A DNA stretch of 64,000 nt from an uncultured delta proteobacterium (GTDB lineage: Bacteria > Myxococcota_A > Polyangia > Fen-1088). Under the pieces are notes generated by a model. It worked only from the letters and a program-made list of their open reading frames with translations. It was not told where the DNA came from and did no database searches. The stretch covers positions 1 through 64,000 of the forward strand of contig CAVYGB010000003.1 in the NCBI GenBank assembly GCA_963767925.1, in the 5' to 3' direction. This document shows positions 1 through 64,000 of this stretch, piece after piece. Each line of letters opens with the position of its first letter. The first letter of the stretch is position 1. The translations under genes were made by a program, and so were the position numbers.

Positions 1-1
1 C

Positions 2-310
2 AACCTGCGAGAAGAATGCCTCCGGATGGGCTTGCCCCGCCCTGACGTGAGCCCGACCGAGGTGCGCGGAGTCTCGCGAGTCGGCCTCCAGGGTAGGGCG
101 CGTCTATCGTTCTCGGTCGCCGTTCGAGGACCTGTTGCGGTCGGCCGCCACCTCCACTCCGGCGGTGGCCTGTTCGTTCCGGCCACCCGTGGCGACCCAG
201 TAACTGCCTACCCGGTTGAGGCTGGAGAGGCCGGCAGCCTGGCGGGAAGTGATTTTCCGGTGGCGCCGTCGGACACACCCGAAAACAGCGATCCGATGAT
301 CCAGTCGTAA
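2..310 (+). CDS. csb2: Type I-G Cas5/Cas6 fusion Csb2, C-terminal fragment (5' end outside window)
   Basis: Open frame from base 2 (NLREECLRMGLPRP...) containing GPVAVGRHLHSGGGLF, a Cas6-type Gly-rich loop; lies upstream of cas4-cas1, cas2 and an I-G-like array. Confidence 0.7.
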   Translation, partial: NLREECLRMGLPRPDVSPTEVRGVSRVGLQGRARLSFSVAVRGPVAVGRHLHSGGGLFVPATRGDPVTAYPVEAGEAGSLAGSDFPVAPSDTPENSDPMIQS

Positions 311-1743
311 TCCGGGACGGAGCCATCCCACCAGGGGAAGTTCGTCTCCGGGCCGATCTCGACGCCGTGTTCGGCCGCCCAGATCCGCAGCTCTTCAACT
401 GCGTTCTCGACCTGTAGAGCGGCGGGGACGCCGGGCAGGCATTTTCCGTCGGCCATGTGAAAGACGACCTCGGCATCGCCGACATGTTCGATGGAGCATT
501 TGCCCTCGTGCAACAGGCGGTGGTGGCGGGTGCAGAGGAGGACCAAGTTGCTCAGCTTCGTCTCGCCGCCGGTCATCCAGTGCTGGACGTGGTGGCCGTG
601 CAGAAAACGTGTGTGCCCACAGCCGGGAAAGCGACAGCCCCGGTCACGCAACCAGAGGGCACGCCGGATGGCCGGGGGGATGCTGCGCGTACGACGGCCG
701 ACATCCAGCACGGAGCCGTCGTCGTCTGTGCGGGTGGCCACCAGCCCGCAATCGCAGGCAATCCGACGGAGTGTCTCGGCCGGGAGCCGCGTGCCGTCGT
801 CGAGCGTCGCCACCCAGTCCCCGTCGTCACCGATCATGTCCTGATCGAGGTGCACGAAGACCTGGTACCGGTCGCCGCCGTTTCCGGTCCGTGTGCTGGC
901 GGCGCCCTCCCCTGGGGGCTCTGACAGGTACCTTTCGGCGAGGTGCACCGCCGCATCCGCCAGAGAGACCACCGGCGCTTCCTCGGAAACCTGGTTCACC
1001 TTCTTGCAACCCGGCGCCGCGCTGGGTGTCACGGACCCGGCGACAGCAGCGGTATCCACCGAAACCCTCGGTCGAGCCAAGGAGGTGGCCGAGGTGGACG
1101 AAATGGCGGATTCGCTCGCTTCGGGTGGAGCCGGGGCGTTGGGCACTTCGCGCGCGCCAGGCTGGTCGGGGAGGGTCGGGTGGGCGTTGTTCCGACGTTG
1201 TTCTCGCAAGGTGGTGCGCGCCTTCTCGATGGCCTGACGAACCAGCGCCGCCTCGTCGGGATGCAGCACCAACTCGAGACGGACCATTCCACCGGGTAGG
1301 AGGCGCTCCTGGACAGAACGATCCTCGACGAGCGGGCCTTCCTCCATCAACGAGCTCGCCACCCGCCGATATGCCCGGCAGATCTTCTCGAGCTGGGCAC
1401 CGGTCGCGTGGTGGGCAAGCTCGAGGAGGCGCGCTTCGTTTTCGGGCGTGGCGACGCGGGTCAGGGCCCGGACTTTCGCGTACGACAGTTCTCCCCGGCC
1501 GAGCGCCCTGTCGATGGCTGGTAGCGCGCCGAGCGCTCGGGCGACGCGCACCTTCTCCCGCGCGGTCGGGAGGTCGACGCCGATTCGCCACGAGAGCCAG
1601 TGCGCACAGGACACGGCACCCTGGCGTTCCCAGCCTCCATCTTCATCGAATTCGCGGATGCAGCAGAGCAGGCGCGCCGTGGCCGCGTCCAGATGCGCGG
1701 CAAGCGAGGCGATCTCGTCAGCTAGCTCGGCGGCTGTAGCCAT
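208..1743 (-). CDS. DUF222 domain / HNH endonuclease protein (13E12-repeat-like family)
   Basis: N-terminal 'SCAHWLSWRIG...AREKVRVARAL' and C-terminal 'RRALWLRDRGCRFPGC...HHVQHW..GGET.LSNLVLLC..HH' HNH motif. Confidence 0.9.
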   Translation of the reverse strand: MATAAELADEIASLAAHLDAATARLLCCIREFDEDGGWERQGAVSCAHWLSWRIGVDLPTAREKVRVARALGALPAIDRALGRGELSYAKVRALTRVATPENEARLLELAHHATGAQLEKICRAYRRVASSLMEEGPLVEDRSVQERLLPGGMVRLELVLHPDEAALVRQAIEKARTTLREQRRNNAHPTLPDQPGAREVPNAPAPPEASESAISSTSATSLARPRVSVDTAAVAGSVTPSAAPGCKKVNQVSEEAPVVSLADAAVHLAERYLSEPPGEGAASTRTGNGGDRYQVFVHLDQDMIGDDGDWVATLDDGTRLPAETLRRIACDCGLVATRTDDDGSVLDVGRRTRSIPPAIRRALWLRDRGCRFPGCGHTRFLHGHHVQHWMTGGETKLSNLVLLCTRHHRLLHEGKCSIEHVGDAEVVFHMADGKCLPGVPAALQVENAVEELRIWAAEHGVEIGPETNFPWWDGSVPDYDWIIGSLFSGVSDGATGKSLPARLPASPASTG

Positions 1744-1988
1744 GATTCAGACATGCTATTCAAATGTTCAGTAAGATCAATTAGAAATGTCCTGTTGAGT
1801 CTTTCACGCCGAAAGAAGCTCATCACGAAGGTTCGCGTGTCTTTTGCCGCTAACGCTCAAGCCGATCTGCCGGGGGTCGATGGGTCGGGGGAGCGTCCTG
1901 GCGGCCGATCTGGCCGACAGTTCCCATGGCCACCCACGTCCGCGGTGACCCCTGGCGCTCTGGCGGCAAGGACGGGTGGAGACGAACC

Positions 1989-3689
1989 ATGGCCAGTTCA
2001 GCTACCAGCTCTGCCGACGTTCCGGACCTGGTGCCGGCGCGCATGTTGAACGAGTTCACCTACTGTCCGCGGCTGGCTTGGCTCGAGTGGGTGCAGGGGG
2101 ACTTCGTGGACAGCGCCGACACCGTCGATGGGCGCCGGCACCATCGGCGCGTGGACCGGCCGACCGGTGATCTGCCCACCCCGGACGACATGCCGGAAGA
2201 TCGGGAGCAGCTTCACGCACGTTCGGTCCACCTTTCCTCGCCGAGCGCTGGATTGGTAGCTCGCATCGATCTCGTCGAGGCGAACGGCGTCGATGTGACG
2301 CCAATTGACTACAAGCGGGGAGAAGCGCCCGACGTACCCGAAGGTGCGTGGGAACCCGAGCGGGTGCAGCTCTGCGCGCAGGGCCTGATCCTCGAGGACA
2401 ACGGTTACTCGTGTCGAGAGGGTGTCCTCTACTTCGCTGGATCCCGGCGGCGCGTGACAATCCCCTTTACGCCCGAGCTTCGCGCCCGGACCCTCGAGCT
2501 CCTCGGGCAGATGCGGGAGACCATGGCGGGATCGACAATTCCGCCGCCGCTGGACGATAGCCCGAAGTGTCCCCGCTGTTCGCTGGTGGGCATCTGCCTC
2601 CCCGACGAGGTGAACCTTCTTCGGACGCAACAGGCGGAGCCCGAGGCCGACCCGGAGACGCCAAGGAAGCTCGTGCCGGCTCGCGACGATGCTCTCCCCG
2701 TATACGTTCAGGCCGCGGGAACCCGAGTCGGGAAGAGCGGCGAGGAGATCACCATCGAGCCGCGCGAGGGGGAGAAGCAAACGGCGCGACTGGCGCAGAC
2801 GTCCCAGCTCGCCCTCTTCGGGGCGGTCCAGATCTCCACGCAGGCGCTGCACGCGATCGTGGGTCGGGGCATCCCGGTCTGCTACTTCTCGACCGGCGGC
2901 TGGTTCCACGCCATCACGACCGGCCTCATGCACAAGAACGTGGAGCTGCGACGCTCCCAGTTCCGGATTGCGGACGACCCCGTGAGATCGCTGGCCCTGG
3001 CCCGCCGATTCGTCGGGAGCAAGATTCGCAATTGCCGCACCTTCTTGCGCCGGAATTCGGAGCTATCGGCGCGGTCACTCGACGCTCTGAAAGTGCTCGC
3101 CAACCAGGCCGACCAGGCCGAGTCTCCGGCTTCCCTGCTCGGCATCGAAGGAAGCGCGGCGCGAGAGTACTTCCAGAGGTTCTCCGGCCTGCTGAAACGG
3201 ACGGAGGAAGAGGGCCTCGCCTTCGACTTCGACGGTCGCAACAGAAGACCACCGAAGGATCCGGTCAACGCAATGCTGTCCCTGGCCTACGCAGTCCTGG
3301 CGAAGGACCTCACGGTAGTTCTGCAGGCGGTCGGATTCGATCCCTACCTGGGCTTTTACCACCGCCCGCGCTACGGCCGGCCGGCGCTGGCGCTGGATCT
3401 CATGGAGGAGTTCAGACCTTTGATCGCCGATTCTGTCGTGGTGAACGCCATCAATACCGGCGTCGTGCGGCGGAAGGACTTCATAGTTCGGGGTGGGGCA
3501 TACGCCTTGACCCCTCCGGGACGGGCCCGCCTCCTTCAGGCGTACGAGCGACGCATGGACGAGCTGATCACGCATCCCGTTTTCGGCTACCGCATCAGCT
3601 ACCGGCGGGTGCTGGAGGTGCAGGCACGCCTGCTGGCCAGGCACCTGGCCGGCGAGATCCCCGAGTTTCCGGGCTTCGAGACGAGGTGA
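1989..3689 (+). CDS. cas1: CRISPR-associated Cas4-Cas1 fusion
   Basis: Cas4 motifs (YCPR, DYKRG, QLCAQ, CPRCSL..IC) followed by Cas1 motifs (LLGIEG.AA..YF, NRRPP.DPVNAMLSLAY, LALDLMEEFRP). Start placed at ATG 1989; ORF track starts at 1926. Confidence 0.95.
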   Translation: MASSATSSADVPDLVPARMLNEFTYCPRLAWLEWVQGDFVDSADTVDGRRHHRRVDRPTGDLPTPDDMPEDREQLHARSVHLSSPSAGLVARIDLVEANGVDVTPIDYKRGEAPDVPEGAWEPERVQLCAQGLILEDNGYSCREGVLYFAGSRRRVTIPFTPELRARTLELLGQMRETMAGSTIPPPLDDSPKCPRCSLVGICLPDEVNLLRTQQAEPEADPETPRKLVPARDDALPVYVQAAGTRVGKSGEEITIEPREGEKQTARLAQTSQLALFGAVQISTQALHAIVGRGIPVCYFSTGGWFHAITTGLMHKNVELRRSQFRIADDPVRSLALARRFVGSKIRNCRTFLRRNSELSARSLDALKVLANQADQAESPASLLGIEGSAAREYFQRFSGLLKRTEEEGLAFDFDGRNRRPPKDPVNAMLSLAYAVLAKDLTVVLQAVGFDPYLGFYHRPRYGRPALALDLMEEFRPLIADSVVVNAINTGVVRRKDFIVRGGAYALTPPGRARLLQAYERRMDELITHPVFGYRISYRRVLEVQARLLARHLAGEIPEFPGFETR

Positions 3690-3693
3690 CAGG

Positions 3694-3984
3694 ATGCGAA
3701 CCGTCTACCTCGTGTGTTACGACATCAGCGATGATGGCCGCCTCCGCCGTGTCTACAAGACAATGCGAGGATTCGGCGATCACCTGCAGCTATCGGTCTT
3801 CCGGTGCGAGCTCTCTGCCAAGGAGCGCGCCGAGATGATCTTCGCCCTCTCCGAGATTATCTCCATGGAGGACGACCAGGTGCTCATCGTGGACATCGGT
3901 CCGCCAGACGGCCGAGCCGACACTGCCTTCGAGACCATCGGACGCCCCTACCGCCCGCCGATCCGACATGCAATTGTCGTCTGA
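3694..3984 (+). CDS. cas2: CRISPR-associated Cas2
   Basis: YLVCYDISDD.RLRRV...G.HLQLSVF motif, 96 aa, directly after cas1. Confidence 0.95.
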   Translation: MRTVYLVCYDISDDGRLRRVYKTMRGFGDHLQLSVFRCELSAKERAEMIFALSEIISMEDDQVLIVDIGPPDGRADTAFETIGRPYRPPIRHAIVV

Positions 3985-4238
3985 GGTCGGCGGCCAGGAT
4001 GCTCTGTGACAACCCCATAGCCTCCACGCGCTGGCCCGGGCGAGCGCCCCGGTGGTGCGACATCCTCCCGCGCCGCTCGCACCCGCGACGCGGGCCCCAA
4101 GCCCAAAGAAACCTTGAGGAATGGCGCCGACCACCCGGCCACGCTCGCCCGGAAAACCAGCCTACGCAACGCGCGAGTACCCCCCGCTCGCGATTGGCCC
4201 ATCAAGCCGCGGAATTCATTGACGATTCCCCGCGGGCC
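3985..4238 (+). promoter_or_regulatory. CRISPR leader
   Basis: Non-coding stretch between the cas2 stop and the first repeat; includes a GCGAGCG...CGCTCGC inverted motif. Confidence 0.7.
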
Positions 4239-7200
4239 CTCTCCGCCGTCCCCGGACGGCGGCCCCATTGAAGCGCTGGCGACGTGCTCGGACGTGGTCG
4301 CAGTCACGCGGCGCTCTCCGCCGTCCCCGGACGGCGGCCCCATTGAAGCCACCGCCGGCTCGAAGCGACCCGACGACGTACGCTCGGCTCTCCGCCGTCC
4401 CCGGACGGCGGCCCCATTGAAGCATGCGAGTCGGCGCACGCAGGGCCGTGCGTCCTGCTAGGTCCTCTCCGCCGTCCCCGGACGGCGGCCCCATTGAAGC
4501 GTGACGACGCCGCCGTGGCGTCCGCGGGTCGAGCCCGCCTCTCCGCCGTCCCCGGACGGCGGCCCCATTGAAGCCGCGAAAAGCCGCGCTGACCTCGGCG
4601 CGGAACGCTCGACCTCTCCGCCGTCCCCGGACGGCGGCCCCATTGAAGCGACGGCCAAGGTGAAGATTCGCACTCGCGCGAAGCGGCTCTCCGCCGTCCC
4701 CGGACGGCGGCCCCATTGAAGCTTGGTCAGGTACGCAATCTGTTTTTCGGGGCACTTCGGCTCTCCGCCGTCCCCGGACGGCGGCCCCATTGAAGCGTGA
4801 GCGCGGGGCCCAAATTTTCATGGTCGGAGCGCCTCTCCGCCGTCCCCGGACGGCGGCCCCATTGAAGCCCAGCCACGGAACGGTCATCGTCCACGCCTTC
4901 CGGCACCAGCTCTCCGCCGTCCCCGGACGGCGGCCCCATTGAAGCAGAACGGTGCACATTCCGCACACAAACCGCCATACTCGGCTCTCCGCCGTCCCCG
5001 GACGGCGGCCCCATTGAAGCGGGTCCAACTTCAACGGATCGCCCGACATCGTGTTCGGCTCTCCGCCGTCCCCGGACGGCGGCCCCATTGAAGCCCGCCG
5101 CGTCAAAACTGCAACAACTGGTCGCTGACCTCTCCGCCGTCCCCGGACGGCGGCCCCATTGAAGCCTCGAGAACTGCTATTTGCACCTCGTCCCGGCCGC
5201 GGCTCTCTCCGCCGTCCCCGGACGGCGGCCCCATTGAAGCTCGATCTCTCGGCCAGCCGATCGCGGACTCGCAGCAGGTCTCTCCGCCGTCCCCGGACGG
5301 CGGCCCCATTGAAGCAGGGATCTCGGTGTTCTGAATCCGCTGCGGGATCGAGTCTCTCCGCCGTCCCCGGACGGCGGCCCCATTGAAGCTCTATGCCGCT
5401 GGGCACAGCCGCCCGTTCGTCCCATCGGCTCTCCGCCGTCCCCGGACGGCGGCCCCATTGAAGCGCTCGATGTCCTCGCCCGGCCGCAGCCCCCGGATGC
5501 GGACCTCTCCGCCGTCCCCGGACGGCGGCCCCATTGAAGCACATCACTGATATGGAAGGGTCTACTCAGGAATGGGTGCCTCTCCGCCGTCCCCGGACGG
5601 CGGCCCCATTGAAGCAACTCATGGCGGATCTCGCGCCCGGAGCTGCTCGGGGGACTCTCCGCCGTCCCCGGACGGCGGCCCCATTGAAGCTCCGCCTGCA
5701 GCCGGGTGAGGGACAATTACTCCGCCCTCGGCTCTCCGCCGTCCCCGGACGGCGGCCCCATTGAAGCACTCCCGGGTTGGAGGGGCGATGGGGCCTCCCG
5801 GTCCTCTCTCCGCCGTCCCCGGACGGCGGCCCCATTGAAGCTCATGTCCCCGTCCGAGGTGGGCGGACTTCCTGGCCGACTCTCCGCCGTCCCCGGACGG
5901 CGGCCCCATTGAAGCTCGCAGAATTCAACTCGGGTGGTGTCGGGCAAATCCTCCTCTCCGCCGTCCCCGGACGGCGGCCCCATTGAAGCGCGTCCGCCCT
6001 GGCGCTCTTCATCTGGCACAAGCGAGCCAACTCTCCGCCGTCCCCGGACGGCGGCCCCATTGAAGCGGCGGCGGGATGGCGGTGCTCGACCTGCGCCACC
6101 CCGAGGCTCTCCGCCGTCCCCGGACGGCGGCCCCATTGAAGCGGGATCTTCTCCCTTGCCATCTACCTTGTACCGGCTATCTCTCCGCCGTCCCCGGACG
6201 GCGGCCCCATTGAAGCCCCACAGTCTCCCGAGCGGTCTCAGTCGCAGTCACGTGGCCTCTCCGCCGTCCCCGGACGGCGGCCCCATTGAAGCCCCTGAGA
6301 CCCTCGACGGAGCCACGGTCGGACGTCACGGGCCTCTCCGCCGTCCCCGGACGGCGGCCCCATTGAAGCGCTCTAAACGCGGTTTATCGCTACTACGCGA
6401 CTTCTTCTCTCCGCCGTCCCCGGACGGCGGCCCCATTGAAGCCCTAAAATCAAGACCCGGGCCAAGACGCTCCAAGACGCTCTCCGCCGTCCCCGGACGG
6501 CGGCCCCATTGAAGCGCGACTGCCTACACCCCTCTAATGAGCCCGTTGGACCCTCTCCGCCGTCCCCGGACGGCGGCCCCATTGAAGCACGACTCCAAGG
6601 AAAAGGGGCACTGGCGTGTTCAAGTGGAACTCTCCGCCGTCCCCGGACGGCGGCCCCATTGAAGCTGACCCCACGCACCCACCATGGATTCCATGTACCG
6701 ACGCTCTCCGCCGTCCCCGGACGGCGGCCCCATTGAAGCAAGGGCGGCTCAAGCGGGGCGTGAACACCTTGTTGAATCTCTCCGCCGTCCCCGGACGGCG
6801 GCCCCATTGAAGCATCGACAAGCTGGACAAAGAGGGACCCGATGCTTACGAGGCTCTCCGCCGTCCCCGGACGGCGGCCCCATTGAAGCTGCTCGGACAT
6901 GGGCCGGGACACCAGCACCAGGTCGCCACTCTCCGCCGTCCCCGGACGGCGGCCCCATTGAAGCTCGCAAGGGTTCCAGTCTTCGCGGTCGCTTTGGTGA
7001 CCGCTCTCCGCCGTCCCCGGACGGCGGCCCCATTGAAGCGCCTATTCCAACTGCCCGACCGATTCGACGGGCGCCTCTCCGCCGTCCCCGGACGGCGGCC
7101 CCATTGAAGCCGACCCGCACCAACGGTTGGCCGGGTTCTGATACTGGGACTCTCCGCCGTCCCCGGACGGCGGCCCCATTGAAGCTTCGTTAAATTCACT

Positions 7201-9776
7201 AAATTCGAAGTGCCTGGCAGTGTCTCTCCGCCGTCCCCGGACGGCGGCCCCATTGAAGCAAAGACCTTTTCCTTCATTGCGCCCTCCAGCCAGTCAGCTC
7301 TCCGCCGTCCCCGGACGGCGGCCCCATTGAAGCTGGAACTGACCCTGAACCTTGCGGAGGTTGTCGATCACCCTCTCCGCCGTCCCCGGACGGCGGCCCC
7401 ATTGAAGCTTCAGCTGCTCGCCCGACACCCCCTTGGCCCGGAACACCTCTCCGCCGTCCCCGGACGGCGGCCCCATTGAAGCAAGTCGTTCCTCACCGGG
7501 TGCAACCTCGCCTTCGGGCTGCTCTCCGCCGTCCCCGGACGGCGGCCCCATTGAAGCGCAACACGCCGGGGCTGGACATCAAGGATACGGGGCGGCTCTC
7601 CGCCGTCCCCGGACGGCGGCCCCATTGAAGCTGCTCATCCCCCGGCTCGCCCTTGAGGATGTCATGCAGCTCTCCGCCGTCCCCGGACGGCGGCCCCATT
7701 GAAGCCGCAGCGGCGGGGCCGCGCTGGAGCCCCACCTGGACACCTCTCCGCCGTCCCCGGACGGCGGCCCCATTGAAGCTGCGAGATCGTCAGGCTGCCC
7801 TGCCGCATGTGGCGCGGAGCTCTCCGCCGTCCCCGGACGGCGGCCCCATTGAAGCCAGGGATTGGTGGCCGGGACGATGAGCTTGCCGGCCGCTCTCCGC
7901 CGTCCCCGGACGGCGGCCCCATTGAAGCTAGAAATCGAGCAGGCCGGCCTGATCCTTCGGACGCTGACTCTCCGCCGTCCCCGGACGGCGGCCCCATTGA
8001 AGCGACATGGGCGCGTGGCACTCGGCGTGCGGAACGACCCACTCTCCGCCGTCCCCGGACGGCGGCCCCATTGAAGCTGAGCCAGGCCGGACATGTCCCG
8101 TGCCTGTTGCGCTCCTCTCCGCCGTCCCCGGACGGCGGCCCCATTGAAGCGCTGTTAGCGTGGCGGCAGCTCGGGGAGTTGTACGACTCTCCGCCGTCCC
8201 CGGACGGCGGCCCCATTGAAGCGTGGCGGACGCAGATCCAAACGTTACCCCGCCCAATGAGCTCTCCGCCGTCCCCGGACGGCGGCCCCATTGAAGCCAC
8301 TTGGCCGTGGCGTCGACGTAGAAATCCGTCTGCGCCTCTCCGCCGTCCCCGGACGGCGGCCCCATTGAAGCGGCCTGAGCGCCGCGGGCATGTACGGCAA
8401 GGTCACGTCTCTCCGCCGTCCCCGGACGGCGGCCCCATTGAAGCAACGCGGCGGGCACGCTGGGCACCGGCCAGAACGCCACCTCTCCGCCGTCCCCGGA
8501 CGGCGGCCCCATTGAAGCGAGGCTGCCCACCGGCTCACCGCGGGCGTGCCCCCGCTCTCCGCCGTCCCCGGACGGCGGCCCCATTGAAGCTTCAGCTGCT
8601 CGCCCGACACCCCCTTGGCCCGGAACACTCTCCGCCGTCCCCGGACGGCGGCCCCATTGAAGCACCTTCGACCTACTCGTCGATGGCAGCGACCTGTACA
8701 TCTCTCCGCCGTCCCCGGACGGCGGCCCCATTGAAGCCCCCTTTCGTCGATCTTGAGGCGACGGAGCGACTGGCCTCTCCGCCGTCCCCGGACGGCGGCC
8801 CCATTGAAGCTCTAGGGCCCTTGTGGGCCCCGGGGTGTGCGGGTTAGCTCTCCGCCGTCCCCGGACGGCGGCCCCATTGAAGCCGCCCACCGACGCTGTC
8901 TACGTCACCGAGTATCTGGGCGCTCTCCGCCGTCCCCGGACGGCGGCCCCATTGAAGCCGTTCGGACTCCAGGCAGCGCCGTAGAATTTGAACGGCTCTC
9001 CGCCGTCCCCGGACGGCGGCCCCATTGAAGCAATCGAAGAGTAGTCACTCTCCGCGAACTTCTTACGGCCTCTCCGCCGTCCCCGGACGGCGGCCCCATT
9101 GAAGCGTCAAGTCGCGGAACGCGTTCAGCTCGAGCACCGAGACCTCTCCGCCGTCCCCGGACGGCGGCCCCATTGAAGCGGTCTCCACGCGAGCTGGCGT
9201 GCGATCGACGCGCTTGGCTCTCCGCCGTCCCCGGACGGCGGCCCCATTGAAGCGGCGGTGTTGAAAGCGACGCCGAGTTTGCGCGCCACCCTCTCCGCCG
9301 TCCCCGGACGGCGGCCCCATTGAAGCTCAGCCCCGCGGTGTGGTCGAGGCCGGAGGCCGAGACCTCTCCGCCGTCCCCGGACGGCGGCCCCATTGAAGCA
9401 ACTTGACCTTCTGACTGCCTACCCACCCAGGGCCGGGCTCTCCGCCGTCCCCGGACGGCGGCCCCATTGAAGCGTCGCGAGAAATGCCGAGTCGTCCGGG
9501 GGGACCAGGAGCCCACTCTCCGCCGTCCCCGGACGGCGGCCCCATTGAAGCCGCCTCGGCCCGGTCTTGGTGGCCCGGGTGTTCTGCGAGCTCTCCGCCG
9601 TCCCCGGACGGCGGCCCCATTGAAGCGACTATCGACGGAAGGCGCTGCTCGATGAGCACACCGAAGCTCTCCGCCGTCCCCGGACGGCGGCCCCATTGAA
9701 GCCGGTCCACGTTTCGCAGCTCCTCGACCTCCACCTTCACCCCGCTCTCCGCCGTCCCCGGACGGCGGCCCCATTG
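4239..9776 (+). CRISPR. CRISPR array, about 75 repeats / 74 spacers; repeat CTCTCCGCCGTCCCCGGACGGCGGCCCCATTGAAGC (36 bp)
   Basis: Essentially invariant repeat with an 8-bp hairpin (CCGCCGTC/GACGGCGG) and ATTGAAGC 3' end; spacers about 35-42 nt; last repeat (9745-9776) lacks the terminal AAGC. Counted by hand. Confidence 0.98.
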
Positions 9777-11053
9777 GTATAGGCCGTCGTCAGCTCGTCG
9801 AGGCTGTTCGTGACGCCCGTGGTTGATCCACCCAGCGCCGGGGCCAGGCCCGCAGCGGTGCTCAGGGCGATCTGGATGGTGCCGTCGGGTTTCTCGAGGG
9901 CGAGGTACACCGTCTCCGAATGGGTGGGCGGCGGCGAGCTCTGGACGTTGCCGAGGACGAGGGCGTTCCTGTTCTTGTCGAGCGCCCACGAGGCGAAGTC
10001 GACCTTGACCGACTTGTTGTTGGTGGTGGCGCTGACGAAGGCCAGCTCGCCGGCCAGCAGGACCTTGGCGGTGAGGGTGCCGGCCCGGAAGCGGGCGGCG
10101 GTGTCCATCATGCCGGTGTAGGTGGTCGTCGCGGTCTGGACGGTGGGATCGTGAGCCCGGCTCGCCTCGATGCCGCTGATGTCCATCGACTGGGTCGGGG
10201 GCGCCTGCCAGCGGAAGACGGCCTTGATGAACCCGGCCACGCCGGCCCAGGTGGTCGCCGCCGGCGCCGCCAGCACGAACGAGCAGTAGGTTCTGTCGCC
10301 CCAGACCACCGCCTCCCAGGCGTCGAGCGTCTTGCTGCCGCCGGCGACGGCGGAGAATCCCCAGGGGAGCTTGCCGAGGGCGACGGAGATCCTCGCGCCG
10401 GCCGACTGCTGGCCGAGAAGCTTGGCGAAGGCCGTCGAGCCGAGGCCCATGACGATGCACTGGCCAGTCTTGGGGGTCCAGAGATCCTCGGCGCTATAGA
10501 GCATGCCGTTGATCGAGCCGGTCAGGCCATGGATGTTGCGGCCCGTGTTGGAGCCGCCGAGATTGCTTCCGCCCAGGTTGGTGCCGCCGAGGTTGTTGCC
10601 CCCCAGGTTGGAGCCGCCGAAGTTGCTGCCGCCAAGGTTACTGCCACCCAGGTTGACGCCGCCCAGGTTGACGCCGCCGAGGTTCGAGCCGCCCAGGTTG
10701 ACGCCGCCGAGGTTCGAGCCGCCCAGGTTCACTCCGCCGAGGTTGTTGCCCCCGAGGTTGTTGCCCCCGAGGTTGGTGCCGCCGAGGTTGGAACTGCCGA
10801 GGTTGGAACCGCCGAGGTTCGACCCGCCGAGGTTGGTGCCGCCGAGGTTGGCGCCGCCGAGGTTGGCGCCACCCAGGTTGTCGCCGCCCAGGTTGTCGCC
10901 GCTGAGCGCGGAGGCCTCCTGCTCGACCTCACCAGCCGGGACGGGCAACGGCTGGTCGTCCAGCGGCTCCGGGTGCACACATCCGGTGGCGGCGGCCAGG
11001 AGGGTCCCGACCGCGAGTCGAAGCACACGTTTGGCGGTCCTGCCTGACCACAC
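9737..11053 (-). CDS. Predicted lipoprotein with about 24 GGxNL pentapeptide repeats; 3' end runs into the last CRISPR repeat
   Basis: Signal peptide/lipobox-like LLAAATGC, then a (GG[DASTNV]NL)n tract and a ~250-aa unknown domain. Final residues NGAAVRGRRRAG are the antisense CRISPR repeat. GTG start 11053 (or 11026) is inferred. Confidence 0.75.
   Translation of the reverse strand: MWSGRTAKRVLRLAVGTLLAAATGCVHPEPLDDQPLPVPAGEVEQEASALSGDNLGGDNLGGANLGGANLGGTNLGGSNLGGSNLGSSNLGGTNLGGNNLGGNNLGGVNLGGSNLGGVNLGGSNLGGVNLGGVNLGGSNLGGSNFGGSNLGGNNLGGTNLGGSNLGGSNTGRNIHGLTGSINGMLYSAEDLWTPKTGQCIVMGLGSTAFAKLLGQQSAGARISVALGKLPWGFSAVAGGSKTLDAWEAVVWGDRTYCSFVLAAPAATTWAGVAGFIKAVFRWQAPPTQSMDISGIEASRAHDPTVQTATTTYTGMMDTAARFRAGTLTAKVLLAGELAFVSATTNNKSVKVDFASWALDKNRNALVLGNVQSSPPPTHSETVYLALEKPDGTIQIALSTAAGLAPALGGSTTGVTNSLDELTTAYTNGAAVRGRRRAG
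10545..10904 (-). repeat. 15-bp coding tandem repeat (GGxNL pentapeptide, about 24 copies)
   Basis: Recurring ccgaggtt/cccaggtt every 15 nt on the + strand. Confidence 0.95.
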
Positions 11054-11258
11054 TGCATGTCGCGTGTCACAGTGAGTGACGTAGGTTACATAAAAAAACT
11101 GAGTAAAGTCCAGCCGCACCGGGGCTTCAGGGAAGGGGCTACCAGCGCGCCGTTGCCTGCGGCACAACATCGCCTCTCCGGAGGGCCACAGTCGGAGGTG
11201 GTAGAGCCCGCCCCGGTGTCGGCCGCGCCCTCAATCACTGCTTTTCGAGGTGGCCGCC

Positions 11259-11408
11259 GACTTCCTTTTCGCCAGCGGAGGGCATGCAGCTCCTGGCGGC
11301 AGAGCGAGATACGGAGACGCGCACGCTGCTCCTGTTCGGGCTGCGGACCGGCACGAGCGGGGGAGCAGCTCGCGCTGGAGTGGGAGACATCGACTTCGCC
11401 AACAAGCA
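11259..11408 (+). pseudogene. Tyrosine recombinase (phage integrase) remnant
   Basis: With small frameshifts reads DFL-SPAEGMQLLAAERDTETRTLLLFGLRTG-x-RAGEQLALEW-GDIDFANK, matching the integrase Box I motif (TGxRxGEL.AL.W.DIDF). Confidence 0.7.
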
Positions 11409-11504
11409 ACGGCGGCCCCATTGAAAGCGGAGCTCGCGCACCTGGAAGTCAGCCCACTGAAACTCGAACTCTTCGCCGTCTCCTGACGGCGGCCCCGTTG
11501 AAGC
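11409..11504 (+). CRISPR. Orphan array remnant: 3' half-repeat + 40-nt spacer + degenerate terminal repeat
   Basis: 11409-11428 is ACGGCGGCCCCATTGAAAGC; 11469-11504 is CTCTTCGCCGTCTCCTGACGGCGGCCCCGTTGAAGC (4 mismatches to consensus). Confidence 0.85.
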
Positions 11505-11606
11505 TTCAGCGAGCGCTGAGCTCTAACCCCCAGGGGGCGGCCGACGATGTTGCCGTCGTCGGCCATGGCCGGGCCTTCGACCGTGGCGACGGCCCGACCG
11601 ATGACC

Positions 11607-12473
11607 TCAGGACAGAGCCTGCTTGTGCGCCTCGGCCCAGCGGCGCAGGCGTGTGAGCTGGAGCTCGTGGCGGCGCTCGACGCCGGCGATGTCGGCGTCG
11701 TAGCCCACGCGATCGAACCACTCGAGCATGATGGCGAACTCGGGGCTGTAGGCCCGGACCTGTTCGATGGGCTGGCGCTCGAACTCCACCTTGCGGCCCA
11801 GCACCTCGGTCAAGGTGGCGGCGACCTCCGGCATGGTGAGAGAGTCGCCCGCCAGATCCACCTCCTGGCCGGCGAGCTCGGCGTGGCGGAGGAAGGCCAT
11901 CGCGCCGAGCGCACCGATGTCCTCGACGGCCACCATCTGCAGCTTGGTCGTGGGGGCGAGGGCCACCAGCAGCTTGCCCTGCTTGATGCCCTCGGCAAAG
12001 GCGCCCAACCAGTTCTCCATGAAAAAGACCGGCCGCAAGATGAAATGCGAGGAGAACTTCAGCGCCCGCACGGTCTCTTCGACCCGCCACTTGTTGTCGA
12101 AGTGCGGGATGTCGGTCTTGCGATGGGCGGATCCCACCGAGGTGTAGACGTAGTGCTGAAGCCCGGCTTGGCGGGCGATCTCGGCGAGGCGCTTGCCCTG
12201 CGCCTCTTCCTTCTCGACTCCGGCCTCCCAGGTATTCTGCACGGCGAAGATTCCCCAGGCGCCGGTCACGGCCCGTTCGAGAGAGGCGGCATCGTCCAGA
12301 TCGCCGGTCACGACCTCGGCGCCCCTCGCCGCCAGGGCGCGCGCTGGTTCGGCGTCCGGTTTGCGGGTGACCACCCGGATGCGGGCCCCGGCTTTCAACA
12401 GCCGGTCGGCTACTGCCCCGCCCTGCTTCCCCGTGGCCCCGGTGATGACGATGAGATCGCGCTTGAGGTTCAT
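11607..12473 (-). CDS. NmrA/HSCARG family NAD(P)-binding protein
   Basis: VITGATGKQGGAV Rossmann motif; 'IPHFDNK..VE', 'LRPVFFMEN'. Confidence 0.92.
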   Translation of the reverse strand: MNLKRDLIVITGATGKQGGAVADRLLKAGARIRVVTRKPDAEPARALAARGAEVVTGDLDDAASLERAVTGAWGIFAVQNTWEAGVEKEEAQGKRLAEIARQAGLQHYVYTSVGSAHRKTDIPHFDNKWRVEETVRALKFSSHFILRPVFFMENWLGAFAEGIKQGKLLVALAPTTKLQMVAVEDIGALGAMAFLRHAELAGQEVDLAGDSLTMPEVAATLTEVLGRKVEFERQPIEQVRAYSPEFAIMLEWFDRVGYDADIAGVERRHELQLTRLRRWAEAHKQALS

Positions 12474-12510
12474 GTCGCGACAATCCTGCGGTGGGCCGAC
12501 CTGTTGTCAA
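12474..12510 (-). promoter_or_regulatory. Candidate sigma70 promoter for a (near-)leaderless nmrA-like mRNA
   Basis: Minus strand reads TTGACA-N16-CAGGAT-N9-ATG; no SD sequence. Confidence 0.35.
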
Positions 12511-12799
12511 GGGCGAGGAGTTGCCCGGGGTCATCATTTTGACGACCAACGCTTGCGGGAGGCAGGACGGAGAGCCGGCGGTTCGGGCGCAATCGCGGCG
12601 CACGAAGAGCGGATTTTCGGTCAGAGGAATGGCGCCCGTCCCCACATCACGATGAGCCACAGCAGAAGCTCAGCTCCGCGGTCAAAGGCCCGACGTACGT
12701 CGGAGCGAACAGGTCGGCCGACGCTGGAGCCGGATCCGGGCTCAACGCTGTTGGTTCGGTGATGGCGGCGTCAACCTGCTCGGATGGGAAAGCGGCAGC

Positions 12800-13030
12800 G
12801 TCGTGCCGCCGCGAAGACGGCGTCGATCTCTTTCACGGCCGAGGACAGGTCCTGTCCACGGACCACGACACCGCCGAAGAGGTCAGAGCGCTCGCCAGAA
12901 GGTGCGCGTCCACCGAGCCGATCCCCCCGCCTGGTCAGTCTCCGTCGCCTGACCATGTCGATGACCTCTTCGTCGGCGACCCGTCTCGCGGCGGGGAGTC
13001 GTCCAGCGACGTCGCGTAGCTCCGGGTCGA
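12800..13030 (-). pseudogene. PIN-domain (VapC-like) toxin remnant
   Basis: Frameshifted reading LPAARRVADEEVIDMVRRRRLTRRG / IGSVDAHLLASALTSSAVSWSVDR resembles the VapC motif 'GRGIGWVDAHLLAS...LWT.D'; shift at the G6 run 12923-12928. Confidence 0.55.
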
Positions 13031-13401
13031 AGTTTCGGGCCCTGTCGATCAGGTGTCGGCCCGTTTTCGTGGACAACCGGGGACGCGGTGCGAGGGTGAA
13101 GCGACCGCCGTCGATCCTCGTGCCAGCAATCGAACTCCCAGGAGAACGGCGCATGAGAAAGCTCCCGACAGCGACCCGCTTTGGCGGCGCTGCGCTGGCG
13201 CTTAGCGTGGCGGCAGGTGGCGCCGAGACCGCGTCTGGACGGCCGGCCAGCGGCCGCGGTATAGCTGACGGTCTAACGTGGGCTTCGCTTCGACTTGAGA
13301 CGGTAAAGCGAGCGCTGCGGGGCTTCGGGCCGGGTGGCTTGGTTTCCGGGACTCGGGGAGGGAATCAGAAGAGCACGCGGCTCCATCCTTTCGTGTGATT
13401 C

Positions 13402-14058
13402 ATGAAACATCCCAATCGCGTTTCGGGCGTCTGGTTGTTCTCGCTCGTGATCGGATGTGGGTTCTCGGAGGAGGGACTCCGGGTGGAGATCTCCCCCCCG
13501 CCGACCAGCGGCGCGCCGCCAGCCGCTTTGCCTTCGCCCACCGGTGGTCCCGCGATGAGGCCGCCACCGGCGGCTCCGGCCATCGCGGACGCGTCCCCTC
13601 CGGTCGACGCGCCGGCCCCGCCGAGCGACACCGGAGCGGCCGCGGCCAGTCCGCCGGACGCGGGCGTCGACGCGGGGGCAGACGCCAGCGCCGGCCCGAA
13701 CCAGGTGCCGCCAGCGCCGGCGCTCACCCTCGACAAGCGCGTCTACAGCTCCGCAGAGGACATCGTCGTGGCCTTCTTCGACGGGCCGGGCAACTCAGCG
13801 GACTGGATCGGAATTTACGAGGAGTCGTCGCCCCCGCCCAGCGATGACAGCCGATCGCTCCTCTGGTACTACACCGACAACCAGGGATGGGCCACCCGGG
13901 GCCCGGGCGGTGTTGGTCCCCGGAATGGCGCCGTGACCTTCGGCACCGGCTCGATGGGCTCGCGCCAATGGCCCCTGCCGACCGGTCGTTACAAGGCGAT
14001 GTTTCTCACCGAGCCGCACATCCAGCTCGCGCCACCGTCGTATTTCCAGGTCCGCTGA
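13402..14058 (+). CDS. Hypothetical lipoprotein, Pro/Ala-rich linker plus small beta-sandwich domain
   Basis: Signal with VIGC lipobox; C-terminal 'GPGNSADWIGIY' Ig-like segment. Confidence 0.7.
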   Translation: MKHPNRVSGVWLFSLVIGCGFSEEGLRVEISPPPTSGAPPAALPSPTGGPAMRPPPAAPAIADASPPVDAPAPPSDTGAAAASPPDAGVDAGADASAGPNQVPPAPALTLDKRVYSSAEDIVVAFFDGPGNSADWIGIYEESSPPPSDDSRSLLWYYTDNQGWATRGPGGVGPRNGAVTFGTGSMGSRQWPLPTGRYKAMFLTEPHIQLAPPSYFQVR

Positions 14059-14168
14059 CCCCCGATCGCTGGGCGCCGGGCTGGGGTGCGGCCTGGTCGG
14101 ACATGTGGACCTGGTCGGAGCGAGGCAACCCTGTGGCGGGGTCGATCGGTGGCCGTCATCATGTAGAG

Positions 14169-14675
14169 ATGACTTCGTCGCGCTCTGTGGTCCGGCTGGT
14201 CGCGCTGCTGACGGCGGCGCAACTGTCCGGCTGCGGTCTGATCGGTTTCGACATCGAGCAGAAGATCCCCGAGCAAGAGGTGCCGGGCAGCCTGCTGGGC
14301 GGCGTCTTGCCCTTGAGCTTCGCCTTTCCGCTGAGCATCGACATCGAGTCCCAGACCCAGGCCCGCGACACCGGCCCCGCCCGCTCCGCAGAGCTCAGAT
14401 CGCTGGAGCTGGCCGTCACCGGTCCGGACGGCGCCACCTTCGAGTTCGTGGACTCGATCGAGATCCGCGTCTCGGCCGAGGGTCTCGAGAGCAAGGTCGT
14501 GGCCCGCCTGACCGACGTCCCCGCCCAGGCCCGCATCTCCTTGACCGTCGTCCCCGACGTGGACCTCCTCCCCTACATCCGCAAAGGCGCCACCCTCAGC
14601 GCCTCCGCCACCGGCACTGCCCCCCGCCAGACCACCCGCTTCGACGGCAAGGTCGTCATCCACATCCGCGTCTGA
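14169..14675 (+). CDS. Hypothetical lipoprotein
   Basis: MTSSRSVVRLVALLTAAQLSGC lipobox; strong GC3 codon bias. Confidence 0.75.
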   Translation: MTSSRSVVRLVALLTAAQLSGCGLIGFDIEQKIPEQEVPGSLLGGVLPLSFAFPLSIDIESQTQARDTGPARSAELRSLELAVTGPDGATFEFVDSIEIRVSAEGLESKVVARLTDVPAQARISLTVVPDVDLLPYIRKGATLSASATGTAPRQTTRFDGKVVIHIRV

Positions 14676-14742
14676 TCCCGCCCGGCACGACGGCATTCGA
14701 AAGGAGTGTTCGCCCGGGTCGGCGGCAGCCCCTCGGCGCCCC

Positions 14743-16290
14743 TCAGCGCGAATCGGGGAGGAACAGCCCGGCCCCTGGACCGAGCGGCAGGCCGATCAGG
14801 ATCCAGGCGACCAGCAGGACCGTCCAGACGATCAGGAAGACGACGGTGTAGGGGAGCATCGTCGAGACCAGCGTCCCGATCCCCGCCTTCGGATCGTACC
14901 GCTGCAGAAAAGCGATGATGAGGGCAAAGTACGACATCATCGGGGAGATGATGTTGGTGGTGCTGTCTCCGACCCGGTAGGCGGCCTGGGTGAGCTCGGG
15001 CGTCACCCCCAGCAGCATGAACATCGGGACGAAGACCGGGGCCATGATGGCCCACTTGGCCGAGGCGCTGCCCATGAACAGGTTCATGATGGCGGTGAGC
15101 AGCACGAAGGCCACCATGAGCGGCAGGGTCCCGAGCGCCAGCCCACGGAGCAGCTCCGCGCCCTCGACCGCCAGGATGAGGCCCAGGTTGGTCCAGTTGA
15201 AGGCGGCCACGAACTGCCCGGCGAAGAAGACCAGCACCAGATAGCTGCTCAGCGTCCCCATCGCCTTGCTCATCCCCTGGATCACGTCCGCATCGTTGCG
15301 CACCGTGCGTGCGCCGATGCCGTAGGCGGTCCCCACCACCAGACCGAGCAGGAAGATGAGGGCCACGATCCCGGACATGAAGGGGGAGCGGAGCAGCTCG
15401 CCGGTCTTCGCGTCTCGGAGGAAGCCGCCGGCGGGGACGGTCCCCCACAGCAGGATGGCGGTACCCAGCAGCGCGGCCGCGGCCGCGAACAGCAGCCCCC
15501 GCTTCTCGGCAGCGCTGAGCGTCTCGACCGCCCTGGGCGCCTCCGCGCCGCCGGTGTAGGTGCCCAGTCGGGGGATCACCACGGCCTCGGTGACCCAGGT
15601 CCCGGCGAGACTGATGACCAAGGTCGAGACGGCCATGAAGTAGTAGTTGCAGGCCGGGCTGACGGCGTAAGCCGGATCCACGATGCGTGCGGCCTCCTGG
15701 GTCAGGCCGGCGAGCAGCGGGTCGACCGTGCCGAGCAGCAAGTTGGCGCTGTAGCCGCCCGACACGCCCGCAAAGGCCGCCGCCATGCCCGCCACCGGGT
15801 GGCGGCCGACCACCTGGAATACGATCGCCGCCAGCGGCACCAGCAGCACGTACCCCGCCTCGCTGGCCACGTTGGACAGCACGCCCGCGACCACCAGCGC
15901 GAACGTCAACAGGCGGCGCGGGGCCGAGAGCACCAGCAGCCGCAAAGCGGCGCCGATCAGCCCCGTACCCTCGGCGACGCCGATGCCCAGCATGGCCACC
16001 AGCACCGTGCCGAGCGGCGCGAACCCGGTGAAGTTCGACACGATGTGGGTGAGCAGCCAGTGCAGCCCGGCCAGCGTGAGCAGGCTGCGCGGCTCGACCG
16101 TCTCCCCGGTTCCGGGGTGACGTACCTGAAGCCCGGCCGTAGCGGCCACCGCCGAGACCAGGACCACCACCAGCGTCATGATGGCGAACAGCGTCGCCGG
16201 GTGCGGCAGGGCGTTGCCCCCCCGCTCCACCAGCCCCAGCAGCCGCTCGAGCACCCGCCTGTCCCGCCTTGGCGTCGCCTCTGGGTTCAT
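14743..16290 (-). CDS. abgT: AbgT family (p-aminobenzoyl-glutamate) transporter
   Basis: [48 protein letters not shown] motifs. Confidence 0.95.
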
Positions 16291-16490
16291 GCCCCGAGAT
16301 ATTCCACCGTGCGGAGAGTCCCGGTCCAGCCGTGTCTCTGGCCAACGCCCGATTGCCGGCTGACAACGCCCTCGACCTGCGCGGCAGAGCCGGGGGCTCC
16401 CGAGGAGGAAGTGTCCCCCGAAACGGCGACAGCCGCCCCCCGGTCGGTCCGGGTGGGGCGGCTGTCAGGGGGACGCGAAAGCGAGCGCGG

Positions 16491-18335
16491 TCAGGGCGCG
16501 CGGGTGCGGAAGTGCTCGGAGCGGGACATACGGATGTAAAAGTCGACCAGGCTCATCCCGCCGCGCAGCTCCTGGGCGGCGGTCCGGACCAGGCAGGAGG
16601 CGTTCGACTGGCTGACCCCGAAGGCGTAGGCGGCCATGAAGGAGGCCATGCAGTCCGAGACCTCGGGCAGGCGGGCCACGGCGTTGGCCAGCTCGGTCGG
16701 GCCCCGGAAGGGGATGTCGCCTGCGCTGGTCTCGGTCAGCACGCCGCTGTCGTCGATCGGGAAGCGCCCCTCGAGCTCCCGGTAGCGCCCGGTGGCGTCG
16801 AGGTGCTCGAAGGCGAAGCCGATCGGGTCGAACATCTTGTGGCAGGCCTTGCAGCTCACGTCGGCGAGGTGGATGTCCTCGTAGCGCTGGCGGGTGGTCT
16901 CGGCCCCGCTCGGCGCGGGCAGGTCACCCACCACGGGCGGGGGCGGCGGCACGATGCCGCACATCACGCGCGTGCGGACGAAGTAGCCGCGCTTGGTGGG
17001 CGAGGTGGACACGTTGTGCGACTCGACCGCCAGCAGGCTGCCCTGGGCCAGCAGGCCGACGCCCATGTTGCCCGGGCGGGGCAGACGGGCGTAGTCGGCC
17101 GAGGCGCCGGGCAGGCCGTAGTAGCGGGCCAGCCGGTCGTTCATGAACGTGTAGGGGGCCGTCAGCAGGCTGGCCGGCGTCCCCTTCTCGTCGAAGATCA
17201 CGCTCGACAGGAAGCGCCGGGTCTCCTCGGTGAGGGCCTCCTGGATCTCCGGGGTGAAGTCCGGGTAGGTGGCCTTGTCCTTCTGCAAGTTCGACAGCGA
17301 GGACAGGCCCATCCAGTCGTCGGCGAACTTCAGCATCACCTGCCGGAAGGCCGGCTGGATCTGCCCGCCGGCGTCGAAGACCAGGGCGCGCGCGGCCGCC
17401 TCGATCTGCTCGGGCGTCGACAGGCGGTTGCCCGCGGCCGCCATCATGAGGGTGGCGTCGGGCGGACCGCCGGTGAAGGTGTACGACAGGGCGCTCGCCA
17501 CCTCGTAGGGGGTCAGGCGAAAGCGCCCGCCCTCGGCCTTGCCGAGCTCGCTCCGGTACACCACGTGCGGCGACTGCAGCATCGTGAGGGTGGCCCAGTG
17601 GACGAAGATCTTGAAGTCGATCCGGCCCACGGTCGACAGCAGGCCGACGTAGCGGGTGATCTCCGCCTGGGTCAGGGGCCGCCGGAACAGCTTGGGCCCG
17701 TAGGTGGTGACGAACTGCTGCGCGCAGGGCTGCATGGTCAGCGCCTGACCGGCGCCGGTGCCGCAGGGGAGCAGCCGGGACAGGTGGGGCTGGTTGGCCA
17801 CCAGCTTCGCCACCGCCACCGCGGTCTCCATGCTGCCGCGGGCGAACTCCGGCCCTACCGAGAGCCGGTCGACGTTGTTGGTGAAGCCCTCGAGCGACGC
17901 CGGGTCGGGCGGCAGGGTCACGCCCTTCCAGTCGGCCGGGGTCAGGCCGAAGGCGGCCCGCACGGTGGCCTCGTATTCGGGTGCGGTCAGCCGGCGCAGG
18001 ACCCGGCGACCGGTGACCTCCGCCATGCCGGTGTCGGGGCAGGAGAGCTGCCCGGAGGGCGCGCCGACCGGAGGGCCAGAGCCCGGGACGCCCGGGTCGA
18101 CGACCCCCGGCTGTCCAGGAACGCCCGGCTGCGCGGGGCCGGCGCCCGGCTGTCCGGGGGTGCCGGGCGTGCCGGGACCGCTCCCCGGCGGCGGGGTGAC
18201 GCCCGGCGGGTACACGCCCCCGGGGCCGGGGCCGTTGCCCGGGCCGGCGGGGTCGTTCGGGATGGCGACGCCGGTGCAGGCGCCACCGACCAGCAGGAGG
18301 GCCAGGCTCAGGCCGGCGGTGCGCTTGAAAGTCAT
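16491..18335 (-). CDS. DUF1592/DUF1588/DUF1595-domain lipoprotein
   Basis: LRRLT..EY, TSPTKRG.FVR..VMC...PPPP, C.ACH..FDPIGFAFEH.DATGR motifs; paired with a DUF1552 gene. Confidence 0.88.
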   Translation of the reverse strand: MTFKRTAGLSLALLLVGGACTGVAIPNDPAGPGNGPGPGGVYPPGVTPPPGSGPGTPGTPGQPGAGPAQPGVPGQPGVVDPGVPGSGPPVGAPSGQLSCPDTGMAEVTGRRVLRRLTAPEYEATVRAAFGLTPADWKGVTLPPDPASLEGFTNNVDRLSVGPEFARGSMETAVAVAKLVANQPHLSRLLPCGTGAGQALTMQPCAQQFVTTYGPKLFRRPLTQAEITRYVGLLSTVGRIDFKIFVHWATLTMLQSPHVVYRSELGKAEGGRFRLTPYEVASALSYTFTGGPPDATLMMAAAGNRLSTPEQIEAAARALVFDAGGQIQPAFRQVMLKFADDWMGLSSLSNLQKDKATYPDFTPEIQEALTEETRRFLSSVIFDEKGTPASLLTAPYTFMNDRLARYYGLPGASADYARLPRPGNMGVGLLAQGSLLAVESHNVSTSPTKRGYFVRTRVMCGIVPPPPPVVGDLPAPSGAETTRQRYEDIHLADVSCKACHKMFDPIGFAFEHLDATGRYRELEGRFPIDDSGVLTETSAGDIPFRGPTELANAVARLPEVSDCMASFMAAYAFGVSQSNASCLVRTAAQELRGGMSLVDFYIRMSRSEHFRTRAP

Positions 18336-18358
18336 GGTTTCCGTTTTCACGTTCGCGC

Positions 18359-19657
18359 TCACGCTCGCACCTCCGAGACCAGGGTGGAGCCGAAGTGGCC
18401 GGGCCCCACGCCGAAGGCGTCGAGCACCGTGGCCATGATGTTCTTGTTGGTGATGCCGGCGCCGTTGACCAGGCCCGGCCGGAACTTGCCGGCCCCGCCG
18501 CCCAGCAGCAGCGCGGGCACGCCGGCGCTGCCGTGACCGACCGGCAGGCACTCGGCGATCACGACGATGACCGTGTTCTGCAAGACGGTGCGGCCGCCCG
18601 GATCGAGCGGGTCGGGCACGTCGAGCGCCTGGGCGAACCGGGCCAGCTTGGTGAAGTACCAGTTCTGCAGGCGGTTGTAGATGCTCTGGTCACCGTGCGA
18701 GGTGATGTGGTGCGGATACCCGGTGCCGACCGGGACGATGACGTTGTTGTCGGCGCTGCCCGCTTGCAGCGTCGCCACCCGGGTCATCCCGCTGACCAGC
18801 GCCCGCGCCATGATGTCGACCTGGGCGTCGAACATGTCGCTGAAATAGGCGTGTTTGTAGGCGTCCTTGGGGTTGCCCTCGAGCACCGGGCGCAGCTTCT
18901 CGACCGAGGCGAGGGCCCCGCCCGCCGACATGACCGGCGCCGGCTTGCCCCGCAGCTCCTGCCAGGACTCCTTGTGCTGGACCAGCTTGGCCGCCTCGCT
19001 GGGGGCGCTGGCGCCGACCTGGGTGGTCAGCTCGGCCAGCTCCGCCTCGAGGACGGCGAGGGCGTCGCGGGTGAAGTCGAAGGAGGTCGGGGTGGGCCCG
19101 TTCGAGGGCAACGTCCCGCCGAACAGCCGGTCGAACGCGGTGACCGGGTTGGCCTCGTAGTCCACCGGCTTGGGGGCGAAGAACAGCGTCGTGCGGCCCA
19201 CCCGCTGGTAGTAGTTGATCGAGTCGGCCGGGATGACCCCCAGGTGCAGCGACTTGAGCGGCATCGGCGAGGTCGACGCGATCTGGTCGGCGAGGAGCTG
19301 GTCCACCGACTTGACGGTGGGATCGGGCGACTCGTAGGTGGCGATGGGGAAGCCCGAGTAGGTGCTCCGGACCGCGTAGTGGTTGCTCGAGCCAGAGATG
19401 TTCACCCCCTTGATGAAGGTGATCTGGTTGGCCCACTTGCGCAGCGGCTCGGTGATCAGGCTGAGCTGGGTGGCGTTGCCCGCCGGATAAAACGCGCCGG
19501 CGTCGGCCCCGTTCATCATCGGCCAGCAGACCAGGCGGGCGGGCGAGCCGGCGCGGGGCTGCGCCAGGGCGGCGCGGCCCACGAACGGGGTCGCCGCCAT
19601 GGCGAGACCGGCGTTGCGCAGCAGCTGCCGGCGGGTTGGGTGCGGTCGCTCCTTCAT
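18359..19657 (-). CDS. DUF1552 domain protein (Tat signal)
   Basis: TRRQLLR Tat motif; SVDQLLA, 'TRVATLQ', 'PHHITSH', 'TVLQNTVIV' motifs; upstream of the DUF1592 gene. Confidence 0.85.
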   Translation of the reverse strand: MKERPHPTRRQLLRNAGLAMAATPFVGRAALAQPRAGSPARLVCWPMMNGADAGAFYPAGNATQLSLITEPLRKWANQITFIKGVNISGSSNHYAVRSTYSGFPIATYESPDPTVKSVDQLLADQIASTSPMPLKSLHLGVIPADSINYYQRVGRTTLFFAPKPVDYEANPVTAFDRLFGGTLPSNGPTPTSFDFTRDALAVLEAELAELTTQVGASAPSEAAKLVQHKESWQELRGKPAPVMSAGGALASVEKLRPVLEGNPKDAYKHAYFSDMFDAQVDIMARALVSGMTRVATLQAGSADNNVIVPVGTGYPHHITSHGDQSIYNRLQNWYFTKLARFAQALDVPDPLDPGGRTVLQNTVIVVIAECLPVGHGSAGVPALLLGGGAGKFRPGLVNGAGITNKNIMATVLDAFGVGPGHFGSTLVSEVRA

Positions 19658-19833
19658 CGGATGCCTCCAGAGACTTCGAGAAAATGGGCCAGAGAACCCA
19701 CGACGCCTTCCCCCCGGGAAACCCCACGACGCCAGCGGCGCATGAAGGGAACTCCACGCGGCCGACCCACGCGATATACACTGTGCCGCCGCCCAGACGG
19801 CGCGTCGATGGGAAACCAGGGAAGGGCTTTTGG

Positions 19834-20775
19834 ATGAGCAGAAATGAACAGATAGGCCGCGAGCTGCGCGTCATCGGTGCCGTCGCTGCTGGCCTGCTGT
19901 GCATGGCTTCCGGGCGCCCCGCCGGCGCGGCCCCGACCGTCGCGCCACCGGTGGTGATCGAGGCGAGCGCGGGCGAGCTGGCGGCGCTGCGGGCCCTCGG
20001 TCCCGACGTCCGGCTGTTCACCGCCCGCGGGCGTCCCCTGCGCAGCCTGAGCGAGCTGCGCGAGCCGGGGGTGGAGGTGGGCAGCGCCGACCTCGAGCTG
20101 GCCCGCGGGGTGATGGCCCTGCTGCGCGCGGGCGGGGTGAAGTTCGCCGGCGGCGCCTTCGACGTCATGACCCTGACCGGCGACAACCAGCTCGCCTCGC
20201 TGTTCACCCGCCGCAAGGCCCTGCGCCTGTTCCTGCTGCGCGCCCGCCCGGGCGGCGCCGAGGGCGCCATCGTCGAGCGCGGCGGCGGCGTGCCGCTCGC
20301 CCTCCGGGCCGCGGGTCAGATCGGGGGCGCCCCGGCGGCGGCGCCCGCCCCGGCGGCGGCCCCGGCCAGCACCCGCAGCGGCGTGATGACCGGCTTTGGT
20401 TCCCTGCGGCGGGTGGCCCGGGGGACGACCGCCCGCCACCGCACCTGGGTGCGCACCAGCGCCGAGATCGAGGAGAAGCGGGCCCGTCCCGGGCGGGCCT
20501 TCGTCGTCGTGCACGTCGAGCGCGACTTCTCGCTGGGCCTCGGCAAGGTCGCCTACCTGTTCGGCAGCGGCATCGTCGTCGACCCCGACTTCAGCCAGCT
20601 CGTTGTGCTCGACGGCGCCCGCCGCCACACTCCCGCCGCCGTGTTCGCCGACGGCCCCACCCTCGAGCTGGCCTACGACGTTCCCGCCGGGGCGAAGAAC
20701 CTGCGCCTGGAGGACGGCGACCTGAGCTGGCCCCTCGACGAGCGGATGGCCGCCGCCACCCCGATCGGCCCCTGA
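19834..20775 (+). CDS. Hypothetical exported protein
   Basis: Signal-like N-terminus and strong codon bias; no recognisable domain. Confidence 0.6.
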   Translation: MSRNEQIGRELRVIGAVAAGLLCMASGRPAGAAPTVAPPVVIEASAGELAALRALGPDVRLFTARGRPLRSLSELREPGVEVGSADLELARGVMALLRAGGVKFAGGAFDVMTLTGDNQLASLFTRRKALRLFLLRARPGGAEGAIVERGGGVPLALRAAGQIGGAPAAAPAPAAAPASTRSGVMTGFGSLRRVARGTTARHRTWVRTSAEIEEKRARPGRAFVVVHVERDFSLGLGKVAYLFGSGIVVDPDFSQLVVLDGARRHTPAAVFADGPTLELAYDVPAGAKNLRLEDGDLSWPLDERMAAATPIGP

Positions 20776-20793
20776 CGAGCGAGGCCCGGCGCC

Positions 20794-21642
20794 TTACTGG
20801 CGGCGCACCAAGACGGCGCCGTTTTCGGGGGGGATGAGGGTGTGGACCATCGGCGAGCCGCGGACCGGGACGGCGTCGCCGTGCACGCTGACCTCGGTGC
20901 CGAGGTAGCCTACCGCCTCGATGCGATCGCCCGGGGCCAGCGTGGCCTGCAGGAAGCGGGGCTCGCGCTCGAGCTTGGCGGGCCGCAGGGCCGCGCCCAG
21001 GGCCTGGCGGACCTCGCGCGGGACGTCGCCGACGTGGCGGGGGGAATCGAGCAGGTGGATGGCGGCCGGGTTTACCCGCACCGAGGACCCGTCGTCGAGC
21101 CGCAGGCGGAAGGGCACGCCCCGGATGTCCTCGCGGGCGGTGGAGCCGGCCCGGTCGGCGGTGCCCACCTCCCAGAACTGGGCCCGCGCGTACACCACCG
21201 GCCGCTCGCTGCCGGGCGCGGGGAAGACCTTGCCCTCCGGCTCGATGGTGCCGGTCAGCCGGACCAGCGTGCCCGGGCTGGCCCCCGCGATGCTCTGGAG
21301 CAGCGGCGTGCCGATGAAGCGGCGCCGCTGCCGCCAGCCCCGGTTCTGGAAGGGCAGGGTCATCAGGCCCAGGGCGGCCCCGAAGACGAGCGACTTCCAG
21401 GGCCCCCAGACCTGAGCGGTCAGGTCGAGCGCCAGCGAGGCGCTCGCCGCCCCCAGCCCCATGAGCAGCGAGGCGCCCCCCGCGCCCAGCCGGCTGTTCT
21501 CGAAGATCTCGACCCCGTCGCCCCAGCGACTGCGCACCAGAGGTCCCAGAGGGGCAGGCGCCGCCAAGGCCCGGCTGCCTTCCGTGGTCGGGCCCGAGGC
21601 GCCCGGGATCGGATCCTTCAGCGGCCCCGCACGGCCATCCAC
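20794..21642 (-). CDS. Hypothetical membrane protein (possible GIDE-like domain)
   Basis: Two TM segments then 'LVRLTGTI...PFRLRLDDG...LAPGDRIEAVG'; TATAGT 6 nt before the GTG. Confidence 0.6.
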   Translation of the reverse strand: MDGRAGPLKDPIPGASGPTTEGSRALAAPAPLGPLVRSRWGDGVEIFENSRLGAGGASLLMGLGAASASLALDLTAQVWGPWKSLVFGAALGLMTLPFQNRGWRQRRRFIGTPLLQSIAGASPGTLVRLTGTIEPEGKVFPAPGSERPVVYARAQFWEVGTADRAGSTAREDIRGVPFRLRLDDGSSVRVNPAAIHLLDSPRHVGDVPREVRQALGAALRPAKLEREPRFLQATLAPGDRIEAVGYLGTEVSVHGDAVPVRGSPMVHTLIPPENGAVLVRRQ

Positions 21643-21706
21643 CCCTTCACTATACTGCGACAAGCGCCGTGTCGGCGCGAAGGACTCGGGCCGGCGCAGC
21701 TGCTGC

Positions 21707-23164
21707 TCAGGGCATGCCGCCCTGGCGGCGCAGCAGCCCGAACAGCTCGGCGCGGGTGCGGGGGCCGTGGGCGGAGAAGGTGGGAGAGGGGTTGTTGCGA
21801 TACTCCCGGCGCGCCTTCGAGACCGCATCCTCCTTCTGGACCTGGCGGATCTCGTCGGGCTCCACGGCGTAGACCCGGGCCGCGTTCAGTCCGAAGATCT
21901 TGGCCTTGGCCTCCCGGGTCAGCGCCGGGTAGCCGTGTTTCTCCTGCAGCTCGACCGGGATCTGGAAGGCGCGGAAGGCCTGGATCTGGTCCTGGGGCGA
22001 GCCGAACCAGATGCCGTCGGTCCCCCAGAGGATGCGGTCTTCGCCGAGGTGCTTGAGCAGCTTGCCGATCACGTGGGCCGCCTCGGTCGGTTTTTTCATG
22101 ACCTCGCGCCAGACCCCGCCGAGCTCGGCCCAGACGTTGCCATCCTTGCCGATGCCCGCCAGCTCGAGCGAGCGGATGAGGCCGTTGACCCCCTTCTTGC
22201 CGGTGGGGTCGTAGGGCCCCTCGACCGTGTCGGGCTGGTAGGCCGAGTGGTAGATGAGGAACTTGGCCTTGGGGAACGCCCGCGCCACCGGGCCCACGTC
22301 GTCGGCCTGGGCGAACACCGGATCTTGCCCTTCGAGCGGCAGGCCCTTGTGGATCGCGAAGATCGGCTTGCCCAGCTCGAGGCCGTGGCGGATGGCCGCC
22401 AGCCCGGTCGCCGGGTCGTCGAGGCGGTAGCCGCGGCCGTCGGGACCCCAGACCGGGTACAGCTTCCAGGCGTCGATGCGCTGGGTGTCGGTGAGGGCCT
22501 GCATCGAATCGAACAGCTTGTGCCGGTCGTAGACCTTGGGCAGCACCAGCGCGTGCAGGCGCAGCCGCCCGCGCCCGAGCTTGGCAGCAACCTCGGCGGT
22601 CTCGGCCGCCTCCTCGATGTGCAGCGGGTTGATGTCCGGGGTGCCCCACAGCGCGCTCAGCACCGCCAGGTCGGTGTCGCTGTCGATGAAGATGTCCTTG
22701 ATGTAGGGGTCGCGGGTGAAGCACTCGACGAAGTTCGGCTTGCAGCTCGCCTGCGGCTGCTTGTCGAGGAAGCTCGCCAGGGTCGGGCGGCTGCTCTGCC
22801 ACCAGGTGCGATCGGGCGACACGTGGTGGGTCTGCACGTCGAAGATGAACTCGTCGCCCTCCAGGGTCTCGGCGGCCACGGCCGGCTCGAAGGGGGCCTC
22901 CTGCGGCCGCACCAGCTGGTAGGTCGGCCCACACCCCGACAGCTCGTTGAGCGACAGCAACACGGTGGCGGCGCCGCAGCTCGACCGGAGGTAGTCGCGC
23001 CGGCTCACCCCCAGGCGCCGGGCGTTGTCGAGGCAGCGCTCGAAGGCGACCTTCTGGACCCGCTGCAGCGCCGGCGAGGACGGCGGCGGGACGTATTCTC
23101 CGTTGGAGGTCGGCTCGAGCTTGATGGGGAGCTGCAGCGGCGATTCCTGGTCGGACTTGCGCAT
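21707..23164 (-). CDS. Amidohydrolase family protein (Amidohydro_2-like)
   Basis: FDVQTH, IHKG, IYHS, ILWGTDGIW, KIFGLNAARVY; internal Tat-like SRRDYL. Confidence 0.88.
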   Translation of the reverse strand: MRKSDQESPLQLPIKLEPTSNGEYVPPPSSPALQRVQKVAFERCLDNARRLGVSRRDYLRSSCGAATVLLSLNELSGCGPTYQLVRPQEAPFEPAVAAETLEGDEFIFDVQTHHVSPDRTWWQSSRPTLASFLDKQPQASCKPNFVECFTRDPYIKDIFIDSDTDLAVLSALWGTPDINPLHIEEAAETAEVAAKLGRGRLRLHALVLPKVYDRHKLFDSMQALTDTQRIDAWKLYPVWGPDGRGYRLDDPATGLAAIRHGLELGKPIFAIHKGLPLEGQDPVFAQADDVGPVARAFPKAKFLIYHSAYQPDTVEGPYDPTGKKGVNGLIRSLELAGIGKDGNVWAELGGVWREVMKKPTEAAHVIGKLLKHLGEDRILWGTDGIWFGSPQDQIQAFRAFQIPVELQEKHGYPALTREAKAKIFGLNAARVYAVEPDEIRQVQKEDAVSKARREYRNNPSPTFSAHGPRTRAELFGLLRRQGGMP

Positions 23165-23355
23165 CACTTACCTCGCCCCGGACCAGATGCGACCGCCCCG
23201 CGCGGCTGCAAGCGGGATTCGCCCTTGCTCGCCGCGAATCGGAGGCCAATCCGATGCGCACTCCGGATGGCCAAATTGGCGGGCCGATCCGGGTGCCAAT
23301 CCGTGTGCAGCGATGCCCGGGAGATTTCGCGGAGGTATCCGCCGCGATCGGCGCG

Positions 23356-25107
23356 TCAGCGGTTGGCCACGTCGGCGGCCAGGCGAGTCAGCTCCAGGAT
23401 GCGGCGATCCTCGACCGCGGCGGCGCGCGGGTCGGCCACCCGCCGGCGCATCTCCCGCACGAATCCGTCGATGTTGTAGCGGCGGCCGGTCTCCGGGTTG
23501 AGCCCGTAGGTGACCCCGGGCGTGCGCTCGCGCTGCTCGAGCGCGGCGAGGGCCTCCTCCAGGGTGCGCCGGTGGGCGGGCTTGCGATCCTCGAGGTAGA
23601 GGCGCTGCGCGAGGTAGGCCCGCAGCCACTCGCGCGTGAGGACGGCGGCGTCGAGCAGGAAGCGGAAGTCCTCCTCGAGCGGGGCGAGCTGGGCGGGCGG
23701 CAGGTAGCGGGCCGCCTGGCGCAGGTCGGCCTGGCTGGCCCGCACCTGGGCCACCACCGCGTCCTTCTCGGCCATCGCCCGGGCGAAGGTCTCCGCGTCG
23801 GGGTGGTAGAGCTTCTCCTCCCGGACCAGGTCGCCGGGCTCCTGGGTCCACTTGAAGCGGGAGCGGAGCAGGACCCGGCTGTAGAGGTAGGCGTAGTCGG
23901 CCCACTCTCGCCCGATCTCCTTGTGCAGCCAGTATTCGAGGTGCCAGCGGCCCCGGTGGTTGATGGCCTCGGTGCGGGCCAGCGCCGCCACGACGTGGGG
24001 CACCGCCCGTGGCGGGTAGCGGCGGGCGGCCCAGTCGGTCAGCACCCGGTCGACGCCCAGGGTGGGATCGGCGACGAAGCGGGAGAAGGCGTACAGGTTC
24101 ACCTCGTGCGAGTCGACGAACGGCTCGGCGGCGTGCAGGCGGGCCCGCCCCACCAGCCCGACCGCCCTCGTGTCGCGGGCGCGGAGGGCCACCCGGCGGA
24201 TGTAATCGGTCTGGGCATAGGCGCCGCGGGGATCCCAGGCCTTCTCCACTCCCAGGTCGATCTCGATGATCTGCCGCTTGCGCCCCATCTGCCCGTGCAG
24301 GGGATCCCAGGGGTAAAAGGGGTGAAACTCGTGGGTTGTGTCCTTGCTCATGACGATGACGTCGTCGGGCAGGCGCTCGACCCCCCGCTTGAAGTGGGCC
24401 ATCTCGAGCGGCTCGTAGAAGAAGTTGCGCACGATGAGCTGCTTGCCCTTCCGGGCGAGCAGGTCGTAGAGCAGCTTGCTGACCTTGTAGACTCGCTCGG
24501 CGACGTCGGCGCCGGCGGCGGTCCGGGTGGCGATGTCGCCGTGGCGGAACACCTTGAGGTCGCTCTCGTGCAGGGTGAGCACGAACCCGGCGGTGCCGGG
24601 GACGGCGGCCAGCAGCCGCTCGTAGCGCTCGGTGAGGTAGGTCCAGAGGCCGGGGTTGTCGTAGTCGACCCGCCCCTTGACCAGGAAGCGGGTGGGCAGG
24701 TCGTCGAACTCGTGGACCCACAGGTAGTAGGGGATGCCCTGCGAGGCGGCGAGATCGCCAATCCGCCGCAGGTCGGTCTTCCAGCCGGGGATGAGGCGGA
24801 AGTTCTCGCCCCGCTTGAGCTGCCGCACGTGGGCCGAGGGGGCGTCGGGCCGGACGTCATCGTCGGAGGCCAGGAACCCTTCCACCGAGCGGAAGAACTC
24901 GTGCGAGAAGATGAAGGAGCTCACCCCGTAGCCGCGCGCCCGCCGGATGGCGTCCTCGAGCTTCGGCAGGTTGAACTCGTGGAACTGCCAGGCGTTCATG
25001 GTGAACGGAGAGGCGGCCGCCCGGGCCGGCGCAGCGGGCAGGGCGGCGGCGAGCGCCAGGGCGAAGGCAACGAGGCGGGTCGCGGTGAGCAGCGGCAGGA
25101 GCGGCAT
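23356..25107 (-). CDS. Secreted hypothetical protein, possibly glycoside hydrolase-like (GH67-like TIM barrel)
   Basis: Signal peptide; 'LIVRNF', 'VIVMSK....FHP', 'VNLYAFSRF..DP' weakly resemble alpha-glucuronidase-like proteins. Confidence 0.55.
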   Translation of the reverse strand: MPLLPLLTATRLVAFALALAAALPAAPARAAASPFTMNAWQFHEFNLPKLEDAIRRARGYGVSSFIFSHEFFRSVEGFLASDDDVRPDAPSAHVRQLKRGENFRLIPGWKTDLRRIGDLAASQGIPYYLWVHEFDDLPTRFLVKGRVDYDNPGLWTYLTERYERLLAAVPGTAGFVLTLHESDLKVFRHGDIATRTAAGADVAERVYKVSKLLYDLLARKGKQLIVRNFFYEPLEMAHFKRGVERLPDDVIVMSKDTTHEFHPFYPWDPLHGQMGRKRQIIEIDLGVEKAWDPRGAYAQTDYIRRVALRARDTRAVGLVGRARLHAAEPFVDSHEVNLYAFSRFVADPTLGVDRVLTDWAARRYPPRAVPHVVAALARTEAINHRGRWHLEYWLHKEIGREWADYAYLYSRVLLRSRFKWTQEPGDLVREEKLYHPDAETFARAMAEKDAVVAQVRASQADLRQAARYLPPAQLAPLEEDFRFLLDAAVLTREWLRAYLAQRLYLEDRKPAHRRTLEEALAALEQRERTPGVTYGLNPETGRRYNIDGFVREMRRRVADPRAAAVEDRRILELTRLAADVANR

Positions 25108-25494
25108 GGCGGCCCGACGCTATCCCGCCCCGGCTCCCCCGGCGAGGAAACTGGAGCGACCCTCGGTCCATCGCCTCTCCTGGCGGCCGACCGCGGCCGT
25201 GGGGACAGGTCGGCTCGTCTGCGCGCCGGGTGAGGGACGCCCGCCCCGGCACCTGCCCTCACCCTACCCGAGAGCCCGTCCGGAGGAGGTCCGCGGCGCA
25301 CGGGGTCAGGGGGCCCCGGGTGGGGCGTTGACCGAATCTGGGCCCAGCGTTAACGTTGTCGCCCGGCTGCGGAGTTGGCGATATCCTCGCGGCCGGTCCG
25401 GGGCCCAGCGCGCGCCTCGGAGATCGTGACCGGGGTGGGCGGCGGGGCGAGACCCGGTCTCGCGGAGTGGGACTCAAGCAAGAGAGGACTCCAC

Positions 25495-27390
25495 ATGCGT
25501 CCGGTTCCACAGCTCAGCGCGGTGCTGCTCTCCGCGATCGCGCCCCTGGTTTGTCTGGCCTCCGGGTGTGGCCCTTCGGCCTCCCGGTCCCACCCGTTGC
25601 CCGAGCTGGTCCAGCCGCCCTACGCGCCCGGGAGCGCGGGCGGCGGCGCCATGACCCAGGCCGGTGCGCCCGGCGTCGACCAGCCCGCCGATGGCGGCGC
25701 CGGGGGAGCCGGCGGGGCCCCGGCCAGCATCGATCCGGTGGCGGCGCCGCCTCCGCCCGCGGCGACCGAGGCCGACGCCGGCCCGACCGGCGCTGCCGGC
25801 TCCGTCCTGGGCGCGATCTGTGGCGCCGGCGTCGAGTGCGCGTCGGGGTTCTGCGTGGACGGGATCTGCTGCGCCGAGGCCTGCGCCTCGCCCTGCCAGA
25901 GCTGCGGCCAGGTCGACTCCCCCGGCCGCTGCGTCCCGGTGCCGACCGGCCAGGATCCCGACAACGACTGCGCCTTCGAGCCGGCGGCCATGTGTGGCCT
26001 GGACGGGACCTGCGACGGGCAGGGGGCCTGCCGGCGCCACGTGCTGGGGACCGAATGTGCGCCCGGCGGCTGCGCCGGGGCCAGCGAGCTGGCCGCCCGG
26101 GTGTGCGACGGCAACGGCGTCTGCCAGCCGGCGCAGGCGCGGAGCTGCGCTCCGGCGGTGTGCCGGCAGGGCTCGTGCGCCGCCCGCTGTGCCTCGGGCG
26201 CCGACTGCCAGAACGGCTTCTTCTGCGACGGAGGGATGTGCCGGCTGCGCCGCCCGCTCGGCCAGGCCTGCGGCGCCTCCGGGCAATGTGCCTCCGGGGC
26301 CTGCGTCGACGGGGTCTGCTGCAACGGCGCCTGCACCGAGCGCTGCTCGGCCTGCAACCTCCCGGGGTCGGTGGGCCGCTGCGCGGCGGTCCCGACCGGC
26401 CAGGACCCGGCCGCCGAGTGCGCCGCCCAGGACCGGGCCACCTGCGGCCGCGACGGCGCCTGCAACGGAGCGGGGGCCTGCCGGCTGCAAGCCGCCGGGA
26501 CCGAGTGCGCCGCCGCCACCTGCTCCGGCCAGACCGCCACCTCCGCCCGGCAGTGCAACGGCCGCGGGCAGTGCGGGGCACCGGCCCGCACCGAAACCTG
26601 TGGCGCCTTCGCCTGCGCCGGGGCCACCTGCGCCAGAGCGTGCGAGGGGGCTCAGGGCTGCGCCGACGGCTTCACCTGCAACGGGACGGTGTGCGCCGAG
26701 GACGGCCTGGTCCTGTACTGGAAGCTCGACGAGGCCGGCGGCGCCACCGCGCTCGACGCCTCGGGCAACGGCTTTGACGGGACCTACCTGGAGGCGCCCA
26801 GCCGGCCGTCGCCGTCCGCGCCGGTCGACCCCGCCCTGCGGTTCGCCAACCCGCGCAGCCGGGCGTTCTCCGGGGCCGAGCAGCAGGGCATCGTCCTGGC
26901 CAGCATGCCGGCGCCGCTGCGGCCGACCGAGGAGCTGACCCTCTCGGTCTGGTACCGCTCCACCGCGGTCGACACCGGCGGCGGCGGCGAGCTGATCAGC
27001 CTCGGCAACAACACGCTGGTGCGCGTCCGGACCGACGACATCGACGTGTCCAAGCGGGTGCCCAACGGCGACGCTCCCGGCGCGTACGCGCGTTGCTTCG
27101 GCGCCGCGCCCGGCCACCTCGACGGCAACTGGCACCACCTGGCAGCGGTGATCGACGCGACGACGGTGACCGTCTACTTCGACGGCAACCAGGTCTGTCA
27201 GCTCATGAACGTCCAGCCGATGCTGTACGACCGCGGCGCCGATCTGTCCGTGGGGCGCCACGCCGACGGCCAGGACGACTTCGACTTCGACGGCAACATC
27301 GACGAGGTCCGGATCTACGCCCGCGCCCTTCCCCCGACCGCATCGCCCAGCTCGCCCGCGGCAGCAACTAGCGCACCGCAGTCGAAATAG
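25495..27390 (+). CDS. Cys-rich repeat lipoprotein with C-terminal LamG (concanavalin A-like) domain
   Basis: Repeated C.SG.CVDG.CC..AC...C..C; 'LVLYWKLDE..G.TALDASGNG', 'WHHLAAV', 'FDGNIDEVRIYARAL'. Probable 1-nt frameshift near 27330; the corrected frame stops at 27371. Confidence 0.88.
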   Translation: MRPVPQLSAVLLSAIAPLVCLASGCGPSASRSHPLPELVQPPYAPGSAGGGAMTQAGAPGVDQPADGGAGGAGGAPASIDPVAAPPPPAATEADAGPTGAAGSVLGAICGAGVECASGFCVDGICCAEACASPCQSCGQVDSPGRCVPVPTGQDPDNDCAFEPAAMCGLDGTCDGQGACRRHVLGTECAPGGCAGASELAARVCDGNGVCQPAQARSCAPAVCRQGSCAARCASGADCQNGFFCDGGMCRLRRPLGQACGASGQCASGACVDGVCCNGACTERCSACNLPGSVGRCAAVPTGQDPAAECAAQDRATCGRDGACNGAGACRLQAAGTECAAATCSGQTATSARQCNGRGQCGAPARTETCGAFACAGATCARACEGAQGCADGFTCNGTVCAEDGLVLYWKLDEAGGATALDASGNGFDGTYLEAPSRPSPSAPVDPALRFANPRSRAFSGAEQQGIVLASMPAPLRPTEELTLSVWYRSTAVDTGGGGELISLGNNTLVRVRTDDIDVSKRVPNGDAPGAYARCFGAAPGHLDGNWHHLAAVIDATTVTVYFDGNQVCQLMNVQPMLYDRGADLSVGRHADGQDDFDFDGNIDEVRIYARALPPTASPSSPAAATSAPQSK

Positions 27391-27530
27391 CGTCAAGGCT
27401 GCGCCGACGATCCGCGCCCCCGCTTCGTTGCTCCTCCTCGGAATACGCCGGATATTCGTCGTCGTCGCGCCTCGCGGGGCCGCAGGCTCGTCGGCGGATC
27501 CTTGACCCTATTTCGACTGCGGTGCACTAG
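27368..27530. mobile_element. ~163-bp CTAG-bounded palindromic element (MITE-like), copy 1
   Basis: 31-bp terminal inverted repeats with 2 mismatches (CTAGCGCACCGCAGTCGAAATAGCGTCAAGG); core shared with 63137-63301. Confidence 0.75.
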
Positions 27531-27544
27531 CCCCGACCGCCAGA

Positions 27545-27992
27545 CCCCTCACCCCTCCCTCTCCCCGCTCCGCGGGGCGAGGGCGAACGGAAAACGGGGT
27601 GCGAGAATCTCGGCCGAATCTGCCGTACTCCTCGGACGACTGGGAGAAGCGCCGCTGGTTGGATCCTTCGCTCGGATTGATGATCGGGCATCTGGCGGAT
27701 CGTTCGCCCTCGCCCCGCGGTCTGCCGCGGGAGAGGGTGGGGTGAGTTCGCTCGGATTGATGATCGGGGCATCTGGCGGATCGTTCGCCCTCGCCCCGCG
27801 GTCTGCCGCGGGAGAGGGTGGGGTGAGTTCGCTCGGATTGATGATCGGGGCATCTGGCGGATCGTTCGCCCTCGCCCCGCGGTCTGCCGCGGGAGAGGGT
27901 GGGGTGAGTTCGCTCGGATTGATGATCGGGCATCTGGCGGATCGTTCGCCCTCGCCCCGCGGTCTGCCGCGGGGAGAGGGTGGGGTGAGGGG
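27545..27992. repeat. REP-like hairpin cluster: one REP followed by four 80-81-bp tandem units, each with an oppositely oriented REP
   Basis: CCCCTCACCCC.CCCTCTCCCC...GGGGCGAGGGCGAAC at 27545-27590; units begin at 27667, 27747, 27828 and 27909. Confidence 0.9.
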
Positions 27993-28331
27993 TCTCCGCT
28001 GCGCGCTGCCCACGGGCGGGCGCGCGGCGCAATTCGTGCGGCGTACGCGCGGCTGCGGTTGTGCAGGTGGCAAGGGACGCCGGCAATGAGCATTGTGTGG
28101 GAGCGTGTTGTCGGGCTTTGACCCGTTGCCCGTGGCGCTCTCGCACGGTGTCGGGGCTTGCGGGCGGTTGTGGGCGTCGTTGTCGGCGGGCAAGCCTCTG
28201 CGGCCGATTGCGTTGCGGATTGGCTGGCCCGGTAACGGATCCGCAACGGCATCGAGCGCATTTTGCTCACGGTCGCGACCGAACGGGACCTATTCTGGAG
28301 TCTAAGCCTAAGAGGGGGTACCAAGTTGCTC

Positions 28332-28949
28332 ATGGGCGTCCGGGGTCGTCTCCGCGCTGGGCGCGGAGCCAGGGTTCTGTTGACCTTTGCGTGTGGTGCC
28401 TGCGCGGTCTCCCCGCTGGCCTGCGCCCCGCACGCCGCCGATCGCGCCACCGTCGGTGGCCTCGCCGGTGCCGGCGGCTCTGGGCGGGGTCGGACGAGCC
28501 CGACCTTGCCCCCTAGCGGTGGCAGCGGCGGCGCCTCCGGCGGCGTGGCCGGCATGGCGGGTGCGCCGGTGGCAGGCAGCGGCGGCAGCGCCGGACCGGG
28601 CCCCGGCGGCGACGCCGGCACCGACAGCGCGACGGGCCCCGGGCCCGATCCGATCCCACCGCCGTCCGTCGACGCCGGCAGCGCCGCCGACCTCGCCGTC
28701 CTGGACGGCACACCCCGGGACGTCGGCCCGCCGCTGAGCAACGCCGTCGCCGCGAGCTGCACCAACCTGCCTACCTGGCGATCCGGCGTCCAGTACCAGC
28801 AAGGCGCCGACGTCATTCACCTCGAGCCGCGGCGCCGCTTCGAGTGCCGCACCTGGCCCTACACCCCCTGGTGCGCCCTGTCGGCCTACGAGCCCGGCCT
28901 CAACCGCCACTGGCCGGAAGCCTGGGTCGACCGCGGCCGCTGCCCGTAG
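28332..28949 (+). CDS. Lipoprotein with Gly-rich linker and C-terminal chitin-binding-like module (CBM5/12/73-like)
   Basis: C-terminal W..G.QYQQG..V...RFECRTWPYTPWC....YEPG...W..AW. Confidence 0.7.
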   Translation: MGVRGRLRAGRGARVLLTFACGACAVSPLACAPHAADRATVGGLAGAGGSGRGRTSPTLPPSGGSGGASGGVAGMAGAPVAGSGGSAGPGPGGDAGTDSATGPGPDPIPPPSVDAGSAADLAVLDGTPRDVGPPLSNAVAASCTNLPTWRSGVQYQQGADVIHLEPRRRFECRTWPYTPWCALSAYEPGLNRHWPEAWVDRGRCP

Positions 28950-29005
28950 GGAAAACGCCTCGAATCTCCCGCATCCGCGGCGCGGACCTGACGCGTCCTG
29001 GCCGC

Positions 29006-29560
29006 TCAGGTCACCCGGCCCGCCGCGCTCCCGGGGAGGATGAGGGCGGTGTCGGCGAGCTCGTGCGACAGGTAGCCACCGTCGAGGGCGACGGCGTGGG
29101 CGGCGCGGAGGAGGGGCACGTCCGCGAAGGCCTGCAGGAGCTGGTGGTGGCTCTCGTCGGGCTCGTGCAGTCCGGAGAGGATGCCCTGGACCACCCGCAA
29201 CCGGTGCCCGGGTCCGATGCGCAGGTCGGTCTCGTCCGCCCCGGCGCGCAGGGCCTCGCCGCGCTGGTCGGCCGCGCGGGCGGCTCCCTCGAGCGCGCGC
29301 ACCACCGTGGTGCCCACCGCTACCACCCTCCCGCCGGCTCCGCCGGGTCCGGGCCAGCGCGGCCTCGTCTCGGCCGGGATCTCGTAGGGCTCGGGCAGCG
29401 GCAGGCGGGCGTCCAGCTTCGCGTCGCCGGTGGCGCTGAGGCCGGCGGCGTGGGTGAGGTGGGCCAGGGTCACGCCCGTGCGGCGCAGCTCGAGCAGGAT
29501 CCGCCAGCTCAGCGCCCGCCCCGCCGACGGCATCTCGAAGGCCCAGGGCCCGCTGGCAGC
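29006..29560 (-). pseudogene. queA: QueA-like SAM:tRNA ribosyltransferase-isomerase, C-terminal remnant
   Basis: EMPSAGR, LTHAAGLS, RVVAVGTTVVRALE, GLHEP..SH motifs; N-terminal half missing. Confidence 0.75.
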
Positions 29561-29682
29561 TCCAGCCCGGCGACGTTGTCGTCTTCCGGGGCGACCAGCG
29601 CCACGGTTACCGCAACCTGGGCCCCACCACCGCGGTGGCCTGCAGCGTGGTGGCCTTCTCCCCGGTCGCGGTCTGAGCCCGA

Positions 29683-30879
29683 TCAGAGCGGCGCTTCGAG
29701 CCGCAGGACGCGGTGGCCGAGCTGGTCGGTGAAGTAGAGCCGCCCGTCGGGCCCGAAGGCCATGCCCGCCAGCCCGCCTGGCTGGGCGTCGGTCTGCACC
29801 GAGGCCACCTTGCTCCCGTCGAGCCGGAGCTTGTGGATGATCCCGGTGGCGTTGTCCGAGACGTAGAGGTGGCCCTCGTGGATCTCGAGCCCGCTCGGGA
29901 CCATCAGCGTCCCGCTCGCCGCCGTCACCACCTCGGTGAGGGTGGCGCCCGCCATGTCCCAGCTCTGGGCCTCGTCCTGGCGGGGCACGATGGCCCCGCT
30001 CGGCGTGCCGCTGGCGGTGGCCAGCTTGACCACCCGGGCGTTGCCGCTGTCGGCGATGTACAGCATCTGGTCCTCGGCCCGGTAGGCCAGGTGGCTGGCC
30101 ACCCGGGGGACCGCCTTGACCTGTCCCAGCACGTACCGCCAGATCAGCCCGTCGGTGTGGTCGTCGTTGCCCACCCCGTGGTCGAGCTGGAAGTCGTATT
30201 TGCTGATCGACCCGTTGAGCCCGTTGAAGGTCCAGTACACGTTCCCGACGCCGGCCCAGGCGATGCCCATGCACTGCGGGCTCTGGTGGAGCATGTCGAG
30301 GTGGGATCCCAGGGTGCCGTTGCGGACGGCGAACACCGAGAGGTCGCTCGACCACAACACCGGGCCCATGAAGTCGTTGCCCCCGTTGCGCGACTCCTGG
30401 CAGGTGGCGAAGGTGCCCGGGGCCAGGGCGGCGTTGATCGCGGCGTCGTTTGTCGCGTCGGCCCCGAAGGCCAGGCTGGTCGGCGCGGGCATGAAGTGGG
30501 CGTGGTTGCGGTCGCGCCGCTGCTCGACCCGGAAGCCGGCGGCGGTGGCGCCGAACACGAGGGTCACCGAGTTTGTGTCGGCGTTGACCACCCAGAGCTC
30601 GCCCGCGCGCCGGGGGTTGAAGGCCAGGTCGCGCGGTCCGCTGACCTGGGGGGCGGCGGCGAGCAACGTCATCACCGCCGTGCTCTGCACCGGCGGCGCC
30701 GGGGCCCCCAGCTCGCAGCGGTTCCGGCCGGCCTGACAGGACAGCCCCGTGTCGCAGGCGCCCGCGGTGGTGCAGGTGCACCCCTCGCTGCCGACCAGGC
30801 AGGAGGGCTCTTCTCCTTCGCAGCCAGCGGCGAGGGCGGCCGTGGCGAGCACGGTGATGGCGAGGATCCGGTACTTCAT
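29683..30879 (-). CDS. Beta-propeller (NHL-like) lipoprotein
   Basis: Lipobox LAAGC; PRDLAFNP, LYIADSGNARV, GMAFGPDGRLYFTD; GGAGG SD upstream. Confidence 0.85.
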   Translation of the reverse strand: MKYRILAITVLATAALAAGCEGEEPSCLVGSEGCTCTTAGACDTGLSCQAGRNRCELGAPAPPVQSTAVMTLLAAAPQVSGPRDLAFNPRRAGELWVVNADTNSVTLVFGATAAGFRVEQRRDRNHAHFMPAPTSLAFGADATNDAAINAALAPGTFATCQESRNGGNDFMGPVLWSSDLSVFAVRNGTLGSHLDMLHQSPQCMGIAWAGVGNVYWTFNGLNGSISKYDFQLDHGVGNDDHTDGLIWRYVLGQVKAVPRVASHLAYRAEDQMLYIADSGNARVVKLATASGTPSGAIVPRQDEAQSWDMAGATLTEVVTAASGTLMVPSGLEIHEGHLYVSDNATGIIHKLRLDGSKVASVQTDAQPGGLAGMAFGPDGRLYFTDQLGHRVLRLEAPL

Positions 30880-30988
30880 GGCGTGCTTACCTCCTTGGGG
30901 CCGGCGGTCGACCCTACACGTGGGCCTGCCGCCTGTCCACGCGCGCTCGCGCGTCGCGCTGGACGGCGTGGACGCGGTGACATCGTGA

Positions 30989-32395
30989 TCATGGTCGCAC
31001 CTCGAGCATGCCCATCAGGCCGAGCTCGGCGTGATCGAGGATGTGGCAGTGGAACATCCAGAGGCCGGGCCGATCGTCGAAGCGCACCGCCAGCACCGCG
31101 CTGCTGAGGGCCGGCAGGTTGAGGGTGTCCTTCCACTCGACCGGCTCGGCCGGCCGCAACGTCTGCTGGTCGAGGCGCTGGAAGAAGAAGCCGTGCAGGT
31201 GAAAGGGGTGATCGAACCGGGTGTGGTTGGCGACGCTGAAGAGCTGCGTCTCGCCGACCTGCGCGCGCAGGTGGGGATGGCTGCCCGACGGCTGCTCGTT
31301 GATCACGAACCCCTCCGGGCGCTCGCCGATCCGGATCGACTGCTGCACCACCATGGGCGGCAGGGCCAGCCGCTCGATCGTGCGCAGGCGGGCGGGCAGG
31401 GCGGAGCGAACCCCGCCGGCGCCGTCGACAAGATCCAGATACAGGATCTCCTGCGACGGGCCCGGCAGGTCGCCGCCCCGGTCGTGGGGCTGCAGGCGCA
31501 CCGCCACCCGGTCGCCGGCCGCTCCCGCCAGCTCGAGCGCCACCTCCGCCCGCTCGCCCGGCACCAGCAGCAGGCGATCCACCGGCGGCTGGGGGGCTTC
31601 CAGCAGCCCACCATCGCCGCCGACCCGGGTGAGGGTGTGGCCCGCGACCTCGAGCAGGAAGAACCGGCTGCGGGCGGCGTTGATCAGCCGCCAGCGCTGC
31701 CGCTCGCCGCGCGGCACCGCCACCGCCGGCCGCTCGCGGCCGTTGACCAGCACCCGCGGGCCTTCCCGGCCGTTGCGGACGCCGGCGTCGCTGGAGGCGG
31801 TCGGATCCGGGTCGGGCGCGAGGTCGCTCAGCACCAGCAGCACCGGCCGGCCCAGGCTGGCCGCCTCGGCGGCATCTGCTTTTTCTTCCACCACCAGCGG
31901 CGCGTACAGCCCCCGCTCGACCTGCCCCGCCGACTGGTGGTGGGGGTGGTACCAGAAGGTCCCCGCGTCGAGCAGCTCGAAGGCGTAGCGGAAGCTGCCC
32001 CCCGGCGGCACCGCCTCTTCGGCGGTGGCCACGCCGTCCATGGCGTTGGGCACGCGCAGCCCGTGCCAGTGGACGGTTGTCGGCTCGGGCAGCCCATTTT
32101 CGAAGTGGACGATCAGCCGGTCGCCCCGCCGGCCCCGGATGAGCGGCCCCGGGACCTGCCCGTCGTAACCCCACAGGCCCGGACGCAGCGGAGCCGCCGC
32201 CGTCCCCACCGGCCGGGCCTGCACCCGCACCTCGACAACGCCGGGATCGGGGTCGAGGTCCTCGGCGATCGGCAGCGGGATCTCGTCGTAGCTCGGCGGC
32301 CAGGGCCCCGCCGGCGCCGGCGGCGGGTCGTCCCCGGCGCAGCCGGGCCCGCCGGCCAGCCCGAGCAACGCGATCCAGCAGCAAAGCGCCCGCAC
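30989..32395 (-). CDS. Three-domain multicopper oxidase (laccase-like), probable lipoprotein
   Basis: All four Cu motifs: HWHG, WYHPH, HPFHLHG, HCHILDH. GTG start inferred. Confidence 0.92.
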   Translation of the reverse strand: MRALCCWIALLGLAGGPGCAGDDPPPAPAGPWPPSYDEIPLPIAEDLDPDPGVVEVRVQARPVGTAAAPLRPGLWGYDGQVPGPLIRGRRGDRLIVHFENGLPEPTTVHWHGLRVPNAMDGVATAEEAVPPGGSFRYAFELLDAGTFWYHPHHQSAGQVERGLYAPLVVEEKADAAEAASLGRPVLLVLSDLAPDPDPTASSDAGVRNGREGPRVLVNGRERPAVAVPRGERQRWRLINAARSRFFLLEVAGHTLTRVGGDGGLLEAPQPPVDRLLLVPGERAEVALELAGAAGDRVAVRLQPHDRGGDLPGPSQEILYLDLVDGAGGVRSALPARLRTIERLALPPMVVQQSIRIGERPEGFVINEQPSGSHPHLRAQVGETQLFSVANHTRFDHPFHLHGFFFQRLDQQTLRPAEPVEWKDTLNLPALSSAVLAVRFDDRPGLWMFHCHILDHAELGLMGMLEVRP

Positions 32396-32501
32396 GCGCC
32401 CGCAGGTTACACCACGCCGAGCGCCCGCCGGCCGTGGTCGGCGCGCCGCCGTGGTTGGCATCGGACGGAGACCCGGGCATGCTGGCGCCCGGTGCCTGGC
32501 C

Positions 32502-33818
32502 ATGCGCGCTCCTCCATCTCGACGGTCCTCTTCGCCGCCCCGATCCCCGAGCCGGCGTGAAGCGCTCGGCCTGGCCGGCGCCTTCGCCCTGCCGGACGCC
32601 GGGCCGCGCCGCCCCGCCACCCCCGCGCCCCCGGCGGTCGCGCCGGGACCCGGGGGACCGGACCTGGGGAACCTGCACGGGCTGTTCGCCTGGCTGGCCG
32701 AGAGCCAGGGCCCGTCGCTGTCGTTCCTCGATCCCCGCTGGCGCTCGCTGGAGGCCTGGAAGCGGGCGGCCCGCCCCGTCTACAAGCGTCACCTCAGCTA
32801 CGACCCGCCGCCGCTGCCGCTGGCCGCCGAGCTAATCGACCGCGAGGATCGCAGCGGCGAGGGTCCCGGCCTGATCGTCGAATCGGTCCGGATCCGGGCC
32901 ACCTCGGCCTACGACATCCCCGCCAAGGTGCTGTATCCCGCCCAGCGGAAGGGGCGGCTGCCCGGGGTCCTGGCCCTCCACTGCCACAGCGGCCGCTACC
33001 AGTGGGGCCACGAGAAGCTGGTGAGCGCGCCCGGCGACTCGCCGGCCCTGCGCGCCTTCCGCGATCAGGCTTACGGCCGCCCCTGGGCCGAGGCGCTCGC
33101 CCGCCGCGGCTACGTCGTCCTCGTCATCGACGCCTTCTACTTCGGGTCGCGCCGGCTGAAGGTGGAGGCGCTCGATCCGGTGGCGGCCCCCTCGGAGGCC
33201 CGGGATCTGCTCTCCGCCCTGGCGGCGGTGGGACCGGAGAGCCCCGAGCGGCTGGCGGCCATCGACCGCCTGTGTGGCCGCTACGAGCACCTCACCGCCA
33301 AGACCCTCGCCGCCAGCGGCGCTACCTGGCCCGGCCTGCTGGCCTGGGACGATCGCCGCAGCCTCGACTACCTGGCCACCCGGCCCGAGGTGGATCCCCG
33401 GCGGCTGGGCTGCCTGGGGCTGTCGATCGGCGGCCTGCGCACCGCCCACCTGCTCGGCCTCGAGAACCGCCTGCGCGCTGCCTGCGTCGTCGGCTGGATG
33501 ACCGAGTTCGCCCTGCAACTCCGCAACCACCTCCGCTCGCACACCTGGATGGCCTACGTCCCCGGGCTCTACCGCTCGCTCGACCTTCCCGACGTCGCCG
33601 CCCTCGGCGCCCCCGGGGCCCTCCTGGTGCAGCAGTGCTCCCGGGACACCCTCTATCCACCGGACGCGATGAAGGCCGCGGTCACCCGCCTCGAGCGCAT
33701 CTACGCCAAGGCCGGCCTGCGCGACCGCTTCGCCGCCACCTTCCACGACGAGCCCCACAGCTTCCGCCCCGCCATGCAGGACCAGGCCTTCGACTGGCTC
33801 GACCGCTGGCTGACCTGA
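32502..33818 (+). CDS. Alpha/beta hydrolase (dienelactone hydrolase-like), Tat-like signal
   Basis: SRREAL; LATRPEVDPRRLGCLGLSIGG nucleophile elbow; terminal HSF. Confidence 0.85.
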   Translation: MRAPPSRRSSSPPRSPSRREALGLAGAFALPDAGPRRPATPAPPAVAPGPGGPDLGNLHGLFAWLAESQGPSLSFLDPRWRSLEAWKRAARPVYKRHLSYDPPPLPLAAELIDREDRSGEGPGLIVESVRIRATSAYDIPAKVLYPAQRKGRLPGVLALHCHSGRYQWGHEKLVSAPGDSPALRAFRDQAYGRPWAEALARRGYVVLVIDAFYFGSRRLKVEALDPVAAPSEARDLLSALAAVGPESPERLAAIDRLCGRYEHLTAKTLAASGATWPGLLAWDDRRSLDYLATRPEVDPRRLGCLGLSIGGLRTAHLLGLENRLRAACVVGWMTEFALQLRNHLRSHTWMAYVPGLYRSLDLPDVAALGAPGALLVQQCSRDTLYPPDAMKAAVTRLERIYAKAGLRDRFAATFHDEPHSFRPAMQDQAFDWLDRWLT

Positions 33819-34023
33819 TCGGCCGGGCCGCGCTCGGAAGAGGACGGGCCCAAGAGACGCGGAAAAGAGACCCGGGAAAAGGACTCGGAGAAAAGCAGGC
33901 CCCGCTCGACGGATCGCGGGTCCCGCGCGTTCCTCCCCTTGCATGGTCGCACCAGCACGGGGAGCGCGCGGGCCCGGCGGCCGGGGACCCCTCGCCAGCC
34001 TTCGGGTGGGGGGGCGCGAGCCG

Positions 34024-34485
34024 TCAGCTCCGGATGTTGCTGACGGCCGATTTGGCGGTGTCGTGCGCGGACTTCAGGACGTTGCTGAGGGTGGTGAAGC
34101 GGCGGTTCTCGTCCTGGACGTTCTGCTGCAGGTTGAGGAGCTGGAGGTTGAAGCTCTGGCTCTCGCGCTGCATGGCAAACATCTGCGACATCTCCGCGCC
34201 CTGGGTCGGCGCGTTCATCACGCCGGCCGCGCCGCCCGCGCCACCGCCACCGCCACCCGCGCCGCCGCCTCCGGTGAGGGCGCCCCCCAGGACCTGACTG
34301 CCGGCCTCGCGGACCGCAGCCGCGAGCACCGGGCCCCCGACGAGGCCGTTGTTCGACTGGGCGCCACTGACCACCGCCTGGTTTCCCGACAGCACCTGGC
34401 CAAACGGGGTGGAGGGCGCCTGACGGACCTTGGGAGCCTCCATCGGCATGGCGGGCGAGTTGGGATCGACGCGTGGGCTGGACAT
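34024..34485 (-). CDS. Small Gly-rich protein with T3SS needle/rod-like C-terminal helix, paralog A
   Basis: GGAGG SD; C-terminus ...QDENRRFTTLSNVLKSAHDTAKSAVSNIRS, identical to 51961-52443. Confidence 0.75.
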   Translation of the reverse strand: MSSPRVDPNSPAMPMEAPKVRQAPSTPFGQVLSGNQAVVSGAQSNNGLVGGPVLAAAVREAGSQVLGGALTGGGGAGGGGGGAGGAAGVMNAPTQGAEMSQMFAMQRESQSFNLQLLNLQQNVQDENRRFTTLSNVLKSAHDTAKSAVSNIRS

Positions 34486-34751
34486 TCTCGATTGCCTCCT
34501 GCGGCTATCTTCGGACACCAGGGAAAAAGGTTGCTAGGAATTATCGCCAGTGATGATGCATTGCACACAAGGGCCCCTTTTGTGTGCTGCGGCGGTTACA
34601 ATGATGAGGTGTGTAGCGTGTTCGTTACCCTTGCTTCTCGTCCCCGGACCGGGTCGTCGGACCCGGCGCGGGGCCCGTACGCCTCGCCCCCGGGACTGGA
34701 TGGGGCCGCTCGCTCGCGCGACGGCGTTCCGGCACTCCAGTCGGAGCCCCC

Positions 34752-37253
34752 GTGTCGCCGCGGTTGATGGCGCGGCTTGAGCGGGCGCTCGGCGGCGCCG
34801 CCGCCCGCGCGCATCGCCGCCCGCTGCCGGCCCTGCTGATCGCCCTCGGCCTTGTCGGCCTGGGGGTCTGGTCCGCGTCGCGGCTGAGCCTCAACACGGA
34901 TCTCACCGAGCTCTTGCCCCGGTCCTTCGAGAGCGTGCAGGGGCTGGACAAGCTGAAGGACAACTTCGGCGGCATCGGCTACGTCGCGGTCGCCGGCTAC
35001 GGGGCCGAGCCGGAGGGCCTGCGCCGCTTCGCCCGCGAGATGGCGCCCAAGATCGAGGCCCTGCCCGGCATCCGCTTCGTCGAATACGAGCGGGCGAACG
35101 CCTTCTTCGAGGACCGGGCCCTCTATTACCTGTCGCTCGAGGATCTCGGCGAGGTCGAGCAGCGGATCCGGGCCCGCGAGAAATACGAGCGCCGCCAGAA
35201 GAACCCGATGTACATCAAGCTCGATAAGGAGGAAGAGCCGTCGCTCGACTTCTCCGACATCGAGGCGAAGTACAGCGGCCAGTCCTCGCGCCGGCTGTCG
35301 GGCGACGGCGAGGCCTATTACCTCGACCCTCGCGAGAAGATGGTCGTGTTGCTGGCCAAGCCCGAGGGCAACTCGACCGACCTGGGCTTTTCCCGCAGCG
35401 TTGTCGGCCAGGTCGAGAAGCTCCTGGCCCAGCAGGACCTCCGCGCGTACGGCCCCGAGTTCAAGGTCCAGCTCACCGGCACGTACAAGAAGAAGGTCGA
35501 CCAGCAGGCCCAGATCGCCCACGACCTCTCCTCCGCCTCGACGGTCGCCCTGGCCCTGCTGTTCGGCTATCTGCTGTTTCACTTTCGCAGCCTGCTGGCG
35601 GTGGTGTTCAACCTGCTGCCGGTGCTGGCCAGCCTGGCCTGGACCTACGGGGTGGTCGGCTGGATCTACGGCTCGGTCAACCTGCTCACCGGCTTTCTGG
35701 CGGCGATCCTCGGCGGCCTCGGCATCGAGCACGGGATCCACCTGCTGGGGCGCTACGAGGCCCTGCGCCAGCGGGGTGACAGCTCGGAGGCCGCCACCCG
35801 GGAGGCCTTCACCCACACCGGCCTGGCGGCGCTGATCTCCGCGCTGGTGGCGGCGGTGACCTTCCTCTCGCTCGCCATCTCCGAGTTCCGCGCCTTCCGC
35901 GAGTTCGGGGTCATCGCGGCCATCGGCATGGTGCTGGTGGTGGGGGCCTACGTCCTTGTGTTGCCCGCCCTGCTGGGCCTGGCCGGCCGCCTGGGCTGGC
36001 GGCCCTCGAGCGCGGTGGCGACCGGCAGCCGCTCCGAGCTGGCCCGCTGGCTCCTGCTCCCCCGCTTCCGCCGGGCGGTGGCGATCGGCATGGGGGTCTG
36101 GCTGGGGGCGCTGTGCCTCAACGCCCCCAACGCCACCTTCAACTACGACTTCGCCGCGCTCGAGGACAACAGCTTGCCCTCGTTCATCTACGACAAGCTC
36201 ACCAACAAGGTGCTCGGCTATTCGCAGACGCCGGTGGTGGTCTTGACCTCCGATCCCGCGACCGAGCGGGCGGTGGTGGCCGAGCTGAGCCGGCGCAAGA
36301 AGGAGCTCGGCAAGGCCTCGACCGTCGACTTCGTCGCCGCGCTCGACGATCTGGTGCCGCAGCAGCAGCCCGAGAAGCAGGCCCTGCTCGTCTCGATCGG
36401 CGAGGTGCTCGCCAAGGTGAAGCGCGACGGGTTGTCCGAGGACCAGCGGAGCAAGTTCGACGACCTCCAGAAGGCGGTCGCCGCCCAGCCCTTCACCCGG
36501 GCCGATCTGCCGGCCAGCGTGCGCCGCCAGTTCATGGGCATCAAGGAAGACCAGACCGGCTTCGTGCTGGTCTTCCCCGCCATCAGCCTGGCAGACGGCA
36601 GCAAGGTGCGACAGTTCGCTCAGGAGGTCCGGGCGATCTCGGCGCCGGGTGGACAGCAGGTGTCGGCCGCCGGCGAGGCGATGATCCTCGCCGACATCAT
36701 CGAGATGGTCACCCGCGAGATGCCGCGTATCCTCACTGCGGCGGTGGTCTCGGTGCTGTTGGTGATGGGACTCACACTGGGCAGCTTCAAGCTGGCGGTC
36801 CTGTGCCTGTCACCTACCGTGATCTCCCTGATCGCCCTCACGGGTTTGATGCCGCTGTTCGAGCTGCAGTTCAACTACCTCAACATCATCGTGCTCACCG
36901 TGTTGATCGGTGTGACGGTGGACGCCGGGGTGCACCTCGTGTCGCGCCTGCAAACCGCCGGTGAAGACTTCACGGCAGTTTATGGCGAGACCGGCCGCGC
37001 CATCTGCGGCGGCATCTTGACCAGCGCGGTCGGCTTTGGAGCGATGCTCCTGGCCGACCATCCGGGGCTGAACTCGATCGGGCAGATGGCCAACCTGGGA
37101 TTCGCGACGAATCTTCTCGTCATGTTGTTGGCCTTCCCGGCCTTCCTGCTACCCATCTTGATGCGCAGGCGGGAGGCGACAGCGGCTGGCGCTGAACAGA
37201 ACGGCCCTCCCGCTGTGTCCAACGAACCGAAGAAGGAGAGTGCCCCCCCATGA
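34752..37253 (+). CDS. MMPL/RND family transporter (HpnN-like)
   Basis: Two repeats of TM + periplasmic loop + 5 TM; GLGIEHGIHL and GVTVDAGVHL motifs. Confidence 0.9.
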   Translation: MSPRLMARLERALGGAAARAHRRPLPALLIALGLVGLGVWSASRLSLNTDLTELLPRSFESVQGLDKLKDNFGGIGYVAVAGYGAEPEGLRRFAREMAPKIEALPGIRFVEYERANAFFEDRALYYLSLEDLGEVEQRIRAREKYERRQKNPMYIKLDKEEEPSLDFSDIEAKYSGQSSRRLSGDGEAYYLDPREKMVVLLAKPEGNSTDLGFSRSVVGQVEKLLAQQDLRAYGPEFKVQLTGTYKKKVDQQAQIAHDLSSASTVALALLFGYLLFHFRSLLAVVFNLLPVLASLAWTYGVVGWIYGSVNLLTGFLAAILGGLGIEHGIHLLGRYEALRQRGDSSEAATREAFTHTGLAALISALVAAVTFLSLAISEFRAFREFGVIAAIGMVLVVGAYVLVLPALLGLAGRLGWRPSSAVATGSRSELARWLLLPRFRRAVAIGMGVWLGALCLNAPNATFNYDFAALEDNSLPSFIYDKLTNKVLGYSQTPVVVLTSDPATERAVVAELSRRKKELGKASTVDFVAALDDLVPQQQPEKQALLVSIGEVLAKVKRDGLSEDQRSKFDDLQKAVAAQPFTRADLPASVRRQFMGIKEDQTGFVLVFPAISLADGSKVRQFAQEVRAISAPGGQQVSAAGEAMILADIIEMVTREMPRILTAAVVSVLLVMGLTLGSFKLAVLCLSPTVISLIALTGLMPLFELQFNYLNIIVLTVLIGVTVDAGVHLVSRLQTAGEDFTAVYGETGRAICGGILTSAVGFGAMLLADHPGLNSIGQMANLGFATNLLVMLLAFPAFLLPILMRRREATAAGAEQNGPPAVSNEPKKESAPP

Positions 37254-37918
37254 CAACCGCATGCGACATCGTTGTGCGCCGGCGCCGGCTGCTTATCGCG
37301 GCGGCCGCTGGTGGACTGTGGCTGATCGGCGCTGTCTCACCCACCTGGGCCGCCCCCGCCGCCGGAGAACGCACCGAGGCCCTCATCGCCACCTTCAAGA
37401 AGGTGAAGTCGGGGGACAAGCTCACCGCCGCCGACCGCAAGGCCAACGAGCAGGTCTTCACCGAGATCGACAAGTTCCTCGACTTCGAGGCGCTCACCAC
37501 CCGGCCCATCGAGCCGCGCGCGGACAAGTTCACGGCCAAGCAGAAGGCGGAGTTTTCCAGCAAGTTTCGCGAGCTGGTCCGGGCCATCGCCTACCCCGAC
37601 TCGGGCAGCTTCTTCCGGGACGCCAGGATGAAGTTCGGGGCCCCGGTCGAGAAGGGCGAGGTCACCGTGGTCCCCATCGACGCCAGTGTGCCGAAGGACG
37701 ATCTCAAGACCAAGCTCGAGTTCCACTGGGCCAAGAAGGACGGAGCGCTTAAGATCAGCGACGTGGCGTTCGATGGCGACTCGCTCATCAAGGACTACCA
37801 GAACCAGTTCGCCCGCATCATCGACAAGGAGGGCGTGGCCGGTCTGATGAAGAAGCTCGACGAGAAGAAGGCCGAGCTCGATCGGGGCGCGGCCAAGGGG
37901 GCCCGGGCAGCGAAATGA
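37250..37918 (+). CDS. MlaC/Ttg2D (HpnM-like) periplasmic lipid-binding protein
   Basis: 'LDFEAL', 'KISDVAFDGDSLIKDYQNQFARII..EG..GL' MlaC signature; 4-bp overlap with neighbours. Confidence 0.88.
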   Translation: MTTACDIVVRRRRLLIAAAAGGLWLIGAVSPTWAAPAAGERTEALIATFKKVKSGDKLTAADRKANEQVFTEIDKFLDFEALTTRPIEPRADKFTAKQKAEFSSKFRELVRAIAYPDSGSFFRDARMKFGAPVEKGEVTVVPIDASVPKDDLKTKLEFHWAKKDGALKISDVAFDGDSLIKDYQNQFARIIDKEGVAGLMKKLDEKKAELDRGAAKGARAAK

Positions 37919-39360
37919 CAGGCCCACGGGCGGGTCTACTTTCACGACCGCCCGCCCGGGCGCTGAAGCTGTTTTTGCCAGCGCTGCTGGCGCTGGCCGC
38001 CCTGCCGGCCGGCGCCGCCGCCCAGACTGCCACGCCAGCCGTGAAGACCGAGCCGGCCGCGCGGTCCGGGGCCGAGCCGCGCAAGGTGACGCCCGACGAG
38101 GCGGTGGCCATCGCCCTGCGCGACAGCGGGCAGGTGCTCGAGGCCCAGGGCAAGGTGCAAGAGTGGGTGGGGCGGCTGGCCGAGGTGCAGTCGGTGTTTT
38201 ATCCCAAGCTGGTCGGGATGGGCTACCTGGCGCCGATGTTCCGGGTGCGCGACAAGCCCGACCTGCGCAGCGCCCCCGACGTGGAGCGCGACTTCACCGA
38301 GTGGGGACCGTACCTGCACCTGCAGGCGGTGCTGGCCCAGCCCCTCTACACCTTCGGGCGTGTCGCCGCGGGCAAGCAGGCGGCCCAGGCCCGGGTCGAG
38401 GTGGAGCGGGCCCGGGTGGAGCAGACCCGCAACGTGCTGGCGTTCGAGGTGCGCAAGTTCTACTGGCTGCACCTGTTCGCGCACAGCATGCGCCCCGCCC
38501 TGGAGAACGCCCGGGAGATCCTCGACAAGGCCCAGAACAAGGCCAGGGAGGAGTACGAGGACAACACCGGCAAGGTGACGAACGTCGACATCCAGCGGCT
38601 GGCCTTCGCCTCGTCGGAGCTCGACAAGGTCCGCATCCAGGCCGAGATCGGGGAGGACCTGGCCCTGGCGGCCATGAAACACAGCATGGGGTTGCCCCAG
38701 GACGCCCCCGTCGTCGCCGCCGACGAGATGTTGCCCGACCCGCCCGAGAACCTGCCCCCGCTGCCGGCCCTGCTGAAGAAGGCCTCCGAGGGGCGGCCCG
38801 AGTGGACCCAGATCAAGCGGGGCAAGGAGGGCGCCCTCTCGCTCGAGCAGGCCGAGAAGCTGGCCAACGCGCCGGTGGTCTTCCTGGGCGGGCAGTTCTA
38901 CGCCGACTGGACCCCCATGCGTCCCGACGTCCGCAACCCGTACAACTGGGACCCCTACAACCAGATGTTCGGGGGCGTGGCGCTGGGCCTCATGTTCGAC
39001 TTCGACCCCGTCAAGGCGGCGGCCAAGGCCCAGCAGGCCCGGGCCCTGCAGACCCAGGTCGAGGGCCTGGAGCGGTTCGCCCGCACCGGCATCCCGATGG
39101 AGGTGCGCAAGGCCCACGACGAGGCCGTCCAGGCCAAGCGCATCGCCGCCGTCGCCGAGGAGGGCTCCACCGCCGCCCGCAAGTGGATGATCTTCGCCGG
39201 CGCCGCCTTCGCCACCGGCACCGGCGAGGCCAAGGACCTGCTCGAGGGCCTGGCCGCCTACCTGCAGGCCAAGCGTGGCCACTACGAGGCCCTGCAGAAC
39301 ATGCAGGTCGCCCTGGCCCAGCTCCTCTACGTCACCGGGGAGAGCGGCGGCAAGCCGTAG
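37915..39360 (+). CDS. TolC family outer membrane efflux protein
   Basis: Signal peptide; 'EAVAIAL', 'QPLYTFG', 'RPE', two OEP-like repeats. Confidence 0.88.
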   Translation: MTGPRAGLLSRPPARALKLFLPALLALAALPAGAAAQTATPAVKTEPAARSGAEPRKVTPDEAVAIALRDSGQVLEAQGKVQEWVGRLAEVQSVFYPKLVGMGYLAPMFRVRDKPDLRSAPDVERDFTEWGPYLHLQAVLAQPLYTFGRVAAGKQAAQARVEVERARVEQTRNVLAFEVRKFYWLHLFAHSMRPALENAREILDKAQNKAREEYEDNTGKVTNVDIQRLAFASSELDKVRIQAEIGEDLALAAMKHSMGLPQDAPVVAADEMLPDPPENLPPLPALLKKASEGRPEWTQIKRGKEGALSLEQAEKLANAPVVFLGGQFYADWTPMRPDVRNPYNWDPYNQMFGGVALGLMFDFDPVKAAAKAQQARALQTQVEGLERFARTGIPMEVRKAHDEAVQAKRIAAVAEEGSTAARKWMIFAGAAFATGTGEAKDLLEGLAAYLQAKRGHYEALQNMQVALAQLLYVTGESGGKP

Positions 39361-39382
39361 CGCACCCGCGAACGCCGGAGGG

Positions 39383-40206
39383 CCCCTCACCCCGCCCTCT
39401 CCCCGCTGCCGCGGGGCGAGGGCGAACAATCAGCGGTGCCCGGTCATCCTCCGAGAGGTGCTCACGACGGATTAGCCGGAGATTTTCGCCCCCCCCGGGC
39501 CGGTCATCCTCCGAGAGGTGCTCACGACGGATTAGCCGGAGATTTTCGCCCCCCCCGGGCCGGTCATCCTCCGAGAGGTGCTCACGACGGATTAGCCGGA
39601 GATTTTCGCCCCCCCCCGGGCCGGTCATCCTCCGAGAGGTGCTCACGACGGATAAGCCGGAGATTTTCGCCCCCCCCGGGCCGGTCATCCTCCGAGAGGT
39701 GCTCACGACGGATAAGCCGGAGATTTTCGCCCCCCCCCGGGCCGGTCATCCTCCGAGAGGTGCTCACGACGGATAAGCCGGAGATTTTCGCCCCCCCGGG
39801 CCGGTCATCCTCCGAGAGGTGCTCACGACGGATTAGCCGGAGATTTTCGCCCCCCCCCGGGCCGGTCATCCTCCGAGAGGTGCTCACGACGGATTAGCCG
39901 GAGATTTTCGCCCCCCCGGGCCGGTCATCCTCCGAGAGGTGCTCACGACGGATTAGCCGGAGATTTTCGCCCCCCCCGGGCCGGTCATCCTCCGAGAGGT
40001 GCTCACGACGGATTAGCCGGAGATTTTCGCCCCCCCCGGGCCGGTCATCCTCCGAGAGGTGCTCACGACGGATTAGCCGGAGATTTTCGCCCCCCCCGGG
40101 CCGGTCATCCTCCGAGAGGTGCTCACGACGGATTAGCCGGAGATTTTCGCCCCCCCCGGGCCGTTCGCCCTCGCCCCGCGCAGCGGGGAGAGGGAGGGGT
40201 GAGGGG
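39383..40206. repeat. Twelve ~60-bp tandem repeats bracketed by two inverted REP-like hairpins
   Basis: Unit CCGGTCATCCTCCGAGAGGTGCTCACGACGGATWAGCCGGAGATTTTCG(C7-9)GGG spanning 39440-40163; REPs at 39383-39427 and 40161-40206. Confidence 0.95.
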
Positions 40207-40213
40207 TCTCCGC

Positions 40214-41413
40214 TCAGCCGGGTGGGGTCAGGGTCTTGCGAGGCGGGTTGAAGAACGGGAGCTTGGCCACCCGGGCCGGCACCCGGTACCTCACCGCCTC
40301 CACCGTCACCTCCATCTCCAGCGCCGTGCCCGGCCGGGCCTGCGCGCTCCCCACCAGGGCCAGGGCGATCAGCTTCTTCAGGGTCGGCGACCAGGTTGTC
40401 GAGGTCGCCTTGCCGACCTGGATCCCCGCCGCGAAGACCGGCACCGCCACCCGGGAGGCGGCCGCCGAGATCGCGGGCGGCAGCCCGACCCGCTCGTAGA
40501 GCGCCTCGACCGAGGGCCAGTCCACCTCCAGCCCCACGATCTGGCGGGCCGGACCGCGGGCCTGCTCGGCCGCCAGGGCCCGCTGGCCCACGAAGCTGCT
40601 CTTCGACAGGTCGACCAGCCGCCCCAGCCCCATCTCGTAGGGCGAGAAGGTCTGGGCCCCGTTGAGCGCCTTGCGGCTGCTGATGAAGTCCACGTCGAGC
40701 AGCAGCAGTCCGGCCTCGATGCGGGCGACGTCGAGGGCCAGCATGCCGGCCGCGTAGAGGTCGAAGGATCGCCCGGCCTCGACCAGCGCGTCCCAGACCG
40801 GCAGGGCCTCGCTGGCCGGGAGCCAGATCTCGTAGCCCAGGTCGCCGGTGTAGCCGGTGCGGGAGATGTCGACCGGCACCCCGGCGATGCGCCCGCGGGT
40901 CACCCGGAAGTACTTGAGCCCGTCGATGTCGGCCTCGGCCACGTGGCGCAGCAGGCGCGCCGACATGGGGCCCTGCAGGGCGAGGGCGGCCAGGGGCTCG
41001 GAGATGTCCTCGATCTCCACCTGCAGCCCCACCGCGTTCTGGTGGAACCAGCGCAGGTTCGGCTCCGCCGCCGTCCAGCGGTAGACGTCCGGCTCCAGGC
41101 GGGCCACGGTGCCGTCGTCGAGGACCTTGCCCCGCTCGTCGCACCAGGGGGTGTAGATCACCTGGCCGACGCCCACCTTGCCGAGGTCCCGCGTGATGAT
41201 CCGGTCGACCAGGCGGGTGGCGTCGCGCCCGCTCAGCCGGTACTTGTAGAGCGGGCTGATGTCGATGAGGGCGGCGGCGTTGCGGATGGCGTTGTATTCG
41301 TGCTCGTGGTGCGGCTCGTAGGAGCTGACGGCGTAGTAGCCGGACCACTCGCGGTAGTTGAGGCTCTCGCACAGCGAGAAGGTGCGGGCGTGAAAGGCGG
41401 TTCCGATCGGCAT
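40214..41413 (-). CDS. GcvT-family aminomethyltransferase/demethylase
   Basis: EYNAIRNAAALIDISPL, DDGTVARL, ISRTGYTGDLGYEIW, ARIEAG motifs. Confidence 0.92.
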   Translation of the reverse strand: MPIGTAFHARTFSLCESLNYREWSGYYAVSSYEPHHEHEYNAIRNAAALIDISPLYKYRLSGRDATRLVDRIITRDLGKVGVGQVIYTPWCDERGKVLDDGTVARLEPDVYRWTAAEPNLRWFHQNAVGLQVEIEDISEPLAALALQGPMSARLLRHVAEADIDGLKYFRVTRGRIAGVPVDISRTGYTGDLGYEIWLPASEALPVWDALVEAGRSFDLYAAGMLALDVARIEAGLLLLDVDFISSRKALNGAQTFSPYEMGLGRLVDLSKSSFVGQRALAAEQARGPARQIVGLEVDWPSVEALYERVGLPPAISAAASRVAVPVFAAGIQVGKATSTTWSPTLKKLIALALVGSAQARPGTALEMEVTVEAVRYRVPARVAKLPFFNPPRKTLTPPG

Positions 41414-41428
41414 GTGTCCTCGCGGGGG

Positions 41429-43135
41429 TCAGCCCAGGTCCCTGAGGATCTCTCGGCTGGCGTTGGCGCCCGAGGCGCCGGTGATCAACCCGGCGCCCCC
41501 GGGGTGGGTCCCCGAGCCGCACAGGTACAGGCGGGCGACGGGGCTGCGGTAGCGCGCCCAGCCGACCAGCGGCCGGAAGGCGAAGAGCTGGTCGAGGGCC
41601 GGCTCGCCGTGCAGCAGGTGCCCGCCGCTGAGGCCGTACTCGCGCTCGAGGTCGAGGGGGGTGAGCACCTGCTGCCCCACGATCACCTTCGGCAGGTCGG
41701 GGGCGTATTCGGCCAGGGTCTCGATCACCACCCGGGCCACCTCCTCGCGTTGCCGCTCCAGGGCGAGGTCGAGGTGGGCGCCGTCGTGGCCGTGGCCGTG
41801 GCGCTTGTCGGCGCCGTTGCCGGTGCCGTGCCCGTTGCCATGGCCGTTGCCGTGCCCGTTCCGGCGGCCGGTAGCGTCGGGCAGGTAGGGGACGAACTGG
41901 GCGTGGATCGACATCACGTGGCCACCGGAGGGGGCCAGGCCGGGATCGAGCAGAGTGGGGATGCTGACGTCGAGGTAGGGCCGGGGCGAGATCTCCCCGT
42001 ATTTGGCGGCGTCGTAGGCCCGCTCGAGGTAGTCGATGCTGGGGCCGATGTGGATGCGCCCGCTCAGCGCCTCCACCCCGGTGTTGTCGCCGAGGGGCGT
42101 GCGGGTCTTCCAGCGCGGCAGCCGCGACAGCGCCAGGTTGACCTTGGCCGCGGTGCCCACGCAGCGGTAGTTGCGGATCTTCCCCACGAACTCGGGGCCC
42201 AGGGTGGCGGCGTCGAGCAGGCCCAGGAAGGTGCGGTGGGGATCGGCGCTCGACACGACCGCGGAGGCGGCGATCTCCTCGCCGCTGTCGAGCACCACTC
42301 CGGTGGCGGCCCCGCCCCGGACGGCGATGTGGGCCACCCGGGCGCCCGTGCGGATCTCCGCGCCGGCCGCCCGCGCGGCGGCGGCCAGGGCGTCGCTGAG
42401 CGCGCCCATGCCGCCCTTCGGGAACAGGGCGGGGGCGGTGGCCTGCCCGTCGAGGGCGGCCTGCAGCAGGATGCCCACGCTGGTGCCGGCCGAGCGGGGC
42501 CCGGCGAAGCTGGCGTGGATGCCGCGGGCGGCGATGGCCGCCCGCAGGAGCTCGCTCTCGAACCACTCGCTGGCGAAGTCGGAGACCGCCATGGGTCCCC
42601 AGCGGATCACCCGGTAGGCGTCGCGCTTGCCCAGCCCGCGCACGCGCTTGCCGAGCTTCAGCAGGTTCCACAGGTCGCGGCCGCTGGGATCGCCGGTGTC
42701 GGGCGGGGTCATCGACAGCAGGGGGGCCAGGGCGCCGCCGATGCGGGCCAGGGTGGCGGCGAACTCGGGGTAGACCTCGGCGTCGCGCCCGCCGAGGGCC
42801 TTGAGGTCGGCGGCGGTCTGCCCGGGGTCGTCGCGCAGGGCCAGCGAGGGGCCGTCGAGCGCGGGGGCGAACAGCCGCACCTTCGGCACCAGCCACTGCA
42901 GCCCGTGCCGTTCGAGGGCCAGCTCGCGCGCCACCCGGGGCAGCAGGGGACCGGCCGAGTGGGTCACGGTGGGGCAGCGGAAGCCGGGGTGGATCTCCTC
43001 GGTGACCGCCCGCCCGCCCACGGTGGCGCGCGCCTCCAGCACCACCGGCCGCAGCCCGGCCCGGGCCAGGTAGGCGGCGGTGGTGAGGCCGTTGGGCCCC
43101 GCGCCGATGACGACGACCGTGCGATCGCGGGCCAT
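41429..43135 (-). CDS. Phytoene dehydrogenase-like FAD oxidoreductase (copy 2)
   Basis: VIGAGPNGL, TPLDLE...GLSGG...HGE, LYLCGSGTHPGG; contains a His/Gly-rich insert. Confidence 0.9.
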   Translation of the reverse strand: MARDRTVVVIGAGPNGLTTAAYLARAGLRPVVLEARATVGGRAVTEEIHPGFRCPTVTHSAGPLLPRVARELALERHGLQWLVPKVRLFAPALDGPSLALRDDPGQTAADLKALGGRDAEVYPEFAATLARIGGALAPLLSMTPPDTGDPSGRDLWNLLKLGKRVRGLGKRDAYRVIRWGPMAVSDFASEWFESELLRAAIAARGIHASFAGPRSAGTSVGILLQAALDGQATAPALFPKGGMGALSDALAAAARAAGAEIRTGARVAHIAVRGGAATGVVLDSGEEIAASAVVSSADPHRTFLGLLDAATLGPEFVGKIRNYRCVGTAAKVNLALSRLPRWKTRTPLGDNTGVEALSGRIHIGPSIDYLERAYDAAKYGEISPRPYLDVSIPTLLDPGLAPSGGHVMSIHAQFVPYLPDATGRRNGHGNGHGNGHGTGNGADKRHGHGHDGAHLDLALERQREEVARVVIETLAEYAPDLPKVIVGQQVLTPLDLEREYGLSGGHLLHGEPALDQLFAFRPLVGWARYRSPVARLYLCGSGTHPGGAGLITGASGANASREILRDLG

Positions 43136-43137
43136 CG

Positions 43138-44718
43138 TCAGACCGCCTCGCGCAGGATGCGCTCGGCCGCGTTCCGGCCGGGCGCTCCCATGATGCCGCC
43201 GCCGGGATGGGTGGCCGAGCCGCACATGTACAGGTTGCGCACGGGCGTGCGGTACTGGGCCCAGCCGGGGGCGGGCCGCAGGAAGAAGAGCTGCTCGAGG
43301 GTCAGCTCGCCCTGGAAGATGTTCCCCTCGGACAGCCCGGTCTGTCGTTCGATGTCGAGGGGGGTGAGCACCTGCCGGTGCAAGATGAGGTCCTTCAGGT
43401 TGGGGGCGTATTCGCTGATGGTGTCGATCACGGTGTCGCCGAAGGCCTTCCGGTTGGCGTCCCAGCTCCCCTCCTTGAGGTCGTAGGGGGCGTATTGCAC
43501 GAAGCAGGACATCACGTGTTTGCCGGCCGGCGCCACCGAGGGATCGGTGAGGCTGGGGATCACGATGTCGATGTAAGGGCGGCGCGAGTAGCGCCCGTAT
43601 TTGGCCTCGTCGTAGGCCCGCTCCATGTATTCGACGCTGGGGGAGATGGAGATGGCGCCGCGCAGGTGGGCCCCGGGGCCGGGCAGGCACTTGAAGTCGG
43701 GCAGCCCGTCGAGGGCCAGGTTCACCTTGCCCGACGAGCCCCGGAACTTGTAGCGGGTGATGTCCTCGACGAAGGGGCCCGGCAGGTGCTCCTGCCCCAC
43801 CAGGCGCAGGAAGGTGAGGCGGGGATCCAGACTGGAGGCCACCACCTTGGCGGTGATCTCGTCGCCGTTGTCGAGCACCACCCCGCCGGCGGCCCCGTTT
43901 TTCATGAGGATGCGGGCCACCGGGGTCTCGGTGCGGATCTCGACGCCCGCCTCGACGGCGGCGGCGGCGATGGCCCCGGAGATCGCCCCCGTCCCACCCC
44001 GGGGCAGGCCCCAGGAGCGGAAGGCGCCGTCGATCTCGCCCATGTAGTGGTGCAGCAGCACATAGGCCGTGCCGGGCGAGCGCACCCCTTGAAAGGTGCC
44101 GATGATGCCCGAGGCGGCCATGGTGGCCTTGAGGACGTCGGTCTCGAACCACTGGTCGAGCAGATCGATCGCGCTCTTGGTGAGGAGCTGCACCTGGTTG
44201 TAGCGGGCGTCCTCCGACAGCGCCCCGAAGCGGCGGCCCAGCCCGAGGAGCTGCTTGAGGGAGGCGGGGTTCAACGAGGTGGGATCGGGCGGGGTCATGC
44301 CGAGGATCGGCTTGACGAAGCGGCCCATCTCCACCATCGCCTTGCCGTATTCGTCGTAGGCCTCGGCGTCGAGGCGCGAGTGGCGGGCGATCTCCCGGTG
44401 GGTGCGGGCGTGGTCGTTCATGCGCCACAGGTAGTTGCCGTCGGGCATGGGGGTGAAGGTCCCATCGAGCGGCAGGATCTCGAGGCCGTGCCGGGGCAGA
44501 TCCAGCTCGCGGATGATCTCCGGGCGCAGCAGGGAGACGACGTAGGAGAAGACCGAGAAGCGGAAGCCGGGGAACACCTCCTCGGTGATGGCGGCCCCGC
44601 CCAGCAGGTGCCGCCGCTCCAGCACGAGGACCTTGCGCCCGGCCCGGGCCAGGTAGGCGGCCGCCACCAGCCCGTTGTGGCCGCCGCCCACGACGATGAC
44701 GTCGTAGTGGCGTTTCAT
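43138..44718 (-). CDS. Phytoene dehydrogenase-like FAD oxidoreductase (copy 1)
   Basis: VGGGHNGLVAAAYLA, GNIFQGEL, LYMCGSATHPGGGIMGAPGRNAA. Confidence 0.92.
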   Translation of the reverse strand: MKRHYDVIVVGGGHNGLVAAAYLARAGRKVLVLERRHLLGGAAITEEVFPGFRFSVFSYVVSLLRPEIIRELDLPRHGLEILPLDGTFTPMPDGNYLWRMNDHARTHREIARHSRLDAEAYDEYGKAMVEMGRFVKPILGMTPPDPTSLNPASLKQLLGLGRRFGALSEDARYNQVQLLTKSAIDLLDQWFETDVLKATMAASGIIGTFQGVRSPGTAYVLLHHYMGEIDGAFRSWGLPRGGTGAISGAIAAAAVEAGVEIRTETPVARILMKNGAAGGVVLDNGDEITAKVVASSLDPRLTFLRLVGQEHLPGPFVEDITRYKFRGSSGKVNLALDGLPDFKCLPGPGAHLRGAISISPSVEYMERAYDEAKYGRYSRRPYIDIVIPSLTDPSVAPAGKHVMSCFVQYAPYDLKEGSWDANRKAFGDTVIDTISEYAPNLKDLILHRQVLTPLDIERQTGLSEGNIFQGELTLEQLFFLRPAPGWAQYRTPVRNLYMCGSATHPGGGIMGAPGRNAAERILREAV

Positions 44719-45851
44719 GGCAGCACCTCGAGCCCGGGCTCGCCCACCCGCTCCACCACCCAGCGGTCGAAGGCTGCGAGCATCTCCTCCCGGTTGGAGT
44801 AGGGGCCGGGCCGGTAGCCCCGCGAGCGGATGCCGGCCTGGGCCAGGTCGGACAGCTCCCAGTCCTGGCGGTTGGTCAGATCCCAGAAGTCGACCGCGTC
44901 CGAGGGGTCGAAGCCGGGGCGCTGCACCTCGCTCTCGTGGAACAGCCACTCACATTCGATGTCGGTGCGATCGACCCCCCGGGGATCGAAGCGGAAGGTG
45001 ACGACGTAGTCCGGGTGCAGGTTGATCAGCATGTTGGGCAAGATCGCGTAGTAGTGGACGGTGCGCAGCTCGTGCGGCTCGAGGCGGGGCAGGGGGCGGC
45101 GCCGGGCCTGGACGCTGGTGCTGAGGGTGGTGACCCCCTCGCGCAGATCCATGCGCGAGCCCAGGTAGGTCGGCTGGGGCGGCTCGTTCTCCCCGCTCAG
45201 GTAGTGCGAGACGCGGTTGAGCTGGGGGTGGGCGGTCGGGCAGTGCAGGCACTCGTGGTAGTTCTGGACGATGAGCTTCCAGTTGGCCCGCACCTCGTAG
45301 CGGCGGTGGTCGGCGACCCGCAGCTCGTCCATGGCGTAGTTGGCGAAGCGCCGGTCGAGGTCGGCGAGGTGCTCGGCGAAGGGGACGGGCCGGGGCGACA
45401 GGTTGATGAAGACGTTCCCCGCCCAGGTGGCCACCGCGACCGGGCCCAGGGGGTAGTCGGCCTCCAGGAAGCCGCGCACCTTCTCCATGTGGGGCGCCTG
45501 GGCCAGGGTGCCGTCGAGGCGGTAGGTCCAGGCGTGGTAGGGACAGCGGATCCGGCCGGGCAGGCTGCCCCGCTGCTCGCTGCACAGGCGGGTGCCCCGG
45601 TGGCGGCACACGTTGTGGAAGGCCCGCACCTGGCCGCGCTCGTCGCGCAGCACCAGCACCTCGGCGTCGGCGATCGGGAACAGGAAGTAGTCCCCCGGCC
45701 GGGGGATGCGGTCGGCCCGCCCCGCGTAGAGCCACATCTCGAGGTGGATGCGCTCGAGCTCGCGCCGGTACCAGGCCGGGTCGGTGTAGACCCGGGCCGG
45801 CAGGGTCCTGGTGCCGGCGTCGCTGATCGGGCGGTCGTTGACCGGGATCAA
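44715..45851 (-). CDS. Rieske non-heme iron oxygenase alpha subunit (choline/betaine monooxygenase-like)
   Basis: CRHRG...CPYHAW Rieske motif; NWK...NYHECLHC...HP and QD mononuclear Fe site. TTG start overlapping the IclR stop is inferred. Confidence 0.9.
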   Translation of the reverse strand: MIPVNDRPISDAGTRTLPARVYTDPAWYRRELERIHLEMWLYAGRADRIPRPGDYFLFPIADAEVLVLRDERGQVRAFHNVCRHRGTRLCSEQRGSLPGRIRCPYHAWTYRLDGTLAQAPHMEKVRGFLEADYPLGPVAVATWAGNVFINLSPRPVPFAEHLADLDRRFANYAMDELRVADHRRYEVRANWKLIVQNYHECLHCPTAHPQLNRVSHYLSGENEPPQPTYLGSRMDLREGVTTLSTSVQARRRPLPRLEPHELRTVHYYAILPNMLINLHPDYVVTFRFDPRGVDRTDIECEWLFHESEVQRPGFDPSDAVDFWDLTNRQDWELSDLAQAGIRSRGYRPGPYSNREEMLAAFDRWVVERVGEPGLEVLP

Positions 45852-46621
45852 GGCCGCCTCCAGCCGAGGCGCTCGGAGATGCTGTCGGCGGCGGCGGGCA
45901 GATCGCGGGCGATGCGGGCGACAACCGCCGGGGTGAACCGGCTGCGGGGACCACCCACGCTCACGGCGGCGATGATCGCCCCGGCGCCGGCCCGCACCGG
46001 GGCGCCGACCGCCACGAAGCCGGGCTCCAGCTCCTCCACGCTGGTGGCGTAGCCGCGCGCGTCCACCCGGGCCAGCTCGCGGCGCAGGGCGGTGGGGGTC
46101 ACGATGGTGCGGGGGGTGAAGGCGGCCAGCGGGGAGCGGGTGCGCTCCTGCCGCTCGTCCTCGCCCAGCCCGGCCAGGAGCACCTTGCCGGTCGAGGTGG
46201 CGTGCGCCGGCCAGCGGGTGCCCAGCGAGGGCATGGCCGCGATCACGTGGCTGCCCACCACCTCGTCGACGATGAGCACCTCGTCGTCGACGAGCACCTC
46301 GAGGGTGATGGTCTCGCGGGTGGCCGCCGCCAGCGCCAGCAGGGCCGGCCGCCCCGCGGCCAGCAGGGCGCGGCTGCCGAGGGCCTGCCCGGCCAGCCGT
46401 GCCACCTCCGCCCCGATCTGGTAGGCCTCGCCGTCGGCGGTCCGCTCCACCAGCCCCGCGCTCTCCAGCGCCGACAGCAGGCGGAAGGCGGTGGTCTTGT
46501 TGAGGTCCACCGCCCGGGCCAGGTCCGACAGCCGCCGGCCCGGTCCGCCCTGCCCACAAGCCTTCAGCAAGCGGACGGCCCGCTGGACCGCCTGCGTTCC
46601 CGGATAAGCTGCCTGTTTCAT
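45848..46621 (-). CDS. IclR family transcriptional regulator
   Basis: N-terminal HTH (LSDLARAVDLNKTTAFRLL); HATSTGKVLLA, RGYA..EE...G..AVGAPV. Confidence 0.93.
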   Translation of the reverse strand: MKQAAYPGTQAVQRAVRLLKACGQGGPGRRLSDLARAVDLNKTTAFRLLSALESAGLVERTADGEAYQIGAEVARLAGQALGSRALLAAGRPALLALAAATRETITLEVLVDDEVLIVDEVVGSHVIAAMPSLGTRWPAHATSTGKVLLAGLGEDERQERTRSPLAAFTPRTIVTPTALRRELARVDARGYATSVEELEPGFVAVGAPVRAGAGAIIAAVSVGGPRSRFTPAVVARIARDLPAAADSISERLGWRRP

Positions 46622-46632
46622 ATTGTGAAACA
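46614..46632. promoter_or_regulatory. Candidate IclR operator TGTTTCA-N5-TGAAACA overlapping the iclR start codon
   Basis: Perfect 7-bp AT-rich inverted repeat in very GC-rich DNA. Confidence 0.65.
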
Positions 46633-46855
46633 CCCAGTGCGCATCCTGAAACCGGACCGTAGCCGAGCCCCCGGCCAGGGTCAACCGCGCGCCGGCTGGC
46701 CATGCCGTTCGGTCAGGCGGAGCTTCACCTCTCCGGCGGGGCGCCGCGCCTATCACCTCTCCCCGCGGTCTTCCGTGGGAGAGGTCGGCGCGTCTGCGCG
46801 CCGGGTGAGGGGCCTCCGGCCTGGCCCCCCCCTCGCCCAACCAGGCGGGATCTTT

Positions 46856-47662
46856 CTACTCGGCTTCGCGCAGCGTATCGAAGAGGCGCTCGGCGATCAG
46901 CTCGTGCCCGCGAGGGCCGGGGTGGAAGCGGTCGCCCGCCAGGCGTTCGGGGCGCTCGGCGAACAGATCCGCCACCGGGACCACCAGGACGTCCTTGTAG
47001 TCGAAGGTCGCCCGCTCGAGGGCGCTGTTCCAGGCCAGGAGCTGCGCCCGCACCTGGGCCTCGGCCGAGGGGAGCACCTCGAAGGGGTTGTAAAGCCCGA
47101 TCATCCGGATGGGGGCCGTCGGGTTGGCCGTCCGGATGCGGGTGAGGATCTGCTTGAGGTTGGTGCTGGCCTGGTTCAGGGACACGTCCGACTGCAGCGG
47201 GTCGCCCAGGCCGTCCTCGTCCATCCGGCCCCGCAGGCCGTGGGTCAGGTCGTTGCCCCCGATCGACATGAGGATGAGCTGCGCCTCGCCGATCCGTTGC
47301 AACGTTTCCGGGGAGTCGAGCTTGCGCAGCAGGTCCGAGGTCTCGTCGCCCGGCTCGGCCAGGTTGTTGAGGCTGACCCGGCGGCCCCGATCGCGCAGCT
47401 CCTCGACAAGCCGTCCGACGTACCCTCGCTCGGGCGCGTCGCCGATGCCGTCGGTGACCGAGTCGCCGATCGCCACCACCCGGAAGCCCCCGCTGCCCCA
47501 GCCGCGTCCGGCCGCCGCCGCCGGCGGGGGACCCAGCCGGTCGCCGAACCCGGCGGTCAGGGCGAGATAAAAGCCGATGCCGACGACGACAGCGGAAAAC
47601 GCTCCCATCGCGACGGGGATGAACCAATCGAGCGCGCGCCGGCCTGACACGTGCGCTAGCAT
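46856..47662 (-). CDS. SGNH/GDSL hydrolase with N-terminal membrane anchor
   Basis: GDSVT, SIGGND, GLYNPF, DRFHP motifs; start uncertain. Confidence 0.9.
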   Translation of the reverse strand: MLAHVSGRRALDWFIPVAMGAFSAVVVGIGFYLALTAGFGDRLGPPPAAAAGRGWGSGGFRVVAIGDSVTDGIGDAPERGYVGRLVEELRDRGRRVSLNNLAEPGDETSDLLRKLDSPETLQRIGEAQLILMSIGGNDLTHGLRGRMDEDGLGDPLQSDVSLNQASTNLKQILTRIRTANPTAPIRMIGLYNPFEVLPSAEAQVRAQLLAWNSALERATFDYKDVLVVPVADLFAERPERLAGDRFHPGPRGHELIAERLFDTLREAE

Positions 47663-47672
47663 GACATAACCA

Positions 47673-48758
47673 ATGTCGCTGTCGCCTGATCTGCCCGAGG
47701 AACGTGGCGCCGCCCCGGCCGGCGCCGCCCCCCGTGCGGCCGCCGCTCCCGCGGCCGGCCCGGTCCCGCGCCCCTTCGTCGGCCTCGTCGAGAACGAGTG
47801 TCTCAAGCTCCTGCGCCGCAAGCGCCCCCAGCTCGTGTTCCTGGTGCTCGCCATCTTCCTCGGCATCTCGACCTGGGCCCAGTGGCGCCAGCAGACCATG
47901 CGCGAGCGCGTCAGCCCCGACGAGGACTGGCGCCCGCGCACCGAGCGCCGGCTGGCCAACGCCGAGCGCCGCATGCAGACCCGCCGGATCTTCGTGGGTG
48001 TGAACCGCACGCTCCGCTTCGAGGCCGTGCGCCTCCGCTACCACCTCGAGCGCGACATCAACCCCGACGAGCGCACCGGGCCCCTCTTCTCCCGGGCCTT
48101 CGCCGCCGTGGCGAGCGCCCTGCTGCTGCCCCTGCTGGTCACGGTGCTGGTCGCCGACCTGGTCTCCTCCGAGCGCAGCGCCGGCACCATCAAGATGTTG
48201 CTCACCCGCCCGGTAAGCCGGTCGCGCGTGCTGGCCTCCAAGCTGACCGCCATGGCGATCTTCACCAGCAGCCTGGTGCTGGCCTCCGCCGTGCTGTCCT
48301 GGCTGATCGCCGGCCTGGCCTTCGGCTGGCAAGGCTTCGACGCCCCGGTGCTCACCGGCTTCCGCTTCGCCCTCGACGGCCCCGATCTGACCAACGTTCG
48401 CATGGCGCCGCTCTGGATCGACACCCTGGCGGCCTACGGCCTGGTCTGGTTCTCGGCCCTCACCGTGGGCGCCATCGGGGTCACGTTTTCGGTGCTGTTC
48501 CGCTCCACCGCCGCCGCCATGGGCACCCTGCTGGCTCTGGTTGTCTCGGGCGTCCTGCTCGGCCAGCTCGCCTCCGACTGGGAGCCGACCAAGTGGATCT
48601 TCGTGACCAACCTGCCGCTCGCCCAGTTCTACTCGGGCGTCCCCCCGCCCGTGGCCGGCATGACCCTCGGCCACTCGGTCGCCGTGCTCGCCGCCTGGGG
48701 CGTCGCCGCCATCGCCGTCGGGATGTTCGTGTTCAGCCGGCGCGACGTCACGGCCTGA
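47673..48758 (+). CDS. ABC-2 type transporter permease (YhcI-like)
   Basis: NECLKL, DLVSSE...GTIKMLLTRPVSRSRVLASK, FSRRDV. Confidence 0.9.
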   Translation: MSLSPDLPEERGAAPAGAAPRAAAAPAAGPVPRPFVGLVENECLKLLRRKRPQLVFLVLAIFLGISTWAQWRQQTMRERVSPDEDWRPRTERRLANAERRMQTRRIFVGVNRTLRFEAVRLRYHLERDINPDERTGPLFSRAFAAVASALLLPLLVTVLVADLVSSERSAGTIKMLLTRPVSRSRVLASKLTAMAIFTSSLVLASAVLSWLIAGLAFGWQGFDAPVLTGFRFALDGPDLTNVRMAPLWIDTLAAYGLVWFSALTVGAIGVTFSVLFRSTAAAMGTLLALVVSGVLLGQLASDWEPTKWIFVTNLPLAQFYSGVPPPVAGMTLGHSVAVLAAWGVAAIAVGMFVFSRRDVTA

Positions 48759-48786
48759 TCGGGCGGTCCCGCGGCGCCCGCCTCCT

Positions 48787-48960
48787 TCAGGGGCGGCGCC
48801 GCTCCCGGATCAGCGTCTCGACGCCGTAGAGCAGGCGCTGCAGGCCGAAGGCGAGGGTGTCGTTCTCGGGGGCGGCGGGCGCGCCGGCGAGGATGCGGGC
48901 CAGGTTCTCGAAGCGGCCGTCGCTCGACAGCCGCTCGAGGAGCTGCCGCGTAGTCGGCCG
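48787..48960 (-). pseudogene. TetR C-terminal domain remnant
   Basis: Reads ...DGRFENLARILAG...LAFGLQRLLYGVETLIRERRRP*; in-frame stop upstream and no HTH. Confidence 0.55.
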
Positions 48961-49078
48961 GTGCGTTCAGACGTGCCCAACCCGAACGTACTTCGTCCAC
49001 GGGCTTTCGGGCCGGACAGCAAACGAAAAAACCCTCCCCCTCCCGGACACCGGGAGGAGGAGGTGGGTGGCGCGCTTG

Positions 49079-49627
49079 TCACCGGGCGCCGGTGGTGGTG
49101 TCCTCCGGCGCGGGCGGGCCCTTGTGGCCCCGGCGGCCGTGTTTGCCCTGCATCTTGCCGCGCATCTCCTGCAGCTTGGTCCGCTGCTCGGCGGTCAAGA
49201 TGCCGTCGATCTGGGTGCGCAGGGCCTCGCGCCGGGCGTGCAGGGCCTTGTGCGCGGCTGCGAGCTGCTCGGTGTTGCCCTTGCCGGCGCGTTCGGCGTC
49301 GCGCTGGTCCCGGACCGTCTGGAACAGCTTCTCCATCTCCGGGCGGGCCGCTTGCTCGGCGCCTCTTATCGCCTCGAGCTGCTGGGCGGTGATGCCCAGC
49401 TCGGCGCCGTGGCGCGAGAGCCGCTCGGCGAACGAGCCATGAAGGCCCCGGCGATGGCCCCACCGTGGTCCCTTCTGCTCGCCGGGCGCGGCATTGTCTG
49501 CCTGGCCCGGCGGCCGGCCCGGCCCGGCCTTGCCCGGCTGGCCCGGGCTGTCGGCAACCGCGAAGGCCGCCACCGAGGCGCCCGCCAGCAGGCCGACGAG
49601 CAACAGGGGTTTCGTGAGCTTCTTCAT
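49079..49627 (-). CDS. Spy/CpxP family periplasmic protein
   Basis: Signal peptide; LGITAQQ and ILTAEQR (LTxxQ) motifs. Confidence 0.85.
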   Translation of the reverse strand: MKKLTKPLLLVGLLAGASVAAFAVADSPGQPGKAGPGRPPGQADNAAPGEQKGPRWGHRRGLHGSFAERLSRHGAELGITAQQLEAIRGAEQAARPEMEKLFQTVRDQRDAERAGKGNTEQLAAAHKALHARREALRTQIDGILTAEQRTKLQEMRGKMQGKHGRRGHKGPPAPEDTTTGAR

Positions 49628-49680
49628 CTGGTCTTTCTCCTTTTTCCAGGGCGGCGGCTGCCGCCCTCGCTCCCTGTCAC

Positions 49681-49697
49681 AGCAGGACCGATGCCAG
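49681..49697 (-). promoter_or_regulatory. Candidate sigma54 promoter for the spy/cpxP-like gene
   Basis: Minus strand CTGGCATCGGTCCTGCT fits the GG-N10-GC (-24/-12) pattern, about 55 nt upstream of the ATG. Confidence 0.5.
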
Positions 49698-49830
49698 CCC
49701 GCGAGGCCCTGGAAATGGCGCTTTTCCGGCCACGACGCACCCCGGGCTGCGGGTTGCGCATGGGGGGCTGCGGATCCCGCGCACAAACAACCCGATACAG
49801 CCGCCGGCGGGCTCGGTATTGTCGGCCCCC

Positions 49831-51144
49831 GTGAGCGAGCTGCGGCGATCCTTCGGGCTGTTCGACGCCACCATGGTGAACGTCGGCGTGATGGTCGGGT
49901 CGGCGGTGTTCCTCACGGCGGGGGACGTCGCCCGGGCCTTGCCCCATCCGCTGTTGCAGCTCGGGGTCTGGCTGGTGGCTGCCGTGTTCTCGCTGGCCGG
50001 CGCGCTCACCATCGCCGAGCTGGGGGCGTCCCTGCCCCAGGCGGGTGGGCTGACGGTCTACCTGCGCGAGGCCTTCGGTCCGCCCTGGGGCTTCCTGTAC
50101 GGCTGGGCGCTGTTCACGGTGATCCAGACGGCCGCCATCGCCGCGGTGGGGGTCGCCTTCGCCACCTACTGCCGCCACTTCTTCGACCTGTCGCCGCTGG
50201 GCGTGCAGCTCCTGGCGGCGGCCATCGTGGCGGTGCTGAGCGGGCTCAACGCCCTCGGCGTGCGCGAGGGGGTCGTCACCCAGAACCTGTTCACGGTGGC
50301 CAAGCTGGCGGTGATGGTCGGGCTGGTGGCGGTCGCCTTCGGCGGCAGCGGCGGGAGCTGGTCCAACCTGGCGGCGCCCGCGGCCGGCGCGATCCAGCCG
50401 ATCACCCTGGCCGGCCTGGGCGCGGCCCTCATCGGCCCGCTGTTCGCGTTCGACGGCTGGATCACCACCAGCTACATCGGCGGCGAGGTGAAGCGCCCGG
50501 CGCGCACCTTGCCGCTGGCGGCGCTCGCCTCGGTCGCCATCGTGGCGGCGCTCTACCTCGCGCTCAACGCCGCCTACCTCTACGTGCTCGGTCCCGGCGA
50601 GGTGGCCCGCGCCCCGCTGGTGGCGGCGCAGACCGCGCAGGTGCTCCTGGGGCCGCGCGGGGCGGACCTGGCGGCGTTGATGGTGGTCATCGCCACCTTC
50701 GGGGCGCTCAACGGCAACATCCTGGCCGGGGCCCGCGTGCTCTACGCCCTGGCGGCGGCCGGGCTGTTCTGGCGGCGGGTCGAGCGCATCCACCCGCGCT
50801 TCGGCACCCCCGCGGCAGCCCTGGCGGCGCAGGGGCTGGTCTCGGTGGCGCTGGTCTTCACCGGGCGGTTCGACCAGCTCCTGGCGAGCTGCCTGTTCGC
50901 CTCCTGGCTGTTCTACGCCCTCGGGGGCGTGGCGGTCTTCGTGCTGCGCCGCCGGACCGACCTGCCGCGCCCCTACCGCGTGTGGGGCTACCCGGTCGTG
51001 CCGGCCCTGTTCGTGGCCTTCGCGCTGCTGCTGCTGGCGGCGACCATCGCCGCCGCCCCCCGCGACGCCGCCATCGGCACCGCCCTCCTGCTGACCGGCG
51101 TCCCCGCCTACTTCCTCTTCAAACGCGCCCGCCGCCTTCGCTAG
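49831..51144 (+). CDS. APC family amino acid permease (LAT-like)
   Basis: GVMVGSAVF, AELG..LP.AGG, FAFDGW, EVKRP.R.LP, RPYRVWGYP. Confidence 0.93.
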   Translation: MSELRRSFGLFDATMVNVGVMVGSAVFLTAGDVARALPHPLLQLGVWLVAAVFSLAGALTIAELGASLPQAGGLTVYLREAFGPPWGFLYGWALFTVIQTAAIAAVGVAFATYCRHFFDLSPLGVQLLAAAIVAVLSGLNALGVREGVVTQNLFTVAKLAVMVGLVAVAFGGSGGSWSNLAAPAAGAIQPITLAGLGAALIGPLFAFDGWITTSYIGGEVKRPARTLPLAALASVAIVAALYLALNAAYLYVLGPGEVARAPLVAAQTAQVLLGPRGADLAALMVVIATFGALNGNILAGARVLYALAAAGLFWRRVERIHPRFGTPAAALAAQGLVSVALVFTGRFDQLLASCLFASWLFYALGGVAVFVLRRRTDLPRPYRVWGYPVVPALFVAFALLLLAATIAAAPRDAAIGTALLLTGVPAYFLFKRARRLR

Positions 51145-51333
51145 CCGCGGGCCGACCGTGCGCTGGCCGCGGACTCTGCTTCAGTCGAGCAAGAACCCGC
51201 TGTCTGTTTACCCTCTCCCCACGGCAGAGCACGGGGAGAGGTGGTGGCCGGGCGCCCGACTGAACTTAGAGCCAGCCGCTGAAACCTGTGGAGAATTTGC
51301 CCGATGGGCGAAACGAGGTATCGAGGCCGGGAC

Positions 51334-51520
51334 GCGTGCTCGTGGGCGTGTTCGAGCTCGTGGGCGTGTTCGAGCGCGTGTTCGTGTTCGAGTTCGTGTG
51401 GGGCGAGCGTTGAGCGGCCAGGCGGCTCTCGGTGCGCGTAAATCACGCGAGCCGAGGCCCGCGGGCCGAACACGCTCACCACACACGGACACGAACTCGC
51501 ACACGAGCACGACCACGACA
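51334..51520. repeat. Two mutually complementary degenerate hexamer tracts (GTGYTC-like / GARCAC-like)
   Basis: cgtgctcgtgggcgtgttcgagctc... (51334-51400) and cacgaactcgcacacgagcacgaccacgac (51471-51520). Confidence 0.65.
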
Positions 51521-51533
51521 GCCGCGGCAGTCA

Positions 51534-51863
51534 TCAGGGTTGGTGGCGGTGCATGCCGGCGAGCCGAGTGAGCATCGCGCACAGCCGGTCGAGCAGAGAC
51601 ATCACCGCTTCGATCTCGGTATCGGGAGCAAGTCCCAGGATTGCAACCGCCTCCAAGGCGGCTGCCGCCTCGGACGCTTCGCCTCTGGCGGTGCGGAACC
51701 GTGAGATCCTGTCGGCGCCCGTTCGGCTGGATGCCTCGGCGATGCCCAGGTATGCCGACAACAGCGCGCGCCGAAGCTGGTCCTGCAACGTCGCATACCC
51801 GCGTGGCATTCTCCGCGCAAGAGCGTCGCCCAAGCGTAGAGCATCGCGGGCCACGCAACGCAA
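51534..51863 (-). CDS. Four helix bundle protein (23S rRNA IVP/bAvd-like); N-terminus possibly degraded
   Basis: DQLRRA..S....IAEA...F..ARG.A.E motif, ending MLTRL; in-frame TAA just upstream of the TTG. Confidence 0.75.
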   Translation of the reverse strand: MRCVARDALRLGDALARRMPRGYATLQDQLRRALLSAYLGIAEASSRTGADRISRFRTARGEASEAAAALEAVAILGLAPDTEIEAVMSLLDRLCAMLTRLAGMHRHQP

Positions 51864-51960
51864 AGCCGAGAATTACTTAGCCTTCGTTCGGCTCGCCTGT
51901 GCGCTGATTGCTTTCAACGCTGCCTCTCGTGCGTAATTCACAGGTTTCAGCGGCTCGCTC

Positions 51961-52443
51961 CTAGCTGCGGATGTTGCTGACGGCCGACTTGGCGGTGTCG
52001 TGGGCGGATTTGAGGACGTTGCTGAGGGTGGTGAAGCGGCGGTTCTCGTCCTGGACGTTCTGCTGCAGGTTGAGGAGCTGGAGGTTGAAGCTCTGGCTCT
52101 CGCGCTGCATGGCGAACATCTGCGACATCTCGCCGTTCTTGCTGGTGGCGCCCGCGGCACCGCCGGCCGCACCGCCGAGGCCACCCGCGGCACCCCCCCC
52201 ACCGCCGCCGCCACCTCCACCGCCGCCGCTGACGGCGCCGAGGAGCTGACCGCCCGCCTCGCGGACCGCGGCGGCCAGGACCGGCCCACCGACGAGGCCG
52301 GTCACGACCTCGGCGCCGGTCAGCAGGACGTTGGCCCCGCTCGACAGCACCTGGCTGAACGGCGTGGCTGGTGGAGCCGCGGTCTGGCGCTGTGTGGTCT
52401 GGGCGACCTGAACCGACGTTGTCGCGGGGTCGATCTTGGACAT
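51961..52443 (-). CDS. Small Gly-rich protein with T3SS needle/rod-like C-terminal helix, paralog B
   Basis: GGAGG SD; last 56 aa identical to 34024-34485. Confidence 0.78.
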   Translation of the reverse strand: MSKIDPATTSVQVAQTTQRQTAAPPATPFSQVLSSGANVLLTGAEVVTGLVGGPVLAAAVREAGGQLLGAVSGGGGGGGGGGGGAAGGLGGAAGGAAGATSKNGEMSQMFAMQRESQSFNLQLLNLQQNVQDENRRFTTLSNVLKSAHDTAKSAVSNIRS

Positions 52444-52596
52444 CCGAATGCCTCCTGGCCTGGTTGTCGGTCGGGCCGTGGAAGAGTTGCTTCGACGACG
52501 CGGTATTCCGATCGCGCGTTGCGCTGTCATTTTATAGAGCGCCCGGGGGAGGCCCGGCAAGCAACTTCTGGCCGTCGAGGCCGAGACCCAGCCATC

Positions 52597-53016
52597 ATGC
52601 CGCGCCCGCCCCGCCTGCCCCGCCTGCCCCGCCTGCCCCGCCTGCCCCGCTGGATCCATACCCTCGGCTTGCCCCTGGGCCTCCTGCTCGCGAGCAGCGC
52701 GCTGCTGCCCGCGGCCGCCCGGGCCGACGCCGCCCTGGACCTGGTCCGCAGCGTCGCCGCGGAGTCGGTCGTCGCCTCGCCCTCGCCCCGAGCGCGCCGC
52801 CGCCAGCCGCTCCGGACCGCCCGCGCGAAGCGGATCCGCCCTCCCGCGCGCTACGCCCCGAAAGCCGGCCTCGAGCTGACCGCGGCCCAGCGGGGCAGCG
52901 GCCGGGTCGACGTCTTGCGGGTGACCGACGCCCCCTCCGCCGGCGCGGGCGCCACGCCGGCGGTCGAGCGCAAGGGCGGCTTCGGATCGGGCCTGGTAGC
53001 GGTTCGCACGCGTTGA
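52597..53016 (+). CDS. Hypothetical exported protein; 9-bp repeat (PRL)x4 in the signal region
   Basis: Hydrophobic signal ending AARA; CCCCGCCTG tandem at about 52609-52650. Confidence 0.5.
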   Translation: MPRPPRLPRLPRLPRLPRWIHTLGLPLGLLLASSALLPAAARADAALDLVRSVAAESVVASPSPRARRRQPLRTARAKRIRPPARYAPKAGLELTAAQRGSGRVDVLRVTDAPSAGAGATPAVERKGGFGSGLVAVRTR

Positions 53017-53063
53017 CCCCGCCGTCCGTGGCGGAGACGCGGTCCGTGCGACAAGCTGGCCGC

Positions 53064-53510
53064 ATGCCGTCCCCGCAGCCCGCCGACCGAGACCGCGCCC
53101 TTGTCGCCGCCGAGAAGATCGCGCGGCTCATGGACGGGTTCCACCTCGACCCGCTGCTGGGCCTGTTCGTGCCCTGGGCGGGCGACGTCATCGGCGGTGG
53201 CCTCGGCCTCTACCCGGTGTACCTGGCCTGGAAGCGGGGCGCGCCGAAGGCGCTGCTCGCCCGCATGTTGCTCAACCTCAGCGTCGATCTCCTGGCCGGC
53301 GCGATCCCGGTGCTCGGCGACGTCTGGGACTTCTTCTTCCGGGCCCACCGCCGCAACCTGACCCTGCTGCGCTCGCGCTGGCAAGACGGGGCCATCCGCT
53401 CCCGCCCGCGCGACGGCCTCGTCGTGACCGCCGCGCTGCTGGTCTTCCTGCTGGCCCTGGCCACCCCCATCGTCCTGCTGGTGCTCGCCATCGGCGCCAT
53501 CGGGCTGTGA
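53064..53510 (+). CDS. DUF4112 domain membrane protein
   Basis: ARLMD...LDPLLGL.VP.AGD, RMLLN..VD...GAIPVLGD..D..F.A..RN. Confidence 0.88.
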   Translation: MPSPQPADRDRALVAAEKIARLMDGFHLDPLLGLFVPWAGDVIGGGLGLYPVYLAWKRGAPKALLARMLLNLSVDLLAGAIPVLGDVWDFFFRAHRRNLTLLRSRWQDGAIRSRPRDGLVVTAALLVFLLALATPIVLLVLAIGAIGL

Positions 53511-53563
53511 CCGCGTAGCGGACGCTTTCGCGGACGCCGCGCCAGACGCCCACAACGGACGCT

Positions 53564-54361
53564 TCAACGGACGCTCTTACTATCCTGGCGGTCGGCGGCG
53601 AGGACCTCTTCCAGCTCGAGCTGGGCGTTGGCGTAGGCGGCGGCGCCGTACATGTCCGGGAACAGCTGGCGGTGGTCGATGCCGTGCAGGTCGAGGTCGC
53701 GCAGCGCTTCGGGGATCACGTGGTTGGACACCTCGGCCAGGGTGAGCAGATCGCCTCGGCCGGTGTCGTCGAGCAGCGAGCCGAGATCGAAGTGCGACTC
53801 CGAGCGGATCCAGGTGAACAGCCCCCGCTGCTGCTGCATGCGCCCCAGCTCGTCGATGGGCGTGCGCACCAGCTCGAGGGTCTCGTCTTCCAGCCGGTCG
53901 GTCCGGGCCAGCCGGTACATCGCGAAGCAGTCGGCCGTGGCCCGGACATCGGGCTCCCGCTCGATCTGGGGAGCCGGTCCGCGGAGGGCGAAGAAGAGGG
54001 CCACGAACGGTTTTTCCGTCCAGTCGAGCAGGGGCGTGCTCAGCCCGTGGTGCCGGCCCAGAGCCCACCACTGGTCCTCGGTGAGATCTTTGGGGGAGGC
54101 CCCCCGCAGGCCGCTCGCCGCCGACCGGAACCGATCCAGGTGGGCCTTCATCAGCACGCGCAGCCGCCGATCGCCGGTCCCCCGCGGCAAGCGCCCCGGC
54201 GCGCAGCCCCCGGTCAAGGCCAGCACGTGCCGCTCGAGCGAGGAGACGAGCGGCCAGCCGGGATCGCGTTGCCCCCGCCAGAAGTAGGTCGCCCCTCCCT
54301 CGGGAGGCTCTTCGAGGAGCTCCCGGAACTCCGCCCAGCCATCGAACCGCCGCCGCTGCAT
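53564..54361 (-). CDS. FRG domain protein
   Basis: YFWRGQ....WPL.SSL.R, GRHHGL.TPLLDWT..P.VALFFA, R...QRGLFT. Confidence 0.9.
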   Translation of the reverse strand: MQRRRFDGWAEFRELLEEPPEGGATYFWRGQRDPGWPLVSSLERHVLALTGGCAPGRLPRGTGDRRLRVLMKAHLDRFRSAASGLRGASPKDLTEDQWWALGRHHGLSTPLLDWTEKPFVALFFALRGPAPQIEREPDVRATADCFAMYRLARTDRLEDETLELVRTPIDELGRMQQQRGLFTWIRSESHFDLGSLLDDTGRGDLLTLAEVSNHVIPEALRDLDLHGIDHRQLFPDMYGAAAYANAQLELEEVLAADRQDSKSVR

Positions 54362-54376
54362 GCCTCCCCGTCGAGC

Positions 54377-54937
54377 TCAGTAGGTGATCGTCGCGGCGAA
54401 GCTCATGCCCACGTCGGCGCTCCAGGCCACGGTGGGGAGCTCCCCGGTGATGTGCAGCGTGAACAGCAGGGACGCGTCCTTCCACAGCTCGGTCACGTCG
54501 ACGGGCGGATCGGTGGTCAGGGTCAAGGTCGCGCCCACCTCGGCGTCGTCCGACCGCTCGTAGGCCGCCACCTCGATCGGCGCCTCCCGGGCCGCCTCGG
54601 CCTTGGGCGAGGTGGCGGTGATCCGCAGCCGGCGCAGGAACGACAGGTCGTCGAGCCCGCCGGTGGTGGCGATCTGGACGCCGAGGACGCGGACCTTCGA
54701 GAAGCTCGCCCCCTGCAGCCCCACCCGGGCCGGCTGCTGCCGGAAGCTCACCGCCAGCGACACCTCGTTGCCGTCGGCCTCGGCCGGCGCGGCAGGGATG
54801 GCGAGGTCCCGCTCGGTCACCTCCACCTCGGGCAGCTCCCCTTCCGCCGACAGCGCACAGCCGGCCAGCAGCGCCAGCCCCAGCAGGGCCGGCGCCCGCG
54901 GTTTCTGCCTCGGTCGCGCCATGTTCGCGCGCTTCAT
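54377..54937 (-). CDS. Hypothetical lipoprotein
   Basis: LLAGC lipobox; translationally coupled to the upstream gene. Confidence 0.75.
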   Translation of the reverse strand: MKRANMARPRQKPRAPALLGLALLAGCALSAEGELPEVEVTERDLAIPAAPAEADGNEVSLAVSFRQQPARVGLQGASFSKVRVLGVQIATTGGLDDLSFLRRLRITATSPKAEAAREAPIEVAAYERSDDAEVGATLTLTTDPPVDVTELWKDASLLFTLHITGELPTVAWSADVGMSFAATITY

Positions 54938-55572
54938 TGCAGGTAGACCACCAGGCCGACCTTCGCCGAGGGGACCAGCAGGCGCAGGTGGGGGTCCTGC
55001 TTGAAGGTGACGGTGGTGCGCCCGGGGCGGGCGGGGTTGACCTCGGTCGGCGCCGAGACCTGGTGCAACGTCGACCGCAGGTAGGTGAACCCGCCGTGCA
55101 CGAAGAAGGTGGCGCTGCGGGTGCCGAGCTCGATCCCGGCGTGGGCGTTGAAGAACGTGTAGCTGAAGCGCCGGACATACGAGCCGAAGTCGCCCAGGCC
55201 GGCGAACAGCGAGCGCATGAGGGCGTTGGTCCCGCCCTCGCTGTAGTGGCCCACCTCCAGGTTCAGCGAGGGGCCCTCGCCGACCGGCAGGATGGTCAGT
55301 CCCCCGCGCAGGCCGGGGCTGATGGTGTTGCTGCCCGCCCCGACGTGCAGCCGGGTGTACGGCACCGGGCGGATCACCACCGAGCCGATCACCCCGTCGG
55401 GCAGGCCGGCGTCGATCATGAACCCGATGGGCGGCAGCCGGGGCTCCTCGTCGGGCGCGTCCTGCTCGAAGGGGGGCACCGACATCTCGGTCAAAGGCGC
55501 CGCCTGGGCGGCCGCGGGCGCGAACAGCCACGCCCCGATGCTCGCAAGGGTGGCGACACGTAGCGCGCCCAT
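54934..55572 (-). CDS. Hypothetical outer-membrane beta-barrel-like protein
   Basis: Signal peptide (AAAQA), alternating beta-strand pattern, C-terminal KVGLVVYLQ; start could instead be 55623. Confidence 0.6.
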   Translation of the reverse strand: MGALRVATLASIGAWLFAPAAAQAAPLTEMSVPPFEQDAPDEEPRLPPIGFMIDAGLPDGVIGSVVIRPVPYTRLHVGAGSNTISPGLRGGLTILPVGEGPSLNLEVGHYSEGGTNALMRSLFAGLGDFGSYVRRFSYTFFNAHAGIELGTRSATFFVHGGFTYLRSTLHQVSAPTEVNPARPGRTTVTFKQDPHLRLLVPSAKVGLVVYLQ

Positions 55573-55741
55573 GGAAGGAAGGTAAGTCTGAACGTCTTTG
55601 CCGCTCACGCAAAGAATTCTCATTGATCTTCGCCCATTCGCTGTGCGTCGCCCCGGGGCTGCCGGCGCCGTGATCCGCCTTTCAGTGGGGCGCCCCTTCC
55701 GCCGATGACGAGGACGAACCCGAGCGCGTCGAGCTGGAACG

Positions 55742-57328
55742 GTGCCCGAAGCACGCCCACCCCTCAACAAACGCTGCCACGTCTGTGGATACCGCTACGA
55801 ATCCACGGTGGTCGAGTGTCCATTTGATCACGTCACCCTGAGGTCCAGGCCCGGGGTCGAGCACCTCGGCCCCTACCGGCTCGTCGAGCGGCTGGCCACC
55901 GGGGGGATGGGCGCCGTCTACCGCGCCCTCCACCAGAAGGTGGGCCGCGGGGTGGCGCTCAAGCTGCTGCACCAGTCCCTGCGCAACGAGGTGGTGGGCG
56001 TCAGCCGGTTCTTCCACGAGGCCCGCGCGGTCAACAGCATCCGCCACCCCAACGTGGTCGAGGTCTACGACCTCTCGGGCGAGGGCGAAGACGTGTACAT
56101 GGTGCTCGAGCTGCTCTCGGGCAACGACCTGCGCACCTTGCTGGGGCGCCAGACCGGCGGCTGCCTGCCCGCCAACCGGGTGGTCAACATCCTCGAGCAG
56201 GTCTGCGGCGCCCTGCAAGCCACCCACGCCCGCAAGATCGTGCACCGCGACCTCAAGCCCGAAAACGTCTTCCTCTGCACGCACACCGGGCGGCAGGACT
56301 TCGTCAAGCTGCTCGACTTCGGGGTGGCCAAGCTCGAGCGCCCCGAGGGCCGTTTGACCCGGGAGGGCATCGCCCTCGGGACGCCCGAATACATGGCCCC
56401 CGAGCAGGCGCGAGGCGCCGACGTCGACGGCCGCACCGACATCTATGCGGTCGGCTGCATCGCCTTCGAGATGTTGACCGGGCGGACCGTGTTCCAGGGG
56501 CCGGCCCCCGGCGACGTGATGATGAAACACGTGCGCACCCCGCCGCCGTCGCCGCGCGACCTGAACCCCCTGGTGCCGCCCGCGCTCGAGACGGTGGTGC
56601 TGCGCTGCCTGGCCAAGTCGCCCAGGTCCCGGCCCCAGACCGCCCTCGATCTGGCCCAGGAGCTGTGCGCGGCGGTGGGGGTGCCCTTCGATCAGACGGG
56701 CGCCTTCATCGGCTGGAAGGAGTGGGGGGACGTCGTCTCGGGCGTTGTCGAGATGCCCATGCTGGAGGTCAAGGCGCCGCGGCGCTCCCTCACCCAGACC
56801 CTGCACGAGATGGTGGCGAAGGTGCCCGGCCGGCGCCGCGCGCTGATCGCCGCCGGCGCGGCCGCCGCCCTCGGGGTGGGCGGCTGGCTGGCCCTGTCTT
56901 CGCGGGGTGGGGGCGCCATCGTGCAAGCCTCCGGAGTCGCCGCCGCCCAGGCCGCCCCCGAGCCGGTCGTGTCCGAGCTTGTCGTGCAGTCGAGTCCCCT
57001 GGCGGCCGAGGTGTTCGACGAGCAGGGCACCCGCCTCGGCGTCACGCCGCACCGCCTGAAGCTGGCCCCCGGCACCTCCCTGAAGGTGCGCCTGCAGCGG
57101 GCCGGCTACCTCCCGGCCGAGCGGGTTGTCAGCGCCGACTCTCCCGAACGGACCATCGTGGTTCCCCTCGATCCCCAGGATCCGCGCCCGCAGCAAGCCG
57201 ACCCCCCGCCCGGTCAAGGTCCGCGACCGGGGTCGCAAGCCCCCTCCGCGGTAGCCGGGCCTGCGCGCAGCGGGGGGCCCCCGGCCACTTTCTGGCGCGA
57301 GCTCCGGCCGGGCGCAGCGGTGCACTAG
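55742..57328 (+). CDS. Ser/Thr protein kinase with TM segment and PEGA domain
   Basis: GGMGAVY, VALK, HRDLKPEN, DFG, GTPEYMAPEQ; C-terminal VQSSP..AEV....LGVTP. Confidence 0.95.
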   Translation: MPEARPPLNKRCHVCGYRYESTVVECPFDHVTLRSRPGVEHLGPYRLVERLATGGMGAVYRALHQKVGRGVALKLLHQSLRNEVVGVSRFFHEARAVNSIRHPNVVEVYDLSGEGEDVYMVLELLSGNDLRTLLGRQTGGCLPANRVVNILEQVCGALQATHARKIVHRDLKPENVFLCTHTGRQDFVKLLDFGVAKLERPEGRLTREGIALGTPEYMAPEQARGADVDGRTDIYAVGCIAFEMLTGRTVFQGPAPGDVMMKHVRTPPPSPRDLNPLVPPALETVVLRCLAKSPRSRPQTALDLAQELCAAVGVPFDQTGAFIGWKEWGDVVSGVVEMPMLEVKAPRRSLTQTLHEMVAKVPGRRRALIAAGAAAALGVGGWLALSSRGGGAIVQASGVAAAQAAPEPVVSELVVQSSPLAAEVFDEQGTRLGVTPHRLKLAPGTSLKVRLQRAGYLPAERVVSADSPERTIVVPLDPQDPRPQQADPPPGQGPRPGSQAPSAVAGPARSGGPPATFWRELRPGAAVH

Positions 57329-57380
57329 ACCCGCCCGCGATGGGAGGGTATTACTCCCGGATCCTGACTGGGACGCGGAT

Positions 57381-59768
57381 GTGAGCGACACCTCGCCTGA
57401 AGACACTTCTCCCGATCTGGGGTTCCTGGACTGGCCCGAGCTGCTCGAGCGGCTCGCGCTCCAGGCGCAGTCTGCCCGGGGCCAGGGGGCCTGCCGGAGC
57501 CTGGCGCTGGCGGCCGTTCCCGAGGAGGCCGAGGCGCGCATGGCCGACGTGGCCGAGGCGGTGGCCCTGGCCCGCGCGGGCGAGAGCCTGCCCGGGCTGA
57601 GCTTCCCCGAGGTGGAGCAACACCTCGACGCCGCCGAGAAGGGGGTGCCCCTGTCGGCCGAGGAGCTCAAGCAGGTGGCCGGCCAGTGCGAGGTGGCGCT
57701 GTCGGTGCGCCGCTGGTTCTCGCGGCTCGATCCGGGCGACGGCGCCGGGCCCACCCCGGGCGGGCCCCGGGCCACCCGCCTGCTGGCGGTGGCGGGCGAT
57801 CTGTCCGGGCAGGAGGAGATCGTCTTTCACGCCCGCGACACCTTCGACCCGAGCGGGGAGCTGCGCGACAGCGCCTCGCCCGAGCTGTTCCGCCTGCGCC
57901 GGGAGCGGGATCAGGTCGCCTCGCGGGTGCGGGGCGAGGCCGAGCGCCACCTGCGCTCCGAGGAGTATGCCCCCTACCTGCAGGACGAATACGTCACCCT
58001 GCGCGAGGACCGCTTCGTGCTGCCGCTCAAGGCCTCCTTCAAATCGATGGGGCTCGGCATCGTGCACGACACCTCCCGCTCGGGCGAGACGGTGTTCGTC
58101 GAGCCGACCGCCATGGTGGGCCTCAACAACCGGCTCAAGGTGGCGGAGATCGAGATCCGCCGGGAGAGCCGGCGCATCCTCGAGGAGCTCGCGGCCCTCA
58201 TCGCGGGGGCGGCGCCCTCGCTGCGGGCGGATCGGGAGATCCTCACCCGGCTCGACGTCATCTTCGCCTCGGCCCGGCTGGCCCTGGCCTACGACGGCAC
58301 GCCGGTCACCATCACGCGCGAGCCAGTGGTCGATCTGCGCGCCCTGCGCCACCCGCTGCTCGCGCTGCCCTCCAGCCGCTCGCCGGTGGTGGCCAACGAC
58401 GTCGCCCTCGGCGAGGTGCCGGGAAAGAGCGAGGCCAAGATCCTCGTGGTCAGCGGCCCCAACGCCGGCGGCAAGACCGTCCTGCTCAAGGCGGTGGGCC
58501 TGGCCGCCCTGGCCGCCCGGGCCGGGTTGCTGGTGCCCGCCGCGCCGGGCAGCCGGGTCGGGTTCTTCGATCGGGTGCTGGCCGACATCGGCGATCAGCA
58601 GTCGGTGGTGAGCGATCTGTCGACCTTCTCTGCCCACCTGGCCAACCTGGCCCGCATCATCGAGGCGGTGCAGGGCGCGTCGCCGGAGGCCCCCCTGCTG
58701 GTCCTGTGCGACGAGCTGATGGCCGGCACCCACCCCGAGCAGGGAGCGGCGCTGGCCCGGGCCACGCTGGAGGCCCTGGCCGAAGGTCCCGCGCTGGTCA
58801 TCACCACCACCCACTACGACAGCCTCAAGGCCCTGACCGAGGGGGACCGCCGCTTCCGCAACGCCGGCATGGAGTACGACCTCGAGCACCTGCGCCCCAC
58901 CTTCCGGCTGCGCGACGGCCTGCCCGGTCGCTCCTACGCCCTCGACATCGCCGCCCGCATGGGCCTGCCGGCCCCCGTGCTGGCGCGTGCCGAGGAGCTG
59001 CTCGACGCGAGCTCGCTTGGCCTCGAGAACGTCCTGCGCGATCTCGAGCAGCGCGAGGAGGGGCTGGTGCGGGCCGAGCAGGCCCTCGAGCAGGCCCGCC
59101 TGGCCCTCGAGGCGCGGGCCGAGGAGACCCAGGCCGCCACCCAGTCGCTGGTGCGCAAGGAGCGGGAGCTGGGGCTCAAGAGCCGCGAGCTGCTCGACCA
59201 GGCGGTGCGCGACGCGCGCAACGCCATCGCGGAGGTGGTCAAGGAGGTCAAGAGCCAGCGGTCGCTCAACAGCGCGGCGGTGGCCCGGCAGAAGGTGGAG
59301 CAGGAGGCGGCCAAGGCGCGGGCCAGCCTGCCCGAGCCGGCGCCCCTCGAGCTCGAGGTGAACAAGCTGCGCGAGGCGCTGGCCAGCCGGGCCCTCGGCC
59401 TCGGCGGTAAAAACGCCGGCAAGATCAGCGGCAAGATCAGCAGCAACGTAGGCGGCGGCGCCAGCGGGGGCAAGCCGGCCGCCCCCGCGCCGGAGCCGGC
59501 CGTGCCGATCGCCCTGCAGAGCCGGAGCAACTCGGTCGACGTGCGCGGCAAGCGCGCCGACGAGGCTCTGCGCGACATCGAGGCGTTCCTCGACAAGGCC
59601 GCCCTGGAAGGCTCCGACAACATCTTCGTGATCCACGGCCACGGCACCGGCGCCCTCCGCAAGGCGGTGCGCGAGTACCTGGCCAACTCTCCCTACGTGT
59701 CCCGCTTCCGCCCCGGCGGCGCCGGCGAGGGGGGCGACGGGGTCAGCGTCGTGTCGGTGCGGGGCTAG
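57381..59768 (+). CDS. mutS2: Endonuclease MutS2 with Smr domain
   Basis: GIVHD.S.SG.TVFVEP, SGPNAGGKT, DIGDQQS...LSTFSAH, TTHY, IHGHGTGALR. Confidence 0.95.
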   Translation: MSDTSPEDTSPDLGFLDWPELLERLALQAQSARGQGACRSLALAAVPEEAEARMADVAEAVALARAGESLPGLSFPEVEQHLDAAEKGVPLSAEELKQVAGQCEVALSVRRWFSRLDPGDGAGPTPGGPRATRLLAVAGDLSGQEEIVFHARDTFDPSGELRDSASPELFRLRRERDQVASRVRGEAERHLRSEEYAPYLQDEYVTLREDRFVLPLKASFKSMGLGIVHDTSRSGETVFVEPTAMVGLNNRLKVAEIEIRRESRRILEELAALIAGAAPSLRADREILTRLDVIFASARLALAYDGTPVTITREPVVDLRALRHPLLALPSSRSPVVANDVALGEVPGKSEAKILVVSGPNAGGKTVLLKAVGLAALAARAGLLVPAAPGSRVGFFDRVLADIGDQQSVVSDLSTFSAHLANLARIIEAVQGASPEAPLLVLCDELMAGTHPEQGAALARATLEALAEGPALVITTTHYDSLKALTEGDRRFRNAGMEYDLEHLRPTFRLRDGLPGRSYALDIAARMGLPAPVLARAEELLDASSLGLENVLRDLEQREEGLVRAEQALEQARLALEARAEETQAATQSLVRKERELGLKSRELLDQAVRDARNAIAEVVKEVKSQRSLNSAAVARQKVEQEAAKARASLPEPAPLELEVNKLREALASRALGLGGKNAGKISGKISSNVGGGASGGKPAAPAPEPAVPIALQSRSNSVDVRGKRADEALRDIEAFLDKAALEGSDNIFVIHGHGTGALRKAVREYLANSPYVSRFRPGGAGEGGDGVSVVSVRG

Positions 59769-61717
59769 TGCGCGGGCGGCTCGTGGCCCTGGGCGCGCTG
59801 GCGGCGTTCGCCGCCGGGAGCGTGGCGCTGGTCGGTCACTTCGCCCTGTTCTTCGCCCGGGCGGCCTTCCCCCTCGACCTCGAGTGGATGGAGGGGGGGC
59901 TGCTGCTGCATGCCTTGCGCTACGCCGAGGGCAAGAACATCTACGTGCCCCCCTCGCTCGAGTTCGTCCCCTACCTCTACACGCCGCTCTATCCGGCCCT
60001 GCTGGCCGCGCTGTCGAAGGTGGTGCCGCTGGGGTATCTGCTCGGGCGGCTCGTGTCGATCCTGGCGTTCGCCGGGGCGCTGGCGCTGCTGCTGCTGGCG
60101 GCGGTCCGGGCGGCGGGGCAGGGGGCGGGCGTCCCGGCCGCTTGCTGGCGGTCGCCGGTCCGGCTGGCCGGCCTGGGTCTGGGGGTGGGGGCGGCGGGGG
60201 CGGTGGCGGCGAGCTTCGTCGCCACCGGCGGCTTTTACGATCTCGTCCGGGCCGACTCGCTGCTGCTGGTGCTCGTCGCCGCGACGCTGTCTTTGGGCCT
60301 CGCCGCCGCCGCCGGGGGCGGGTACCGGACCGCCGCGGCGGCCGGCGTCCTGATCGCCCTGGCCTTCTTCAGCAAGCAGACCGCCTCGCTGCTGGGCGTG
60401 TCGATCGGGCTGGGGCTGCTGCTGGCCCGCTGGCGGCAGGGCCTCGTGTACGGCGCCGCCGCGGCGGTCACCCTGGGCCTGGGCCTGCTCCTGCTCGATC
60501 GAACCTCCGGCGGCTGGTTCTGGACCTACGTGTACGAGCTGCACCAGAGCCACGAATTTTACGCGCGCCGCGCCTTCGTCGAGACGCCGCTGCACCTGTT
60601 CCGGCTGGCGCGCCCGCTCTACCTGGTGTGGATCGTGGCCGGCGTCGCCCTCCTGCGCGCGCGCGCCCTCCACCGCCGCGACGTCGTTCACGTCGCGGCG
60701 GCCCTGGGGGGCGTGGTCTCGGCCTGCGTCGGCTTCGGCACCCAGTGGGCCTTCGACAACGCCTACATCCCGGCGATCTACTTTCCCGCCTTCTCGGCCG
60801 CGATCTGGACCGCCCGCCTGGCCGGGCTGGCCCTGGCCGCGCCCCGCGGGATCGCCTTGCCTGCGATCGCCGCCCTGGCCGGGCTGGCCCTGGCCTTCCA
60901 GGTGGTGCCGGCGGCGCTCCCCGATCGGCGCCGGCTGGCGCCCGGCCGGCAGGACCGTGTGGCGGCCCAGCGTTTCCTGGCCCACCTGCGCGGGCTGCCC
61001 GGCCCCCTGTTCATCCCCTTTCATCCCTATTACGCCGTGCTGGCCGGCCAGCCGCCCCACCTGCACCGGATGGGCGTCTGGGACGTCGGCGCCAGGCTGG
61101 GGCGACCGGCCGGGCTCGACGAGGCGCTGGCCGCCGGGCGGTTCTCCCACGTCGTGCTCGACTGGAAGTCGCAGCCCGGGGAGTGGCCCACCCTGGCCGG
61201 CCACTACCGGGAGGTCCACCAGTTCGCCGACGGGGTCGACGCGGTCCGCTCCTTCTCCGGCGCCGAGACCTCCCCCCGCCGCCTGCTCGCCCGGGCCAGC
61301 GCCGCCCCTCTGCCGGCCGGTGGGGCCCGCCTGTTCGACTTCGAGCGCGGTTATGCCGGCTTTCGTGCCAGCGGGGACGCCTTCGGCGCCGAGCCCGCCC
61401 CGGCCGCCCCCGATCTGTTCGGCACCGGGGCGGCCGACTCGCGCCGCGCTGGCCCCGGGGCCACTGGCGCGCTCACCTCGCCGCCCTTCACCGTCTCGCG
61501 CCCGCGCCTGCGCTTCACCCTGGCCGGCGACCGGGACCCCCGCCTGCGGGTCCTGCTGCTCGACGGCGCCGAGGCCAGCCACGTCGCCTCCCCCGTGGGC
61601 GCCACGACCACGGTCGAGTGGGATCTGACCCGGCTGGCCGGCCGCAGCGCGACCCTGGTCATCGAGGACGCCTCGACGACCGGGGGGCTGGCGGTTGACG
61701 AGGTCGTGGCGTTCTAG
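59768..61717 (+). CDS. Polytopic membrane protein, GT-C (ArnT/PMT-like) glycosyltransferase-like
   Basis: LEWMEG, YTPLYP, RADSL, AFFSKQT motifs, many TMs and a C-terminal soluble domain. Confidence 0.7.
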   Translation: MRGRLVALGALAAFAAGSVALVGHFALFFARAAFPLDLEWMEGGLLLHALRYAEGKNIYVPPSLEFVPYLYTPLYPALLAALSKVVPLGYLLGRLVSILAFAGALALLLLAAVRAAGQGAGVPAACWRSPVRLAGLGLGVGAAGAVAASFVATGGFYDLVRADSLLLVLVAATLSLGLAAAAGGGYRTAAAAGVLIALAFFSKQTASLLGVSIGLGLLLARWRQGLVYGAAAAVTLGLGLLLLDRTSGGWFWTYVYELHQSHEFYARRAFVETPLHLFRLARPLYLVWIVAGVALLRARALHRRDVVHVAAALGGVVSACVGFGTQWAFDNAYIPAIYFPAFSAAIWTARLAGLALAAPRGIALPAIAALAGLALAFQVVPAALPDRRRLAPGRQDRVAAQRFLAHLRGLPGPLFIPFHPYYAVLAGQPPHLHRMGVWDVGARLGRPAGLDEALAAGRFSHVVLDWKSQPGEWPTLAGHYREVHQFADGVDAVRSFSGAETSPRRLLARASAAPLPAGGARLFDFERGYAGFRASGDAFGAEPAPAAPDLFGTGAADSRRAGPGATGALTSPPFTVSRPRLRFTLAGDRDPRLRVLLLDGAEASHVASPVGATTTVEWDLTRLAGRSATLVIEDASTTGGLAVDEVVAF

Positions 61718-61729
61718 GAAGGTACGCCC

Positions 61730-62107
61730 ATGCGCAAGCCGGTCATCACGGACAAGGCCCCCAAGCCGGTGGGCCCCTATTCTCAGGCAATCATCGAGGG
61801 CGATCTGATCTTCCTGGCAGGGCAGGGCCCGGGCAACCCGGCCAGCGGCCAGCTCGAGCGGGGGGACGTCAAGGTCGAGACGCGCCAGACCCTGGAGAAC
61901 GTCAAGGCCATCCTCGAGGCGGCCGGCTCGTCGATCGACAAGGTCCTCAAGTGCAACGTCTACCTGCGGGACATCAACGACTTCGCGGCGATGAACGAGG
62001 TGTACGCCGCCTTCTTCAGCGCGCCTTATCCGGCCCGGACCACCATCCAGGCCGGCGCGCTGCCCGGGGGCATCGCGGTCGAGATCGAGTGCATCGCCCG
62101 CCGCTGA
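61730..62107 (+). CDS. ridA: RidA (YjgF/YER057c/UK114) enamine/imine deaminase
   Basis: AP.PVGPYSQAI, MNEVY..FF..PYPART, VEIECIA. Confidence 0.93.
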   Translation: MRKPVITDKAPKPVGPYSQAIIEGDLIFLAGQGPGNPASGQLERGDVKVETRQTLENVKAILEAAGSSIDKVLKCNVYLRDINDFAAMNEVYAAFFSAPYPARTTIQAGALPGGIAVEIECIARR

Positions 62108-62129
62108 GCGCGCGGGAGCAAGCTGCACC

Positions 62130-63140
62130 ATGAACGCCTTCGATCTCGACACCCCCTCGGTCTACGTCGACCTCGACATCCTCGAGCGCAACATCCGCTC
62201 GATGCAGGAGCGCTGCCGGGCCTGGGGCGTGGGGCTGCGCCCCCACGCCAAGACCCACAAGATCGCCGAGATCGCCCGCATGCAGCTCGACGCAGGGGCC
62301 ATCGGCATCACGGTGGCGAAGATCGGCGAGGCCGAGGTGCTGCCCGGCGACGACGTGCTCATCGCCTACCCGATCATGGCCGACAAGCTGCCGCGCCTGC
62401 GGGCGCTGGGGGCCAAGCGGCGGGTGACGGTTGTCGTCGACTCGCTCGAGGCCGCCCGCGCGCTGCCGGGGGTGGGCGCCATGGTCGAGGTGGACGTGGG
62501 CGCCGGCCGCTGCGGGGTCGAGACGCCCGAGCAGGTGGTGGCCATCGCCCGGGCCTGCGCCGAGTTCCGCGGCCTGTTCTACTGGCCGTCGTGGATCGAC
62601 GAGGCCGGCTTCGAGAAGGCCCGCCAGCGGGTCGACCTGCACGTCGCCGCCCTGAAGGCGGCCGGGTTCGACGTGCCGATCGTCTCGGGCGGCTCGACCC
62701 CCGGCGCCGCCAAGACGCCGCTGGTCCCCGCCACCACCGAGATCCGCCCCGGCACCTACGTCTTCAACGACGCGAGCTGCGTGGCCAACAACCTGGCGAA
62801 GATGGAGGACTGCGCCCTGCGGGTGCTCGTCACGGTCGTGAGCACCGCGGTGGCGGGCCAGTGCGTCGTCGACGGGGGGACAAAAACGTTCTCGGGCGAC
62901 GCGACGGTCAACGTCGGAACGCACGGCATCTTTCCGGAGCGACCCGACTGGACGATGACGAAGATGAACGAGGAGCACGGCTACGTCCGCAACGGCTCGC
63001 CGGCGCGGATCGGCGAGAAGGTCTGGGTCGTCCCCAGCCACGTCTGCACCACCGTCAACATGCACGACGAGATCGCCTACGGCCGCGGTGGCCGCGTCGA
63101 GGGCAGCTTTCGCGTCAGCGCCCGCGGCCGGGTTCGCTAG
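62130..63140 (+). CDS. DSD1/D-threonine aldolase family PLP enzyme
   Basis: LRPHAKTHK, SGGSTP, EIRPGTYVFND, EEHG, PSHVCTTVN. Confidence 0.9.
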   Translation: MNAFDLDTPSVYVDLDILERNIRSMQERCRAWGVGLRPHAKTHKIAEIARMQLDAGAIGITVAKIGEAEVLPGDDVLIAYPIMADKLPRLRALGAKRRVTVVVDSLEAARALPGVGAMVEVDVGAGRCGVETPEQVVAIARACAEFRGLFYWPSWIDEAGFEKARQRVDLHVAALKAAGFDVPIVSGGSTPGAAKTPLVPATTEIRPGTYVFNDASCVANNLAKMEDCALRVLVTVVSTAVAGQCVVDGGTKTFSGDATVNVGTHGIFPERPDWTMTKMNEEHGYVRNGSPARIGEKVWVVPSHVCTTVNMHDEIAYGRGGRVEGSFRVSARGRVR

Positions 63141-63301
63141 TCCCCTGGAAAGGTGATTTCTTGCCTATCTCGCCGGTCCTCTTCGTCCCTGGCTGCGTTG
63201 CTCGTCGGTTAAATACGCCGGGTATTCGCCCTCCTCGCGCCTTGCCAGGAACGAAGATGCCTCGCCGACATATGCAAGCCTTCACCTTTCCAGGGGACTA
63301 G
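63137..63301. mobile_element. ~165-bp CTAG-bounded palindromic element (MITE-like), copy 2
   Basis: Perfect 20-bp TIR CTAGTCCCCTGGAAAGGTGA; left CTAG contains the stop codon of the upstream gene; core shared with 27368-27530. Confidence 0.78.
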
Positions 63302-63557
63302 CCGGGCCTGAGCAGCGCGGGAACCCAGCTAGTCCTGCAATAGCTTCCCGCCCGCTCAGGGGCCCTCGCTCCGGGAGGGTGATCGCGATCGCGCGATGGC
63401 GCGCAGGAATCGCCGGAACATTCTCGACGGCCCGATCGAAATCGATACGGTTTTGACCTGGCGCGTGGGCGCACCCGTGCTAACGTGGTGGTTCTCGGCG
63501 CTCGCCTCTTCCGCAACAAAATCGGCGGGCGTCCGAGAAACCTGGTTGGAGTTGCTT

Positions 63558-64000
63558 ATGTCTTCGGTGAAGCGATCGGGCCCTGCGTGCCTGAGCCTGT
63601 TCGGGCTCGTCCTTGGCGCGGCCCTGTCGTTCGCGGGCTGCGGCACCAACTCCGTCGGCCTTCCGGTCGACGCCAGCTTGACGCCGCCACCCCCGCCTCC
63701 GACCCCGGACGCCGGCGTGCGCGTCCCGCCGGTCATCATGCCGCCCGACGGCGCGCCCGTCGAGCCGACCGACGGCGGTGCCGATCGGCCCCCGACGGTG
63801 ACCTGCCCGGCCACCAACCTGCAGCCCACCCCGGCCTGCACCTTCGGCTACCACGCGCTCAAGCGGGCCACGCCGGAGGTCGCCCTGGTCTTCGACCGGT
63901 CGAGCGCCATGTTGCGCATGGTCCCCGGCACCACCCAGAGCCGCTGGGGCGAGATGGTGGCGGCGGTCGAGGACTCGATCAAGAAGAGCCACGCGGGCCT
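63558..64000 (+). CDS. VWA-domain lipoprotein (CglB-like), truncated by the window end
   Basis: Manual translation MSSVKRSG...LSFAGC, Pro-rich linker, then VALVFDRSSAM...SRW (MIDAS-like); absent from the ORF track because there is no stop. Confidence 0.7.
   Translation, partial: MSSVKRSGPACLSLFGLVLGAALSFAGCGTNSVGLPVDASLTPPPPPPTPDAGVRVPPVIMPPDGAPVEPTDGGADRPPTVTCPATNLQPTPACTFGYHALKRATPEVALVFDRSSAMLRMVPGTTQSRWGEMVAAVEDSIKKSHAG

Follow-up and report, generated by a model that had tools for sequence, protein, structure and literature searches.

The window, a 64,000-nt stretch of a contig from a metagenome-assembled genome (MAG), carries a CRISPR adaptation module and a long array. The cas4g/cas1g fusion gene (1926–3689, plus strand; NCBIfam NF049935, 800 bits, above cut-off; Pfam Cas_Cas1 and Cas_Cas4) is followed by cas2 (3694–3984, plus strand; TIGR01573, 39 bits, above cut-off), and the position of cas4g/cas1g at the left side of the array fixes the leader end there. 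We detected the Cas3g, Cas8g2, Cas7g (Csb1) and Csb2 genes by profile matches at the start of contig C2 of the same genome, Cas3g being split into two overlapping frames. Together with Cas4g/Cas1g and Cas2 in the window they make a complete type I-G set, in agreement with the type given by the first-pass annotation, which had been made from the sequence alone.

The main array (4239–9702, plus strand) consists of 74 identical 36-nt repeats, with start positions from 4239 (first) to 9667 (last) and 73 intervening spacers, and is followed by spacer 74 (42 nt, 9703–9744, plus strand), which has no match elsewhere in its own genome. The 75th copy of the repeat is incomplete. Its left piece (9745–9776, plus strand) is identical to the consensus over repeat positions 1–32 and lacks the final AAGC, and an insert of 1,632 bp (9777–11408, a patchwork to which no strand was assigned) separates it from the right piece (11409–11428, plus strand), which holds positions 18–36 and one extra A (GAAAGC instead of the normal GAAGC). 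The array ends with the last spacer (40 nt, 11429–11468, plus strand), whose 5' neighbour is now an incomplete repeat, and with a terminal repeat (11469–11504, plus strand) that has degenerated by four substitutions and, to judge from its sequence, can still form the hairpin. All 75 spacers are 35–42 nt long. Beyond the array, the host flank begins with the gene of an NmrA-like oxidoreductase (11607–12473, minus strand; Pfam NmrA, 1.2e-55). We observed a 7-nt in-register match to the 5' part of the terminal repeat immediately left of 11409, a coincidence of roughly 1% that counts against the reading preferred below.

The insert is flanked by a perfect 15-bp direct repeat corresponding to repeat positions 18–32, with its left copy at 9762–9776 and its right copy, inside the right piece of the split repeat, at 11409–11423 (both on the plus strand). 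At up to two mismatches this 15-mer has 77 matches in the window, against 0.47 expected, and all 77 are inside the array; therefore the duplication is repeat sequence and chance is excluded. In silico excision of the insert yields a normally spaced unit with a 37-nt repeat and a 40-nt spacer. The first-pass annotation was thus correct that a repeat is divided by about 1.6 kb of DNA between exact 15-bp direct repeats, that removal of this DNA gives back a near-normal repeat, and that both junctions fall inside genes, here the lipoprotein gene and the recombinase described below. The GC content of the insert (0.67–0.71) is the same as that of its flanks. All 74 full repeats are free of errors, and the indels and junctions described here are therefore unlikely to be sequencing noise. 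An uninterrupted array in a sibling strain was not found, the last spacer having no match in the own genome and 0 matches in a scan of metagenome contigs, and the relatives have no spacers or array flanks in common with the array of the window.

The larger part of the insert belongs to a truncated pentapeptide-repeat lipoprotein gene (open reading frame 9737–11026, minus strand; probable GTG start at 11026). Besides a lipobox and a conserved domain, the reading frame encodes about 30 pentapeptide units, and its Pfam matches are to pentapeptide repeats only. The gene is broken after "...TTAY" at 9777, and the final 13 codons and the stop are supplied by the CRISPR repeat. The 1.27-kb piece is the 5' half of the gene: it stays in a single frame throughout its alignment to the paralogues, which extend 86 to 456 residues further. 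At least eight further copies are present in the own genome, with 68–78% nucleotide identity, and by DNA search the lipoprotein family was found in 2 of the 89 genomes of the bacterial family, both from genus g1. The restriction to genus g1 and the many copies in the own genome mean that the insert is host-lineage DNA. A donor copy of the piece was not detected, identity within the own genome (only 84% complete) reaching no more than 78%; the paralogue tree is star-like with a close parent absent, and the best metagenome relatives reach 61–68% identity at the protein level. Upstream of the gene lies a region with 212 nt of unique DNA (11027–11259, no strand assigned), which matched neither the own genome nor 14 paralogue loci nor relatives. 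Within the lipoprotein gene, 10341–10356 is complementary to repeat positions 2–17 at 15 of 16 positions; this too is a coincidence of roughly 1% and counts against the preferred reading.

The smaller part is a 149-nt internal fragment of the catalytic domain of a tyrosine recombinase (11260–11408, plus strand), whose homologue has the Pfam Phage_integrase domain. It reads "...LLAAERD...LLLFGLRTG / ARAGEQLALEW / DIDFANKQ", with three indels (+1, −2, −1), and its nucleotide identity is 84% to a locus of the own genome (C10:544055–544206) and 88% to one of a second genome (G001:C83). The fragment is truncated at both ends, and the right junction breaks the catalytic domain after "DIDFANKQ". At about 11259 the two closest homologues are still alike and the window diverges from both, and this 5' departure means that the insert is made of at least two unrelated pieces. 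Across the right junction the two nearest homologues have zero bases in common with the repeat, so that, relative to them, it looks like a blunt join. The recombinase relic had probably decayed before the pieces were joined, because the lipoprotein piece is in one frame and the 149-nt piece has three indels. The first-pass annotation had listed a lipoprotein gene and an integrase remnant; both are present, the former only as a 5' half and the latter only as this short, frameshifted internal piece.

We examined the insert for the hallmarks of mobile elements. Its two genes, both broken by the junctions, run outward from a common middle. Among the 25 longest of 89 inverted pairs none links the ends of the insert, and apart from the lipoprotein fragment its open reading frames are GC-rich shadow frames, none of them a transposase gene. 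In phage and plasmid collections only the low-complexity pentapeptide stretch gave matches. We conclude that the insert is a patchwork of host gene fragments, not a mobile element. An insertion sequence or transposon was rejected, since a target duplication (15 bp) is present but a transposase and, among the 25 longest inverted pairs, terminal inverted repeats are not. Spacer integration by Cas1-Cas2, canonical or ectopic, was rejected as well: the duplicated stretch is 15 bp versus 36 bp for a full repeat, and the insert is 1,632 bp versus spacers of 35–42 nt. A casposon would fit the 15-bp duplication, but no casposase was found in the own genome and no terminal inverted repeats among those 25 pairs of the insert.

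We propose that illegitimate recombination put the filler DNA into the penultimate repeat, either where a staggered break had opened it or through template switching, a reading to which we give about an even chance. A single event and a repair mechanism of this kind are what we infer from the anatomy of the locus. The scar would lie at the old (trailer) end of the type I-G array, where one illegitimate, non-site-specific recombination event would have added about 1.6 kb of filler. End joining may have repaired a break whose ends were staggered by 15 nt, or replication may have switched template, departing from the hairpin-forming repeat at position 32 and returning to it at position 18; repeat positions 18–32 would be duplicated in both cases. 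Simple blunt end joining matches the 15-bp duplication poorly, and a staggered break or a template switch, both conjectured here, would be needed. End-joining machinery is potentially available, as the own genome has two Ku genes (179 and 170 bits). The filler would be host-lineage DNA that was already a patchwork, composed of the 5' half and promoter region of a lipoprotein paralogue and an old, frameshifted 149-nt piece of a recombinase pseudogene. The first-pass annotation had also suggested that a gene-sized fragment was captured by aberrant Cas1 activity or by recombination. Capture by recombination fits the anatomy, while for a role of Cas1 we found no positive evidence and the implied cuts lie off the repeat borders.

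A history of several steps was also considered, in which larger DNA (an island, inversion or translocation) once parted two different repeats and later deletions trimmed one from its 3' side and the other from its 5' side, the 15-bp overlap being coincidental. We regard this as unlikely, with a real share of the probability nonetheless. The patchwork has at least one internal junction, near 11259, hence more than one rearrangement took place here, and the drift in the right repeat piece (the extra A) and in the terminal repeat (the four substitutions) suggests age. By our own estimate two random breakpoints in 75-nt units would both fall in repeats and overlap in about 10% of cases, which is too common to be set aside. 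Against this, three or more events are required where one is enough, no spacer remnant adjoins either repeat piece, and excision of the insert gives the normally spaced unit described above.

The duplication could otherwise be the footprint of a cut-and-paste insertion sequence (IS) that made the 15-bp duplication and was excised, the break being closed by end joining with captured filler. We consider this improbable. The two Ku genes would suit such a history, and so would an IS that sits at nearly the same place inside a repeat of a related MAG array with an 11-bp duplication. The own genome, on the other side, has neither a homologue of the transposase of that IS nor a copy of its terminal repeat, and neither end of the insert has an IS remnant. 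IS families seldom make duplications of 15 bp, which counts against the footprint reading.

The first-pass annotation proposed, as one of two readings, the relic of a site-specific integrative element (a prophage or island) with the type I-G repeat as attB and the two 15-mers as attL and attR. The perfect direct repeat around the insert and the recombinase fragment touching one junction speak for it, and there is a precedent in phage AP1.1, which integrates into Streptococcus pyogenes repeats (bioRxiv 10.1101/2020.10.09.333658). On balance the evidence does not support this reading, and we rate it as very unlikely. The recombinase is cut in its catalytic domain by the junction, is truncated on its other side too and has three indels; the sole other gene is a halved lipoprotein gene of the host lineage; no phage or plasmid match extends past the pentapeptide repeats; and the later deletions would have to end precisely at both edges of the core. 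The core is also not found beside homologous recombinases, a neighbourhood that the first-pass annotation had raised. In the own genome, at up to two mismatches, the 15-mer had 42 matches versus 62 for a control pattern, with no match within 8 kb of the close recombinase homologues, and at 30 recombinase loci in relatives (89.8 kb, about 1.5 kb of flank per side), searched at up to two mismatches with the control pattern alongside, it had 1 match versus 0.

A mis-integration by Cas4g/Cas1g-Cas2, or in a casposase-like manner, would mean that a long DNA became joined by both of its 3' ends to the repeat, at sites 15 nt apart, which would leave a casposon-like duplication. The target is a CRISPR repeat near an intact cas4/1-cas2 module, and the 15-bp duplication agrees with the casposon signature, the target duplication of casposons being 14–15 bp. 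The cuts that this route implies, at 17/18 on the top strand and 32/33 on the bottom strand, are off the repeat borders, with flanks unlike the canonical sites, and the mismatches of duplication and insert size noted for spacer integration apply here too. The Cas4g/Cas1g fusion is the sole Cas1 of the genome, which has no casposase, and the lack of a pair linking the two ends of the insert among the 25 longest of its 89 inverted pairs also argues against it, so that we see hardly any likelihood in this route. As a broader conjecture, given a slim chance, a staggered-cut process other than transposition may recurrently insert DNA into CRISPR repeats, one candidate being a Cas4/1-Cas2 or casposase-like mode that joins long host DNA ends 15 nt apart and occasionally loads gene-sized fragments into arrays.

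An assembly chimera, in which the 1.6-kb piece is not in the array in any real molecule, is highly improbable: the source is a MAG of 13 contigs with 84% completeness and 5% contamination, and no Logan contig from four soil runs bridges 9776/9777 or 11408/11409, but two false joins 15 nt apart within one 36-nt repeat would be an odd artefact, the 5.5-kb array with its 74 perfect repeats was assembled without error, and run X1 has contigs that match, with 0–1 mismatches each, the insert (five of them, in the range 10101–11208), the array (9695–9753) and the right flank (11585–11735), so that the very paralogue carried by the insert exists in the X1 community.

Insertion of filler DNA by illegitimate recombination, the reading that we prefer, can be set beside the known interruptions of arrays. 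Phage AP1.1 enters type II-A repeats of S. pyogenes via an 8-bp core (bioRxiv 10.1101/2020.10.09.333658). The likeness is in foreign DNA within a repeat, short flanking direct repeats derived from the repeat, and downstream spacers cut off from processing; AP1.1, unlike the insert, is a complete phage that integrates reversibly by means of a functional integrase and an 8-bp attP/attB core. The window instead has 1.6 kb of gene fragments with a cut 149-nt recombinase pseudogene, no element genes and no sign of the core being used elsewhere.

Insertions of IS and Tn7-like elements in CRISPR arrays are described in a recent article (Mob DNA 2025, PMC11837452). IS insertions share with the insert a kilobase-sized interruption and a target duplication of repeat sequence. 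We found such a case in MAG contig CAVTRY010000021.1, where the repeat of the array has the 3' 21-mer of the window repeat and one repeat is interrupted by an IS that encodes a DDE_Tnp_1 transposase and is bounded by perfect terminal inverted repeats, the left piece of the repeat running to position 33 and the right piece from position 23, with an 11-bp duplication. The IS copies in this array have target duplications of 8 or 11 bp and differ from the insert of the window in these values (versus 15 bp), in their transposase and in their terminal inverted repeats.

Casposons, studied reportedly by Krupovic and co-workers, resemble the insert in the 15-bp value of the duplication and in the CRISPR-repeat target and differ from it in having a casposase and terminal inverted repeats. 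Off-target Cas1-Cas2 integration ("neo-CRISPR"), reportedly described by Nivala, Shipman and Church in 2018, is said to leave a repeat-length duplication around a spacer-sized insert, and the window shows neither. Scars of filler capture or template switching have in common with the insert a mix of unrelated pieces of the genome, joins that look blunt, a short duplication of the target, and Ku genes in the genome; in the window, where no donor locus was found, a templated origin and junction microhomology would be conjectural. To our knowledge, such scars have rarely been documented inside CRISPR repeats.

For the array, the last spacer is probably no longer processable into a normal crRNA, because the 5' arm of the upstream repeat hairpin is lost, and read-through array transcripts would be antisense to the lipoprotein gene. 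Had a repeat served as an attachment site in type I-G, this would have extended a form of phage counter-defence that is not known outside the type II-A arrays of streptococci. What we observed points to an ordinary, neatly preserved scar rather than a landing site for a mobile element. The scar illustrates how an array decays at its old end and how a spacer can be silenced while staying in place, and it is of use mainly as a documented case to set against true IS insertions into repeats of this family. If more cases with a consistent stagger appear, the mechanism deserves a bench test.

We confirmed that a repeat of the type I-G CRISPR array at the start of contig C3 is split by an insert of about 1.6 kb between two copies of a 15-bp direct repeat, exact on both sides. 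The window starts at the beginning of this contig of the 9.34-Mb, 13-contig MAG, and it carries the cas4g/cas1g fusion (1926-3689), cas2 (3694-3984) and, after a 254-nt leader, an array on the plus strand with 74 identical 36-nt repeats (first start 4239, final start 9667) and spacers of 35-42 nt. The 42-nt spacer 74 is followed by the left piece of the split repeat (9745-9776), which stops after position 32 and lacks AAGC, then by 1,632 bp of unrelated sequence (9777-11408), and by the right piece (11409-11428), which runs from position 18 to the repeat end with one extra A. Next are a 40-nt last spacer (11429-11468) and the terminal repeat (11469-11504), which has four substitutions, and beyond them lies an NmrA-like gene on the strand opposite to the array. 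The insert is flanked by repeat positions 18-32 as a perfect 15-bp direct repeat, and removal of the insert with one 15-bp copy leaves a 37-nt repeat with normal spacing, so that both observations of the first-pass annotation hold. Contig C2 begins with the rest of the type I-G set, the genes for Cas3g, Cas8g2, Cas7g and Csb2, which read off the contig end, so that C2 and C3 are probably neighbours in the genome.

The cas3g gene is split into two overlapping frames (C2:4049-6770, minus strand) by a frameshift near C2:5974-5996, and it may be a real pseudogene because the array is error-free. Spacer 42 (7334-7372) has a perfect 39/39 match to the organism's own chromosome (C8:2058906-2058944, TTC before the match); it is self-targeting, which fits the broken cas3g. 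Spacers 15, 46 and 63 (5316-5353, 7632-7669, 8884-8922) each have a match, at 2-3 mismatches, in contig C11 (22.5 kb), which probably represents a phage or plasmid that was binned together with the genome; the 5' flanks of the matches are CTT, TTC and TCT. One protospacer was acquired twice, as spacers 43 and 59 (7409-7446, 8591-8627), which differ in length by one base. The DUF222 and HNH endonuclease gene (208-1743, minus strand) lies between the effector genes and cas4/1, and similar DNA upstream of cas4/1 in both other MAGs sharing the repeat 3' 21-mer makes it a possible conserved accessory gene of this I-G variant.

About 170 nt upstream of cas3g we detected a lone 22-nt repeat 3' piece (positions 15-36, one mismatch; C2:6944-6965, minus strand), with a weak likeness to the repeat 5' part some 38 nt further on. 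A mini-CRISPR able to regulate the cas operon would have this architecture; the sole seed match of the unit (8/9 nt, beside GTT at the cas3g start) is at chance level. The last unit of the array was also considered as a regulatory mini-CRISPR and rejected, since no PAM-flanked match to the seed of its spacer was found near the cas genes or the flanks.

Both parts attributed to the insert, a lipoprotein gene and an integrase remnant, were found, the former cut at the repeat junction and the latter reduced to 149 nt cut on both sides. The lipoprotein ORF (minus strand, probable GTG start at 11026) encodes a lipoprotein signal and, besides about thirty pentapeptide units, a conserved domain of some 250 residues; it enters directly into the repeat, which provides its final 13 codons and stop. 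At least eight further copies, with 68-78% nucleotide identity, are present elsewhere in the genome; the six paralogues read out in full (560-911 residues as stop-to-stop frames) extend 86-456 residues past the cut point of the window copy, just after '...TTAY', and the missing part contains weak CBM_35-like modules. The family is thus expanded, with proteins of about 560-910 residues in at least nine copies here (C1, C8, C9 and C10 among the sites) and at least six in the congener G001. A DNA search of 89 genomes from the taxonomic family detected it in 2, which belong to the window's genus, and in none of the other 87. The 11 copies placed in a tree form a star in which the window copy is without a close parent. 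Given the paralogues in the same genome and the confinement of the family to the genus by DNA search, the lipoprotein piece is host-lineage DNA and not the cargo of a foreign element.

The recombinase piece (about 11260-11408, plus strand) carries three indels (+1, -2, -1); its identity is 84% to a tyrosine-recombinase gene on C10 and 88% to one from the only congener. It is cut on both sides, since the junction interrupts the catalytic domain after 'DIDFANKQ' and since upstream of about 11259 the two homologues are still alike while the window diverges. Its relatives occur in 56 of 89 family genomes, with open frames of about 380-440 codons around many of the matches. In the closest relative, the open frame at C10:543647-544660, an N-terminal stretch resembling an IS91 transposase is fused to the catalytic domain of a tyrosine recombinase, which gives it the look of a further decayed junction of mobile elements. 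At C2:1.69 Mb a recombinase and a lipoprotein gene seemed to adjoin a second time, but this locus was rejected: its recombinase is of the Xer type, and the pentapeptide-repeat protein nearby is unrelated.

With a doubly cut recombinase piece beside a lipoprotein fragment, the insert is a patchwork composed of two or more unrelated fragments. The approximately 230 nt to the right of the lipoprotein gene had no match in the own genome, relatives and 14 paralogue loci, and none of these 14 loci has a recombinase or the window's intergenic DNA alongside. The GC content is like that of the surroundings, and matches in the phage and plasmid collections were limited to the low-complexity pentapeptide stretch. 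GC-rich chance together with possible recombinase homology best accounts for an apparent inverted partial repeat at 11240-11259. Within the lipoprotein gene, 10341-10356 is complementary at 15/16 positions to repeat positions 2-17; summed over all repeat 16-mers, such matches number 92 genome-wide, many of them overlapping, which gives about a 1% chance per 1.6-kb piece. Within the recombinase piece, 11394-11400, just left of 11409, is a 7-nt in-register match to the terminal repeat 5' part, a coincidence of roughly 1%.

We give about half of our confidence to a single-event, non-mobile repair scar in the repeat. A perfect short target duplication around non-mobile filler calls for a staggered break or a template switch. 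In the first route, a break with a 15-nt stagger would have its ends filled in and joined to captured DNA; in the second, replication would exit the repeat at position 32, copy elsewhere and re-enter at position 18. From its sequence the repeat is able to form an 8-9-bp hairpin, a plausible site of stalling or breakage, and two Ku genes are present in the genome. Across the right join, the repeat and the nearest recombinase homologues have 0 bases in common. Three indels in 149 nt, as opposed to one frame kept over 1.27 kb in the lipoprotein piece, suggest that the recombinase relic had already decayed when the pieces were joined.

A multi-step history, in which the 15-bp overlap would be coincidental, is a possible but distinctly less probable explanation.

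A footprint left by IS excision and then closed with filler has a low probability. Genuine IS insertions exist in this repeat family: the scan of species-representative genomes for the repeat 3' 21-mer detected two other MAG arrays and one mini-array, and one of the arrays has 110 repeats without unusual gaps. IS elements interrupt the other array (contig CAVTRY010000021.1) in at least three places. An IS4-like copy, which has a DDE_Tnp_1 transposase and perfect terminal inverted repeats, splits a repeat into a left piece ending at position 33 and a right piece beginning at 23, an 11-bp duplication; two ISL3 copies lie at the repeat 5' edge with 8-bp duplications each, and a further element bounded by inverted repeats adjoins one of them. 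These copies bear all the hallmarks absent from the window's insert, in which we detected no transposase and no inverted pair linking its ends. The IS4-like element was rejected as the agent here, the genome having neither a homologue of its transposase nor its terminal repeat. Both ISL3 copies lie at the identical 5' edge (after ATTTCC) in opposite orientations, and ISL3 may have a target preference for the repeat. The mini-array (JAFGPX010000070.1, about 2940-3020) consists of one full repeat preceded by a 38-nt spacer and, before that, a degenerate 16-nt piece of a repeat 3' part.

One of the two readings offered by the first-pass annotation was the relic of an integrative element, with the 15-mers like attL/attR; a decayed element of this kind is hardly probable, and the repeat as an attachment site is not supported, because the core cuts the integrase instead of lying beside it and was not found beside related integrases. 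The exact 15-mer is absent from the own genome outside the array. At up to two mismatches it has 42 matches there versus 62 for the reversed control pattern, none of them within 8 kb of the close recombinase homologues, and two matches near unrelated recombinases are at chance level; the 30 loci around relatives' homologues (89.8 kb) gave one match, with two mismatches, versus 0 for the control. The streptococcal precedent (bioRxiv 10.1101/2020.10.09.333658) differs in kind, being an entire phage that has an 8-bp core and integrates into every repeat. Our literature search found no report of type I-G repeats as attachment sites, which is not proof of absence in print.

Mis-integration by Cas4/1-Cas2 or a casposase-like enzyme is highly improbable: the duplication is 15 bp, not 36 bp, the implied cut sites differ from the repeat borders, and the genome has a single Cas1. 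An assembly chimera is equally improbable, as the flawless 74-repeat array argues for accurate assembly. Logan contigs from four soil runs, searched with 9300-11800, include none spanning either junction, which speaks neither for nor against the assembly; one run has contigs that match parts of this region, namely insert, array and right flank, at 0-1 mismatches in each case. Metagenome scans gave 0 matches to the last spacer and, with the lipoprotein domain, four loci at 61-68% identity, 0 of them orthologous, and the 41 relatives and 89 family genomes share no trailer with the window's array and gave no lipoprotein copy closer than 75-78%. Neither a sibling strain, an empty site nor a donor locus was found in the metagenome scans, relatives, family genomes and the own genome, which is 84% complete.

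CRISPR arrays are known to be interrupted by IS elements, prophages and Tn7-like elements (PMC11837452), and the split repeat belongs with these interruptions; unlike them, it holds an insert that consists of non-mobile host DNA and comes with a 15-bp duplication. Taken together, with the more exciting attachment-site reading unsupported, the observation is genuine and its significance modest.
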